Below, piece by piece: positions 1 through 64,000 of a DNA stretch of 64,000 nt. Each line of letters starts with the position of its first letter. Positions within the stretch are counted from its first letter, which is position 1. The translations under genes were made by a program, and so were the position numbers. The stretch is taken from contig CP075497.1 of the NCBI GenBank assembly GCA_021613535.1, forward strand, positions 12,214,001 through 12,278,000, in the 5' to 3' direction. Source of the stretch: Adineta vaga (Eukaryota; Animalia; Rotifera). The notes beneath the pieces are model-generated. The model was given only the letters and a program-made list of their open reading frames with translations. It searched no databases and had not been told where the DNA came from.

Positions 1-1338
1 ACTGAGAAAAGATGTTTGATGATTAAGTTTTCATATATACAAGAAATGTTTTACTTACTAGTAGTGGTACTAGTAGTGGTAGTGGTAGTGGTGGTGGTAG
101 TGGTAGTGGTGGTAGTGGTAGTGGTAGTGGTAGTGGTAGGAGTGATAGTGGTACTAGCGGTACTAGTAGTAATGATTACCATAGCAGTGGTAGCGGTAGT
201 ATGTAATACTGTTGTCGAAGTTGTGGTAGATCTTGTAGTAGTAAGTTGTGAGTTAGTTGTATCAATTGTTGTTGTAGATTCACCAGATATTGTTTGCACT
301 AAAAGAGTTAGTTACATATCATATGTAAAATTTTTATTTCTAAGTTTCCATAATAATCTTTTTAGTTGACAAATAATTCTTTTTATGTATTTATTCACTC
401 GCAGTACACGATGATCGTAAGACGTATCATCCTCAAAATAATCCATCGATGAACTATAAACAACTCAAAAGGACAGAGTTCGTCTTTTGCATTTTAATTT
501 TATAGTAATTGTGTTAATCGGTTGTTTTTCTTATATTCAATATTCTCTAGAGAAATTATTTCAAATTAAATCATCAATATTTACCGTAATGTTCAGTTAG
601 ATTTAACAGTTGAAGTTGAAGATCAATACTATTACCATTAAGTAATGGTGCGACAAAAGGAAAATTTTGAAGATTTAAGAGTTTAGACAAGATTCGTTGT
701 CTAAATGACATTTGGCATTGAAGAACATGGGAACATTGACGTGGATACAGAGCTTGTAAAATAACATCGAAATATACTTTTGAAGATGCATTACTTGTTG
801 GTGTTGTATCTCTTCAAGTAAAATTTATCATGATTAACATGTTTTTTCAATGTCAGACAATCATAGCTACTTACTGTCGACGAAATCGTTCTGTTGAATA
901 ATCATCATCTGTATAACATACAGCAGACCTAACAGATATGGTAAACAACGATACTTTTGCAACTTTATCAAACTGATCAAAGAAAAATAATCATCAGAAT
1001 ACGTTATAATTATTAAGACTTGCTTGACTTACTGCTCTCCCTAAACTCGATTTGTCGAATGGCGAAGAAACAGCACGAGTAGAGACCTGATGAAGATTAG
1101 TTAAGTTTGTTAAATATCGTAATAACCACAAATCCGTAGCTAAAATGAAAATGAAAAGAAAACGACATGTTCTACATATTTATAATGGTCAACATACCAT
1201 TGTCATTAGACTTAGTTACAATAAAATCATCATTAGGAAGGTATAAGGATACCAATGAAGGTATCAAAGCAATCACAAAACTTAAGAATACGCAACCGAA
1301 AATAAACATTATAATACTAGTTCGTTTACCCTGAAACC
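1..1338 (-). CDS. Multi-exon type II membrane/secreted protein with Thr-rich mucin-like tract (partial; runs off window, 5' end unresolved)
   Basis: Open minus-strand exons with GT-AG boundaries at about 1338-1198 (hydrophobic IIMFIFGCVFLSFVIALIPSLVSLY), 1140-1033, 973-875, 812-635 (YPRQC..LQC) and 299-54 (poly-Thr). The plus-strand poly-Val ORF 16-369 is its antisense shadow. Confidence 0.6.
58..140. repeat. (GTAGTG/GTG)n coding microsatellite encoding poly-Thr on the minus strand
   Basis: Direct reading of the sequence. Confidence 0.9.
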
Positions 1339-2744
1339 TATGAAGAAAAACAAAACTGATTTGAAATTGAATATACCATTCAAAATGACTAGTTTTCCGT
1401 TATGATCTAAGACTAATGGTCGATGGCATAAATTAGGCGTGGAAGTATGGATTTTTCTTTATTTACTCTCTCAAAATGAAACTCAATAAGACTTTAGAGG
1501 TATATCTTTCATAAATTCCCTTAATTTCCATTGTTCAAACATTGAATTAATATCCATAGGAATATCTGTGATAAATAAACATGCTTACCTATCATTAAAA
1601 TCAATATATTCGTTTTCTAAAATGTTTTCCTCTTCCATAAGAGTAATAGAACTTCACTTTGTTAGAGATTTAATCTAAAAATAATTATTTAGATTCCGAG
1701 TATAGTATAGTATTGAATGACTCTATGTTAAAAGTAAATGTGCTTTCCGCATTTCTTCCCACAATACAGAAGGGAAACTTACGAGTTTTGATTTTAATTT
1801 TAACTGAACAACAAACCATATGAATGTGAGTGTAGTTTAGAATGAAGAGGAGACACTCATTCTTCCCGTCGAGTTGCGAAAAATATATCCGTAGTTTCTC
1901 ATTATAAAACGAACCTATATTATCGAAGAAGCAATCATGGATGAAGTAGGTTTTTTTAGAATAAAAATATGTGCGTATTTATTCGTTTTCTTTGTATGGT
2001 GAATCAGGTTGATATTTCAGTCATCGTTCTTTTCAGTATAAATTGATTGTGCGTATCCTACGCTTGTTTTTCGTATTCTTTTCAATATTGTTCTTTTGCT
2101 CGCGATCGGAATCATGAAAAATAAACGAGTGCATCTCTTAATATATCATTTAGATCATTTTTTAAAATTAACAATGACATATTTTTCGAGTTGTCTTTAT
2201 GGATGATATGTTACTATTAGGAAAAAAACAACGTTGAATCATACATTTACTTTCAGTCATTGCTTTGACATTAATAATCTAAAGTGTATGTTTTAACACT
2301 TCATTACACTTTCCATTTTCTTTCATCGAAATAAATGCAATTAATACATAATATTTATTAGTCGCAAACGGAAAGAAAAGACCAATGTTTACAATATTTC
2401 TTGTTCATCATATGACTTGTTTACTGTATACTATCATATCGAGGTTGATTTAGTTTCGAAGTTATTATTACACGAGAAAAATATCACGTAAAACAATGAA
2501 AAACTAGATTCGAAAAACTAGAGAATTAAAAATGCAAAAAATATCGGAAATTACTTTGGAGATTGCGAAGTGATATAAATAATTATAAGATTGTTTTCAC
2601 ATTCATCTTGATTTCTATACTCTCAGTCAATAGTCAATTTGTACGCAGAACAATTTATTGTCAAATCGAATAGCTAGATGAGTGAAGGTGTACAAGGAAA
2701 CTTCAGGTTTGAGTGTGAAGGTAAAAAATTGGAGAGTACTAGTA

Positions 2745-3486
2745 GTCACATCCTCGATTTTTATATTTTTGTTTAATTTTTTCTTTTTTAAAACATGTTC
2801 ACGTAAAGTGACACTTCGCTGATTAAGTTTTGAAAAGCGTATTTTCAATGTTCTTATTAGAAAATTTCTCGAGAACATGTTACTAAACATGCCACTCGAT
2901 GGCGAATGTTATTCTCTACTATATGAGTCATTTGATTTTAGCTTTTGTGTATGAAGATAATTCCTAGACTGCTATAAAGTGCTCGATTTACTGCTCATAG
3001 TATTAGCGTTTACGTGGATATATCGATCCCATCCTTTGTTGAAAATCTTCATAATACCAAGAAGACTAACACTTTATTAAATCATGTCATTCTAAATATC
3101 TGAAGGGCTGGAAAAAATGATCAACAAAAAACTGTATCGCAATGTTACGGTAAATGTCACAGCATTTCGTTTGTATTTTTCATTTTTCTGTACAAAAGAA
3201 AACAGTTGAAAGAAAATGTTTTTTAGCACCAGAAAACTCGTTGAAAGATCTACAAAAGAATCTTTTCTTATATTTAATTTTAATGGTGTCATCTAAAAAA
3301 ATGAAAAGGAAAAGGATGTACTACAAGTTTGCATCATGAAATGCTCTTTTAAACAAAAAAGAATTTGAACATATTGATGGAGTCACAGCCTCCTCGCTTC
3401 AACTCCAATAAATGCTCTAAATTTCAGCTCATTTGAACATTCCTAAAGTCGAGATCGATTTTTGAGGGTGCAGGAGGAGCCTTAAG
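2745..3486. mobile_element. Possible degenerate non-autonomous DNA transposon ending in ...GGAGGAGCC-TTAA
   Basis: GC-richer terminus GAGGGTGCAGGAGGAGCCTTAA at about 3464-3485 and a non-coding interior; no matching left end found. Confidence 0.25.
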
Positions 3487-3680
3487 TCCTCTATATCATT
3501 GTCTAAGGTCAAAGTAGCAAAGTTGTGAACGATCGTGTTTTCCTATATTACCTGTTTAAATATGGTAGAACGTATATCTCTATGATCGTATTAGATTTAG
3601 TTATAATAGAAGAAAAAAGTGTTTTATTCGAAGAAACAAAACGAAATATTTAAGCTTTTAATGTTCATTTGATTTGATGA

Positions 3681-4710
3681 TTATGGTGTTATTTGATTAA
3701 TGACAATTTTTTGTCTGTTTTTACATCGTTTCAAAGGATTTTTAAATAAAACATAAATAAATTGTCGACGATACCTTTCTGATACACACATATAAATATA
3801 AAATGGACTCTAAAATAATAATTTTTAAAAAAAAGATTAAAAATGAAATTTTTCTACATACTGAATAATAAATATAATAAAAAATTAACGTTACATGAGA
3901 TGCCAATTGAATTTGTGCTTTTAAAAGTGAATTATTAACATTTTCAGTTTGAAGTGAAATTATATTGGTAATAGCATATGGTAATAAAGTAAATAAACTA
4001 CAAAAAACTTGTGTTAAAACCATGAATGTTAATTGTTTATCTAATTCTCTTCGAACAAGTGGAGTTGTATAATGATTTAATTCTGTCAAATTTTTATAAG
4101 ACATTAATCCAAATAAACTTGTTATAATTAAGGGTAAAAAACCGTAAAGCACAAGAACAATAAAATAAGTTCGATATTCTAAATAAATTTTATTTGTCAT
4201 CACACATTGAATTTCACCTTTATTTGTTGTATTATGATAAAATAAAACTGCATATGGAATTCCATGTAAAATCCAAATAAAACTAAAAAATCCAACTAAA
4301 TAGTATGCGAATTTAATATTACAAAATCGTTGCAACTTTGGTTTTGAACATGTGGCACAATATTGATCAATTGTTGATAAACAAAAACACGTCATTGATA
4401 TCATTACACATATATGAGAAAAATATAAACGAAATTTACAATAGAATAATGATGTTTCAGTTCCATCTTGATCAATTATATAAGTAAGACTACGTGATAA
4501 TAAACCAGCAAATAATTGACCAAAATTAACAATTGACATAATTGTTAAATAAAATGCACAAGAATTTTCACGAAATGTTCGAAGACTAAGAAATACAACT
4601 GTATTGAAAATTCCACCTAAAACACCAACTATAAAAACGGTAATACCACCATAAATTGCGATTTGTTCTCCAGTATATTTCAATGATGCAATTAACAATT
4701 TTGATGACAT
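3681..4710 (-). CDS. Class A (rhodopsin-like) 7TM GPCR, copy 1, two exons
   Basis: ATG at 4710 (MSSKLL), seven hydrophobic segments, DQY at the DRY position. A GT-AG intron at about 3861-3810 restores the TM7 tail SPFYIYMCVSERYRRQ...ITP-stop at 3681. Confidence 0.88.
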
Positions 4711-5184
4711 TATCTTCTTTTTTGATTTATTTAACAAACTTCTTCTGTTAATTCAAGAACGTTAAATGACCTTTAAAAATAAAGATAGAGTAGAAAAAGA
4801 TTTTTTTGTTCTAGAGCATGATGAAGTTTTTCTAAAATTAACATAATAATAAGCTTGAGTAACAGATTTTTTAATTAAAAAAAATAAGACACATGACAAA
4901 AGTTTTGTTTGAAATTAAGCTTGCTTTTATTTTTTGATAATTCTCGAGATTTATTTGGTTATCCTCGAATGATAAATATTTAAACAAAAGGATAATGAGG
5001 TAAATAATCGAAGAATTTAAAAAAAAAACAACGAATGATATTCGTCAAAGAGAAATATTCAACATTATTTGATCAAGAGAACATTTGGATCAAATCATTC
5101 TTCCTATAAATCATTCGCTATATTGTTAATGGATTTTCAACGTTCTCGTACCAGATATCTATCCGATTCAGATATATTCATGAG

Positions 5185-5220
5185 CAGTGTTGCCAACTGT
5201 CTTGGTCAGAAATCAGGACA
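5185..5220 (+). mobile_element. Solo hAT-like terminal sequence CAGTGTTGCCAAC
   Basis: Motif typical of hAT/MITE ends in otherwise AT-rich DNA; no partner end seen. Confidence 0.3.
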
Positions 5221-6548
5221 AATTTTTAACAGTTAAATAGAAAAAGCAACACATGCACGAAGTCATAGATAGTAATTTCCATTATTAATTAATAAGTTTG
5301 TTGACGGAATATTTTTGAGTAAAATAAATAAATTCTAATAGTTCTGGTTTTGATAAAATGTTCAGAAACTTATTTGCGAGGTAATAGGGACTTTAATGAT
5401 ATATATTATTCAAATCGAACAAGCTCTAATGATCTGCGATCTCATTAATTATCATAAGTTTCTCATTGTTGAAAAACTGCATAAATAAATCGATAGACAA
5501 TAATGAATCAAAGGCAATTGATTTCTTAATACGTTAAACTAAAAATACAACAATTTATTCAATGATCGCAAGACATATCTCAATGAATTAATCCTATTTC
5601 AAACAGAGTGAGCTTTCAATTTGACAAGAGTTATTATGGGAAAAATAGAGAAGAGCAGCCAAAATTTCATTATCATATCTAATTTATTCCAGAGAAAATT
5701 GTTTTTATATTTTAACTTTAAATATTGAGATTCCTTTATTTTTGCACCCAGAAAAAAGTTTATAATTATTGAACACAAAAAATAATGTTATGACGTGCTG
5801 TCTTAAATGATGAACAAAATGACCACGATCTCATAATCACACGAAGTATGAATATTAATAACAGCAATGGAGGAAATATGATTTCGTTTGTATGTGGAGT
5901 ATTGTCTTATAAATTAACAGAATACGATGCATGTGAAAGTGAATATTTTATCAAACAAAATTTCAATAACAAGAAAAGAAGAAAGATAGTTACAAGACAA
6001 CTAATGAATAAAATTTCTTAGTATTTGACGTTGAAATATAGAACGTTATATTTACAAGACTTTCGGAAATATACAGTTAGCTATCGTTATTAGTCTATAG
6101 GAAAAATAGATTGATTCGATTTATATTCGAATGGTTTATGTTGACACAATACACGTAAATTGCAAGAAACAAACGATGGCGAGAATTTTATAAAGTATTT
6201 CAAATCGTTCTATATACATAGAGAGAAATTCAATTACGTAAATAATAGATGCAATTCATCTTACAGTTGGTTTTATTTGTTCTTCAATCTATATATTCAC
6301 AATATAGTTGAATATGTTGAAATTTATTATTGATAATTTCATGAACAATGTCCGATAATAGCAAGATCCATTATCATACAAATAGCTGTTAACATGAAAG
6401 ATCATTGTAGTTTATTTGATAAAAAGCAGAAAAGAACTAAATAAAAATTGAACAAAATCGAAAGAGCAAAAAACTATTGTTCCAATTTAACTGCTTGAAG
6501 GAAGATTGATTGTAATTATCGATTTATTGGATCTTTATGAAAGTAAGG

Positions 6549-6777
6549 TATTTATATAGAATTAAAAAGTTTTAGTAATCTAGTTGAAGAACAAACCTTT
6601 TCTTTTCGAGCAATATCTGCTAATACTTCACGTTGCCGCATTGATTTATTTTGTTGAAAATGAACAAGAAGTGGACTTGATGTTGATTTCTGACGACTTT
6701 GTTCAAGTCAATTTTCCTATTTAGTTCAATGAATGTAAATCATACAATGAAAAAAACAGCTTTTTCTATCTCAATAC
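6549..6777 (-). pseudogene. Inverted duplicated exon of NOC2L with flanking intron sequence and premature stop
   Basis: Reverse complement matches 24051-24225 (ENWLEQSRQKSTSSPLLVHFQ...REVL.DIA.KEK plus downstream intron); TGG changed to TGA at 6708-6710. Confidence 0.88.
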
Positions 6778-7121
6778 AAAAATCTACTATTCAGCCACTG
6801 TTAATATCGGTTTCACTGAGTAGAATATTATTTCTTTGCATGCGATTTTCTCTCAAATTGATCATATTCATAACGCATATACACTTTATAGGAGTCACCC
6901 AAACAAACGATAATCTTGTGTTCATAAGAGCAAAACATAAGAACACAAATTATGACGATATATTATTATGAGATACAATGGAAATCGACAAATTCTACGA
7001 AAAAGAATTTCATCGAAGTTCTTCAATGAAATTAGATTTAGTTATAATAGAAGAAAAAAGTGTTTTATTCGAAGAAACAAAACGAAATATTTAAGCTTTT
7101 AATGTTCATTTGATTTGATGA

Positions 7122-8150
7122 TTATGGTGTTATTTGATTAATGAAAATTTTTTGTCTGTTTTTACATCGTTTCAAAGGATTTTTAAATAAAACATAAATA
7201 AATTGTCGACGATATCTTTCTGATACACACATATAAATATAAAATGGACTCTAAAATAATAATTTTTAAAAAAAGGTTAAAAATGAAATTTTCCTACATA
7301 CTGAATAATAAATATAATAAAGAATTAACGTTACATGAGATGCCAATTGAATTTGTGCTTTTAAAAGTAAATCATTCGTATTTTCAGTTTGAAGTGAAAT
7401 TATATTGGTAATAGCATATGGTATTAATATAAATAAATTACAGAAAACTTGTGTTAAAACCATGAATGTTAATTGTTTATCTAATTCTCTTCGAACAAGT
7501 GGAATTGTATAATGATTTAACTTTTTCAAATTTTTATAAGACATTAATCCAAATAAACTTGTTATAATTAAGGGTAAAAATGTATAAAGAATAAGAACAA
7601 TAAAATTTGCTCGATATCGTAAATAAATTGTATTTGTCATAACACATTTTGTTTCACCTTTACTTGTTTGAGTATGTTCATATAAAACTGCATATGGAAT
7701 TCCATGTAAAATCCAAATAATAGTAAATATAAATACTAAATATTGTGCGAGTTTTATATTACAAAATCGTTGTAACTTCGGTTTTGAACATGTTGCACAA
7801 TATTGATCAATTGTTGATAAACAAAAACACGTCATTGATATCATTACACATATATGAGAAAAATATAAACGAAATTTACAATAGAATAATGATGTATCAC
7901 TTCCATCATCACCAAGCATATAAGTAAAACAACGTGATAATAAACCAGCAAATAATTGACCAAAATTAACAATTGACATTATTGTTAAATAAAATGCACA
8001 AGAATTTTCACGAAATGTTCGAAGACTAAGAAATACAATTGTATTGAAAATTCCACCTAAAACACCAACTATAAAAACGGTAATACCACCATAAATTGCG
8101 ATTTGTTCTCCAGTATATTTCAATGATGCAATTAATAATTTTGATGACAT
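7122..8150 (-). CDS. Class A 7TM GPCR, copy 2 (tandem paralogue of 3681-4710)
   Basis: Same N-terminus, same intron position (about 7301-7251), near-identical last exon and 3' UTR. Confidence 0.88.
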
Positions 8151-8945
8151 TATTTTACCTTATTTGTTAATCCAGGAATGTTAAATGAGTCTTCAAAAAA
8201 AGAAATAGTACTTGTTAGAAAAGTAGATAAAATATAAAGTAACCTCCTGACTGAGCTCTGGATTTGATGGTTTTTCTTCTATAGCTTATAAAGCTTTTTA
8301 TATAATTACCATGATCATATACTTCTCTTTTTAATTAAAAAAAAAGTCACGCGAACAAAACTTTAATTATACTCTTTGATAGATCTTGACTTACCGTACA
8401 TTGTATTATTTTAGAAGAAGACTCATTTTTTTCTCTTATTGGATATTTAAGGATTCAACACATACTTATATATACACTAAAATGTTTTCAATATTGTATT
8501 AAAACTTTCTTGATCTGGATATATGTTCTTCACAAGAACAATTATTTCTAGCAGTTTCAATTAAGAATTCGGCATATTTTGAAACGCATAAAGTTTTACT
8601 GAGTAAACTTACATTAAAACATGTTTCAAACAGATGAGTAGATTATAATTGAGCACGAATATGATATTAAACAGAAAAAGAATAATTTCATTGGTAATAT
8701 GAACATATTCATTTAACCTACATCAACAATTATGATAGGTCGGAGCACTAATGGAAAAAAAGTAAATTGAATAATGGATAAGAAGATAAAATTGACAATC
8801 TTTATTTGTTTTCTTCAATATAAAATACTAAATTTCAACTATCAAGAGAGAAAATGCGATTTATGACTTTATAATATAAAATAAGTTTAAATCGAACTTT
8901 AGAGAAGAGTGTTACCATGATAAAAAGTTACCTAGATGTTCATAC

Positions 8946-9066
8946 TAGAGTCCTGCAAACCGGCCGAGCACCCGAAATCGGACCGGATCCGGACACGGGT
9001 TCGGATAAAATTTGTCGGGTCGATTCAGGTGCCGGGCGTAAAACTTTGTACCCGTGCAGGACTCTA
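8946..9066. mobile_element. 121 bp GC-rich MITE with 12 bp perfect TIRs (hAT-like)
   Basis: TAGAGTCCTGCA (8946-8957) and TGCAGGACTCTA (9055-9066); interior rich in CCGG/TCGG; no clear TSD. Confidence 0.8.
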
Positions 9067-9393
9067 CTTTATTTTGATGTTGGAAGGAAAAAGGAGAGAA
9101 AACCGAAGAGGAACGAACTGTTCACTGTGAAAGAAAACACAACAAAGAACGAAAACAAGAGAATGGAAGAAAGCAACTGTCCTTTTCGAAGGATCGTTCA
9201 TCTATTATAGAAGCCGATTCTGTCAGACATAAATTAAAATACGAAAAGTTGTTACAAAAAAGGGAAAATCCAATGTTTTTTATGTAAGCACAAAATAGAC
9301 AAATGGAGTTTAATTATAAATATAAAAAACGTTTTTTTTCTAGAATGTATCATATAAAAAATTACAAGTTTAAAAGCAACAAATGATGTATAC

Positions 9394-12033
9394 TTAACTA
9401 TTTTCAAATTTCTCTTTCATGATGGTGTCTAATATGTTTCCTACATCAATAATTATCTTAAGTGGTACACGAAAAAACTCTCGACCAGTATTAGTTCGAT
9501 GTTTTAGGAATAATTTATGCATCCATTGTTCGAACAATTTACAGTTATAACAAGTGAAAACTTTCTCAATGATAAAACGCGATGGAACACCTGTAGTGTA
9601 TAGCTGTCCGGCGCGTCTTTTTACACCAATAGTCGTATATCCGATTTTATAAACATACGGCATATCTTTATTACTCAACACATAAACTTCTCCATGACAC
9701 ACATAATTTGTTGAAATATTTGTATAGACTTTAGGAATAGGAGATAAAATCTCTTGATTATATGTGTGAATATTAGACAAAGTCCATTGTTCTGTAATCT
9801 GTAACTGGGCGATCGCAGGTAACGAATGATTCTGAAGTTCAGAATCTTCCTCTAATGACTGATCGATATTACTGACATCATTCTGAGTAAATTCTAAAGA
9901 TAAAGGAACTAAAACTAAAAGAACCTTTTCTTTGAATGTATTGTCTATTTTGCAACCTAAGGTCATACTATTTATTGTTGCATTAATATCGTTCGTAAAG
10001 TTACTAAAAGCGTTCGAAATCTGCTGAAAGTGTCGAGATAAACGTTTATATAACTTTTCTATAAAGTTTAAATCAATAGTATTCAGTTCTGTAATGAACT
10101 TTTGTAAACTAGCTAGATATTGTTCTTTTGTTCTATTCCCACTCACAGAATGAAGTCCATCATCAATCCATAATCTATTTTGAATTTCATCCCTCATTTG
10201 ATTATCCATCTGTTCTTTGACATGTATTTTAATAAAACGAAGCTGAGAATCAAAATTTTTTTTTAATTTCTTAATATGATATTCGATTTTCTTATCGTAT
10301 TGATCAACTGTATCATCCATACCTTGAACATTTTTCTCTCTTAACATTTTCTTTAACGATGGAAAGAACTTATTACGAAAAAGAGATAACAAATCACTTT
10401 TAAACACGGCATTTTTAAACAAAACTTCTGCTGTAGGAAGTTTGTCTATCTTGCTTACATCAATTATACTTGAACTTAATTCAGTCGATATCTCTACGTA
10501 ATCTCCGATCAAATTTTTTCTTAATGTTTGGTAATTGAATGTATCGTATTTGTGAGGAGACACATATATCTTTTTATTTATTATTGGCCAAAAATACTTC
10601 TCCCATAATTCTTTACTTCCTTCCTTAAAAAGTGACTCCGAACATTTCGTTTTAGTCTCAAATTCATCCAAACATTCTTTTGTAAGTGGACTCAACTCTT
10701 CATTACTAATAACCTCACATAACGGTTGAGATAATTCAACAGAAAGAAATTTTAACAGTATATTAATATTACTTATAATATCGTATCGCGTTTGATTCAA
10801 CTCTTCAGTAACAATATTGTTTAGTTCTTTATCAACGAATGCTTTCAAAATACTCTGATTGTCTTCTGACCATTTCTCGCCAGCGCACTTATTTTCAACA
10901 TAATAAACAGGCAAATCATCAATAAATCGAGCGATATATTCTTTCGGAAAATTATCTAATGGAATATCGCGACCTTTTTCTCTTAGTTTTTCTTTGTATT
11001 GTTCTTCAATACTTTCATTAGATACTTTTTGCTTTTTTGATTGTGCGGCTGTATTACGATGGGTTACAACTAAACTTATGTGTTTCAGTGAAGTCGATGA
11101 TCTTAAAAGGCTTTTCAGAAAGCTTGGTTGGAGGGGTGCACGTCCATCACCTCGTACCACATGTACCACTTGATCACAAATGGCAGTAGCCTCAACGGCA
11201 CGAATCGTCATCTCTTCGTAACCATCACCGTAACCAGGTATATCAAGTAGTATAAGATCATTACTCAATTTTGTAAATGGGCCTCGAATATATATTTTAT
11301 CAACGATCGGCCATAGTAGACCGTCTTTTGCCGCGAACTCATTTAATTGCTTCTTCAATGTGTTTAATTCATTACTTTCATAAAGTTCATAACCCTTACC
11401 CATTCTTTTCTGAACATGTTCTGGTAAATCGTCCAGTGGATCTTCATTCGTATCGTCACTATTAAAAAGATGTGCTTGTTTGTACATGAAAGCTTTCACG
11501 TCATCCGGTAGCTCATCTTCACTGTTGTTACTATGTAAATTTCTTGTCTCATATGCATTGTTAGATTCCAATTGCCATCGTTCTTTTGAAATAAAATATA
11601 CAAATAATTGATAGTATGATTCCTTCCAAGAAGATATGGCCGAAATTGAAGCTGTGCATGTATCAGCACCATCCGTCGGCAAAAGATCGTAATCAAGGAT
11701 CGAATTAATAAGCGAAGATTTACCACTACCTGATTCACCAATAAAACCAATTGTTTTTTGCTTTGTACTTTCACTTAAAAGCATAATTTGATTCAAAATT
11801 GGTTCCACTTTAGTAGACCAAATATTTTGTGTATTCAAATGATTAGCTTGTAAATTTCCTCCTTCAGTATCTGATACCAATTCAGACTTTTCATCAATTA
11901 CTATCTGTTTTCTTTCCTGGAACAAATCTTCCAGTGGTATTCGAATTTTGTCATGAACATATTGATTTAATAGGAATGATTGATTGAAGTCATGTATGTC
12001 GACAACAGCATTGGTAGTAATGTTATTAGTCAT
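9394..12033 (-). CDS. Dynamin-like (Dynamin_N / SLIP-GC-like) large GTPase fused to a C-terminal T5orf172/MUG113-type GIY-YIG nuclease domain
   Basis: 879 aa intronless ORF: G1 GESGSGKS, LLPT..CT (G2), LLDIPG (G3), VVTHRN (G4-like), helical middle region; C-terminus GEVYVLSN..P.VYKIGYTT..V.RR..QLYTTGVP..F...E..MH..F..HR....REFF. Confidence 0.88.
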   Translation of the reverse strand: MTNNITTNAVVDIHDFNQSFLLNQYVHDKIRIPLEDLFQERKQIVIDEKSELVSDTEGGNLQANHLNTQNIWSTKVEPILNQIMLLSESTKQKTIGFIGESGSGKSSLINSILDYDLLPTDGADTCTASISAISSWKESYYQLFVYFISKERWQLESNNAYETRNLHSNNSEDELPDDVKAFMYKQAHLFNSDDTNEDPLDDLPEHVQKRMGKGYELYESNELNTLKKQLNEFAAKDGLLWPIVDKIYIRGPFTKLSNDLILLDIPGYGDGYEEMTIRAVEATAICDQVVHVVRGDGRAPLQPSFLKSLLRSSTSLKHISLVVTHRNTAAQSKKQKVSNESIEEQYKEKLREKGRDIPLDNFPKEYIARFIDDLPVYYVENKCAGEKWSEDNQSILKAFVDKELNNIVTEELNQTRYDIISNINILLKFLSVELSQPLCEVISNEELSPLTKECLDEFETKTKCSESLFKEGSKELWEKYFWPIINKKIYVSPHKYDTFNYQTLRKNLIGDYVEISTELSSSIIDVSKIDKLPTAEVLFKNAVFKSDLLSLFRNKFFPSLKKMLREKNVQGMDDTVDQYDKKIEYHIKKLKKNFDSQLRFIKIHVKEQMDNQMRDEIQNRLWIDDGLHSVSGNRTKEQYLASLQKFITELNTIDLNFIEKLYKRLSRHFQQISNAFSNFTNDINATINSMTLGCKIDNTFKEKVLLVLVPLSLEFTQNDVSNIDQSLEEDSELQNHSLPAIAQLQITEQWTLSNIHTYNQEILSPIPKVYTNISTNYVCHGEVYVLSNKDMPYVYKIGYTTIGVKRRAGQLYTTGVPSRFIIEKVFTCYNCKLFEQWMHKLFLKHRTNTGREFFRVPLKIIIDVGNILDTIMKEKFENS

Positions 12034-12048
12034 AATAAATTTAATAAT

Positions 12049-12111
12049 CTACAAAAGATAACTGTTAGCAATACAAAGTAACTGCTGGGCGAATATGTTT
12101 TGATATTATAC
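12049..12111 (-). other. Probable 5' UTR intron of the GTPase-nuclease gene
   Basis: Minus strand reads GTATAA...GCTAAC (branch-like)...TCTTTTGTAG, ending about 15 nt before the ATG. Confidence 0.5.
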
Positions 12112-12991
12112 CGTTGTTCGAGCTCGATAAATAACAGTTTATCTTAATAATAATCTTGCTCTTATGCTACTGGTTTTATAACACAATGTTGTGAAAATAC
12201 AATATAATATCCTGCTGCCTTATAAAGCAACACGACAATGAAAAAGAAACATTTGTCTAGAAGATTAGAAAGGAAATTAAAAAAAAAACATTTTAGCAAA
12301 AAACATAATTATCTTTACTCTCAATGTATTTTCTTTTCTTCATGCTCATTACTAATAAAACATCTAACATTCGTTTTAATACAAAGCATATTAACTTTCT
12401 GAGGATCCCTGATGCATATGTGCATATCGACATTTATTTGACAAAAATAAAGCCACCTGTGTGCTTTGTTTTTGTTTCACGTGTTTTAACCTGTTTGCAA
12501 TTGTTGACACAAATATGCGTCAGCGTGAAGTCGTTTTTTATGTGCTATAACAAATAAGAAAAGAAAAGGTAACGTGGGTTTTTTTAAATTTAAAAACCGG
12601 GCCTGAAGAAGAGAAAAATCAACATAAAATAATATTTCTGTAAATGGCATACAACCTGTTCTATTTTAGATTTTAACATCCAGATACCACAAATAACAGT
12701 TTCTTTTATATGACAAAAAGACTACGTTGTTAGTTCTTACTGAAGAAAGAAAGAAAGAATCATTTCAGAAGACTAATTGCTGAGTTAATATGTACATATT
12801 CATTTGACCTAAATCCTCAACTATGATAGATCGTAGCGCTTGTGAAAAAAACGAAATGATTGGTGGTTTATCAAATATCAAATAAAAAATCTTGACTATT
12901 GTGACTCACATAACACCTCAAGAAAACATTTCAAAATTACAATTTAATTCTCTCTATAGATTAAATTTGCAGACATATTCACTATTCATCT

Positions 12992-14599
12992 ATGAACAAT
13001 TGTGATACGTATGTTCCTTCTCAAACAATTAGCTTATTTAATTATTATAATATTTATCGTATAGAAATGATATTGTTATAGAACAACAAGCTGAGAAACC
13101 CATTAAAAATGATATAATAGAAACAATCGAAAGCTTCGATCAATTAAATTTACGTGATTTACTTTTACAGGGCATTTATACTTATGGTTTTAAACATCCT
13201 TCGGAAGTTCAACAAAAATCTCTTCGATCGTGTGTTTCAGGTTCGTTTTTATATGAATTAAAAATCGAAATATTTATTCTTTTCATACAGGTGAGAATGT
13301 AATTATTCAATCAACATCAGGTACAGGCAAAACAGCAACATATATCATTGCAATTTTACAACAAATCAATTTGGATTGTAAAGATTGTCAAGCATTAATT
13401 CTAATGCCAACACGTGAATTAGCTCAAGCAGTATGATTTTATCTTCGATAAATTGTCAATTTGTTGTTCTCAGATTATAATTTAGATTCATTGTATGATA
13501 TTATCAATTGGTAAACGTATGGATGTGACATGTCATGCTTGTGTTGGTGGTGTTAGTATTCGTGAGGATATAAAATATCTTGAAAAAGGTGTACAAATTG
13601 TTGTTGGTACACCTGGTCGAATATCTGATATGTTTAGAAGATCAATACTTCGTAGGTGATTCTTTTTTATTATTGAATCGATGAAAATTTTCGTTTTATT
13701 CTTTGATTTTATACTATAGATAGTAATAAAATTAAAATATTTATATTAGATGATGCAGATGAAATACTTTCTCGTGGTTTTCATGAACAAATTTATGATA
13801 TATTGATGAAATTACCGACCGATTTTCAGAGTATTGTTCTATCAAACACAATGACAAATGAGTTACTCGAATTAACACAAAAATTTGTGATAAATCCTAA
13901 AACTATTTTGATCAAGAATGTAGAATTAAAGATGGACGGTTTAAATCAATATTATGTTGATATCGAACGTGAAGTAAATCATTCTAAAATGATTATCTAA
14001 TGTTTAAATATTCTTTTCATCTAGGAATGGAAATTAGAAACATTATATGAGTTATTCGATATGTTAACAACTCATCAAATAATCGTCTATTGCAATAAAT
14101 GTGAAAAAGTCGATTGGTTAACTGAAAAAGTCTGTGAACGTAATTACAAAGTATCTTCTCTAGTAAGTTTTATAATAACAAAATATTCCAAATAATCGAT
14201 TAGAATGTCTGACTTTTGTTTTGTTTCTAATAGCATCGTGAAATGGATATTACACAACGTAATGATGCAGTAGAAAAATTTCGAATTGGTTCTATTCAAA
14301 TCATGATAAGAACGGATAGAGCTGGTGTTGCAATGGATGTTTCACAAGTTAGTCTTGTTATTAATTATGATTTACAGATTTATATTGATCAATATTTAAA
14401 TCGGTAAGAATGAATGATTGTTGAGAGAAAATTAATTTTATGTTCTTGATTAAGTATTGGATATTGTGGAGAATTTCGTCGGAAAAAGACAATCATCAAT
14501 TTTATTGTTAAGGGTGAAGAACGAACTTGAAGTGCGATTGAAAATTTTTATAATACACGTATTGTACAATTACCAATAAATTTTGTGGATTCAATTTGA
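12992..14599 (+). CDS. Divergent eIF4A-like DEAD-box paralogue with degenerate motifs and a premature TGA (pseudoenzyme or young pseudogene)
   Basis: Spliced translation: GFKHPSEVQQ, STSGTGKT, PTRELA, GG, TPGR, DDAD (for DEAD), SNT (for SAT), NRIGYCGEFR (for HRIGRGGR); TGA at 14528-14530, eIF4A-like tail continues to TGA at 14597-14599. Confidence 0.85.
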
Positions 14600-15120
14600 A
14601 GACAGAATGTCATTCTCACCGTACAAATTTAATTATATAGGTATTCTCGATGCTAGTCATATTTTTTTGTTTGAAAACTTTTGATTATGCTGAATTTGAC
14701 AAAATAAAATCCTTTACATAATGATCCAATAACATCAGGATATTTTCATGGTATATTAATAGACCGATCTCGTTTTCCATTGATCAACATCTAGTTAATA
14801 AAGGATCGTGTTAATATTAGTATTTGATATAATATCTCGTCTAATGATCGACGATTTCAAATGAAACATCTTTGTTGAAGATTTGTATAAATTCATGAAT
14901 ATTTGTTAATAGAATTTTTTCACAAGAACAAAACATATGTCATGCTTGTTCTATCCCTTTGTTTATTATTCAGGAACATTTGACATTTCTCTCGCATGTT
15001 TTCCATAGCAACCAAAGGAAAGAAAAAGAAAAACAATGTTTACAAAGAATGTAATGAACTACTTATTTGTGAAAGATTTCTAAATTCGCTGCATTAATTT
15101 GCAAATAAAATATAAATAGA

Positions 15121-17052
15121 ATGGTAACTGATATACAGAATGGTTTAATGACAGACGACGAAACAAATACAATTGTAAAAGATGACAATCAATGGCGACG
15201 ACGACGCATCGATATTCAAAAGATACAAAACACTATTCTCATATGGTTGGATAATAATATTGATAACAACAGTGAAGATTGTCAAAACATTATAATGGAA
15301 TTTCAACGTATTATAAATAATATTAATACATTTACGGATAGTGATCAATGCATCGATTTCATTCAAACAATTAAAGACAACAAAATATGTATAATCATGC
15401 CAGGATTTCTTGGCCAACAGATGATATCACGCGTACATAATATGTTCCAGGTAGATTCTATTTTTATCTTTTGTAACAACAACAAACGTCATGAATTATG
15501 GGCGAAAAATTGGCCCAAGATCAAGGGCGTGTTTACGAAGATCACACCTATTTGTGAAGCACTTAAACAAGTTGCTCAACAATGTGAGCAAAATGCTATG
15601 TCACTCACTTTTATGGCACCTAATCAGAAGCTAGATCAATTAGATCCATCGTTTATGTACACACAAATTCTCAAAGACATAATCATATGTATGGACTTTG
15701 AAGAAAAACATATGAATGAATATATTAGTTATTGTCGTGATATTTTTGCTGATAACAAAAATGAATTACTTAATGTAGAAAAACTAGAACATCAATATAG
15801 CAGCCAAACACCTATATGGTGGTATACTTATGAGTGTTTTTTGTATCCGATGCTTAATCGAGCACTACGACTAATGGATGGAGATATTATTATACGAATG
15901 GGTTTCTTTATTTGTGATCTTCAGCGACATATTAATGAACTACATCAAGAACAGTTCGGTAGTCAATATTCTCCTGCATCATTTACAGTTTATCGTGGTC
16001 AAGGTTTATCTAAGGCAGATTTCGAACAAATGTCCAAAACCAAAGGTGGATTAATTTCATTCAATAACTTTCTATCTACTAGCATGAAGCGTCAGGTCTC
16101 ATTTAGTTTTGCTCAACAAGCTGCTATGAATCCAGATCTCGTAGGAATTCTTTTCATTATGAACATTAATCCTGCTCAATCAACAACTCCATTTGCTTCC
16201 ATTTGCAACGTGAGTTACTTTGACACGGAAGATGAAGTCTTATTTTCGATGAATACTGTATTTCGTATTTGTGATATTAAACCAATGACTGAGAAGAATC
16301 GTCTTTTCGAAGTCACTCTGACACTTACGAGTGATGATGACGAAGACTTATCAGCACTCACTTATAGTATTCGAGATGAGATTCCATCGTGTGAAGGAGG
16401 ATGGAAGCCGTTAGCGTTTATACTAGAAAAAATGGGCCAATTCGACAAAGCTGAAGAAGTTTATCGATTTCTAATGAAAGAATCAACATATGAGGAAGGT
16501 AGAGGATCTTCGTATCATGCACTTGGAAGAATCAAATTTGGTCAAGGAAATTATCGAGAAGCAATAATGTTGTATGAGAAAGCAATCAATATGTATCAAG
16601 AGGCATTTTCTCCTACAAGTCTCAACTTATTAGATTTGTACAATAATATAGGTAAAGCATATGGAGCAATAGACGAAAATTCAGCAGCTCTCGTTTATTT
16701 TGAAAAAGCTATTAATATTCGACAACAATCACGATGTCCTGATCATCCTGATTTGGCTGATTCTTACAATAATATTGGTAATGTATATTTTAGAATGGGC
16801 AATTCTGCCGAAGCTCTATCATCACACGAAAAAGCTCTTGCTATTCGTCAACAATCACTTCCGTCTCATCATCCTGATTTAGCTATGTCTTATAATGATA
16901 CTGGTTTAGTATACGAAACTATGAAAAATTACTCAAAAGCTCATTCATACTTCGAACGTGCTACAGAAATTGGACAGCATTCACTACCATCGAATCATCC
17001 TATACTTCAAAATTACAAAATGAATCTTGAACGTATGAAAACGGAATTATAA
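15121..17052 (+). CDS. ADP-ribosyltransferase (R-S-E clade) plus TPR-repeat protein
   Basis: 643 aa intronless ORF; ART motifs VYRG, FLSTS, EDEVLF; kinesin-light-chain-like TPRs (HPDLA.SYNNIG.VY); N-terminal IWLD Rossmann/receiver-like segment. Confidence 0.9.
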   Translation: MVTDIQNGLMTDDETNTIVKDDNQWRRRRIDIQKIQNTILIWLDNNIDNNSEDCQNIIMEFQRIINNINTFTDSDQCIDFIQTIKDNKICIIMPGFLGQQMISRVHNMFQVDSIFIFCNNNKRHELWAKNWPKIKGVFTKITPICEALKQVAQQCEQNAMSLTFMAPNQKLDQLDPSFMYTQILKDIIICMDFEEKHMNEYISYCRDIFADNKNELLNVEKLEHQYSSQTPIWWYTYECFLYPMLNRALRLMDGDIIIRMGFFICDLQRHINELHQEQFGSQYSPASFTVYRGQGLSKADFEQMSKTKGGLISFNNFLSTSMKRQVSFSFAQQAAMNPDLVGILFIMNINPAQSTTPFASICNVSYFDTEDEVLFSMNTVFRICDIKPMTEKNRLFEVTLTLTSDDDEDLSALTYSIRDEIPSCEGGWKPLAFILEKMGQFDKAEEVYRFLMKESTYEEGRGSSYHALGRIKFGQGNYREAIMLYEKAINMYQEAFSPTSLNLLDLYNNIGKAYGAIDENSAALVYFEKAINIRQQSRCPDHPDLADSYNNIGNVYFRMGNSAEALSSHEKALAIRQQSLPSHHPDLAMSYNDTGLVYETMKNYSKAHSYFERATEIGQHSLPSNHPILQNYKMNLERMKTEL

Positions 17053-17158
17053 TTTGTATTCATTAGCGATTTTTAAATTTCGTTGTCTTGAGAGAAATAA
17101 AATGTGTTAAAACTCATGCAAAAATCTTTTTACAAGTTTATCCACACCCAAAAACATC

Positions 17159-17171
17159 TAGCGCCATCTAT
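17159..17171. promoter_or_regulatory. CTCF-like motif TAGCGCCATCTAT upstream of the BRCT gene
   Basis: Reverse complement ATAGATGGCGCTA resembles the CTCF core; variants at 35017-35027, 51043-51055 and 62843-62855. Confidence 0.4.
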
Positions 17172-17294
17172 CTAGCATTGTTCCATTTGTTGAATAATAG
17201 ATCCATAGGATATTCGTCGTGATACTTTCTTTTTCTCCTCTATGTATTGTACATCTTTAAATAAATCTTGTTCATTAAAATCAAATCTAACTAA

Positions 17295-19422
17295 ATGCCC
17301 TCATCATCAATGAGAAAGAAAAATGGATCATCCAATATGTCACGTCCATCATTAATAGATACAATGCTTTTAACGAGTACACCACTTCGTCGATCACCAG
17401 CTATTTCATCGACAGCAACATCAACTCGTTCAGCAACGAATTTAACACTTCAACAAATTTTTAAAGAAAAAAATCAAACATATGAAGATTTACACTTACT
17501 TAATTTAACAAAAAATATGAACAGAAAAGAGAAAAAATCAACATCAACAAATAAAAGTATTCGCAAAAGATCAAAAAATCGAAAATCTGTTATTGCTGAA
17601 GAAGATGACGATGAAACAGAAAATGATGAAGAAATTAAAACAAGAAGAAAACCAATTGCAAATAAACGAAAAACAACAATTTCAAAACAACAACAACAAC
17701 AGCAACAATCGGAAGAACCAATTGCCAAGAAACTTCGACGAAATGCTGCTTTAGAAAATAAACGACCACCTATGAAAATTCCGATTGGTAAAATTAGAAT
17801 TAGCTTAGGATTTCTTATTATTTTGAAATCTATTTCAGGAAAATCATCTGCAGGAAGTTCGGATGGTTGTACAACAGCTGACGAAGAAAACGAAGAAACA
17901 CGACTTATCGAGCAATCAAAATTATATGTTGAAGGACCTGGTAAATCAATTTTTCTTCGTTATATCATCTTATACGGCTGATGCTTCGTAGGAATTCGAC
18001 AAAATCATAAAAAAATCAATGAGCATAATGCAAAAATTGGTGAAAAAATTCAAAGTCTTCGATCACATCAACATTTACCACCAGCATTGCCATCACCAAT
18101 TCTTTCCCGATCAACCATTGGAAAACAAGATGTTGTCGTTGCACCCGCACAAAGTAGTTCACGTAAATTAGTTCACTAGAAGTTTTAATAACAAAAAAAG
18201 AAACATATTTTATTTTGTATTTCTAGCTGTAAAAATTAAAACAGCATCACGTATTACATTTGCTCTTCCACCTCAATCAGCATCTCCAATTCTTACAAAT
18301 ATCTTAGATTCAATTCATCCACCAAGTCCTCAAATGCCACCCACAACTACAGCATCATCAACCGAAACACAAACTGATCATTTATCTCATTCCATTGGTC
18401 AAGAAAAGCAATGTCAAACAAGATCAATTGAAGTAACAAATCAAACAATTCAAACTGATTCTTCAAATACCGAACTTATTTCTGTCGGTATTCAATATCA
18501 ACTAGATCTTTCATCATCATCTCAACAGCATGTTGTCTGTCGAGATTTAACAGTATGTGCTTGTGTGGAACAATTAGCTAAAACACGACAATTCATTACT
18601 GATACAAGTAGTAAACTTCAATTGACATCTGTTAGTTAAAATATCAATTAGACATAGTTGACTTACTTTTCTTTGATTATTTAGATAAATCGACCAACAA
18701 AAGTATCCAAACAAACAATGACAGTAGAAGAAACATCACCATCCATTATGGTTCTAGCAAAATCAAGTCTCAAAGCTGAACAACAAGTCATTTTTTCAAA
18801 TTTCATAAAGTTATTTTTTGATCTTAATTTTTTATAGATCATCTTTGAACAATTTATTTCACAATTTAATATTCGTTATTCAAATACAGTTGATGAAACA
18901 ACCACTCATTTAATAACTGATTCTTTAGACGAGAATACTCCACTTGTTTGTCCATTGACATTAAAAGTCATTCAAGCAACTGCTCGTCATTTACCAATCA
19001 TTAGTATTCAATGGCTTGTTGCTTCAATTACACATCAAATTATTGTTCCATCTCAAATCTATGAAATCTTTCTCGGTGATCCAACTTATGGTTATCATGG
19101 TGGTTTTCTTCGTTCACGTATTCCTCGTTCACAAGGACTTTTTCAAGGCATCTCATTTCTACTTGAATGTCCTGAACAAAATGCTTGTCCAGCTATTTTA
19201 GCTGATAATCGAGCTCTTCGTGAATTAATTTATCTTTGTGGTGGAACAATTGTGGATGAATTTCATTCCAATCCATCGTCAACAATTATTGTCTTATGTA
19301 ATGAAATTAAACGTAAAGATCAACTTTATACAGCGTACGTTAAACCTGAATGGTTACTCGCTTCGATTGCTCAATATAATCTTCAACCATTTCAACAATT
19401 TTCCGTCCCTTTTTCTTCTTAA
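17295..19422 (+). CDS. Tandem BRCT domain protein (BRCA1/BARD1/MCPH1-like C-terminus) with disordered N-terminus
   Basis: Multi-exon; BRCT1 TTHLIT...CPLTLK....IISIQWL, BRCT2 LFQGISF...ELIYLCGG...VKPEWLLASI; no RING seen. Confidence 0.78.
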
Positions 19423-19452
19423 TTCTTTTATTTTTGTATAGTTACTGTGTGT

Positions 19453-19812
19453 GCGAATAGGTCAGATTAATGAAAAACAGAACTTTGTCTATTTTTTAAT
19501 GAACTTTCATCTATTTTTTTTTTGGAAGATAAACATGATCACTAATGGTCTTCAATCTTAATCAGATATATAATTATTTCTCTTTTCAGATGAAACCTTG
19601 AACAACAAAACCAAAACTTAAAACTAAAAAGTAAGTAGAAATAGAACGTTTTGTTGAAGAAAATTTTGTTATTTCTTCATTTTAGACCAAAGGAAAATGG
19701 TGTTTCACAAATGGAACAACATAAGAAAGATTTAGCAACAGTTGATCCGGAATTTTATAAATTTTTAAAGAAAGAAGATACTGATTTACTTGATTTTGAT
19801 GCTGATGATGAC
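19453..19812 (+). pseudogene. Truncated duplicate of NOC2L upstream region, exon 1, intron 1 and start of exon 2
   Basis: Aligns with about 21590-21960 (EQHKKDLATVDPEFYKFL..ED..LLDF); ATG AAA CCT TGA stop at 19599-19601 where NOC2L has CGA. Confidence 0.88.
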
Positions 19813-20517
19813 TATACATTATTTAATATAGTTATAGAATCATAGGTTATGGGATTTCATCACTATGGATATGAGAAAATACGCAAACAACATCAAATGT
19901 ATAGTGATATAGTATGTTCGAATATTAATTTTGAATATTCATTCTATGTTAATGTGTCAAAAATAATTTTATTCTAGATGTCAACTATACACATCGATAT
20001 TTATGTGAATATGCAAAAAAATAATGTTAGAGAATGTATACTTGACAAAGAGAGAATAACTAAATTATTACTTGATTGAACTTTAAAATAAATCTTTCCT
20101 GTTGGTATAATCACCGCTTTTCATCAACAATATATGAATCAAAATTGGTAAATATTCAAGTTTTTGTACTTATTGAAAAATTGTTTTTTTTTACACTTGG
20201 AAGACAAATTTACTATTTTTCGAAGATTCAATTACTAATGGTTCCAGCTAACCTCTATTCAAATATTTGGACTAAATTGGTGGTCTTGTCTTCATTTATT
20301 TTTGTTCGCTTTTTCGTCTTTGAATAGGAAAAAATATAACTACAATGATACTTCAGAGTTTGAGTACTAGTGACAACTATGAATACTGTATCTATCTTTC
20401 ATAAAAATACATGAGCCACACGTACTTTTTCTCTGAATAAAATGATTTCAAAACTTATTTTTTTAATTTTCAATATAAAACTTTTGCCTTATTTTCCCAA
20501 TGTTTTTGTTATAATAG

Positions 20518-21573
20518 ATGAATGATCAAAAATGGACAACAATTACCAAAAAAAACAGAAGAAAAGCAACAAAACCTTCACCACCAACATCACAACCACC
20601 AGCAACAGCATCTGGAACACCATCAGCAACGTATGTAACATCAACACCAAAATCCAATGAAATTTCATCATACAATTCCGATGATTTATCATTATATAAT
20701 AAAATTGCAAAAAAAATTGAAGAAAATGAAAAAGAAATCGTTACTCGCTCTGGAAATTTATTAAATTATTACATAGAGCAAAATAAAGAACTACTGAAAC
20801 AACAAACCATACTCTTGCAACAGCATCAGCAACAAAAACAACCTAGTTCATTAGCAATAATTTTAGACAAAATCAATGTGTTAGAAAATCATCTAGACAA
20901 AATCGATATGATAGAAAATCATTTACACAAACTGCGATTAGCAAAAGTAAAAGAACTTGACATATAGCCAGGGAATCGAACACAAATTGAACAAGCACAA
21001 TTCAAAAACGACTTAATCATTAATTATCAATGTGGTAATCCGAACTACAACAATATAAAGTGCATGGTACTAAACAAATATTTTTCACGTAATGTTGTTC
21101 GAGCAAGTCATATTTGGAAGTATTGTACACATGGAGCTGGTTTAAATGAATTCGGATTACGTTACAGTGATTTAAATAATTATCGAAATGGATTATTAAT
21201 GTATACAACTATTGAAGAAGCATTCGATAATAAAGAATTATGTTTTATTTACAATCCATTTGAACGACAACTGGTGCTGAAGATATTACATAAAGGTGTT
21301 GATGGTATTACAGAAAATATTATATTATATCCAGATGATCAAAAGAAGTATAATAACTATATTAAATTCAAAGATATTGATGGGAAACCACTGAATTTAC
21401 CTGATGACATTTATCCATTTAGACGCTTATTGAATTGGCATGCGCGATGCGCGCATGAATATGGAAAACTCAAACACTGGCTTTCAGAAACAGAAAGTTT
21501 TGATGATTATTTCGATTTATCCGATTTGGTATCATTACCGGGCGATGATATTTATGAAGAACCACTGGATTAA
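20518..21573 (+). pseudogene. Coiled-coil plus HNH_2-type (Crinkler-like) endonuclease gene interrupted by one in-frame TAG
   Basis: ORFs 20518-20967 and 21064-21573 share a frame and the gap is open (ELDI*PGNRTQIEQAQFKNDLIINYQC...KCMVL); motifs CMVL, ASHIW, NGLLM, EEAFD, PFRRLLNWHAR. Confidence 0.75.
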
Positions 21574-21730
21574 CTATTGATAATCAGAGCGCGAACAAGT
21601 ACTCGTCCGAGCTTTGTTGTCTTTTTTTTCATGAACATTTATCTATTTTTTTTTGAAAGATCAACATGATCACTATTGATCTATAATCTTAATCAGATAT
21701 ATATATGTATATATTTTTTTTTCTTTTCAG

Positions 21731-24684
21731 ATGAAACCACGAACAATGAAACCAAAACTTCAAAATAAAAAGTAAGTGAAAATAAAACTTTTGAATTTTT
21801 TTCTTTCGAAGATAATATTTTAGACCAAAAACAAATGGCGTTTCAGCAACGGAACAACATAAAAAAGATTTGGCTGATTTAGCAACAGTTGATCCGGAAT
21901 TTTTCAAGTTTTTAAGAAAAGAAGATGCAGGTTTACTCGATTTTAATATGGATGATGATGCAGAATCCATTCCAGATGATGATCCTGAACAACAGGTTCA
22001 TCAATTACCTGAACAACTTGAAGAAATGGATCCTTTTTCTGATGAAGTCAGTTAATCAATTTCTTCGTTTTCAATAAAATCATTCATGAATCTTTTCTAG
22101 GAAGGTGAAGATGGTGAACGTCTAAGTAAAGAAGAACAGGCACAAGTAACAACTGAAATGATTGAAAAATGGGCCAATCAACTTCAAGTAGAATAATATT
22201 TTCTTAACGAATCTGAAATATGTATTGAGAATTTTTAGAAAACTCAACCAACATTAAATACAATTCGTCATGTTATACGTGCTTTTGGTTTAGCTGTTCA
22301 ATCTGCTTATGGTGGTGCAGATGTATTAGCTGATGCAAATGGCAAGAAAAAGAAAAAGAAACAAATAAAAACTGGTGCAATCGATGATCCTGAATGTATG
22401 CATATTTATCTATTCCATTGAAATTCTTTTCTTAACAATCTTTTTCTTTTAGCATTCAATGCAATTGTTCGAGTGTGTTTGAAACAATTACTTCCAGCTA
22501 TTTATCGATTTCTTCGTATAAAACTTGTAACAACAAGTAAATTAAAACCAGAATCAAGTACAAATTGGAAATATTTAGAAAATGTTATGAAAAAATATCT
22601 ACTTAATTTTACTCGAGTTGGTTTTTGTTTATTAATACAAATGATTTTCCATTTTCTTCATTTTATTTTAGCTTATATCGATGATTAATGTTCCAAGTAC
22701 ATTGAATATTCTTCTTCGACATGTTCGATCATTGATTCCATTTGTTATTGTTTTATCAAATACACGTCAAGCACTAGTTAAAGTAAGTTAATGAATAATT
22801 CTTTTGTTTTTATGATAAAACTGATTTGATTTTCATAGGAATTAATTCATATTTGGTCAACATCAACAGATGAACGTAGTCGTGTCATAGCATTTGTTTG
22901 TCTATTTCATGTAATTCGTGAACATCGAAAAGAAATGATGGGCGTTGTTTTACGAGTAAATTTATTTCTAATTTTACATTTAAATTTTGAATATTTTCTT
23001 AAAAAATAGAAAATGTACTTGGATTATTTGAAAAATTGCAAATTTACATCACCAACAACACTTCCATTGATTAATTTTATGCAACGATCATTAGTTGAAC
23101 TCTATTCAATGGATTCTACGGTGACTTATCAACATGGTTTTGTGTTTCTTCGACAACTTGCTGTTCATCTTCGTACAGCTATTCAAACTAAAAAATCAGT
23201 AATTCACATCATGTTTTATTTACAATATCATTCATGACGACCTTCTTTTTTTTTTCTTGTAGGAAAATATTCAAAATGTTTATAATTGGCAATTTATTCA
23301 TGGATTAAGTTTATGGACAAATGTGATTAGTGTCTTATATAATAAAAAAGAAAAATTAATTCAACAACTTGTTCATCCATTAACTGAACTTATTATTGGA
23401 ACAATTAGGTAGAAGATATTTTTTATTCGAATATTCATTCAGTAGAAGATTTATTTTTTAGATTAATACCAACAGCTCGTTATTATCCACTTCGATTTCA
23501 TTGTATTCGTTTATTGATTAAAATAACTGAGATAACATCTGTATTTGTTCCTGTTTTACCATTCCTACTTGAAATGTTTGATATAACTGATTTCAATAAA
23601 CGTCATAAGACAGCTACTCTCAAAGCACAATATATCAATTTCGATACATCATTAAAATTGACCAAATTACAAATGGATGATCGTGCATACAAAGTATTTC
23701 TTATTTACGAAATCATTTTCATATAAGAAGATTGAATTCTATATTCATATTTAGGACGGTTTAATGGATCAATTCTATGAGTTAGTAATGCTTTATCTTG
23801 TTCATTATGCTCATCACGTTACATTTCCTGAACTTGTTTATCCATTGATACTTAAATGTAAAAAGTTCATTAAAGTATGCAAAGTACAAAATTTTGTTAA
23901 AGTTGTTCGTGGTTTGTTGGAAAAAGTACAAGAAAATGTTAATTTAATTGAAGAACGAAGACAAAAGACAGGTCTCAATGTTAAAGATGCGAAGCAAATG
24001 GTAAGAGAGAAACACCAAATCTTTCATTCTAAAATGTACTTTTATTAAATTAAATAGGAAAATTGGCTTGAACAAAGTCGTCAGAAATCAACATCAAGTC
24101 CACTTCTTGTTCATTTTCAACGATATAAATCAATGCGACAACGTGAAGTATTGGAAGATATTGCTCAAAAAGAAAAGGTTTGTTCTTCAATTAGACTACT
24201 AAAACTTTTTCATTCTATATAAATATTTTCCTTTTGATATAGATTTCTACATATGGTCGATCATCATTACCGGATTTGATTCGACCTGAACATCAAGTAT
24301 CTGCTAAACAAAATTTCGCATCAATGATGGAAAAAGAAATAAGTGATCATGAAGATGAAGAGGAAGAACTGTTTCAAATCAAAGCGAAACGAAAACATGA
24401 TGAGGTCGATGATGAAAATGATGAACAAGAAGAAAATGAAGAAGATGAAGAAGAGGAGGAAGACGATGAGAGCGACGAAGATATATCAACAGGTCCTCCT
24501 GCAAAAAAGTAAGAAGAGATGTTCCTTATTTGAAAATACTCAATCTTATTATTTTAGACGAAAAGCAAAGATGAGCAATGGTAATTCATCAAAACCGAAT
24601 ACCGATGAATTTCTTTCTAGTGTTAAAAAGAAATTTGATCGTAAAAAAGATCGTGTTAAAACATTGTCAGTTGATGATTTTTAA
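21731..24684 (+). CDS. NOC2L: Nucleolar complex protein 2 homolog
   Basis: Multi-exon; HKKDL..L...DPEFFKFL..ED..LLDF, INFMQRSLVELY, YQHGFVFLRQLAVHLR, VYNWQFIH, PTARYYPLRFHC, FPEL, acidic C-terminus. Confidence 0.93.
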
Positions 24685-25845
24685 TTAAAAAAAATTCAAT
24701 AAAAAAATAAAACAAAAGAATTTCAGAATTTATTGTCTGAATGTTAACTTGTTTCAGATATATTCACGAATATTTTTAAAGATACGAAAGAAGAGTGAAA
24801 GATCGAAAGTTTCTGTTTTATTTTCTTAATCTTTCTTATCTAACTTGTCCACATATTGTTCAAATGTTTACATTGATGCGTATTATTGATCATTATACAG
24901 ATGCTGATCGATAAATGCGAAAAGTTGATTCCTCTGAAGCAGAAACAATTGTGCAAAATTAAAAAGAAGACGACAAAAAACAATGACTTGTTTATAAAAA
25001 AAAGATTTCTAACCTATCGAAGTAAAGATGATAATTCATCACCAACTGTTTGTCTGTTTTATATACCATTCAATATGGCATTTGAACATTGAGCAACGTG
25101 TTTAGGTTATATGGGATGTGCAAAAATATTGAAACAATATCGAATGTGTAGTCGGATGATAAATCAAGGGATGTGTTTCGAAATCATTTCATATGAATAT
25201 TCTGATTTAGATGCCAAGTTATGCTATCCATTGGTCTTTCATGTCTTCTGCTTCAAACAATTATCTCATCTATGTATCTAATTTTTTCTTTTCTTTTCAT
25301 AAAATAAATTGTAAAGATTATTTCGTGTTCGATAGATCTCGATGCTTCTAAAATAAAGTTTTACTGTTTCTCTTCAAACTTCACTGTGTGGTTTTGTATT
25401 TCACTATAATTTTCTATAAAATAACTTATTCGCGAAATATATAAATGTAACAAAACATTATTTTTTCATTTGAATTCGTAACAATGCTAGAATATTAAAC
25501 CAGAACTCGTCTGCACTGAATCTTCGATCTGTTTTCATTGTATCATATACTTTCAATCCAAGCTTATCACTAATGATCAGCAAAAGTAAATTATATTTTT
25601 CTATCTAGATTCTTTCGGACTGATATTGAACAGAATGAATATGAACAAACATTTTATTCTGGAAATCATTGAGTTCCCAAAGTAATCGATCGCCAATGAA
25701 AGATGTCGAATAGATGACGCTCGATACTATTTTTTCTTACTTTTTTTTGCTCTGCCATCTTGAGAGTTGTCATATTGCTATGCAGCTGACTTGAATTCTT
25801 TTTTTTCTCTTTTTTTGTTCTTTGACGGTTTTTTTAAATCGAACG

Positions 25846-26761
25846 ATGGGAAATAAACCTGGAGCAAAACTTCAAAATACAGAACTAATTGAACTTCGTC
25901 GACAAACAACATTTACTGATGCAGAAATTCGTATGTAGCCATATAATTTGAGGACAAAAATCAGAAAACTTCTGTGATTTATTTCTATAGAAGAGTGGTA
26001 TAAATCTTTTCATAAAGATTGTCCAAGTGGTGATTTAACTGCTGATGATTTTAAGAAAATTTATGCACAATTTTTTTCATCTGGTGATTCTTCAACTTTC
26101 GCTGAACATGTTTTTCGACGTTTTGATATCAATGGTGATGGGAAAATTTCATTTCGAGAGTTTCTCATTTCATTAAATACAACAGCAAGAGGAAGTTTAG
26201 ATGAAAAGCTTGATTGGGCATTTCGTCTTTATGATAGAAATGGTGATGGTTATATTTCAAGAGATGAAATGTTTGCTATTGTTGATGTAAAGAGAGGAAA
26301 AAAATACTAAGAAAGATTATAAGATAATGTTTATTTGATATTTTAGGCTATTTATAAAATGATTGGTTCTACTATACAAATGCCTGAAGATGAATCAACA
26401 GCTGAAAAAAGAACAAATAAAGTAATTTAATACGAAAGATTTTTTTCATAAGAAATAAATGAAAATATTCTTTTGTGTAGATTTTTAGAACTTATGATAG
26501 TGATCATGATGGAAAATTATCGCGCGATGAATTTATTCGTGGTAGGATTTCTATTTTTCTTTCAAATAAGATGTCCAAATTAATACATGGAAATATTTAG
26601 GTGCCAAATCAGATCCGTCCATAGTCCATTTGTTAGATGGTGGCCGAGTAAATACGCATCCAACAACAACAACAGCACCAGCAGCAGCATCATCATCATC
26701 AATTTCTCTTCATCCATCACAAAACACGCCGTCATCAACAGTGACTCGTCTTCGTACTTGA
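25846..26761 (+). CDS. Neuronal calcium sensor (neurocalcin/hippocalcin/NCS-1 family)
   Basis: Five exons: MGNK (myristoylation), [15 protein letters not shown] hands [39 protein letters not shown]; Ser/Thr-rich tail. Confidence 0.93.
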
Positions 26762-26914
26762 TATGCGCGATGCACTGGAATCTCATTGTCTTCCATCTTT
26801 TTTTTGAGAAATTTCATTCCGTTAGCAGAACTCACGCACGTATACAAACGAAGAATAAAAAACTTTTCTTTTATTGTGAAAATATTTTTAAAAAGGAAAT
26901 AAATATTCATGTGG

Positions 26915-27232
26915 TTAGAGTAAACCTCGTTTTCCAACTAAAGTTATAGTATTTCCAGAGAATATTCCATATCTTGATAATGGACGATTACCTGCAGATG
27001 AATTATGATGATGAAGACGTTGACCACGAAAGTAAACTAATTGTTCATCTAATGGAACACGAAATACTTCTTGCAAAACTTGACCAAGTTCATTACAAGT
27101 TGGATCTTTTTCGGATTTCAATACAATATCTTGTACATCACCACCAAAATGTACTTGTAATTTTGTATATAAATGATTTCCTGACGCTTTCGTTGGAGGT
27201 AAAGCGTTTTTTCGTGGTGTTTGATCGTTCAT
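26915..27232 (-). CDS. Small ubiquitin-like (BAG1-UBL-like) domain protein
   Basis: LQVHFG...TCNELGQVLQEVFRVPLDEQLVYFRGQRL...PLSRYGIFSGNTITLVG fits the beta-grasp pattern; no C-terminal GG. Confidence 0.72.
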   Translation of the reverse strand: MNDQTPRKNALPPTKASGNHLYTKLQVHFGGDVQDIVLKSEKDPTCNELGQVLQEVFRVPLDEQLVYFRGQRLHHHNSSAGNRPLSRYGIFSGNTITLVGKRGLL

Positions 27233-27596
27233 TATAATTGAAAAACTGTTCTAAATATGAGTAGAAATTTTTTTGATCAATAAAATTTTTAGTTTTTTTG
27301 TTTCTACGCGTGTTTTAACAACTTACCACAACAACAATGGGAATTTGACTTGACGACGATATATAAAAAGAAATTCAACGCTCTTTTTCTCTTTCTTTTT
27401 TCTTCTCGTTCTCAATGTGTGTTGTTAACTCGTTGTCATAACAAGAAACTTTCGTTTCATTCATTCTGCATTTATTCTTCAACAACTTCTCTTTTTTGCA
27501 ATTCACACACACATATAAACATTCACAATAACTGAAAAAATAAAGAACTAAATTAATGTTCAAGAAGCGAAGAAAAAGAACCACAGATGATTTCAA

Positions 27597-29060
27597 ATTA
27601 TTAAACAAACTGAAATTAATCTAATCAACTGCTTTTGTTTTATTCAACAATAACAAGATATGGACTACCAGGAACATGTTGCATACTTGAACCATAAAGA
27701 ATAACTAACATATATTGACCACGTGTTCGAACACGATAAAATACTTTATACACAACTCCAGGTGATGATGGTATGATTCGTTTGATAACAAGACGTTCAG
27801 CTGGTCCACGAGATGAATAAAGACCAACTAATAATAAACCGGTACCTAAATAATCTCATAAAAAAGATCGATTCTTAGATTATTTCAAACCTGCTTGACT
27901 TGCATTTACTTGTGTTGTTGATAACAATGTTTGACTTTCATTCAATTTATCCACGAACGAACATTTATCTCGAGTGTTTGTTTTTTTTGTTCGAACTAAT
28001 GAACTACCTTGAATGTGTTTTCCACATTGCATTAGTTTGTAATGAAACTAAACTGAAAAACAGTTGATGGTGCATTGATACCAACAGAAAATGTTCCAGA
28101 TCCTGATGATGGATCATTTGGTGATTTTGATACAAAAAAATTGACTTGATTCACCTAAAGAAATCAGAACGCGTTTTTCTTCTCGTTCTCAAAAATATTT
28201 TGAAAAAAAACGAAACAAAGACCGCTACGAGTAGGATTTGAACTTACGCGGGAAGCTCCCATTAGATTTCTAGTCTAACGCCTTAACCACTCGGCCATCG
28301 CAGCTGTGCTTACCTGTATAAGCACGGAAAAGACCTTGACCTGTAGCTGTAATTGGTTTTAATGATCAGAAGGGTCCTACAGTTAACCGACATGGATTAT
28401 CAATAATTGGTACGTGATTAAGACTGATATTGAGCCAATGATTACCAGATGTATTTGGTATGAAATAAATTTCATAACATTCTAAAATATATGCGTTCCT
28501 TGTAGAAATTTTGTTTTTGACAAAGAAATGACAAACCTAATTTTGCTGATTTATGAACTGTAATTGGTAAGTTGATATTTCCTTGTGGTGCTTGAATATA
28601 AGCTTGAAAGACAGCACATGGTACTTCTGGTCGAACAGTAACTATACATGAAGTATTCACCTAACACATAAAAATAATCATTAATTAATCATAGAAAAAT
28701 AGTAAAATCTAATCAAGATACATGAAATTCAATGGGCTCAATAGTGGCACGAGCTGGATCGAGAGGAAGTGGAACGACTTGTTCTTGTAAAGGTTGAGTA
28801 TGTAAACGTAAATGATAAGGTGAATTACTGATATGATCCCCATCATATGTTAATGAAATATGATAGTTGCCAGGTATTTGACATGTATAAAATACTCGAT
28901 AAATGTCAGTATCAACAACTTCAATTTGAATATCAGCTTTTGATGGACCATCGATTGCAATAACAAGTTTTTGTAATTCAGCATTAGGTGCATTCAAATC
29001 GAAATGACCTACGATATAAAAAAAAAGAAATTAAATTGTTAATCGTTGTTCTGCACTTAT
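27597..29060 (-). pseudogene. Degenerate duplicate of the 3' two thirds of the filamin-repeat gene
   Basis: Matches about 32056-33982 including introns, with internal deletions around 27900-28060, an in-frame TGA (TCA in the intact copy) near 28367 and no 5' exons. Confidence 0.88.
28223..28304 (-). tRNA. tRNA-Ser(AGA), copy in filamin pseudogene intron, with one T-stem mismatch
   Basis: GCTGCGATGGCCGAGTGGTTAAGGCG TTAGA CTAGAAA TCTAA TGGGAGCTTCCCGC GTAAG TTCAAAT CCTAC TCGTAGCG; long variable arm. Confidence 0.88.
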
Positions 29061-29267
29061 GATTGGATTTGAGTAAACTTGTAACTTATACTTCAACATA
29101 GATTATTTATGTATGTACATATTTAAAGGGCTCACTAATAAACAACCACTATACGAACGAATGCATACATATAAGACTAGATAAATTCGCCATTTGAATT
29201 CTTTTGTTTTGTTCAGTGTTTGTTCTATCTAGAGTAGTGTAGAAATCGTTAATTCGAGTATTCGAGT

Positions 29268-29439
29268 TTTCAACTATTCAACTTTTAAACTTATAAATTT
29301 GTGAAAAGTTAAGTAGCGGAGATCGCGCGAAAACTATTCGTTTGTTTGGTCACCCACTACACCCACACCCACACTTCCGCGTTACCCTCCACATCCGCAC
29401 TGGCAGGCAACCTCAAGTTTGAAAGTTGAATAGTTGAAA
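29268..29439. mobile_element. MITE-like foldback: 25 bp inverted repeats around a GC-rich core containing CCCACA repeats
   Basis: TTTCAACTATTCAACTTTTAAACTT (29268-29292) and AAGTTTGAAAGTTGAATAGTTGAAA (29415-29439), one mismatch. Confidence 0.65.
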
Positions 29440-29457
29440 CATCTTTTCGACTCATAC

Positions 29458-29888
29458 ATGTATGATGAAAAAAAGATGAAAATGGTGAACAATTGTTAAT
29501 ATTAATGCAAGATTTGATTAATTCTTCCAACATAACAAAAGCACGCTTAAATGAAGAAAATCAACAAGGTTTACAAACTGAGAAAACGTTAAATACTGCA
29601 CGAAAGACAATAACTGAAATAACAGCTGAACTTTCGAAAGGAAAAGAGCAAGTAACGAAATTGGAAAACAAAATAAATGATATGGAAAACGAGCTCAAGG
29701 AATTAAAACTTAAGATGGAAAAAATTCAATCAAATGGAAATCGAACAAACGACTGGAAATCCGTCCATTGTCTTTACAGTTTAATTCTTCCTTTGCCAAT
29801 CCTAGGTATTCTTTTTTTTCTTACAAAAAAATCAAATAATTTTGTACCTCGGTGTTTAATGGACTTTTTTGTTGGAACATTGATTTGA
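29458..29888 (+). CDS. Coiled-coil protein with C-terminal transmembrane anchor; apparent frameshift in an A7 run near the start
   Basis: ORF 29493-29888 has heptads then CLYSLILPLPILGILFFL-KK; ATG at 29458 joins the frame if one A is added at 29468-29474. Confidence 0.5.
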
Positions 29889-30904
29889 TGAAAAAGTTTT
29901 TTGTTGTATATTTCATTTGTTGGACTTTCTGTTGATACACTTCATCTATCTGGAATAAATAGTAATCAAAAGAGAAGGCTGTTAATGATAAATAGTGCGA
30001 AAATGATTTTCACTTCAAAATTTGATCTCAATCACGTGAATTTAAGAAAAGGAACGATGAAATGGGAAGCGCAGTAGGAAAAGCGAAATAAATATTCGTT
30101 ATTTATGTCACTGATCGAGACAACATTTTCTGTTCATTGTACTTGCATACAGCAATAACATACAATCCTCTTCATAATGGAATTGTTCCACGAAAGAATG
30201 TATGAGAATTATAAATGAGAGCGAGAATCCCCAGACCATCATGTCTTCTAAATACATATCCGAAGTGCATAATCAATATTCTATCATCTTTTAGATATAT
30301 TTGAGGTTGTATAACTCTTTGAATGTCTTTTTAAAAATAATTCATATTGATGAATGAAAAAACAACGAATGCATTCTATCAATAATGATATTCATGCAAA
30401 TATCAATTAGTGATATGAATAAGAAGCAATTGATATTTGCTTTCATTACGCGATCTCCACCATATAATCTCATCTTAACCTCTTATGCTTGCTAGTTTGA
30501 TCAGTCGCATTGGTTGTTTACGAAGAAATAAATTTATCTTCTCATAAAATACTTTCCATTGAGTTATTTACACCGATACTATCACACGGAAACTCGATTA
30601 TCATGATGCAACAAAGTATCACATATAATTCGAACAGTCTTTTCAGTAGATAATACCTACTTATGTATTTAGTATTACTTTAGCCTTTTTTAGAATCATT
30701 TGTGTGTTAGTATTCTCCATTAATCGATAAATATACATCAGAATGAAAATACAATATGGTCTCGCTATGGATAATGTATCAATGACTCTTCTATTTATTA
30801 TCATAGTTTTGTATTTTCAAAAATGTTTGAAATCTCGCAGTTGTGCTTGAATGATATAAAGTTATGACCATGCATTTTCTACCATTCTTTGTATATACAC
30901 TCTT

Positions 30905-31330
30905 TATTCGACAGATCTTTCGTGTTGGTTATGCATCAAATCCGAATATTGTGCTAGCCGATGAGCAGATAATGGAAGAGCTGAAAAGTAAGTGCTTATT
31001 CATTTGCCATTGAATATTCATGTGTTTCCTTTGTAGATGTAATGCAGAAACGAGATAAAAACCTTGAAAGATGACGAATAAGTATTAAGTGATGCATGAC
31101 AGATTGTAAAGGCATCATTGAAACAATTCAAACATTTTGCCAAAAGAAATACAATCTCTAAAGCAATTCGAACATTCAGTAATTGTAAACACATTAACGA
31201 AGTATCTTCGTTAAAAGAGACAGATGATAATTCAGTTGATATCACTGGAAACTAAGTATCGTTATTTTTCCATGAAAGTCATTGCAAAACGTTAGTTTGA
31301 AAGTCAGATGTAGTATCAAGCGTCGATGAC
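30905..31330 (+). pseudogene. Decayed spliced gene fragment, family unknown
   Basis: RQIFRVGYASNPNIVLADEQIMEELK, then a GTAAGT..TAG intron, then a coding-like continuation with several stops. Confidence 0.3.
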
Positions 31331-31910
31331 CAAATGATATTCAAAAACACTTTTACTTTTCTCTAATTTTTCCTCAACTTACAAAGTACAGAACATTTTT
31401 ATATGTAATTTCCTTCTGTTTCATCGATTTGAAATCGAATGGTTCAGGAAAAGAAAGAATTTCTTTTGATTTGTTCGATCAATATAAGATGGAGATATAA
31501 TGGAAAAAATCATCGTTCCCTTTTTCTTTCCCATCATCCGATGTAGACAATTAACATTCAACTCTTATGATTGTAATAGGTACATTCGATCAATTTGCTA
31601 TGCAAGCAGTAGAAGAACATTTAGAGTTGAATGCTTTCTTTTATACTAATATTATACACTTCATCACATAAATTAGAACATGTAAATTCATGAATTCTTA
31701 CGTTTTTCTACCGACATTAATTGACTGCTTATTGTATCAATGACTTGATAGAATAATTGGATAAAGAACAAGCATTAGTATTCATGAAATCTGTGAACGT
31801 CTGTAGAGAAAATAATAATTGCTTTCTTTTCTCTTCCGTGTTATTAACCTGTCGTTATCAGAAGAGTTTACTTCTTTCATTCTATATTTATTCTTTGATA
31901 ACTCTTTTGT

Positions 31911-31915
<5 letters not shown>

Positions 31916-31942
<27 letters not shown>
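31916..31942. repeat. (CA)n microsatellite
   Basis: Direct reading. Confidence 0.9.
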
Positions 31943-31948
<6 letters not shown>

Positions 31949-32097
31949 CAAATATATACTGTCACAATAGTCGAAAGAATAAAGAACTAAACAAACGTTC
32001 AACATATGAAAACGAAGAAAACAATATCAATGTGAGAATCACAGAAGATATCACATTATTAAACAAACTGAAATTAATCTAATCAACTGCTTTTGTT

Positions 32098-34755
32098 TTA
32101 TTCAACAATAACAAGATATGGACTACCAGGAACATGTTGCATACTTGAACCATAAAGAATAACTAACATATATTGACCACGTGTTCGAACACGATAAGAT
32201 ACTTTATACACAACTCCAGGTGATGATGGTATGATTCGTTTGATAACAAGACGTTCAGCTGGTCCAAGAGATGAATAAAGACCAACTAATAATAAACCAG
32301 GACCTAAATAATCTCATAGAAAAGATCGTTTCTTAGATTATTTCAAACCTGCTTGACTAGCATCAATTTTAAATGTTGCTTTTCGTCGTAGTTTTGCTTC
32401 ATAAAGACCAGTTCCAAAAACACATACTTGTGATGCATCACCTGTCATCGACGAACGAAGAATATCAAGATCAACATGATTCGTTGATGTTGATGATGTA
32501 TGGCCAGGATTTAAAATCGTTTGAATAGGTAACAATGAATTACAGCTTGATGTTACTTGTGTTGTTGAACCTGCTGTTGTTTCATTGCCAATATCATTTT
32601 CTGTTTCATACATTGTCGATAGAAATGTTCGACTTTCATTGAGTTTATCTACAAGAAAAACAATTATTCATACAGTTTTTTTTCTGAAAATAAAGAAAAC
32701 TTACTGTAAACTCGACATATGAATGGACTGCCTTGAATGTGTTTTCCACCATTTTTAATTGTAATAAGGTATTTTCCACATCGCATTGGTTTATAATGGA
32801 ACTAAATTCGAAGAAAATCTAGTAGATGATCAATTGAATATATCGAATTAGTAGTTACTTCATAGCCATGTTCTGTTTCATTAGCATCAAGAAAAACAGT
32901 TGATGGTCCACTGATACCAACAGAAAATGTGCCTGTTCCTGACGATGGACCATTTGGTGATTTTGATACAAAAAATTGACTAGATTCACCTGAATAAATT
33001 CAAATGTGTTTGCTTTGTTATTTTTTATTCTTAAGAAAATTCTTAAAAAAAAGCGCTACGAGTAGGATTTGAACCTACGCGGGAAGCTCCCATTAGATTT
33101 CTAGTCTAACGCCTTAACCACTCGGCCATCGCAGCTGTGCTTACCTGTATAGGCATGAAAGAGACCTTGTCCACTGGCTGCCATTGATTTAGATGATGAA
33201 AATGATCGTACAGTTAATCGACATGGATTATCAATAATTGGTACGTGATTAAGACTGATATTGAGCCAATGATTACCAGATGTATTTGGTATGAAATAAA
33301 TTTCATAACATTCTAAAATAGAATTCTTTCCATGTAATTTTTGTGAAAGATAAAATAACGAACCTGATTTTGCTGATTTATGAACTGTAATTGGTAAGTT
33401 GATATTTCCTTGTGGTGCTTGAATATAAGCTTGAAAGACAGCACATGGTACTTCTGGTCGAACAGTAACTATACATGAAGTATTCACCTAACACATAAAA
33501 ATAATCATTAATTAATCATAGAAAAATAGTAAAATCTAATTAAGATACATGAAATTCAATGGGTTCAATAGTGGCACGAGGTGGATCGAGAGGAGGTGGA
33601 AGAGCTGGTGGAACGACTTGTTCTTGTAAAGGTTGAGTATGTAAACGTAAATGATAAGGTGAATTACTGATATGATCACCATCATATGTTAATGAAATAT
33701 GATAGTTGCCAGGTATTTGACATGTATAAAATACTCGATAAATGTCAGTATCAACAACTTCAATTTGAATATCAGCTTTTGATGGACCATCGATTGCAAT
33801 AACAAGTTTTTGTAATTCAGCATTAGGTGCATTCAAATCGAAATGACCTACGATATAAGAAAAAGAGATTGGAAGAAATAAAATGAAAGAATAGATTGAT
33901 TCATGACAAACAAGTATCATTAATAAAACCATCTTTAAGACCAGGACCATTGGCTTCAATTGTTAATCGTTGTTCTGCACTTGTTATTGGATTATCATAA
34001 AGAAATGATGGTGGTGGTGGTGGAAAAACTTGTTGTTCTTCATCATCTCTTATGTTATTATTGTTACCTTGGTTTTCTGAACGAGATGGATGAAGAAAAG
34101 ATGATGATCGTTTTGATGTAGATGCATATAACGGTGATTCTATTCAAACATATTTTTATCGTACAAAAAAAACAAAGGATTCAGTAATAGAATTTGTCTT
34201 ACTATTCAGTTTTGGTGTTGATGGACTTTGTGCTTCTTTATCATTGGATTTAAGTAAACCTACAATATATGTGTAAGAAAAAGAATCGATACGTATGACT
34301 TACTATTAAGACGTCGTAATGGATTTGCGAAAGCAAATGATGGTCGACTATAGATTGGTTCTTTCGATGTTTGATGACGTTCATTAAAACTTGCTGTTGT
34401 TCGTTTAGACATACGTCTGTTCATTTGATTCAATGTTGATAGTTGCTGTTCATCACCTGCATCATACATTTCTTCCGTTATTTCATCTGTGGGTGATATT
34501 GGTAAATCAATATCATCAACATGTACAATATATAATAATGTTTCAATATAAACTAGTTAAAATAAATTGTGATTATTGCATAGATATTATTAAATCAAAC
34601 GTACCATTGTTTCCATCTTCTGTACTTTTACTGCTTGAACTACTACTTTTGTTACTAAGACGTTCAGTTGTTTGAAGAAATTTATTACTTGTTGTAGAAG
34701 GATCATTGTTATTCTTACGTAAAATTGATGAAACTCGACGAATCTTAGGCAACAT
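32098..34755 (-). CDS. Filamin-type Ig-repeat protein (short, no actin-binding CH domains seen)
   Basis: Multi-exon; repeats IEANGPGL, IDGPSKADI, GNYHISLTYDGDHISNSPY, GQGLFHAYTG, GKHIQGSPF, GDASQVCVFGTGL, HVPGSPY; low-complexity N-terminus from ATG at 34755. Confidence 0.85.
33054..33135 (-). tRNA. tRNA-Ser(AGA), intact, inside filamin intron 32990-33144
   Basis: Full cloverleaf, anticodon loop CT-AGA-AA, T arm GTAGG TTCAAAT CCTAC, followed by an oligo-T Pol III terminator. Confidence 0.96.
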
Positions 34756-34823
34756 GCTAACTAAAAGTCTAACGATCTAGAGAATAACAAAGGAAATAGG
34801 TCAATGAACTATGTATAGAGTAT

Positions 34824-34840
34824 AGAGAGAGAGAGAGAGA
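34824..34840. repeat. (GA)n microsatellite upstream of the filamin gene
   Basis: Direct reading. Confidence 0.85.
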
Positions 34841-36370
34841 CTTAATTTTCATTCAAGAATCTAAGAATATGTGCCGAAAATGAGATTTTCATCACGAGTG
34901 GATTGACATTTTCATCGTACTAAGTATCGAACTAATTGAAAAACTATCCCAAAATATTTATAATATACAACTCAAACTGAATTTGAATCTAAAATTTCAA
35001 AAATGTACAATTGTAAAGAGGGCGCTATTAGTCAGCAGTAAAGATAACCAGTTAATCAGTATATGTATAAACACGTAGATCAATTTTTTGATAAGAATGA
35101 GTTTTAAAACGATCGGAGTTGTCCTTTATCGAATTTGTTGGACGTTTTCTCATATGAAAGTTATGAAATAGTGACAAAATATTCATAGTTAAGAATAAAT
35201 TGCCTAAAATCAATATATAAAAGATTGTCGACAATGTGTTTTCGACGTCTAGCTGTTATCAACGAAACGTTTCCAGATCGAATAGCAAACAGAGCTTTTT
35301 AATCAAAAATGAAGATTGTAACAAAATATGTGTTCATTCTCCTCCTATCTCTTCAGAGTAAAATCATTCAAACGATTTCATACATTTGCGATTAGATGGT
35401 TCGTGTTCAGTATGTCATGTAGAATAGATAATTGAAAACGATCTCGCAAAATAATAAAATAAAAATATGTCAGTTAAATATATAGATTGAGGTGAATTTC
35501 ATTTATTTCCACGAATGCAACGAAACACCTACAGAGTACTGATTATATACCGTGTAAAACAATGAACTGCAGCATATACACCTTCATTTCAATATATATG
35601 TATACGTCGACCAGAAACCAAAAAAACGAATGTGAAAAAAATATTAATTTCTCTCTATTAATCGAACCGAAAAAGTTTGTTGCAACACGTGCTTCGATTA
35701 GAGGCGAAACCATTATTGACTCGACAAAAATGGTACTCTGTTCTGAAGGATATCTTTCATCGACGATATTCAATCGGTATGTCTCAAAGATTTTTCCTTT
35801 ATTACGTACGAAAACGAGAGAAAATATTAAAAGAAATTAAGCAGGTATGTCATAAACAATCTCTAATGACAGAGAGCCCGTCTATGTAACATATATACTT
35901 CAACATTTTTGAAGAATACTTGAATTATAGTGGCATCTGTTGTAGAAAAGAACGATATTTGTTTTTATCTTTTTCTCTTACTAAAGGGATTGACTGAAAA
36001 TCCCTCAATACCATAGAAGTAATCAGGAAAAACTAGTTAGATTTTAGAAAATAATCAGGTGCTTTTTTAAATACGTAAGTACTTCTATATAAGTTTATAT
36101 ACTCATATTCGATATGTATAAATTGGTCTATTCTCAATTTGATGATAATGGTTCACTTGTGAAAATAAGACTGAAAACTAGTTTAGCATTATCAGCATCC
36201 AAATAACCTCTATATCGACGAATTAATGAACTTATATAAACTACATCTGAACTAATTTAGCGATGATATCATCAATGCTAACTTTTGTAATTTGTGTTTT
36301 TTTTTGAAAAATTCTCTTTTTTACAAAAGCCGAATCCTATACTAATTCTTACATTTTCAGAAAACTATAA

Positions 36371-37624
36371 ATGAAGACCACCGTACTGTATCTTTTCGAC
36401 TTGTTATGCATTACTACGTTTATTTATTTATACAAGGAAATTGTAATCACTAATTGCTCTCTTCCCCATAATATAGTGATGGTAAATACATTCAAGAACA
36501 ACTACAGAAAAAGAATTAAACAGGTACTTTTGATAGGATTTATCGCTCTATGCTTCGTTGTACTCCTCTCGTATATTCTAATCTCACCACATCGGTTTTT
36601 ACAAGTTTATCACATCGTGACTAATCATGATTCGTTTTCTAAAAGCAATCATTCAATTGGCAAAGTCTTCATTGCTATTAATCTCTACCAATGTGAGTCG
36701 TTATTACGAGATGGAAGTTGGATGCGTACATTGATGAAACTTATCGATGAGCTTGGATCCAATAATATTTATCTGTCCATCTTTGAGAATAATTCGACAG
36801 ATGCAACACCTCAATTATTACAACAGTTTGAAAAACAAATCAAGTGTAAACATAAGATTGTGACAACAAAATTATATCTTAATGATGAGCAATATGCTTC
36901 TTTATACATACAGAATGGAACTCGTCGATATCTCTCTCGAATTACTTATCTTGCTATGATTCGTAATCGTGCGATAGAACCCATCTTAGATGATCAATTC
37001 AACATGTCTTCGAATGGAATTCGACGTTTTTCGAAAGTTTTATTTCTCAATGATATTTTCTTTTCTAGTCAAGATGCTGTTCGACTTCTTCAGACAAATG
37101 ATGGAGATTATGCAGCTGCTTGCGCTCTCGATTTCATTAATCCTATTAAATTTTATGATACTTTTGCCACTCGTGATGCTGCTGGCTATTCTATGGGTTT
37201 ACCATTATATCCATATTTTTCTCCTGGTCAAAGTCAATTACAAATAAGACAAAGAGATAGTCTCGTTCATGTGAAAAGTTGTTGGTCTGGTATGATCGCT
37301 TTCGATAGTGCGCCGTTCGAGAATGGATTGAAATTTCGTTCTTTACATAATGTGTCCGAGTACGATGCTTCAGAATGTTGTCTTATTCATGCAGATATCA
37401 ATCAGCCGAATCGAACTTTTATCAATCCTAAAGTTCACGTTGCTTATTCAAAGATGGTTTATATATGGCACAAAAAATTGCTTTATTTCGAATGGATTTG
37501 GTTACCCATACAGAAATTCATCACATATTTAGCTGATCTTCCACAGTATAACAAGCATCGGACATTCAGTAATGATGGCTTTTGTTGGATACGAAGAAAA
37601 ATGTTCTTCAACAAGCGTAGTTAG
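36371..37624 (+). CDS. Glycosyltransferase family 69 (CAP59/Cmt1 cryptococcal alpha-1,3-mannosyltransferase-like)
   Basis: Intronless; N-terminal TM, SIFENNSTD, RITYLAMIRNRAIEP, KVLFLNDIFF, AACALDF, FYDTFATRD..G, VKSCWSG, ASECCLIHAD, FINPKVHVAY. Confidence 0.9.
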   Translation: MKTTVLYLFDLLCITTFIYLYKEIVITNCSLPHNIVMVNTFKNNYRKRIKQVLLIGFIALCFVVLLSYILISPHRFLQVYHIVTNHDSFSKSNHSIGKVFIAINLYQCESLLRDGSWMRTLMKLIDELGSNNIYLSIFENNSTDATPQLLQQFEKQIKCKHKIVTTKLYLNDEQYASLYIQNGTRRYLSRITYLAMIRNRAIEPILDDQFNMSSNGIRRFSKVLFLNDIFFSSQDAVRLLQTNDGDYAAACALDFINPIKFYDTFATRDAAGYSMGLPLYPYFSPGQSQLQIRQRDSLVHVKSCWSGMIAFDSAPFENGLKFRSLHNVSEYDASECCLIHADINQPNRTFINPKVHVAYSKMVYIWHKKLLYFEWIWLPIQKFITYLADLPQYNKHRTFSNDGFCWIRRKMFFNKRS

Positions 37625-38082
37625 CAATAGTCTTATCAATTAATTGTAAGGCAAAACAGGAAAATATTTTTCTGTTCAATTTTTATGTCAAAAAAATAGA
37701 GCTCATTGTAACAATGTAAAGAGAAGACAAGGAAACTTTTTCGAAGTTGCTGTTGAATAGCTAAAGTGTATTTATGGCAAGATATACATGATACATACAA
37801 TGTAATAGATGTCGTTATTATCAGTCTGTATTTGATATTTTATTAGAATTATATCAAAAAACAATTTTTCCACAAAAATTTAGAAAAATATATCTCCATG
37901 TTTATTGTTTCAACATTGATTAATTGATAATAGAAAAAATCAGTTGGTGTTCAATGAGGACTATCTCCATCTCATTGACACATCCGATGGTAGGTTTGCA
38001 TGTGAGTGTGATAATTTGATCCTAGTTATTAAAAAAATAAAAATCCTTCTCATACAATATTCAAGATAATCATTTGTTTTTA

Positions 38083-39331
38083 ATGGCATCAGATGATAAT
38101 AATTGGATTGCAGATACTGTGAATGATTTTATTCATTCACCAATCTGGCGTGCACCTATTCATACTTTTATAGAAGTAAACTGTGCTAGTTTCGATTATG
38201 ATGATGACGACGACGATTCAACTGAAAACAATGAAGCATCATCATCTATCGAAGAACAAAAGAATATTTATAAAAAATATCAACGTCTTGTTGAATCTTT
38301 AATTGCTGGTCTTGGAATAGATTTAGGTTTAGATGAAAATGAATTAAAAAAAGTTTGTCAATTACCCGCACGTTTGAATGATTCAATGCTAGCTCATGAA
38401 CCTTTCGAACAATTATATTCAGCCAGAGATTTTCAATTATTTCAAAATATGATGAGAAGAAAAAATTTGATTCTTCAATTACAAGCATTAGTTAGTTTAC
38501 AAGTACATATGGGTGTATTAAAACAAGGTGATACTAGCAATGATCGTGTTATTGCACTTCTTTTACAAGCAACGTCATCATCATCACGACGTGATTCAAC
38601 ACGTCTACAAGCACAATTAGCAAAAGCTCCAGTTATAAAAGGACAACCGCAAAGAGAAGAACAAAAGCATAAATATGATGATGATGATGATGATGATGAC
38701 GATGTTGTTGTCGAACCTCAAAGAGAGCCTCCACCACCATCTTCATCTTCACGTAAAAGTAAACCAAAAGTTGAACCAAAAAAACCACCTAAAGAAGAAT
38801 ATCGTCTGCCTGATTTACGTCGAAAAGGTGCACCTGATCTGGATGCAGAATGGCATAGAGACCTTCGACGACAAGATTCAAAGGTTTATATTCTTATAAT
38901 AAATCTTCGACTGATGAAGTTCATTAGTTTTCTTTTCTCTTCAGAATGATGATGATGATTCTGTGGAAAATGATGAATCAGAAATTGAATCCACACCACC
39001 ACAAACGATCGATGCTATACCTGAAAAATTGCTTCGTCAAAAGTTACGTGATTTAACTATGAGTACAACTTCAGCATCCGATGATAAAACAACTGCCGAT
39101 ATAAAAGAACGAAAGAGGTTTCTGAAGGAACAACGTGATAAGATTGTTAATGAAAAACGTGTTGAACGCGAAAGAGAATTAGAACAACAAACACCTCCTG
39201 TTCGTCAGGCTATGGGCAATGCCAGTGAAAATAAACAAGAACAACAACAAACGCAATTATCGAACGATGAATTAAAGAAACGACGAGATATGATGGCAAA
39301 AATTAAACGTGAGGTTGTTGATAAACGATAA
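38083..39331 (+). CDS. CFAP36: CFAP36/CCDC104-like BART-domain ciliary protein
   Basis: WIAD.V..FIHSPIW..PIHTFIEVNC..FD...Y..Y..LVESL, F..F..MM.RKN..LQLQAL; coiled-coil tail; intron about 38884-38944. Confidence 0.75.
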
Positions 39332-40206
39332 CTATTCTTTTTGAAACTATTACCCTTGTTATTGTAGTTGACTACTTGAAGTTATTTTTTTTCGAAAGAT
39401 GTGCAAATCATAGAAAGTATCCTAGCATTTTTAATCTACAATAGTGTTCCAATTGTCTGTCGCAGCTTATAATTTTTATTCTTGAGTTTATTTAATGAGA
39501 TTTTCATTTGAATAAAATTGGACTGGATAGATTCAATCATTCAATAAATTTATTCCAATTGTAATAATAAGAATCTATTTGAAGAATTAAATAATATATT
39601 GATTTTGACTATAAATGACCTCTGGACAAACGAATATTTTTCTGTATCTTCATCCCGTCATGTCTCATATTTTCAAATGGAACTTTACATTTGTACGCTT
39701 GTATAATTGGAAGATAAGCACTCAGTAGTGTGCGCATCTACACTTTTTGCCATATGATACTATAAATTTCAAGTTATCAATATTCTTTGAATGTATCAAA
39801 GAAGAAAGTTCTATTTTATCATTTCTTTTTAAAGTGTGAAAGTAGTTAATCATCTTCTATTTGAATTTCATCCTGCCTCTCACTTCTTCGTTATCGAACT
39901 TACCTAGGTTTTAAGATTGTTTCATCCCAGGTAAATAAATTAACTCTTTATCATTTTCAATGTAAGGTTATCCTGCCCTATTACAAGCAAAATTAAAGTA
40001 AGGATGACTGATAGCAACTATAATGTTTTGTGAAACTATCAGTTAAAATGAAGAATAGTATATTTTAATCTAACTGATTGCGTATCTATAAGAAAGAATT
40101 CAAATGATGAGATCGAATAAAAATGCTATGAGAAAAATATTATTCTATATAAGATGGCGTCTTTAATAGTTCTTTAACAATATTTTTTATTTAGTAACAA
40201 GCTATT

Positions 40207-41334
40207 ATGTCAACAGAATCATCTTCGAGCATGATTTTTCGTATGTATTCTATGGATGACTATGAGCAACATACAACAGAAATAATCAATTTATTTCAAC
40301 GTTGCTCAACTACTAATCATAATTCAGTTATGATGGGGGATAATAGTCTATTGCCAACAACTTTTCATTGTGAATTTACCGACTACTTTCGATGCATGAA
40401 GCAGTATCCAGAATCGTACTGCTATACAATGATGTCTGCAATAGATGGTCGTGTTGTTGCCGTCATAGTTTTTAATGTAAAACTTGCATATTTTGGATCT
40501 ACTCTAATGACTGCATTATTTAGTCGTTTAATTCGTGTTGAACCTACTCTACGACGTCAAAATCTTGCAATGACAATGTTCATGCGCATATACAATGGTC
40601 GTAAAGATCGAATTCGGGATTATATACAAGGTTATACGACGATTACTAACAATGCATCACTAAATATGCAACAACGTTGGTTTGGCTCGATGCCTGACAC
40701 AGCTGCTCGATTGAATAATTATATTCTATCAACCGCAACAGATTTAAGTATGAAAAAACTACGTAAACTTAGCATCGCAGAAACAGAACGTCTTTGGATG
40801 ATTGATATAGCCGATTGGGTTCAACGTCCTGAATTGTCTGATTTACGACGTATCTTAAATATGGATGAATATGTAGGAACCTTCATTGTTGGTGATTTCA
40901 CTGCGCAAAGATACATTGCAGTAATGATATGGGAACCATCTTCAATGATCATCTCAGATGATCGCCCAGGTATTGAAAATGCGCATCGTGGGCAATTTCG
41001 ATTGGCGCTGAATTTTGTTGAATCATCTAAGTCAAGTTTGCCCATTTCTATTGATGAAAAAGAAGAATTCATCGCTACATTGTGCAATGTGACATACAAC
41101 GACAAGATTCCATTTCTGATATGCCAAATTCAAGAATCGTCAAATTTTACAACACTCATACAACACAGAGCACTGGCCATGACAACAGAAATTATGTCTC
41201 GGAAATCTCTTTCGGAACGTTTCTCGGAAGTAATGGATCAATTTGCTAATTCATTTGTCTGGCTCGATCCACGTGATTGTGCTGGTTTACTTTATTTCAA
41301 ATCTATGACTGAAAAATTACAATCACAATTATAA
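40207..41334 (+). CDS. GNAT-family N-acetyltransferase-like protein
   Basis: Intronless 375 aa; motif A-like IRVEPTLRRQNLA, motif B-like TITNNASL, C-terminal WLDPRD. Confidence 0.65.
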   Translation: MSTESSSSMIFRMYSMDDYEQHTTEIINLFQRCSTTNHNSVMMGDNSLLPTTFHCEFTDYFRCMKQYPESYCYTMMSAIDGRVVAVIVFNVKLAYFGSTLMTALFSRLIRVEPTLRRQNLAMTMFMRIYNGRKDRIRDYIQGYTTITNNASLNMQQRWFGSMPDTAARLNNYILSTATDLSMKKLRKLSIAETERLWMIDIADWVQRPELSDLRRILNMDEYVGTFIVGDFTAQRYIAVMIWEPSSMIISDDRPGIENAHRGQFRLALNFVESSKSSLPISIDEKEEFIATLCNVTYNDKIPFLICQIQESSNFTTLIQHRALAMTTEIMSRKSLSERFSEVMDQFANSFVWLDPRDCAGLLYFKSMTEKLQSQL

Positions 41335-42317
41335 GTGAACTATTTTACGCAATTGAATACCATCCATATCTCGTAATATTTGTTCCAAATTTGACAAACT
41401 ATCACCGATTAACTTTTCACTAAGAATGACATAGTAATATTTCACTACTTTCAATATTCTGGAGACCTGCACATTTCAGTGACTGTTTCTTTTTCTTTTT
41501 TGATACTACAAGAATAATATAAAGTTTACTTTCTGCCTAAATTTGTTCCGTCGGCAATATAGCTAAAACTTTGATGTGTATGCGATAACTTTTATTTTGA
41601 ATTTGAATGTGTTCCTCATATTATTATCTCGTAGACGTTTCTTTTGCGGCATATTTCGGAATGATTCTTCGTTCATAGAAACCGTATACTTAGAAATGGT
41701 CCCAAAATCTCGTAATTGAAATTTCTGCAGTAATAAGCACAGTTAACGTTGTTGACAAGCATCTAGTTCTTATTCAAATATAAATTATTTTCTTGTAGGA
41801 CTTGCTTTGATGTGAAAAAATGAAATAAAACAACGTATACATATACTCGTCATCTGTTGTTCTGAAAAGTCAGTGGAATTTTTTCTTGAGGATGCGGTTG
41901 AGTTACGGCTTTGATCTGAACAATATCCTCGCACTCACTCCTTTGCATAATAATCAGTGGTTGACTGCTTAATAGTGGAAGAAGAGAACCTATTATTATA
42001 TCTTCAAATACTTCGAAATTGAGATTGCCTAAGAAACATGTAAAAAGACTAAAACTCCAATTCCGTGAGCAAGCTAAAAACTTTTCAATCCAAAAATCAA
42101 GCAGAAATTGAAGTCTCTGAAATGCAAATGTTGTGGCTGCGTTTTTGATTTTGGCACATATAGAATCACCCAATCCTATATCTATTTCCCTACTTGAATC
42201 CACATAGATACTCTCTAATAAGAAAATCCACCATTGTGAATTATGTTAGGTCACCAAATTTATTCTGTACATAAATATACATAATACCTATTGATATTAT
42301 CATTCTTTGAAAATGTT

Positions 42318-43034
42318 CTATCGAAAAAACAACAGTGAACAAAAAAAGATAGTTGATTCATATATAAACACAAGAAAATGCAAAATGATATAAATAATAT
42401 ACCACAAATAAGAACAAAGAATACATGGTTTACAACAAATATAAAGCAAAATAATTTCTTTCCATTTATAATTATATCTTAAATTATGAATATCTACGAT
42501 TTTGTTACAATAAGAAGAAAAAGTAGAAATGCGGTTACTTATAACTACGATATTATGAAGACTGATTAAGCATAATACACTGCTTGTAACTAACAAAGTA
42601 AAACTTACAATAACATGATAACAACTACTCCAATAAATACAAATTATCATACCGATATATATAAATATAGAAACAACGATGATCTGTAATGAGAATGAAA
42701 TAAAAGGCAAAATACGACTTGTTGTTAAATCTTTATAATCGATGCACTTGTGTAAAGTATCAGATTTGTTGGATAAAACGGAACATAGACAATCATTAAA
42801 CGGAATTTCACAATAGAAAAGTAGCGAACTGTGTGTTATGTTTGACAAACGAGAATCAAGAATTGATTTTCCAATGTAACCAAAACTATCATGAAAGTGT
42901 ACATTATAAAATGCAACGGCGCAAACAGCAGAAGCAAAAAGAAATTTGCAAGCTGCATATTCCAGAATTGTATTATGACCAAGTAGTATTTTCATTCGAA
43001 TATTCTTCGTTGCCGAATCTCTATATAGATACAT
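42318..43034 (-). CDS. Hypothetical multi-pass membrane protein
   Basis: 238 aa ORF with three or four hydrophobic segments and Cys-rich loops; no family recognised. Confidence 0.4.
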   Translation of the reverse strand: MYLYRDSATKNIRMKILLGHNTILEYAACKFLFASAVCAVAFYNVHFHDSFGYIGKSILDSRLSNITHSSLLFYCEIPFNDCLCSVLSNKSDTLHKCIDYKDLTTSRILPFISFSLQIIVVSIFIYIGMIICIYWSSCYHVIVSFTLLVTSSVLCLISLHNIVVISNRISTFSSYCNKIVDIHNLRYNYKWKEIILLYICCKPCILCSYLWYIIYIILHFLVFIYESTIFFCSLLFFR

Positions 43035-44181
43035 ATGTTTGTATAGAATTTTCAGATATGACGAGAAGATGATTTAAAAGGAATTTTGTAAATAAGAGAA
43101 TATTATTTCTTATTGGTTTAGTTTAAACAGTAAATTCTCAGATGAAATTGTTTATAAACAATTTAATATTGTGTGGATTTAGAAAACAGAAAATATGTGC
43201 TAATATCACCTTATCTATAATTTTTAATATACATGGTACTAATTTCAATTACAGTTAAGATAGTTTTTCTACATATTTTATTTTCCGAACATATACTCAA
43301 CAAAGATGATGAGAACTCGAAATTTGATCATATGCTTGCAATATTTTCTGTTTAAAAAGAATAAACTTAAAATGAACAATATCTCTGGTAATAATTATAT
43401 AGACGAAATAATAGCATAACGTAACGAATAATTTTTATTATTATTCTACATTAGAATCTTTAAATTGTTCAAAAGGTTACATTTTACTTACTATTGTATT
43501 TATTTGAACAGTTTTATAAAAGAAATAATATAAAACTATGAATCTAATTGTATGAAATACCTCACTATACCTTTTCAATGGCTTCCTTGATTTCAGTTTG
43601 ATTATCTCATATAAAATATGTATGTTAGTCATTATCGAAATACATATAATTATGCTTTATCTTCAAAAGTATTGATAAAGAAATCTCAATCAATACAACT
43701 GAGAATTTATTAGAAGACTGTTACATGTGATATGAAAGTGCCGAAAATTCATCGTTGCCTTAGATGTCGACGCGTGATAAATACAGTGAAAAATTTAGTT
43801 TAAGAATTGAAAATGAAATACAGTTTTCTAGATGAAGGACATACATATTATATAAATATATATAAGATATATTCAATATATTGTGAAATATAGGAAAGAT
43901 CAAACAGGAAAGAAAGAAGAAACACATCTTTCTTATTTTTGGGTGGTAAACATGATTTTGATTAATCACAGGTCAAAATACTAGATGTCGTTATCATTTG
44001 ATTTCACATAATATTTCTATTACACAGAAAATTACTAATTTTTAATGTTTTAGATAAAGTAAGACTCATATTATTTACTTAATGTCACATATAAAACATT
44101 TTAGTGCTTTCATTATCTTATCAATACCGTCACCATCAGATAATATAAATAGTTCACATTCGTTTCTCAAGGTAGATCAGC

Positions 44182-46452
44182 ATGTCAGCTTTAATTCGAT
44201 TCGGACTCCTCTTCTTCATTCCTAATATCGTTTGTCAAGTCATTCCACTTCGTTTTGATTTTGCAATAGATCAATTACGTTCAAAACAACATTATACATC
44301 TCTTGATATAGATAATTATCTAGAATACAATTTCACACCCGATGAGTTACTAGAAAGAATGTCGTCTTCATTGTCTAATAATAAGACAAATGAATGTGAT
44401 CATGATTTTGAAATGATTCTTCAAGCAGTCATGAAACGTGAAATGTGGGCAATTAAGATAATTGATGCATGGGGTAAACCATTACCATCAGGTGTACTTA
44501 CAGGTAATGTTTATTGGGTTGGGAATTATGATGAATGTTTACAAGATGCTTATTCTCCAACAAATAAATCGTTTCTATTACAACCATTCAAAACGCAATA
44601 TTGTGAGTAGTGTAGAACGATTTTTAATAATAAACTCTAAAAAATAAATACGGGATTTTTTTCAGGTACACTTTTACCTAAACCACCAAAACCAAATGCA
44701 ACAATGCCTCTTGGTATTACTCTTGGTCTTTGTCTTCCATCATCATGTGATCGAGAATCAATCATCACTTTGTTAGATATGATTTTCAAGAAGAGTAATA
44801 TTACAAAAAATGATCTTATCTGTACGAATGATCCTGCTTATGGACAACAAGGTTTAGCACCTAGTGCTATAGCGACTTGTATTGTTATTTCATTTTTGGC
44901 TTTTGTTGTTCTATTGGGTACTATTGTTGATCTTATTCTTATTTTCCAACAACAACAATCAACTGATGATTTAGCATCAGATATCAATGGTTATAATCAC
45001 TTTAACGATATAGATTTTACTGAATTTCAATTTGTCAAAACATCGAAAAAACAGACACGTTTCTTTTTTCAATCGTTTATTAATCCAACATCACGTACAA
45101 GTTTCTTAGCTGAGTTCTCAGCGATAGGAACATTACGTCGAATCTTCACAATGAAAATGAAAAATAATGATGATTCCTTTACATTTATTAATGGTATTCG
45201 AGTATTATCTCTCTTTTGGGTTATCATTGGTCATTCAATTGCTTTCGGTTTATCTTATACAAATAATATAGTTGATGTTATTGTTTGGACTCGTAATATA
45301 GCATTTCAATTAATTATCAATGCATTACTTAGTGTTGATACATTTTTTGTACTAAGTGGATTTCTAACAGCTATTCTATTTATTCGACAAGTAAAGAAAG
45401 AAGAAAAACTTTCATTTCGTCTTCTTGTTCTCTATTATGTTCATCGATATATTCGATTGACACCAACATTATTACTTGTAATATTAGTTAGTATCAACTT
45501 GACACCATATTTTGGTCAAGGTCCTGTTTATCCAAGTCAAACCGGTTTTGAATCAGATGATTGTCGTTATGTGCATTGGTGGACATCAATTCTTTATATT
45601 GGTAATTTTATTAATCCACATGAAATGTGTTTAGGTATTACTTGGTATCTTCATAATGATATGCAATTTCATTGGATTGCACCATTAGCTTTAGTTCCAT
45701 TTGTACTTGGACGAAAATCAATATCATTCATCATTGCTACACTTTTTGTTCTAATTGGAATTGTATCAATCTTAGGCATTCTTCTTTATTATCCTGACAT
45801 GTCAGTTGATGTACTTGAAGCATTTACAGATAAAGTAAGTTCTTATTTTTCAACATAGTTCTAACATAACTGATTTATGCTTTAGCCTGGTCCTACCTTT
45901 TACAAAAATATTTATATTACTCCATGGTGTCGTATATCTGCATATGCAATTGGTCTCCTTACTGGTTTTATTGTTACTAATCTTGGACGAGAATATCGGC
46001 TCAATAAACTGACGAAAATCTTTGGATCAATAATAAGCATTATTCTTGTTGTTCTTTGTCTATTTACAAATTATCCGGAATATATTCTTGCATCAGGACT
46101 TAATCGGTCAATCGTTGTTGCATATCAATCATTGGCACGAACATTTTGGGCTATTGTTATTGGATGGATATTGTTTTTGTGTAGTACTTATCAAGGTGGA
46201 TTAGTTAATAAGATACTTTCATGGCCAATTTGGGCTCCACTAGCACGACTCAATTATTCATGCTATTTAATACATTCGACTGTTCTTCATACGATGATAT
46301 ATAGTCAACGGATGCCTTTCTTTTATCAACCGCATCTTGTTGTAAATAATTTTGTTTCTCAAATCTTTTTTAGTTATTTAGCAGCTATTCTCGTTTCGAT
46401 CTTTTTCGAAACTCCATTTTTTGTTCTCGAAAAGAAATTATTCAAACGCTGA
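44182..46452 (+). CDS. NRF-6-like / O-acyltransferase-like protein (NRF domain plus Acyl_transf_3)
   Basis: Three exons; signal peptide, WAIKIIDAWGKPLPSGVLTGN..WVGNYDEC, NGIRVLSLFWVIIGH, SVDTFFVLSG, HRYIRLTP, TWYLHNDMQF, LARLNYSCYLIH, ETPF. Confidence 0.93.
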
Positions 46453-46644
46453 TGAATATTTATATAAAATTATTCTGCAAAACATCAATTCCATGAAATT
46501 CTCATACAGAAAAAGGAAAACAAAGAGATAAATACCACTCTCACCTTTTAAAACGTGAATTCTGAGATGATGTGCTGATAATGTCATCTTTATATTGTCA
46601 CGATAATATTATCTAACTCTGTATGATTAAAACTCACTGTATCA

Positions 46645-48339
46645 TCAAATACGTATAGTAATTTCATTCAAACAATTGTTGTTTCGTTCTATTGAACGTA
46701 CCGATGGTAAAGAATTCTTTAACCATTGAACAAGTTCATCATTATTATTCGTTGATACACATCGAGAATAATATTTTTCATCTTCACATTGAACATATAA
46801 TGACAAAAGATTTACCATATTTTGTACAAGATAAACAATACTTTCGCGATTTATTACTTTAATACAGAGAGTTGCACATTGAATACCTAATGGTGAATGA
46901 CATAATTGAATGCATTCATCATCATTGAAATGATAATAATATTCATTGAAATTTAGTTCACGAATCGATCTATGTTGATAGTGAAATAGTGATTTTTGCA
47001 AAGGTAACGGTGCATGATGATATAGATTTAGACTATGAAGATTAGGTGCATGATCGAGTAAAGTTTGAATCTTTGATTGATAAATATCAGCTAGAAACAA
47101 AATCGCAAGTGCTCTCAATCGATTTAAAGTTGGAACAGTAAACCAAAATTGGTCATGACAATGAAATTGAATACTTATGTATTCAATATCGGATACGTGA
47201 ATTTTTGATGTCGTTGGTTTATGATCAAACGTTATACCAGTGTACCACATTTGATGATCGTTATGTTGATCAGTGAATTTAAATGATCGAGAAAATTTGT
47301 CAATGTTATTATCAAATGTACTCGATAGATAAATCGTGTTTTTTTCTACGAAACATTGAAATGCCCATTGTTGTTTATCAATCCAGAATGGGCTTTGATA
47401 TGATTTGATTAAATGATCAGCAAATTTTAGAATATCTGGAACAGAAAACAATGAATATTCCATATGATATTGAAGATATTTAAGATTCAGTAAATAATTA
47501 GAAATGATTTCTTTCCATTGATAACCATAAATGATTGCTGCTTTAGAATATAAATTTAAACGACGTAAATTAGGCAAATGTCGAAGGAATTCTATTATTA
47601 CTGGCACCGTACCATCTTTAATCCATAAGTTTAATTGTAATAATGATGAAATAGTTTGTGGTACATAACCATAATTGACCGAAAAATCAATCGAGGCGGA
47701 AAGATTCTTCAGACGTGGTGTAAAGTGAAATAGTTGATTTATTTCATTCAATTTAAGTTCATTGATATAAATGCATAAATTCTCGATTGTCAGAGAGATT
47801 ATTTGTGGAAGAACAAACATTACTTTCTCTTTCGCGCATAGATGAATGTTACATTGAATTAGTTTTGATAAACTCCAAATATTATTGATAATTAATTGGA
47901 AATTTGTTACAGTTTCAGGATTATCATAGAAATGAACTTGTAAATAAGTTAAATTAGACAGATGATGACATTGATTCAAGATTTCCATTGATTTATCATA
48001 TGGACGAAAACTAGTTATGAAAAGTGAATGCAAACGAGTCAATTGATTTGAATAGGAAGAGAACATATTTATCTGTCCAAGTGTTTGATTTGAAGCAAGA
48101 AGTTGAAGAGAAATAATTCTATCAATAAGAAATGGTAAATGTTGTTTACAAATCATATCGAAATGATGTTGAGATATATTTTTAAAATTGAAATCATAAT
48201 TACGAAATTGTCGATAGAGAAGATTTTTTAAACGAATATTCAAACCATAAAAACTTTGAAGAAGATGAATACTATTGACATAATCGAATATATTCAATAT
48301 AATCTCGTTAGGTAACCATTCAAAATTAGTTTTATTCAT
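46645..48339 (-). CDS. F-box plus degenerate LRR protein
   Basis: Likely ATG at 48339 (MNKTNFEWLPNEIILNIFDY...SFYGLN.R), followed by LxxLxxLxL repeats; intronless. Confidence 0.82.
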   Translation of the reverse strand: MNKTNFEWLPNEIILNIFDYVNSIHLLQSFYGLNIRLKNLLYRQFRNYDFNFKNISQHHFDMICKQHLPFLIDRIISLQLLASNQTLGQINMFSSYSNQLTRLHSLFITSFRPYDKSMEILNQCHHLSNLTYLQVHFYDNPETVTNFQLIINNIWSLSKLIQCNIHLCAKEKVMFVLPQIISLTIENLCIYINELKLNEINQLFHFTPRLKNLSASIDFSVNYGYVPQTISSLLQLNLWIKDGTVPVIIEFLRHLPNLRRLNLYSKAAIIYGYQWKEIISNYLLNLKYLQYHMEYSLFSVPDILKFADHLIKSYQSPFWIDKQQWAFQCFVEKNTIYLSSTFDNNIDKFSRSFKFTDQHNDHQMWYTGITFDHKPTTSKIHVSDIEYISIQFHCHDQFWFTVPTLNRLRALAILFLADIYQSKIQTLLDHAPNLHSLNLYHHAPLPLQKSLFHYQHRSIRELNFNEYYYHFNDDECIQLCHSPLGIQCATLCIKVINRESIVYLVQNMVNLLSLYVQCEDEKYYSRCVSTNNNDELVQWLKNSLPSVRSIERNNNCLNEITIRI

Positions 48340-49156
48340 TACTTGATTTTGATATATGTAAAAATGTCGCAAGAAAAGATTTGATGTGTAGTAAACGTGG
48401 AAGAACAAAACAAATTTTGAATCATACATTGGTATATACTTATTCTTTACCAATTGTAAGGAAAGACAGACGTTTTCAGGTAAAAAAACGCAACCAATTA
48501 GCTGTAGAGGTAAAAGAATCACCTATGAATTCATGACTAAACGTTGCAAACATGACAAATGTATATCAATACTTCATTTATCAGAGACAATAGTTTGTAT
48601 TACAAAATGGGTATATATTAAATCCTGTCAGTCTCATATAGTTCCAACTGAAACTGGTTAATTAGTCTTTTTTAGTTTCATGTAGATATGAAAACTGAGT
48701 TGATGAAAATACGTGAAGACGTTTGCAATTTGAATTTCATATATTTGGTTCTGACATGCTTTAGTTCGACGAGTAAATTCTATTCTGTCAAGAAAAGATA
48801 CAAATTCGATTAACGTTTTATTATTAGAAATCCATATATTGCTTCAAAGGTTCAATGAATTTCACTTCCAGTCTTTCAACTATAAAATCATGTTCAGACA
48901 CATAAAGCTATGATTGCAATGTGGATCGTTAAATTTACTCATGTACTTTTGATAGATGTTAGCTAAAAGAATTGTATAATCTCTTATATGACGAGCGCAT
49001 TTTTATAGATGGAAATTATTATTGATATGTCTTGTGACGAATCTTTATCCTTTAGAAACATTTCTCTAACAATTTATTCTCTCTAATAGCTTGAGTATTC
49101 ATTTTTGTTGAATTGAAAAATTTTTTTAGTGTTTTTTTTCTGAACAGAAGGCATAT

Positions 49157-50104
49157 TTAGTTGATTGCTGTTTGTCCCCTTCTTGTTGCTGCTAACTCTA
49201 GTGTTCCTTCAGGAAAAATCACTTGTCGCTTTCGCCAACATAAAATCATTTGTCTCAGCTTATGTCGAAGTTCCGAAGATGATACAAAGCATATGAATGG
49301 ATATAGATGTGTCGCATAATCACGAAGCATGAATGCATTTGTCAAATGTATTCCTACTGTATCATAGGAAAGGCCATATCTTAGTGCAAAAATTATCATT
49401 GCCCATGGAGCATCGCAAACTAAATAAAAAAGTGAAGTAAGTAACATTTGAATAGTCATTTTGCGATGCTTTCGCCATTGAATGGATTGATTTAATCGTT
49501 GTTTTTGTCTGATAGTACGTACCACAAGAGTCAAACTGAATAAAGCAATTATAAATATTGCGACAATATGATGAAGAATGAGCTCCCATAATCCTAAGAA
49601 TTCATTATCCAATGAACAAGGATTCGTGGTAATTCCAGCAAGAATATCATCCACTGAATTTTGACAAAATGGAACAAACGTAATTACAGAAGAAAAAGTA
49701 AGATAATACATAAGTAGGATAATAATGGGTAGATAATGAAGAAAGAAACGTTTTGATTTCGTTCGTAACCATCGATCATGAAAGATGAGTATATGTCGTT
49801 CGATCGTTGCCCAAACAACAAATATTATTTGTGTAGTATACAATGCATAGTCAATGAAAAACCAAATAAGATAATATAAAACTGGATTCCATGAAAGATC
49901 ACCAATGAAATAGATATAAATGTTATAGAGAAGATTTGAAACACTACGTATAAAGACAATAATAAGAAGAACGATAATAATATGATTATGAAGAGCACGA
50001 CGAAGTATACGATCGAAAAGAAGAAATGATATAGCAAAGAAAGAACTAATTATAGATAGAATATTTGCAGCTCGAGCAACCCAAAATTCTGGTGGTAGAG
50101 ACAT
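49157..50104 (-). CDS. Class A 7TM GPCR
   Basis: Intronless 315 aa; WATIERHILIFH (DRY-like), WRKHRKMTIQML, YPFICF..SSELR. Confidence 0.88.
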   Translation of the reverse strand: MSLPPEFWVARAANILSIISSFFAISFLLFDRILRRALHNHIIIVLLIIVFIRSVSNLLYNIYIYFIGDLSWNPVLYYLIWFFIDYALYTTQIIFVVWATIERHILIFHDRWLRTKSKRFFLHYLPIIILLMYYLTFSSVITFVPFCQNSVDDILAGITTNPCSLDNEFLGLWELILHHIVAIFIIALFSLTLVVRTIRQKQRLNQSIQWRKHRKMTIQMLLTSLFYLVCDAPWAMIIFALRYGLSYDTVGIHLTNAFMLRDYATHLYPFICFVSSSELRHKLRQMILCWRKRQVIFPEGTLELAATRRGQTAIN

Positions 50105-51214
50105 TACCAGTCTGAAATCATAATTTATTTGTCAGTGGTAGAATGTTTTTGTTTTGACTGTAAGTAATGAAATGACAAGTGTGAAGTCATAGATGTAAAT
50201 TTCATGTAGAGAAAAAATAAAAGCATTTTATAGATTTTTTTTCTTTAATAATTTACATAGAAAGATTCTCTATAGAAAACGAACTACGTAAAAAATAATC
50301 GGTAATTTATTCATATTAATAATCTTCAAAGTTTAATTAATAACCCATAAAATTTTCATGCTGTATCTCTACTATATATTGTTTTCTATTTTCCAAAATC
50401 AATATCGACAGGAACTATCGCTATTCTTCCCTTTTTTTCGTAATATAATTCGAGGAAAGAGTTCATAATATCAAATGTTTTCATCGATCGTTTTTCGCAC
50501 TCTTTGTGACGTTCACATCGCCTGTAACCAAACACCTTTAGTTGTAAATAATATCGTTTTTCGAATCTTTTTCTAGTCTTGAAAAGAAGCTGTTTACATA
50601 TTGAATTTAGTTTTTTCTTACGTCAAATGATATCAATTGTAATTATTCAAAGATTAAAAATAACGTGGTTACAATAGACACACTGTTCACGTAAAGAAAA
50701 TGGATAAAAGATAGAAATATAAGCGGACGATGGAAACGAACAAAGTGACTAGCATGAGTTGCATCACGAAAAACCAACAGAAACAGTATCCCAGTTATCC
50801 GAAAAAGTGACATAATAATGTAAGATTGAACAACATGTGTTTTTTATCCTAATTTAGAACTATGACACAATTTCAAAAGCATAGAAGAAGAAACGAATAA
50901 AATCTCTATCTAATGAGAAAATATACATAAACATTGTGTTCATACATCTGGTGAAAGATGGATCTTGGAAAGAATTCAAATTTATTCAGTAGTCATATTT
51001 GTGCTAATTTTATTGTGTCACTTTATTTTTATTTTTATTTACTAGCGCTATCTATCGTATTGTATCATACATATTGAGGTCCGTTACCTGACGCTTTTCA
51101 ATTTAAAATGACTGTTAACAATTCTTTTCTACGTAAACAATAGTGTAATCTGACTCTTGCACTGTTATTGATGATTGTTGTTGTTGTTGGTATAGAGATT
51201 GATTGATATAAGTC

Positions 51215-54200
51215 ATGCTTCGCTCGTCAAATGGTCTTCTTGATCATTCATCATCATCATCAAGTGTTTACAATTACAAAACACTCAATGAAATGGCAAC
51301 GAGACCGACAAGTGCGAGAACATTAAATCAATCAACAATAAAATCGAATAATAGATTGAATAAAAATAATAAAACTTTACTAAAAAAACCACTTGGTGAA
51401 CAATGCTCACATGTTTCTTTACCTCCAGCTTTCAATCACATATCGATACGTGATATGATCATTGAAGGAAACTGGAAATTACAAAATAACACTATTGATC
51501 ATACAAAATGTAAATTAATGGGTATTGAAAATTTAGTTCTTATCTGTCATGATATTATGGATCAGACACAAGGAATAATTCGATTGAAACAACAAGAACA
51601 ACGAATGTCTTTCATCAGTTGTAAATTATGGTTATTAATTAGACTTGATACTTATAGAACTTTAACAGATGCTGATCGTGCTGTTCTCAATCGTGCTCAT
51701 ATCTATGATTTAATGACGATTGTTTTCGAAGCTGCATCAACAAGTACATCAATCTCTCAACTTGTTCGTATTTGGCGTGAAGCTTCTGAACATATCAAAC
51801 AACAATGTCCTTCTACATCTCTTAATGAATATAAAATCTCATATGAAACTGCTTTTCGCCATTTAATTCATACACCTGACAATTCACTTCTTCAAATTGC
51901 ACTTCATGCGTCACTTCTAACCGGTCATAGTCGAATGGATTTACAAAATTTAGGTGAAAAATTCGGTGTGAAAAGAGGTCAATTTGATATGGGTTCAATT
52001 CGAGATTCGATCCAACATTTTCAAGATTTCATTAAATTTTTACGTGAACAAAAACTAACACAAGAACGTGAACAACAAACTGTAGATACAAATAAATTAC
52101 CCTATAGACCACGAAAAAAACGAGGTCTCAATGCAAATGTTTCAGGCACGAAATTTTCAGCTGGTAAGTTGTTTTGATTAGAACATTTCAAGTGCTTCAT
52201 CATTTAAAAGTCATTGGATGACATACTCAATACATTGAAAGAACATTTGATTTGTTTTAATACAAACAAAATAATAATTTCTTTTCCAATACTTTAAGTT
52301 CGTCTCGCTGCTGATATTTTTGGATGTGCTATAAGTTCGGAAAATGATTTTACTACTAATCTGATATGGAATGATACATTAATATCCATGGAAATTGTAT
52401 CTGCACTTAAACCTTATCAAAAAATTAATCATTTTCCAACAATGAGTGAAATATCACGAAAAGATTTATTAGCAAAAAATTTTGACAAGTATTTTCGAAT
52501 TCTTTTTCTTTTTCTATCTTTGAATGTAAATCTTTTAAAGATTATCACGTGTATTACCCGATGAATATAACTATACACCAAGAACATGGGTATTACCAAA
52601 TGAATATAATATTTGGTATTCATATGCATCAAGTAAACCAAAAACAGAATCATCTGCGTACATTCTTAAACCAAATAATGGTGCTATGGGTCATGGGTAA
52701 GGTTTGTTTTTTCTAAATTATCAATAATCTTCTTCTTCTTCTTCCTTATCGATGTATTCAAGTCTGTTGTGATTATGAACGAATTCAACCAATGGATAAT
52801 TATATTATTCAAGAATATCTTCCTGATCCTTATTTAATCGAAGGTTTTAAATTCGGTAAAATGATTAGTTTTTCATATGAATTCATATTTTTCGACTTCT
52901 TTCAAATAAGATCTTCGAATCTATGCATTAGTGACATCCTGTGATCCACTACGAATATTTATTTTCAATAATGGTCTTGTTCGAATGAGTACAGAAAAAT
53001 ATGAAAAACCTAATCGAAAAAACGCTGTAAGTTTTATTAAATTCTAAGCATGATTCGTTTTTCTATAGAAGAAACTTTGTTTAGTCTCATCTCTATATGC
53101 ATTTAACGAATTATTCAGTGAATAAATATAATGTTGATTATGAAATAAGTAAATCCAATACTAATGCAGAAAATACAGGAAGTAAACGTTCATTAAAATA
53201 CTTATTTGATTATTTACGATCACAAAAAGAAGATGCAACGAAACTCTGGAAAGATATTCAAGTAAAGCGAAAGAGTTTTTCGAAAGAAACCAAACATTTA
53301 TATATATCTTTTTAGATGGTTGTGATAAAAACCGTCTTCCTTGCTCAACCACATTTATTCAATGCCTATCGAATGTGTCGTCCTGGTGCATCACCGGCGA
53401 GTGAAAGTGTCTGTTTTGAATTACTTGGTTTTGATATATTAATTGATCAAAATTTGAAACCATGGGTACTCGAAGTAAGTAGTGAATGGGAATATGTGGA
53501 AAAACATCGAAATCACTATCGTATCTTAAGGTAAATCGTTGTCCAAGTTTTGGTACCGGTGAACAGATTGATTTTGATATCAAAATGAAATTATTACTTG
53601 ATACATTCGAATTACTTCGTTTTCGAACATCAGATCGAAAGAAAAGTCTTGCAATTGAAAAAGCTGAAGCTCAACGTCGTTTATATACAAATATGGGTAA
53701 AACAAGTCGATTATTCGATGATTCAGCATTACATTTTTCCAATGGAAATTATTCCGATCTTAGAAGTCGACAAAGAAAACTTGCAGATATCGTATGTTAT
53801 CACTTTCCTTTTCGAACTTTTACTAAAACGTTCGTTTTATTTAGAAAGAAAAATTATATCTTCTTCATCGTGAAACAGCTCGTGAAACATTTGAAAATCG
53901 TCATTTAGGTGATTTTATTCGTCTTTTTCCCGTGGAAGATAGTATTCGTATGAGTGAATTAATGAATTTATTAACAAAATGTTTTGATGTTTTATATACA
54001 AATAAAAAAGATTTATCTTGGAGTAATAAATATTATAATCGTTATAAAGAAGATGAATTATTCGAACAATTAGCAGAATTAGAAGATTTAGAACAAAATG
54101 ATGAAAAACGAACTTCACGATTAGCTCACGTAAGTATTTGATTTGATTAGAATAAAAATAAAAACAAAGATTTCTCTAACGTATGAAAAACTGAAAGATC

Positions 54201-55667
54201 GGAGAGGAAAGGATTATTTAAAAATAAACGAAAAACATTCTACTCACGATCCTTTCAGAGTGCTCCAATTAACAAAACTCCTTTTTCATCTTGGTCAGCT
54301 ATAAACTTTCCTGAAGTAAGTTTTCATCAAATACTGCACTATATTTTTGTTCGATAACTTCAATATATACATTTACATATATATATCTCACTAATTGTGT
54401 TCACTAATATTCGTATATTTATTTTGTAACATCAACGTCTCTATTTCTGCACAAATATTTGTTTGATATTCATTATTCATCTTTAGACTGTTAATAATAT
54501 TCCTGTCATAGATCGTGGATCACCATCGGCAAGTTTTGCATCTGAAGGTAGTTATAATGATGATGATGATGATGGTATTCAAACTGAAGATGAATATCAA
54601 TTCGAATCACCACCATCAACCGATTTACTAAGTAAAACATCAGCTTCAACAACAACGATAAAATCAAACAATTCTTTAATTAAAAAATATGCCTCTCAAT
54701 CTCGAACAGATGTTTCTTCCACATCGATTTCACCATTACTTCTAAGAAAACAACGACAATCACAATGTATTTCAACCACACTTCTTCAACGAACAGTTGG
54801 AAATACATCGAATCGATTTCTCGACAAAAAAGTCATTCCAAAACCAATGAATCAAAATCTTGAATCTCAATCTCGATTAGGCATGAGAAATATGAATAAT
54901 AGATCTCAAACAATTACATATACAACGATTATTCAAACACCGAGAAAAACAACGAATGTTCGATCAACAATTTATAATTCACCTAAAGTTGATTTCGAAA
55001 AAAGAAATGATTTTCTTCTTTGAAAAATAATCGAATTTCTTTCGTTTAGGAATCTCAATTGAATCCAGATGAATTGAACCGTCTTTGTCAATCAATTCTT
55101 GAACAAATGCATCAATTATGTATTCGATATCCAAATAAAACTGCTGATGAAACACGACAAATTTGTAATGAAGTTAATAAAAATTGGAATAAATATCGAA
55201 GTTCAATTGGAGAATTTTGGTTACATAGATTAGATTCACGAAAACGACAAGCAATTACTCGAATTGTTTGGAGTAATGTTCAACAAATTATCAAACAAAT
55301 TTGGAGAATTGATCAACCAATTGAACAACTTTCATTAAGTAAACATTTAATGAAATTAGAACAACGTTTATTATCAAATAATGGTCAATGTTTATGGGAG
55401 ATTTGTCAAAATAAACATAAGTATTTCATTGCAAATACAAATCTAATCTTGTTTTTCATTGATTTTCTATTGCATTTTAGTTCATGGTCAACAACATTAA
55501 TGTCAAATACAATTCGTCTAACTCCCATTGAATTATCTTGCTGTAATCGTTTTGTTGAATTATGTAAACAAGCATTATTCGTTGTTTATCGTTATTCACT
55601 TGAAGAAAAAGATGAAAAACAAAGACAACAACAAAGTGAAGGAACAACAGTCGCAGTTATTGGTTAA
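51215..55667 (+). CDS. TTLL7: Tubulin polyglutamylase TTLL7-like
   Basis: Multi-exon; [99 protein letters not shown]. Confidence 0.9.
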
Positions 55668-57086
55668 ATATATATTTCTTTTCTTTTTCCAGTTTATTAT
55701 ACACGCCGCTTTTCTATAATTAACAAATTATTTGAATATGTTAAAAAGAAAAAATACGAAAATAATACATATCAAATGTTCCTTTTTCTGGAAAATAAAA
55801 TAAAATAAAATCTTTGAATTGTATTTAAGGTTTATATGTCTTTGATGATATCTTATCGAATAATGAAGTATAGATATAAAAAGAAGCTTTCCTGAAGTCA
55901 AGCATCAATTAACAACAATATTCCACAGTTATTAGATTTTACATTATGTGATTTAAAATTCATCAAGATAATCTTGTAGTTTTGACAATTTATATTAAAT
56001 AAGTACATGTAATTTGTTTGAGTCTATTGTTTCTAATTACAGGATATCTGTAAAAAAAATTCCACGAAAATATTATTCTATCACAATCACTCTCGCTCAT
56101 TTATTTCATTGAAAAATAAAATACATAAATAAGATGACAATATATAAAATAAAAACAAAGAAAATTGTATTAAATAAATGTGATGTGAAGTGGTAATAGT
56201 GTTGGATTTTGATTATTGAATGACTTTTTATACATGGAAACTTGATCAGAATTATGTTAATAACGATAATGACCATAATATCAATACATGAATTATTATT
56301 GCTTTGTATTGTGGTCGGCATATAATAATGAGAGGAATTGGATAATGATCGTCGACACATCTCAGGTGATCTATACAAAACCACCATTGATTCTGATGCA
56401 TATCGCTGTGTTATAGCAGGCCAAGTATCATTCTTCGTTGCTGAAAATCGCCTTGATTGTCGTTATAAAATGTGAGCTTTTGATGGCATATCAACTGAAT
56501 GGTAACGCTATGTACCTATACCATCATGCTCTGTTGGAAATTACAAAACTATATCGAGTAGTACTCAGATCGTTCGCCGCTTTTATCTTTTAAAACGATC
56601 CATCAATATGCCATTATTCATTTATTCTATTCATCCGCATTCTTCATTTAATAGTTAAATATACATTTACATTAACTAAATTAAATTCCCATTCGCTTTC
56701 CAAAAAAAATATTCCATTTATTTTAATAAGACGGTGTACCTGTTTCGGAGATCGCACTGTATGTAAGATATTCCCTTGGAAAAATAAAACATCTCAGTAA
56801 CAAATAGAATAGTGAGTAAATTTAATAAACAGGTTAAAATAAATTCAACAAAAACTGTTTTCTCAATTACAATGATTCTATTCAACTCTCGATTCAGTTC
56901 TTTCCCATTTAATAATTTTCTATCAATATTTTTGTTGATTAGGTACATAACGAACGGTGAAGATTAATGAAAGATTATGAAAACAATAACTTCATTGAAT
57001 TATTTTTTCAATCCTACACATTTATCATGACAAATACATGAGAAAGGTCTACAACAAAGAACAATAAATACAAAAACAAAATTATT

Positions 57087-57530
57087 TCAATTTTTTTTCC
57101 ACCACAAAATTCTACCAACAATTGGTAAAATAACCAAGAAAGAATAAAAACATTTCACGTGACTAAGATTTTCTCTATTTAATTTCCATTGAAGTTCAAT
57201 AAAATCATCTTTGAAACCCTTCAGTTGTTTGTTCATATTTTTTGTCGTTCCCAGATCCGCCAATCTCATACTCGGATCCTATGTTGGATTTTGACGGATC
57301 CGATAGGTGAGCATAAGGCCATAAAACAATAAAGCTAAACATACCGTTCATCAAATTTGCAGCAAGTGACTGATTTTTTTTCTAGTTCATTTCGTGTTTC
57401 ATTTAAACGTAACCGTGTATCGCGAAATAATTCGATGAAGCCTTGAGTAAGAATAAATAATTCTTCTGCATCAGGTTTCTTGTCTTCAGGTGATTGGTTC
57501 CAAATGAGAAGATATTTAGTAATCATGTTT
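57087..57530 (-). pseudogene. Disrupted coiled-coil/tail-anchored protein, paralogue of 29458-29888
   Basis: EELFILTQGFIELFRDTRLRLNE versus EQLLILMQDLINSSNITKARLNE; VKCFYSFLVILPIVG versus VHCLYSLILPLPILG; interrupted by a GC-rich GGATCC-containing stretch at about 57245-57320. Confidence 0.55.
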
Positions 57531-58441
57531 AAAAACAAACAGGTAATGTCACTTGAATGCACTTACAACTATTTACATTCACTTCAGTCGTTATATACTG
57601 GTCGTGGACGATATACATACATTTCTATAGAAATGTATGTGCATTTATATGTCTATCGAAACATGAAAAACAGATGTATTTTTCTGACCATAGACAAAAG
57701 TGTCGTTAGTTGAGAGAAAAGAGAAAACGTTATTCTTTTCTCACTGATAAATAAAGTCTATCTATAAACTGATTAGAATACGAAAGAAAAAGATTCAATT
57801 AAAATTTACTTGAATTTATAAATGAATCGATTTGAAATAATGACTCCTACGAATTTCTACATGTGTTAATACCAATTATCATGAAGAGCTTTTGATTTGA
57901 AAATTCTCTTTACACTAATAAATATTATCGAGAAGATCGAACAAAGAGAAAACGAAACAATGATTGGATTATTCTGATCAACGAATTCATCATCATTTTC
58001 ATCGGTGAATTTAGTACCATTTCCATTATGAACAGTTTGTTCAAACACGTTACATGAATACCTATGTCAAGAAATTGGGAACAACTTAAAACAAAATATC
58101 GTATTTAACATACTAGTTGTCTGACATCTTTTCTAGATTTATTTAATAGACATCGAGTACGAAAAAGATTTTTTCGTTTTTACAAGAAACTGTTATCCCG
58201 ACTGAAAAAGAGGGTCATATGGGAAAAATAATTCGCTTATCTGTATGCTCATGTCAAGGTCGAATATTAAAGGTCATAAAATTAGATTTTCCAGTAATCA
58301 GAATAAAACTTGATCGCAGCGTTATCGGGGTTGGGAAACACAAGCTTGATGTTAGTTTTTCAAAATTTCTCTCAGGATCTTTTCGTGGAGAATCTTATCA
58401 GGTTTCAGGAAAATAACGTTCTTTATAAGGGCTGATCGAAA

Positions 58442-58739
58442 CACGGCTTCGCGTGGGATAGGATAGTACAAAAAAGTTCGTTCCATACCATGATTTCACA
58501 TGTAAATCAAACATTATCTTATGTGGAACATCTTTAGATCATATTCAGTTCTTCTAGTAATATCAAGTTTTTCATCAGTCAAATGATAAATATCAACAAC
58601 TACACTAATAGAGCATTTTTTTCTAACAAAATGCAAAATTTGACAAAATTCTTGTTCTATGGGCTGGAATGGGACTGAAGTTTTTCGAAAAACGTCCTAT
58701 GGGAAGCGATGTGATTATCTCATTCCAAGCGGAGCCCTG
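58442..58739. mobile_element. Degenerate hAT-like MITE (about 300 bp)
   Basis: Left CACGGCTTCGCGTGGGATAGGA versus reverse complement of right end CAGGGCTCCGCTTGGAATGAGA; internal TGGGA/TCCCA-like subterminal repeats; no TSD. Confidence 0.6.
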
Positions 58740-58995
58740 GACAAGATTCACCGAGCATCATCCTAATAAGTTTCACTAACATTCAATTTAATTTATCTGA
58801 TATATAGTAACAACACAGTTATTTATTGACTAAAGATATTGTTCGTGCTATTTAAAAATGATTTGTGTAATAGTAATGTTTTCTTATCAAACGAATTACT
58901 ATCGATATAATACTGATTGAATCGTCTGAAGAGCCCTGACAAGGCAGAAACATTCGATTGTCGTGAATGTTACTATTTCTACACGCACCCACACC

Positions 58996-59268
58996 CTCCC
59001 ATTGAATTATCTTGCTGTAATCGTTTTGTTGAATTATGTAAACAAGTATTATTCGTTGTTTATCGTTATTCACTTGAAGAAAAAGATGAAAAACAAAAAC
59101 AACAACAAAGTGAAGGAACAACAGTCGCAGTTATTGGTTAAATATATATTTCTTTTCTTTTTCCAGTTATTACACACTTCGTTTTCTGTTTTCCAACTTT
59201 CTATAATTAACAAATCATTTCAATATGTGAAGAAGAAAAAAATACGAAAATAATGCATATCAAATGTT
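58996..59268 (+). pseudogene. Duplicate of TTLL7 last-exon end and 3' UTR
   Basis: Near-identical to 55522-55780 ([45 protein letters not shown]-stop plus UTR). Confidence 0.92.
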
Positions 59269-59738
59269 TGTTTTCACGAAGAAAAAAACGATTCTTCTCA
59301 TTGTATGAATCAACGAAATTTTCTCTGATGTATATCCAAGGTCTCCTATCTTCGATAAAATCTAATCTAATGATGAATAATTAATTATTTTGAGACCAAC
59401 GTAAAGATTGAAATCATTGAATCATATATTTCCTTTTCTCTCTCTCTTCTTTCTCGAAAGTTTGATCAAACTAAATCATGATATAATCTGGCATATGATA
59501 TCGATATGAAGCGTATCGTACTTGAACTGACTCTACTTTTTGCCCATCGGTCAAATTACAATGAGAGAAAAAAGACGTACATATATCTAATCGATTATCG
59601 TTCAATCAATGTTCACCTTGATATTCTGTTGCTTGAACGACGATAAGAGTAGAATGTACCAAACTAGTATTACATAAATATTCACCTGTACTTTTTTTTC
59701 ATTCATTTTTTAAATCCATTGATAAAATATTCGCATCA

Positions 59739-60098
59739 ATGTTTGCTTATCAACATTATGATCCAATTATTCTTTCAAGTTCTTGTCCACAATCATCTTC
59801 ACTTGTAACATGTGCATTTCGAATTGGTGGAAAAATTGATCCCGAATTTTTACTTCAATGTCAAATAACTGATAAGATCTTAGAGAAAAAAATTGATCAA
59901 TTAAAATCGACTCCAATCAATTATGAACTCTTACCATCATCGAATTCGACATTTGAAGAAGAGCTTTTTCTTGATATAGATTTACAAGATACAACATCAT
60001 TTTTTAATCGATTGGACTTTCAACATTATAATTCATGGTTAATTAATTCCAATTGTTGGAATATGATCTATTCATTTAATGACGATTTAATCATTTAA
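59739..60098 (+). CDS. Short hypothetical protein or gene fragment
   Basis: 119 aa ATG-initiated ORF with host-like codon usage; no family recognised. Confidence 0.35.
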   Translation: MFAYQHYDPIILSSSCPQSSSLVTCAFRIGGKIDPEFLLQCQITDKILEKKIDQLKSTPINYELLPSSNSTFEEELFLDIDLQDTTSFFNRLDFQHYNSWLINSNCWNMIYSFNDDLII

Positions 60099-60414
60099 AT
60101 AGACTAAAAACATACATTTCTTTTTATTTGAATATTCTTATCAAAAATGATCTTGTTCTTTTGATATTTACCTTGAAATAAAGAAAACATAATCCTTGAA
60201 CAGTAGAATATGTCATCTTACGGTCTGCATGTTTTTGAAAACGATACGACTTCGAAAGCTTTTTTTTTCTCTCTTCGTTTTTTTCTCTTCTTCTCTCCTA
60301 CAATCGATAGTGACATGCTTGAATAAGCACTATGTGTAATTTATTCGCTTTCGGGTTTTTTTGCTTCATATAACTCGTCACACCTCAACATTTATACAAA
60401 CCACAAAATACATA

Positions 60415-61384
60415 ATGTCGTTGAATGAGCTTGTTGATATGTATAACCAAAAGTTAAATTATAATGGTAGTCGATCAACAATTGCAAGTGATCCATCACA
60501 TCATACACCTCAATCAACATTTACAATGAATAATGGAATGGATTCAATGACTGATCCAGGAAATTCTATGCCAGATACTTCAGATTTTTCTTATACACAG
60601 AATGCGACGTCTGCATTATTATTTGACACAGATACATCACGTTTTCATTTAAATGATCGTGTACTTGCTGGAGAAGTTGTTCGTCCACCTCCACATAATG
60701 CACAACCACGTATTGAACGAATAAAACATGCGGATAAATTAGAATTTTCATCAGGTGAAGCTGATATTGCAGATTATGAAAATAATGAAGAATATACAAC
60801 AAAATATCCCGATATCAAACCACAATTAAATATCATTAATGCTCAACAAGCACAAATTCCACCTGTCGATATGTTTACTAATCCAGGTGAACAAATTCAA
60901 CGTTTAATACAACAGGGAAAATTAAAAAATTTCCATGGGTAAAATAAAAATGAAAGTAATTAATCTTTCTCAAGTAAAAAACCTATTCATTCTCTTTAGT
61001 TATATTAATTATCCATATAATTATCTTGAACCTCCTTGGCATTATACTGAAATGGAAGAACAACAAGGTTATGTTAATCATAATCCACCACGATCATATT
61101 TAACTGCAGAAGAAATTCAAACCAATTCAGGTGATGATCCAAGTGAGATTGAATTACCTCATGGAGTTCCTCAAGAACCCATTTCACAAGATCGTTATGA
61201 AATAATACCCTTACCGAAAATGGTCTATGAAAATTATGTTCCATTAATTGCAACACGTCGAATTGTTTATCGTCGACCTCCATCTGGTCGTCCATCTACA
61301 GACTCATCTTTTCAACAAATGCAAAGTTCATCGTTAACAGCTTCGAAATTACCTGAAGTCGATGAAATGACATATAAATTTTAG
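60415..61384 (+). CDS. Hypothetical Pro/acidic-rich protein, two exons
   Basis: ATG at 60415 (MSLNELVDMY); GT-AG intron about 60939-60998 joins ORFs 60361-60942 and 60935-61384. Confidence 0.7.
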
Positions 61385-61408
61385 AGAGAAAAAAAGAACG
61401 AAATTTTT

Positions 61409-62476
61409 TTAAACTGATTTTATTTCTCGAAGTTTTTCAACGAACATTTTCTCTTCTTTTCCTATATGTTCAATTGGTAAAAGTAATTCATTTATCATAT
61501 CTTCTATTGGTTTTGCACATTCTTCAACTTCAATGGTAAATAATATTTGATTAAGTACAGTCAAATAACAATAAATTTCTAATAAATTCCATTCATTTTC
61601 GGTTAATAACATTCCTCTTTCATTTTGATATACTGTTAAAAATTCTTTTGCATAATCTATATTAAATTTCGATCCAATTCCACACCATAAACATAATGTC
61701 ATTGCAATATCAATTAATAATGGACCAATATACATATCATCAAAATCTAAAACAGCTGCAATTTTCTTTTCAGTTGAAGCAAAAAGAACATTATCATCAT
61801 GAAGATCAGCATGAATATAACCAATAGGTAAATCTTTTTCAAGATTTTCTTGAAAATGATCTTGTTCAATTTTATCACTAATTAAAGGAATTGATTTCAT
61901 AGAATTATCAGTGATAATACGTATTCGTTGATATAAATCGGGATATTCTTTTTGAAATTCTTCACAAGAATGAACAAGTTCATATTTTATTTTAACAAAA
62001 TTAATTGTACGTCGTGTAATTGATGTTAATTTGTATTGATTTGTTTGAATATTTGAATGCATACGACCAAGAAATCGACTTATTTCTAAAGTTTGCCATA
62101 ACTGACGTGTAGGCGTTGCAGGTGTATCTAAATATTTAATTCCTTCAATAAATGGGAAAATTGCACAATAACTTTCATTATTTAATGGAAATATTCCAGG
62201 TGGATCAATAGCAGGTGCCACCGAAAGATGAAGTTCATTGAAGAGATAGGCAATAAAATTTAATTCAAATTGAATATATTCTAAATTTATTGGTCTTAAT
62301 GTACTTGGGAGATATTGACGAAGAATATAAGTTTTCCCATTTGGTTTTGTTTGAAATTTCAATGTCAAATTTGTCCATCCATTGGTTAATTGTTCAATTG
62401 GTGATGCAAGTTCACCTAATGAATATTTAGTCAAGATTGAAGCAAGTTGATTAGAAATTATTGTACTGTCGGTCAT
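61409..62476 (-). CDS. APH/choline-kinase-fold phosphotransferase, homoserine kinase type II-like
   Basis: Intronless; LTKYSLGEL, GWTN, YILRQY, FELNF..YL, LGRMH, LPIGYIHADLHDDNVLF, VLDFDD, DIAMTL..WC. Confidence 0.88.
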   Translation of the reverse strand: MTDSTIISNQLASILTKYSLGELASPIEQLTNGWTNLTLKFQTKPNGKTYILRQYLPSTLRPINLEYIQFELNFIAYLFNELHLSVAPAIDPPGIFPLNNESYCAIFPFIEGIKYLDTPATPTRQLWQTLEISRFLGRMHSNIQTNQYKLTSITRRTINFVKIKYELVHSCEEFQKEYPDLYQRIRIITDNSMKSIPLISDKIEQDHFQENLEKDLPIGYIHADLHDDNVLFASTEKKIAAVLDFDDMYIGPLLIDIAMTLCLWCGIGSKFNIDYAKEFLTVYQNERGMLLTENEWNLLEIYCYLTVLNQILFTIEVEECAKPIEDMINELLLPIEHIGKEEKMFVEKLREIKSV

Positions 62477-63570
62477 CTTCAATATGGTTTACTGTGATGT
62501 GGTAATTACACGTCTGTGTCACATTCGATGTAATAAATCTATTATACACATTGAGTTCTTATCAAAACGAAAACGAAAAAGAAAGCTTATCAATGTTCTC
62601 TTTCTCGTAGAGAAGAGTGTGCTGCAAGAACAAATTGTTTTGTCTGCCTACATTTTATCTATTGGTGGTAAAACAGTGTAAAAATAAAACATCGTAGGAT
62701 AATCAGAGTCAAGCAGAGCGAATCTGGTGTTAGCTATTAAGAATTCTATAAATAAATAGTTTAACGATGGTTTGAAAAAGCAATTACTAGGAGAAAGATC
62801 TGGGCGACTCCTCGGACGGTCGTTACTTTGTTCGATAAATACTAGCGATATCTATTTTTATTAAAACCATATGTGTATAATTGAATCCCAGTATACTCAA
62901 TTATTCAGTTTTAGTCCTTTCAAAGGTATTAGAGGGATCAGTATTTTGAGAATGCTTCGGAAGGCGTGAAAAAAGTTAACTTTCGCGTTTGGTACTACTG
63001 ACTATACAAAAAGTATCAATACTAATTTTAGTATTGTTATGTACTATACTGATATCTATAAAATGCATTAAACTTTCAGTGGGTTATTAAATGAATGACC
63101 TACACAAATTTTCTCTACGTTCATAAAGATTACGTTGAGTAGTTTTTATTTGATATTTGCAAATGAAAAAATTCCGAACACACATGATAAGTTATATATT
63201 GACTATGATTCTACCGAATAATTGTTATTGTTCTTCGGATAATTCAATGGAATGAACGGGAAAGAGTGATTAATTTTCTAGTACTTCTTTTCATACCAAT
63301 AAAAGTATTTCAACGATTTTGGTTTATCGAAAGCGACATCTATCACAATATAAACAATAAAATTGATACAACTTTAAATCTTTGAAAATGATCATAAAAC
63401 AAAAATCAATATGAATTATTTCTTTTATGATTTTAAAATAACGTAAATCGACAATTGGTTCTTAGCATCTTCTTTCTTTCAATGGAAATGACTCATTCTT
63501 TTGTCGTTTTATTAAATATTTCTCTTTCGTCAATGAATGCACGCGCTTTCGAATAAATCATCTCAAATCA

Positions 63571-64000
63571 ATGATAACTATGGATGATCCTTATCAATAT
63601 TCGATGGATGATTCAATCTCCAATACACCGCGAACACGGAGTTCAAGTCGAAATGGTAAAGCATCCACTAATAATACGAAAAAAAATGTTCCAAAATCTG
63701 CTCAACAACGTATTGTTACTCGATCATCACAAAAATCTCCTATAACGCCAATAACTGATGAGAGTGATCATTCATTTATGTCAAATATCAATTCCGGATT
63801 TTCTCAATTTGTTAATCCAAAAAAGAGACAACATGACGAAAAAAAGAAGACAATCAAACGACCTAAAAGTATTTATTAATCATATTTTTTCATTTAATTT
63901 TATCCATTTAAACTTCTTCTAGTAACAACAGAGAAAGATGAAAATCAGCCACCAAATGAAGAAATTCAAGCAATTGAACAAGTTAAACTTATCTATGAAA
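63571..64000 (+). CDS. 5' end of a multi-exon gene (Ser/Arg/Lys-rich N-terminus), partial
   Basis: ATG-initiated exon, GT-AG intron about 63869-63922, second exon open to the window end. Confidence 0.6.

Follow-up and report, generated by a model that had tools for sequence, protein, structure and literature searches.

A dynamin-like protein with a C-terminal T5orf172-type GIY-YIG nuclease domain in the bdelloid rotifer Adineta vaga

Adineta vaga, a bdelloid rotifer, possesses a genuine, expressed and trans-spliced single-exon host gene, whose 879-aa product joins a dynamin-superfamily G domain and helical stalk to a C-terminal T5orf172-type GIY-YIG nuclease domain. The gene lies in the window, the 64,000-nucleotide stretch of contig CP075497.1 (positions 12,214,001 to 12,278,000) that was analyzed. 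Amoebae and further bdelloids carry the fusion as well, and this suggests, at the level of sequence, a nucleotide-switched DNA-cutting protein. Judged from text and sequence searches, the combination of a dynamin-like domain with T5orf172 appears to be an undescribed eukaryotic protein family.

Results

The gene and its locus

The features of the gene are as follows (positions in the window).

12049-12050, minus strand: spliced-leader trans-splice acceptor AG (ttttgtAG/ATTATT), with leader letters on a contig of run X11
12034-12048, minus strand: 5' UTR, 15 nt, exon start at 12048
9394-12033, minus strand: whole coding sequence, 879 aa and stop codon (TAA, 9394-9396), from the ORF call
11770-12033, minus strand: N-terminal region, aa 1-88, with long helices 18-52 and 66-88 in the AlphaFold model
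10879-11769, minus strand: GTPase (G) domain, aa 89-385, from Dynamin_N, PADLOC LeoBC and the AlphaFold model
11716-11739, minus strand: G1/P-loop GESGSGKS, aa 99-106, sequence motif
11233-11244, minus strand: G3 DIPG, aa 264-267, sequence motif
11059-11070, minus strand: G4 position THRN, aa 322-325, sequence motif
9844-10878, minus strand: all-helical stalk (neck-trunk), aa 386-730, from helices 390-729 and Foldseek
9709-9843, minus strand: linker, aa 731-775, of which 733-748 are disordered (pLDDT <50)
9397-9708, minus strand: T5orf172-type GIY-YIG nuclease domain, aa 776-879, from Pfam, PADLOC and the model
9613-9615, minus strand: nuclease Arg, R807, from the domain alignment
9529-9531, minus strand: nuclease Glu, E835, from the domain alignment
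9079-9393, minus strand: 3' UTR as far as the RNA-like contigs extend (X8 to 9079, X11 to 9176)

The ORF starts with ATG and has no internal stop codon, and no joint was found inside it in four sequencing runs. Thus, the intact, intronless ORF described in the first-pass annotation was confirmed. Single contigs of the RNA-like runs X1 and X11 bridge the junction between the stalk and the nuclease domain (9352-10075). The host contig is a 13.9-Mb chromosome of a 100.8-Mb genome assembled in six contigs. The base composition of the gene equals that of its flanks, and the DNA run X6 covers both evenly at approximately 120x. On the basis of these results and of the copies of the spliced leader in the genome (see below), contamination and misassembly were rejected.

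The genome contains one intact gene and one decayed paralog on contig 5. The paralog resides in a duplicated host block, and a gene for a 7TM receptor adjoins both copies. The fragment on contig 5 is annotated as UJR19952.1. On inspection of the locus surroundings, no second member of the fusion family was found near the gene. An ART-TPR gene adjoins the fusion gene here, and one also adjoins the ortholog of the fusion gene in two further loci (L008 and L009). A conserved gene pair was considered and rejected as orthologous synteny; the orientation differs between the loci. The ART-TPR family comprises over 60 near-full-length copies in the genome (1452 first-look candidates), among which the copy in the window is approximately the 48th best match. 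Since the family is so large, this neighbor does not support the status of a defence island for the locus. In addition, an ORF with a BRCT domain and an HNH ORF are located 7-9 kb from the gene. A GC-rich palindrome lies directly past its 3' end, and an Rfam search with this palindrome gave no match.

The transcript carries a spliced leader

In three runs, each from a different study, coverage is confined to the region from 9079 to 12050, and the flanks are uncovered. The expression data consist of assembled contigs with a depth of 4-10, whose RNA status is inferred: in one of the three runs, GT..AG joints were detected in a neighboring gene, and therefore these runs behave as RNA. On the contig of X11, nine loose letters were found at 12050, the reverse complement of which is CTTACCAAG. 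This sequence and the following AG correspond to the 3' end of the Rotifera spliced leader, GGCTTATTACAACTTACCAAGAG (PMC3795323), the match comprising nine letters on one contig. The leader followed by GT was found 44 times in the genome, as compared with no copy for the reversed control. The first-pass annotation had proposed a probable intron in the 5' UTR. This cis intron was rejected, because the AG at 12050-12049 is the acceptor of the spliced leader. A 32-bp skip within the 3' UTR (9320-9351) is not an intron either; the same skip is present in the DNA run X6, and thus it is an allelic indel. The assignment to an expressed host gene was borne out by the 13.9-Mb contig and the RNA-like contigs from the three studies.

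Both domains are under purifying selection

The 28 listed variants comprise 27 in codons and one in the stop codon. With 16 synonymous and 12 non-synonymous changes, the within-species pN/pS is 0.19. All five of the listed variants within nuclease codons 776-866 are synonymous, and the non-synonymous ones among those listed cluster at aa 681-750. When the gene was compared with an ortholog of 55% identity, dN/dS was about 0.26 for the whole gene, with lower values in the G domain (0.15) and the nuclease domain (0.24). Thus, neither pN/pS nor dN/dS is near 1, and both the G domain and the nuclease domain are under purifying selection. The dN between these bdelloid orthologs is 0.32, and the stalk is the fastest-evolving structured part.

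The N-terminal 730 residues resemble bacterial dynamin-like proteins

Pfam Dynamin_N matched residues 95-340 (E 1.6e-10, 41.7 bits, cut-off 27), and the PADLOC LeoBC profile gave a partial match to residues 86-399 (E 2.9e-8). G99, G102, G104 and K105 of the P-loop are nearly invariant across 18 family members, and D264, P266 and G267 of the G3 motif are invariant. These results agree with the G1-G3 motifs of dynamin type noted in the first-pass annotation. A helical insert of roughly 90 aa separates switch I from G3.

The full-length AlphaFold model has a pLDDT of 82.6, and its residues 1-730 match bacterial dynamin-like proteins (DLPs). The long helical stalk, which had been predicted from the sequence, appears in the model as helices 390-729 with pLDDT mostly of 80-90. 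In the model, helices lie on both sides of the G domain (18-88 and 390-729), and, as in the bacterial proteins, the N-terminal ones probably join the helical bundle. In the Foldseek search, the best match was SynDLP (7zw6, E 5.5e-12), and Campylobacter DLP (5oxf), Nostoc BDLP (2j69), IniA (6j73) and mitofusins were also found. The E values for bacterial DLPs and mitofusins ranged from 5.5e-12 to 1e-6 over 450-875 aligned columns, and the alignments to SynDLP, DLP1/2 and BDLP (720-875 columns) span nearly the whole model. By profile, motifs and model, the G domain and stalk are assigned to the dynamin superfamily and are BDLP/mitofusin-like. A PDB sequence search returned only P-loop noise to ABC transporters, and NCBIfam gave only sub-threshold P-loop matches. 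No membrane element (paddle, PH domain or transmembrane segment) was found; the maximum Kyte-Doolittle score of a 19-mer, which is a crude test, was 1.23. A profile search for DUF7605 (PF24564) gave no match in the protein at E values up to 1.

The G4 motif N/TKxD confers guanine specificity. In the rotifer protein this position reads THRN, with His in place of Lys and Asn in place of Asp. The deviation, pointed out in the first-pass annotation, is real and is shared by the two closest orthologs. Across the family, the position reads SKAD, ARLR, SHLK, THGR, TKVK and others, and K..D is retained in only one of the 18 members (SKAD in P0005). Without an aspartate at G4, the protein may accept bases besides guanine, and, as far as the motif indicates, it may fall outside GTPases in the strict sense.

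The linker and the C-terminal nuclease domain

The linker contains a motif, W-T-L-S-N-I-H...L-S-P-I-P (750-770), that is conserved in the family including the amoebal members, and I755 and H756 are invariant in the family alignment (A3). The core of the following domain reads GEVYVLSN..YKIGYT..R807..E835..H839..REFF and includes Y784, K796, G798 and REFF at 851-854. Pfam T5orf172 matched residues 783-864 (E 1.9e-12, 48 bits, cut-off 20) and MUG113 matched residues 795-864 (E 2.6e-11, 44.4 bits, cut-off 22.3). Thus, all three Pfam profiles against which the first-pass annotation proposed to check the protein, Dynamin_N included, are matched above their curated cut-offs. The PADLOC profile PDC-S57 also matched the nuclease domain with an E value of 1.2e-21, over profile positions 6-93 of 212 only.

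The tail modelled alone has a pLDDT of 93.8. Of 48,161 chains compared in VIA-align, one of HIGLE (7wme, Z 6.5) and two of Slx1 (Z 6.2, Z 6.0) ranked first, and the next row scored 3.9. These matches have an rmsd of 2.5-3.4 over 85-90 residues with 12-16% identity. I-TevI and UvrC-N were also among the VIA-align matches. With the isolated domain, Foldseek returned nothing significant, the best match being the GIY-YIG protein 1zg2 (E 0.38). The profile matches and the fold are in agreement with a T5orf172/MUG113 GIY-YIG domain, as proposed from the letters of the sequence.

N788, G798, R807, E835 and F854 are invariant in 37 aligned T5orf172-type domains. Nuclease activity has been demonstrated experimentally for phage ICP1 Gp88/Odn, whose T5orf172 domain carries the same Arg and Glu, and T5orf172 genes are frequent phage homing endonucleases (PMC8263062; bioRxiv 10.1101/2023.03.23.533998). 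By analogy with Gp88/Odn, the retained Arg807 and Glu835 would be catalytic. In the ICP1/PLE satellite system, a domesticated endonuclease is reported to tune phage gene expression (bioRxiv 10.1101/2020.11.28.402263). By comparison with that case, T5orf172 domains may be domesticated into DNA binders.

The fusion forms a family in bdelloids and amoebae

The family came to light via an exhaustive HMMER search; word-indexed protein searches with the G domain alone or the tail alone gave almost no additional members. The first phmmer pass returned 18 fusions. Apart from this gene and its two close orthologs, these amount to 15 clusters at 50% identity, so that at least 15 additional clusters have the same architecture. 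A re-scan with domain HMMs raised the number of proteins with both domains to 22, including this gene. The holders are Adineta steineri, Rotaria, the centramoebid amoebae Balamuthia and Luapelamoeba, and metagenomes. In the Luapelamoeba member P0026 the tail is degenerate: E835 and REFF are lacking in the alignment, and Pfam T5orf172 does not match. Some relatives bear OTU or ankyrin domains.

Separate trees for the two domains, which the first-pass annotation had suggested, gave an answer for one of them. In the G-domain tree, all fusions fall in one clade with 99% SH-aLRT support, set apart from 80 unfused relatives. In the nuclease-domain tree, 17 of the 22 fusion tails form one 95%-supported set free of bacterial sequences; this tree has too few columns to resolve origins.

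Matches in prokaryotic genomes amounted to 58 loci, all of them short ORFs with the nuclease domain only. None of the 58 has a G-domain ORF within 4 kb, as searched with a very specific G-domain pattern. The phage and bacterial T5orf172 proteins show 38-46% identity over residues 777-869. No bacterial or phage fusion of both domains was found in the sequence searches, and IMG/VR, searched with two peptide patterns from a six-sequence alignment, gave no viral relative of the fusion. The terms "T5orf172" and "dynamin" did not co-occur in about 8.4 million full texts. The statement that the fusion is unreported in animals therefore stands as regards the literature. The family nevertheless extends beyond this animal, and public databases already contain its members with automatically assigned names, which for the Balamuthia member is SLIP-GC.

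Discussion

Comparison with known proteins

The rotifer protein shares the G domain (P-loop and DxxG) and the flanking neck/trunk helices with bacterial DLPs and mitofusins (SynDLP, DLP1/2, BDLP, IniA, MFN1/2 and Fzo1). It differs from them in the lack of a hydrophobic paddle or transmembrane segment, in the THRN at G4 and in the extra C-terminal nuclease domain. Those proteins remodel membranes, whereas nothing in the rotifer protein indicates membranes. By sequence, the nearest relatives of the G domain are SLIP-GC/NUGGC-like GTPases, which consist of Dynamin_N and DUF7605. Unfused SLIP-GC-like proteins of about 750 aa from fungi (Mycena and Funneliformis), amoebae and metagenomes matched with E values of 1e-19 to 1e-11, and a feature match in the ESM Atlas is named "Nuclear GTPase SLIP-GC-like". 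The fusions are separated from these proteins in the G-domain tree, and the unfused proteins have no nuclease. Furthermore, DUF7605 is present in the unfused relative P0031 (E 8.5e-15) but absent from the rotifer fusion.

The nuclease domain shares the profile, the GIY-YIG fold and the Arg and Glu with the T5orf172/MUG113 branch, which includes Gp88/Odn and the ICP1 homing endonucleases. Phage and bacterial T5orf172 proteins are short or have DNA-binding or helicase partners, whereas the rotifer domain is the tail of a 770-aa eukaryotic GTPase. Homing endonucleases of this type are mobile, often multi-copy, and located in phage genomes, introns or inteins, unlike the rotifer gene. SLX1 and HIGLE are the best structural matches, yet they show no match at the level of sequence. 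SLX1 has a RING/PHD finger, the partner SLX4 and no GTPase, and in these respects the rotifer protein differs.

In prokaryotic NTPase-nuclease defence proteins, a P-loop NTPase is coupled to a nuclease effector, and the logic of the fusion would be the same. The anti-phage system Eleos (LeoA/LeoBC) consists of two adjacent dynamin-like bacterial genes without a nuclease, which confer resistance to phages, whereas the rotifer protein, as read from the gene, is a single eukaryotic polypeptide. A published discussion treats Eleos homologs in eukaryotes as immune genes (bioRxiv 10.1101/2022.12.12.520048).

Proposed mechanism and alternatives

The predicted protein would consist of three modules, namely a part similar to bacterial dynamins and mitofusins (1-730), a linker with the LsNIH..LsPlP motif, and the C-terminal GIY-YIG nuclease. 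By analogy with other dynamin-superfamily proteins, the G domain may bind and hydrolyze NTP and thereby cause dimerisation or a rearrangement of the stalk. This in turn would license the nuclease or position it on DNA. The most likely role would be in genetic conflict, that is, the destruction of viral, transposon or other foreign DNA. Fast evolution, patchy lineages, the decay of the paralog, and the OTU and ankyrin domains of relatives fit such a role, and the PADLOC PDC-S57 and LeoBC matches lend it a flavor of conflict. Thus, the explanation that we prefer as a whole is a trans-spliced host gene encoding a nucleotide-switched nuclease, most likely in genetic conflict, and we give it about an even chance of being correct.

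Immune dynamin-superfamily GTPases (Mx, GBPs, Eleos and DynA) are thought to assemble on membranes or viral structures, and to our knowledge none has its own nuclease. We infer that the rotifer protein may be a GTPase-gated nuclease acting in defence. A further-reaching proposal, which we consider possible but doubtful, is that the family represents a novel class of innate-immune effector in eukaryotes, in which a dynamin-superfamily NTPase senses or assembles on foreign DNA and its own GIY-YIG nuclease cuts. Giant and other DNA viruses, horizontally acquired DNA and transposons would be the targets of such an effector, which would be a eukaryotic counterpart to the bacterial NTPase-nuclease proteins. 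It would be common to bdelloids and to amoebae that host giant viruses, possibly by gene transfer between eukaryotes. Bdelloids are noted for the uptake of foreign genes and for massive DNA breakage and repair, and the protein could be relevant to the policing or processing of DNA in these animals. An expressed fusion of a BDLP-like GTPase and a GIY-YIG domain in two distant eukaryotic groups is a directly testable candidate for a nucleotide-switched nuclease. A biochemical question is also raised by the naturally missing aspartate at G4, namely which nucleotide is used.

Three other explanations were weighed. The protein might be a factor for DNA repair or recombination, in which a nuclear SLIP-GC-like GTPase guides a structure-specific GIY-YIG nuclease to DNA that is damaged or branched. 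Such a factor would serve the extensive repair of double-strand breaks in bdelloids following desiccation or irradiation. Since the top structural matches of the nuclease, At-HIGLE and Slx1, are repair nucleases that act on Holliday junctions and flaps, a repair role fits the fold equally well. The "Nuclear GTPase SLIP-GC" annotation on relatives of the G domain, the lack of a transmembrane or paddle-like hydrophobic segment, and the BRCT-domain and HNH ORFs near the gene are also in its favor. Mammalian SLIP-GC/NUGGC is linked to limiting AID-dependent mutation, and this too was counted for repair. However, core repair factors usually evolve slowly and are widely conserved, whereas the gene described here is fast-evolving (its bdelloid orthologs are 55% identical), has a decayed paralog and shows a very patchy range. 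Moreover, the DUF7605 of SLIP-GC-type relatives was not detected, and the structural Z scores are moderate. We therefore regard a repair factor as rather unlikely. The domain might instead bind or target DNA without cleavage, the protein being a DNA-tethered dynamin-like mechano-GTPase, for example a chromatin or nucleoid-like remodeller. This is suggested by the domain name in InterPro and UniRef ("Bacteriophage T5 Orf172 DNA-binding"), by the domesticated endonuclease reported for ICP1/PLE, and by the degenerate tail in Luapelamoeba. It is improbable, given that R807 and E835, the residues tied to catalysis in Gp88/Odn, are among the invariant positions of the 37 domains, along with N788, G798 and F854. 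The retention of catalytic positions among members of 20-25% identity is hard to explain without catalysis.

We consider it highly improbable that the gene is selfish or mobile cargo, such as a homing-endonuclease-like or a virus- or transposon-borne gene, and not a domesticated host gene. Phage T5orf172 genes are often homing endonucleases, and T5orf172 genes are reported to occur in giant viruses and polinton-like viruses; among the holders of the fusion are amoebae that serve as hosts of giant viruses, and the gene is intronless with a GC-rich palindrome just past its 3' end. Against this, the genome has a single intact copy, and its one decayed paralog lies in a duplicated host block next to the 7TM gene. 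IMG/VR gave no match to the two peptide patterns, and the phage and bacterial matches are limited to the 90-aa nuclease domain, with no G domain within 4 kb. Furthermore, the composition of the gene equals that of the flanks, its codons are under purifying selection, and its mRNA is trans-spliced to the spliced leader.

Gene and Encoded Domains

The gene at 9394-12033 is an expressed host gene, which encodes a BDLP-like predicted NTPase joined to a GIY-YIG domain apparently competent for catalysis, and both parts are constrained. As the first-pass annotation had read from the sequence, a single intact ORF is present; it was the sole ORF returned there by the ORF listing. AT richness is uniform across the window (GC 0.25-0.34), and the gene, with a GC of about 0.32, is not an outlier in base composition.

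Features of the gene and its product (residue numbers refer to the 879-aa protein)
9394-12033, minus strand: ORF, 879 aa, ATG start
Residues 95-340: Dynamin_N (Pfam, E 1.6e-10, 41.7 bits, cut-off 27)
Residues 783-864: T5orf172 (Pfam, E 1.9e-12, 48 bits, cut-off 20)
Residues 795-864: MUG113 (Pfam, E 2.6e-11)
Residues 781-868: PDC-S57, a candidate defence family (PADLOC, E 1.2e-21)
Residues 86-399: LeoBC, partial match (PADLOC, E 2.9e-8)
Residues 99-106: G1, GESGSGKS (sequence reading)
Residues 264-267: G3, DIPG (sequence reading)
Residues 322-325: THRN at the G4 position (sequence reading)
Nuclease tail: GEVYVLSN..YKIGYT..R807..E835..H839..REFF (sequence reading)

The dynamin-type G domain and the T5orf172/MUG113 tail proposed in the first-pass annotation were both recognized by the Pfam models, each above its cut-off. 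Furthermore, all of the G1, G3 and tail motifs that it had quoted, and THRN at G4, were found in the protein sequence.

Predicted Structure

The full-length AlphaFold model, built from a 60-sequence alignment, had a mean pLDDT of 82.6 and a pTM of 0.63, with low confidence only at residues 1-15 and 733-748. In the Foldseek search of the PDB with this model, bacterial dynamin-like proteins ranked first. SynDLP (7zw6; E 5.5e-12, 875 columns) was followed by Campylobacter DLP1/2 (5oxf, 5owv), Nostoc BDLP (2j69, 2j68) and IniA (6j73), and these by Drp1, mitofusins, Fzo1, OPA1/Mgm1, dynamin and Mx. Thus, residues 1-730 are predicted to form a BDLP/mitofusin-like module composed of a G domain and a helical neck and trunk, in agreement with the helical stalk and dynamin-type fold suspected earlier. 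No membrane segment was detected, since no 19-residue window was hydrophobic enough (maximum 1.23).

The tail (residues 750-879) modelled alone gave a pLDDT of 93.8. Foldseek returned nothing significant for the isolated tail; the GIY-YIG structures 1zg2 and 1ywl and Slx1 were among the top rows. When the tail was compared with 48,161 representative chains by VIA-align, the top match was At-HIGLE (7wme), with Z 6.5 and an rmsd of 2.5 over 85 residues; the second and third were Slx1 entries, 6seh (Z 6.2) and 7cq2 (Z 6.0). The row below these three GIY-YIG nucleases had a Z of 3.9; further down came I-TevI and the N-terminal domain of UvrC.

Family and Distribution

An exhaustive HMMER search against 1.84 billion representatives yielded 3632 proteins (E up to 1e-3), and the best 150 of the 3632 were re-scanned with three parts of the query. 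Among these 150, the G domain and the nuclease tail occurred in the same order in 18 proteins of 731-1054 aa, namely the query, two orthologs close to it and another 15 clusters at 50% identity. The number of fusion proteins became 22 after a later domain-HMM re-scan with added cluster members. The named members are from Adineta steineri (CAF1322250.1), Rotaria magnacalcarata (CAF2135503.1), the amoeba Balamuthia mandrillaris (KAL6059208.1, automatically named "Nuclear GTPase SLIP-GC") and Luapelamoeba hula (EukProt transcriptome). The unnamed remainder comes from metagenomes or Logan assemblies; the taxonomic range is set by the few named members. P0002 and P0003, the nearest relatives, share 56% and 55% identity with the query along the full length and lie on metagenomic contigs of 29-31% GC and up to 46 kb.

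Separate trees were made for the two domains. In the G-domain tree (119 sequences), all 22 fusion proteins fell into one clade of 39 with 99% SH-aLRT support; the other 17 rows of this clade are mostly short fragments. The clade stands apart from the 80 unfused proteins (about 750 aa each), some of which are fungal (Mycena, Funneliformis), and the bdelloid sequences fall into two distinct subclades. DUF7605 is present in unfused relatives such as P0031 and absent from the query. Two metagenomic relatives carry additional N-terminal domains: P0005 has an OTU cysteine protease before the GTPase and T5orf172, and P0059 has ankyrin repeats and the GTPase, with no nuclease detected. The nuclease-domain tree was poorly resolved; 17 of the 22 fusion tails were placed in one set with 95% support that contains no bacterial sequence.

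The viral and prokaryotic collections were searched with a few short peptide patterns. The phage (86 records) and bacterial (58 loci) matches covered only about residues 750-879, at 29-46% identity, and no dynamin-type G domain was found within 4 kb of their nuclease ORFs (125-722 aa). Likewise, these few patterns revealed no relative of the fusion in IMG/VR.

Conservation and Selection

W241, P242, G251, D264, P266, G267, G781 and N788 are invariant in the 18 family members, and G99, G102, G104, K105, K796, G798, R807, E835, H839 and R846 are nearly so. Across 37 nuclease domains, N788, G798, R807, E835 and F854 are invariant. For ICP1 Gp88/Odn, a T5orf172 nuclease that shares this Arg and Glu, Glu-dependent DNA cleavage has been demonstrated (PMC8263062; bioRxiv 10.1101/2023.03.23.533998). 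Every member, the amoebal ones among them, has the motif W-T-L-S-N-I-H...L-S-P-I-P (residues 750-770) ahead of the nuclease. The G4 position varies across the 18 members: the three closest orthologs all have THRN, and SKAD occurs only in P0005. In the N/TKxD motif, it is the Asp that recognizes guanine, and an Asp-to-Asn change moves Ras-like GTPases towards xanthine nucleotides; the protein may therefore not be specific for guanine nucleotides.

Within the species, 28 variants were listed (31 further exist), of which 16 are synonymous and 12 non-synonymous (pN/pS 0.19). The five of these 28 that fall in nuclease-domain codons 776-866 are all synonymous, whilst residues 681-750 contain eight of the 12 non-synonymous variants. 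Against the P0003 coding sequence, dN was 0.32 and dS 1.24 (saturated), a ratio of about 0.26 overall. By part, the ratio was 0.15 in the G domain, 0.30 in the stalk, 0.56 in the linker and 0.24 in the nuclease. Thus, both domains are under purifying selection within a fast-evolving protein.

Expression and Trans-Splicing

Contigs (not raw reads) of four public runs, X1, X6, X8 and X11, were aligned to window 8600-13400. X6 covered the region evenly (about 115-175x) and is therefore regarded as genomic DNA. X1, X8 and X11, from three separate studies, covered only 9079-12050 around the gene at a depth of 2-16; none of their contigs lay in 8600-9080 or 12142-12946, and coverage resumed in the next gene. 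We infer that these three runs are RNA from this behaviour, as the run records do not state it. X11 also showed two GT..AG joints in the upstream neighbour gene (minus strand), at 13008/13065 (56 nt) and 13237/13288 (50 nt), and these spliced introns support its assignment as RNA. About 2% of positions in the RNA-like contigs disagree with the reference, which means that these contigs come from another haplotype or strain.

No joint was observed within the ORF in the contigs of the four runs. The stalk-linker-nuclease junction was crossed by single contigs (X1 record 1; X11 record 6, 9352-10075). The only joint near the gene was a 32-bp skip, 9319/9352, with AT..TC ends (bases 9320-9351). Since the DNA run X6 shows it too, it is an allelic 3' UTR indel.

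One X11 contig carried nine loose letters past 12050, CTTGGTAAG on the plus strand (reverse complement, CTTACCAAG). The Rotifera spliced leader is GGCTTATTACAACTTACCAAGAG (PMC3795323, Table 1), and CTTACCAAG followed by AG at 12050-12049 is its 3' end; the genomic sequence at the acceptor is ttttgtAG|ATTATTAAATTTATTATG. On the basis of this one contig and its nine letters (chance match about 4e-6), the mRNA is trans-spliced 15 nt before the ATG. Thus, what had been taken for a probable 5' UTR intron is instead a spliced-leader acceptor. The proposal of a domesticated, expressed host gene was upheld by the RNA-like contigs of X1, X8 and X11, the trans-splicing and the constraint.

Copies and Genomic Neighbours

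In the genome of the bdelloid rotifer Adineta vaga (100,824,805 bases, 6 contigs), the family-profile search found one intact gene, that in the window (the window being C6:12214001-12278000, on a 13.9-Mb contig), and one decayed copy. The latter (C5:4207606-4209761; loci L002-L005 and L015-L016) is 53% identical and interrupted by several stop codons (TGA, TAG and TAA); one part of it has a protein entry, UJR19952.1 ("hypothetical protein I4U23_023084 [Adineta vaga]"). Each copy has a 7tm_1 receptor gene beside it, with matching relative placement and orientation. Therefore, the two loci represent a duplicated block in which one GTPase-nuclease copy was lost, which fits the ancient genome duplication in bdelloids.

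The adjoining genes are ordinary host genes.

Neighbouring features in the window
3742-4737 and 7266-8150: two rhodopsin-type 7TM receptor ORFs, downstream of the gene
15121-17052, plus strand: ADP-ribosyltransferase (ADPrib_exo_Tox/ART) with TPR, 643 aa
18955-19422, plus strand: BRCT-domain ORF (E 5.8e-11), 7-9 kb upstream of the gene
21064-21573, plus strand: HNH_2 endonuclease ORF (E 1e-5), 7-9 kb upstream of the gene

An ART-TPR gene also adjoins the ortholog at loci L008 and L009, and is not an orthologous copy. This family has more than 60 near-full-length copies in the A. vaga genome (1452 first-look candidates), the window's gene is far from being the best match, and the orientation differs. 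For these reasons, a "defence island" around the gene was set aside, and the neighbourhood carries no weight for function.

Genome-wide, there are 44 exact matches to the 3' portion of the Rotifera spliced leader plus GT, versus 0 for the reversed control, in line with a bdelloid rotifer as the host. The spliced-leader gene-like copies are clustered (e.g., C5:9884354-9925971 and C2:8684671-8691981), often as head-to-head pairs about 165 bp apart.

Possible Function and Novelty

The protein would be an NTPase of the dynamin superfamily that carries its own nuclease effector, a function that is wholly inferred. The NTPase cycle may control the nuclease via dimerisation or stalk movement, and the conserved linker motif would perhaps transmit this control. 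Such an NTPase-controlled nuclease might act in conflict with foreign, viral or transposon DNA; we give this statement, taken whole, roughly an even chance. It is favoured because of the rapid evolution, patchy range, paralog loss and accessory domains in relatives, and because both domain families recur in defence contexts.

A role in DNA repair, to which the SLX1/HIGLE-like nuclease fold and the kinship with SLIP-GC point, is a less probable alternative. It is rather unlikely that the T5orf172 tail, with its conserved Arg and Glu, is a non-catalytic DNA-binding module, and an origin of the gene from a selfish element is very improbable.

As the first-pass annotation noted, this fusion is not known to have been described in an animal, and a literature search across about 8.4 million full texts likewise found no paper naming both "T5orf172" and "dynamin". 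GIY-YIG, dynamin and effector appeared together only in a survey of prokaryotic defence systems. The bdelloid papers in which GIY-YIG is mentioned deal with Penelope-like retroelements, whose GIY-YIG branch is a different one. Eukaryotic Eleos homologs have been discussed without nuclease fusions (bioRxiv 10.1101/2022.12.12.520048). The novelty lies in recognizing the family and its architecture; the sequences are already public under automatic names. Conflict-related proteins often show this kind of domain shuffling. The gene is real, conserved and amenable to testing.

Hairpin beyond the 3' End

At 8950-9068, just past the point (9079) where the RNA-like contigs of the gene end, this 30% GC genome has a GC-rich palindromic or hairpin-forming stretch of about 115 nt (AGTCCTGCA...TGCAGGACT). 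Its MFE is -57.7 kcal/mol (z -5.5 versus shuffles). No Rfam family matched it, and one partial copy only was found elsewhere in the genome, at C5:1006801. Candidate explanations for the hairpin are the remnant of a MITE, a terminator-like structure and a small RNA.
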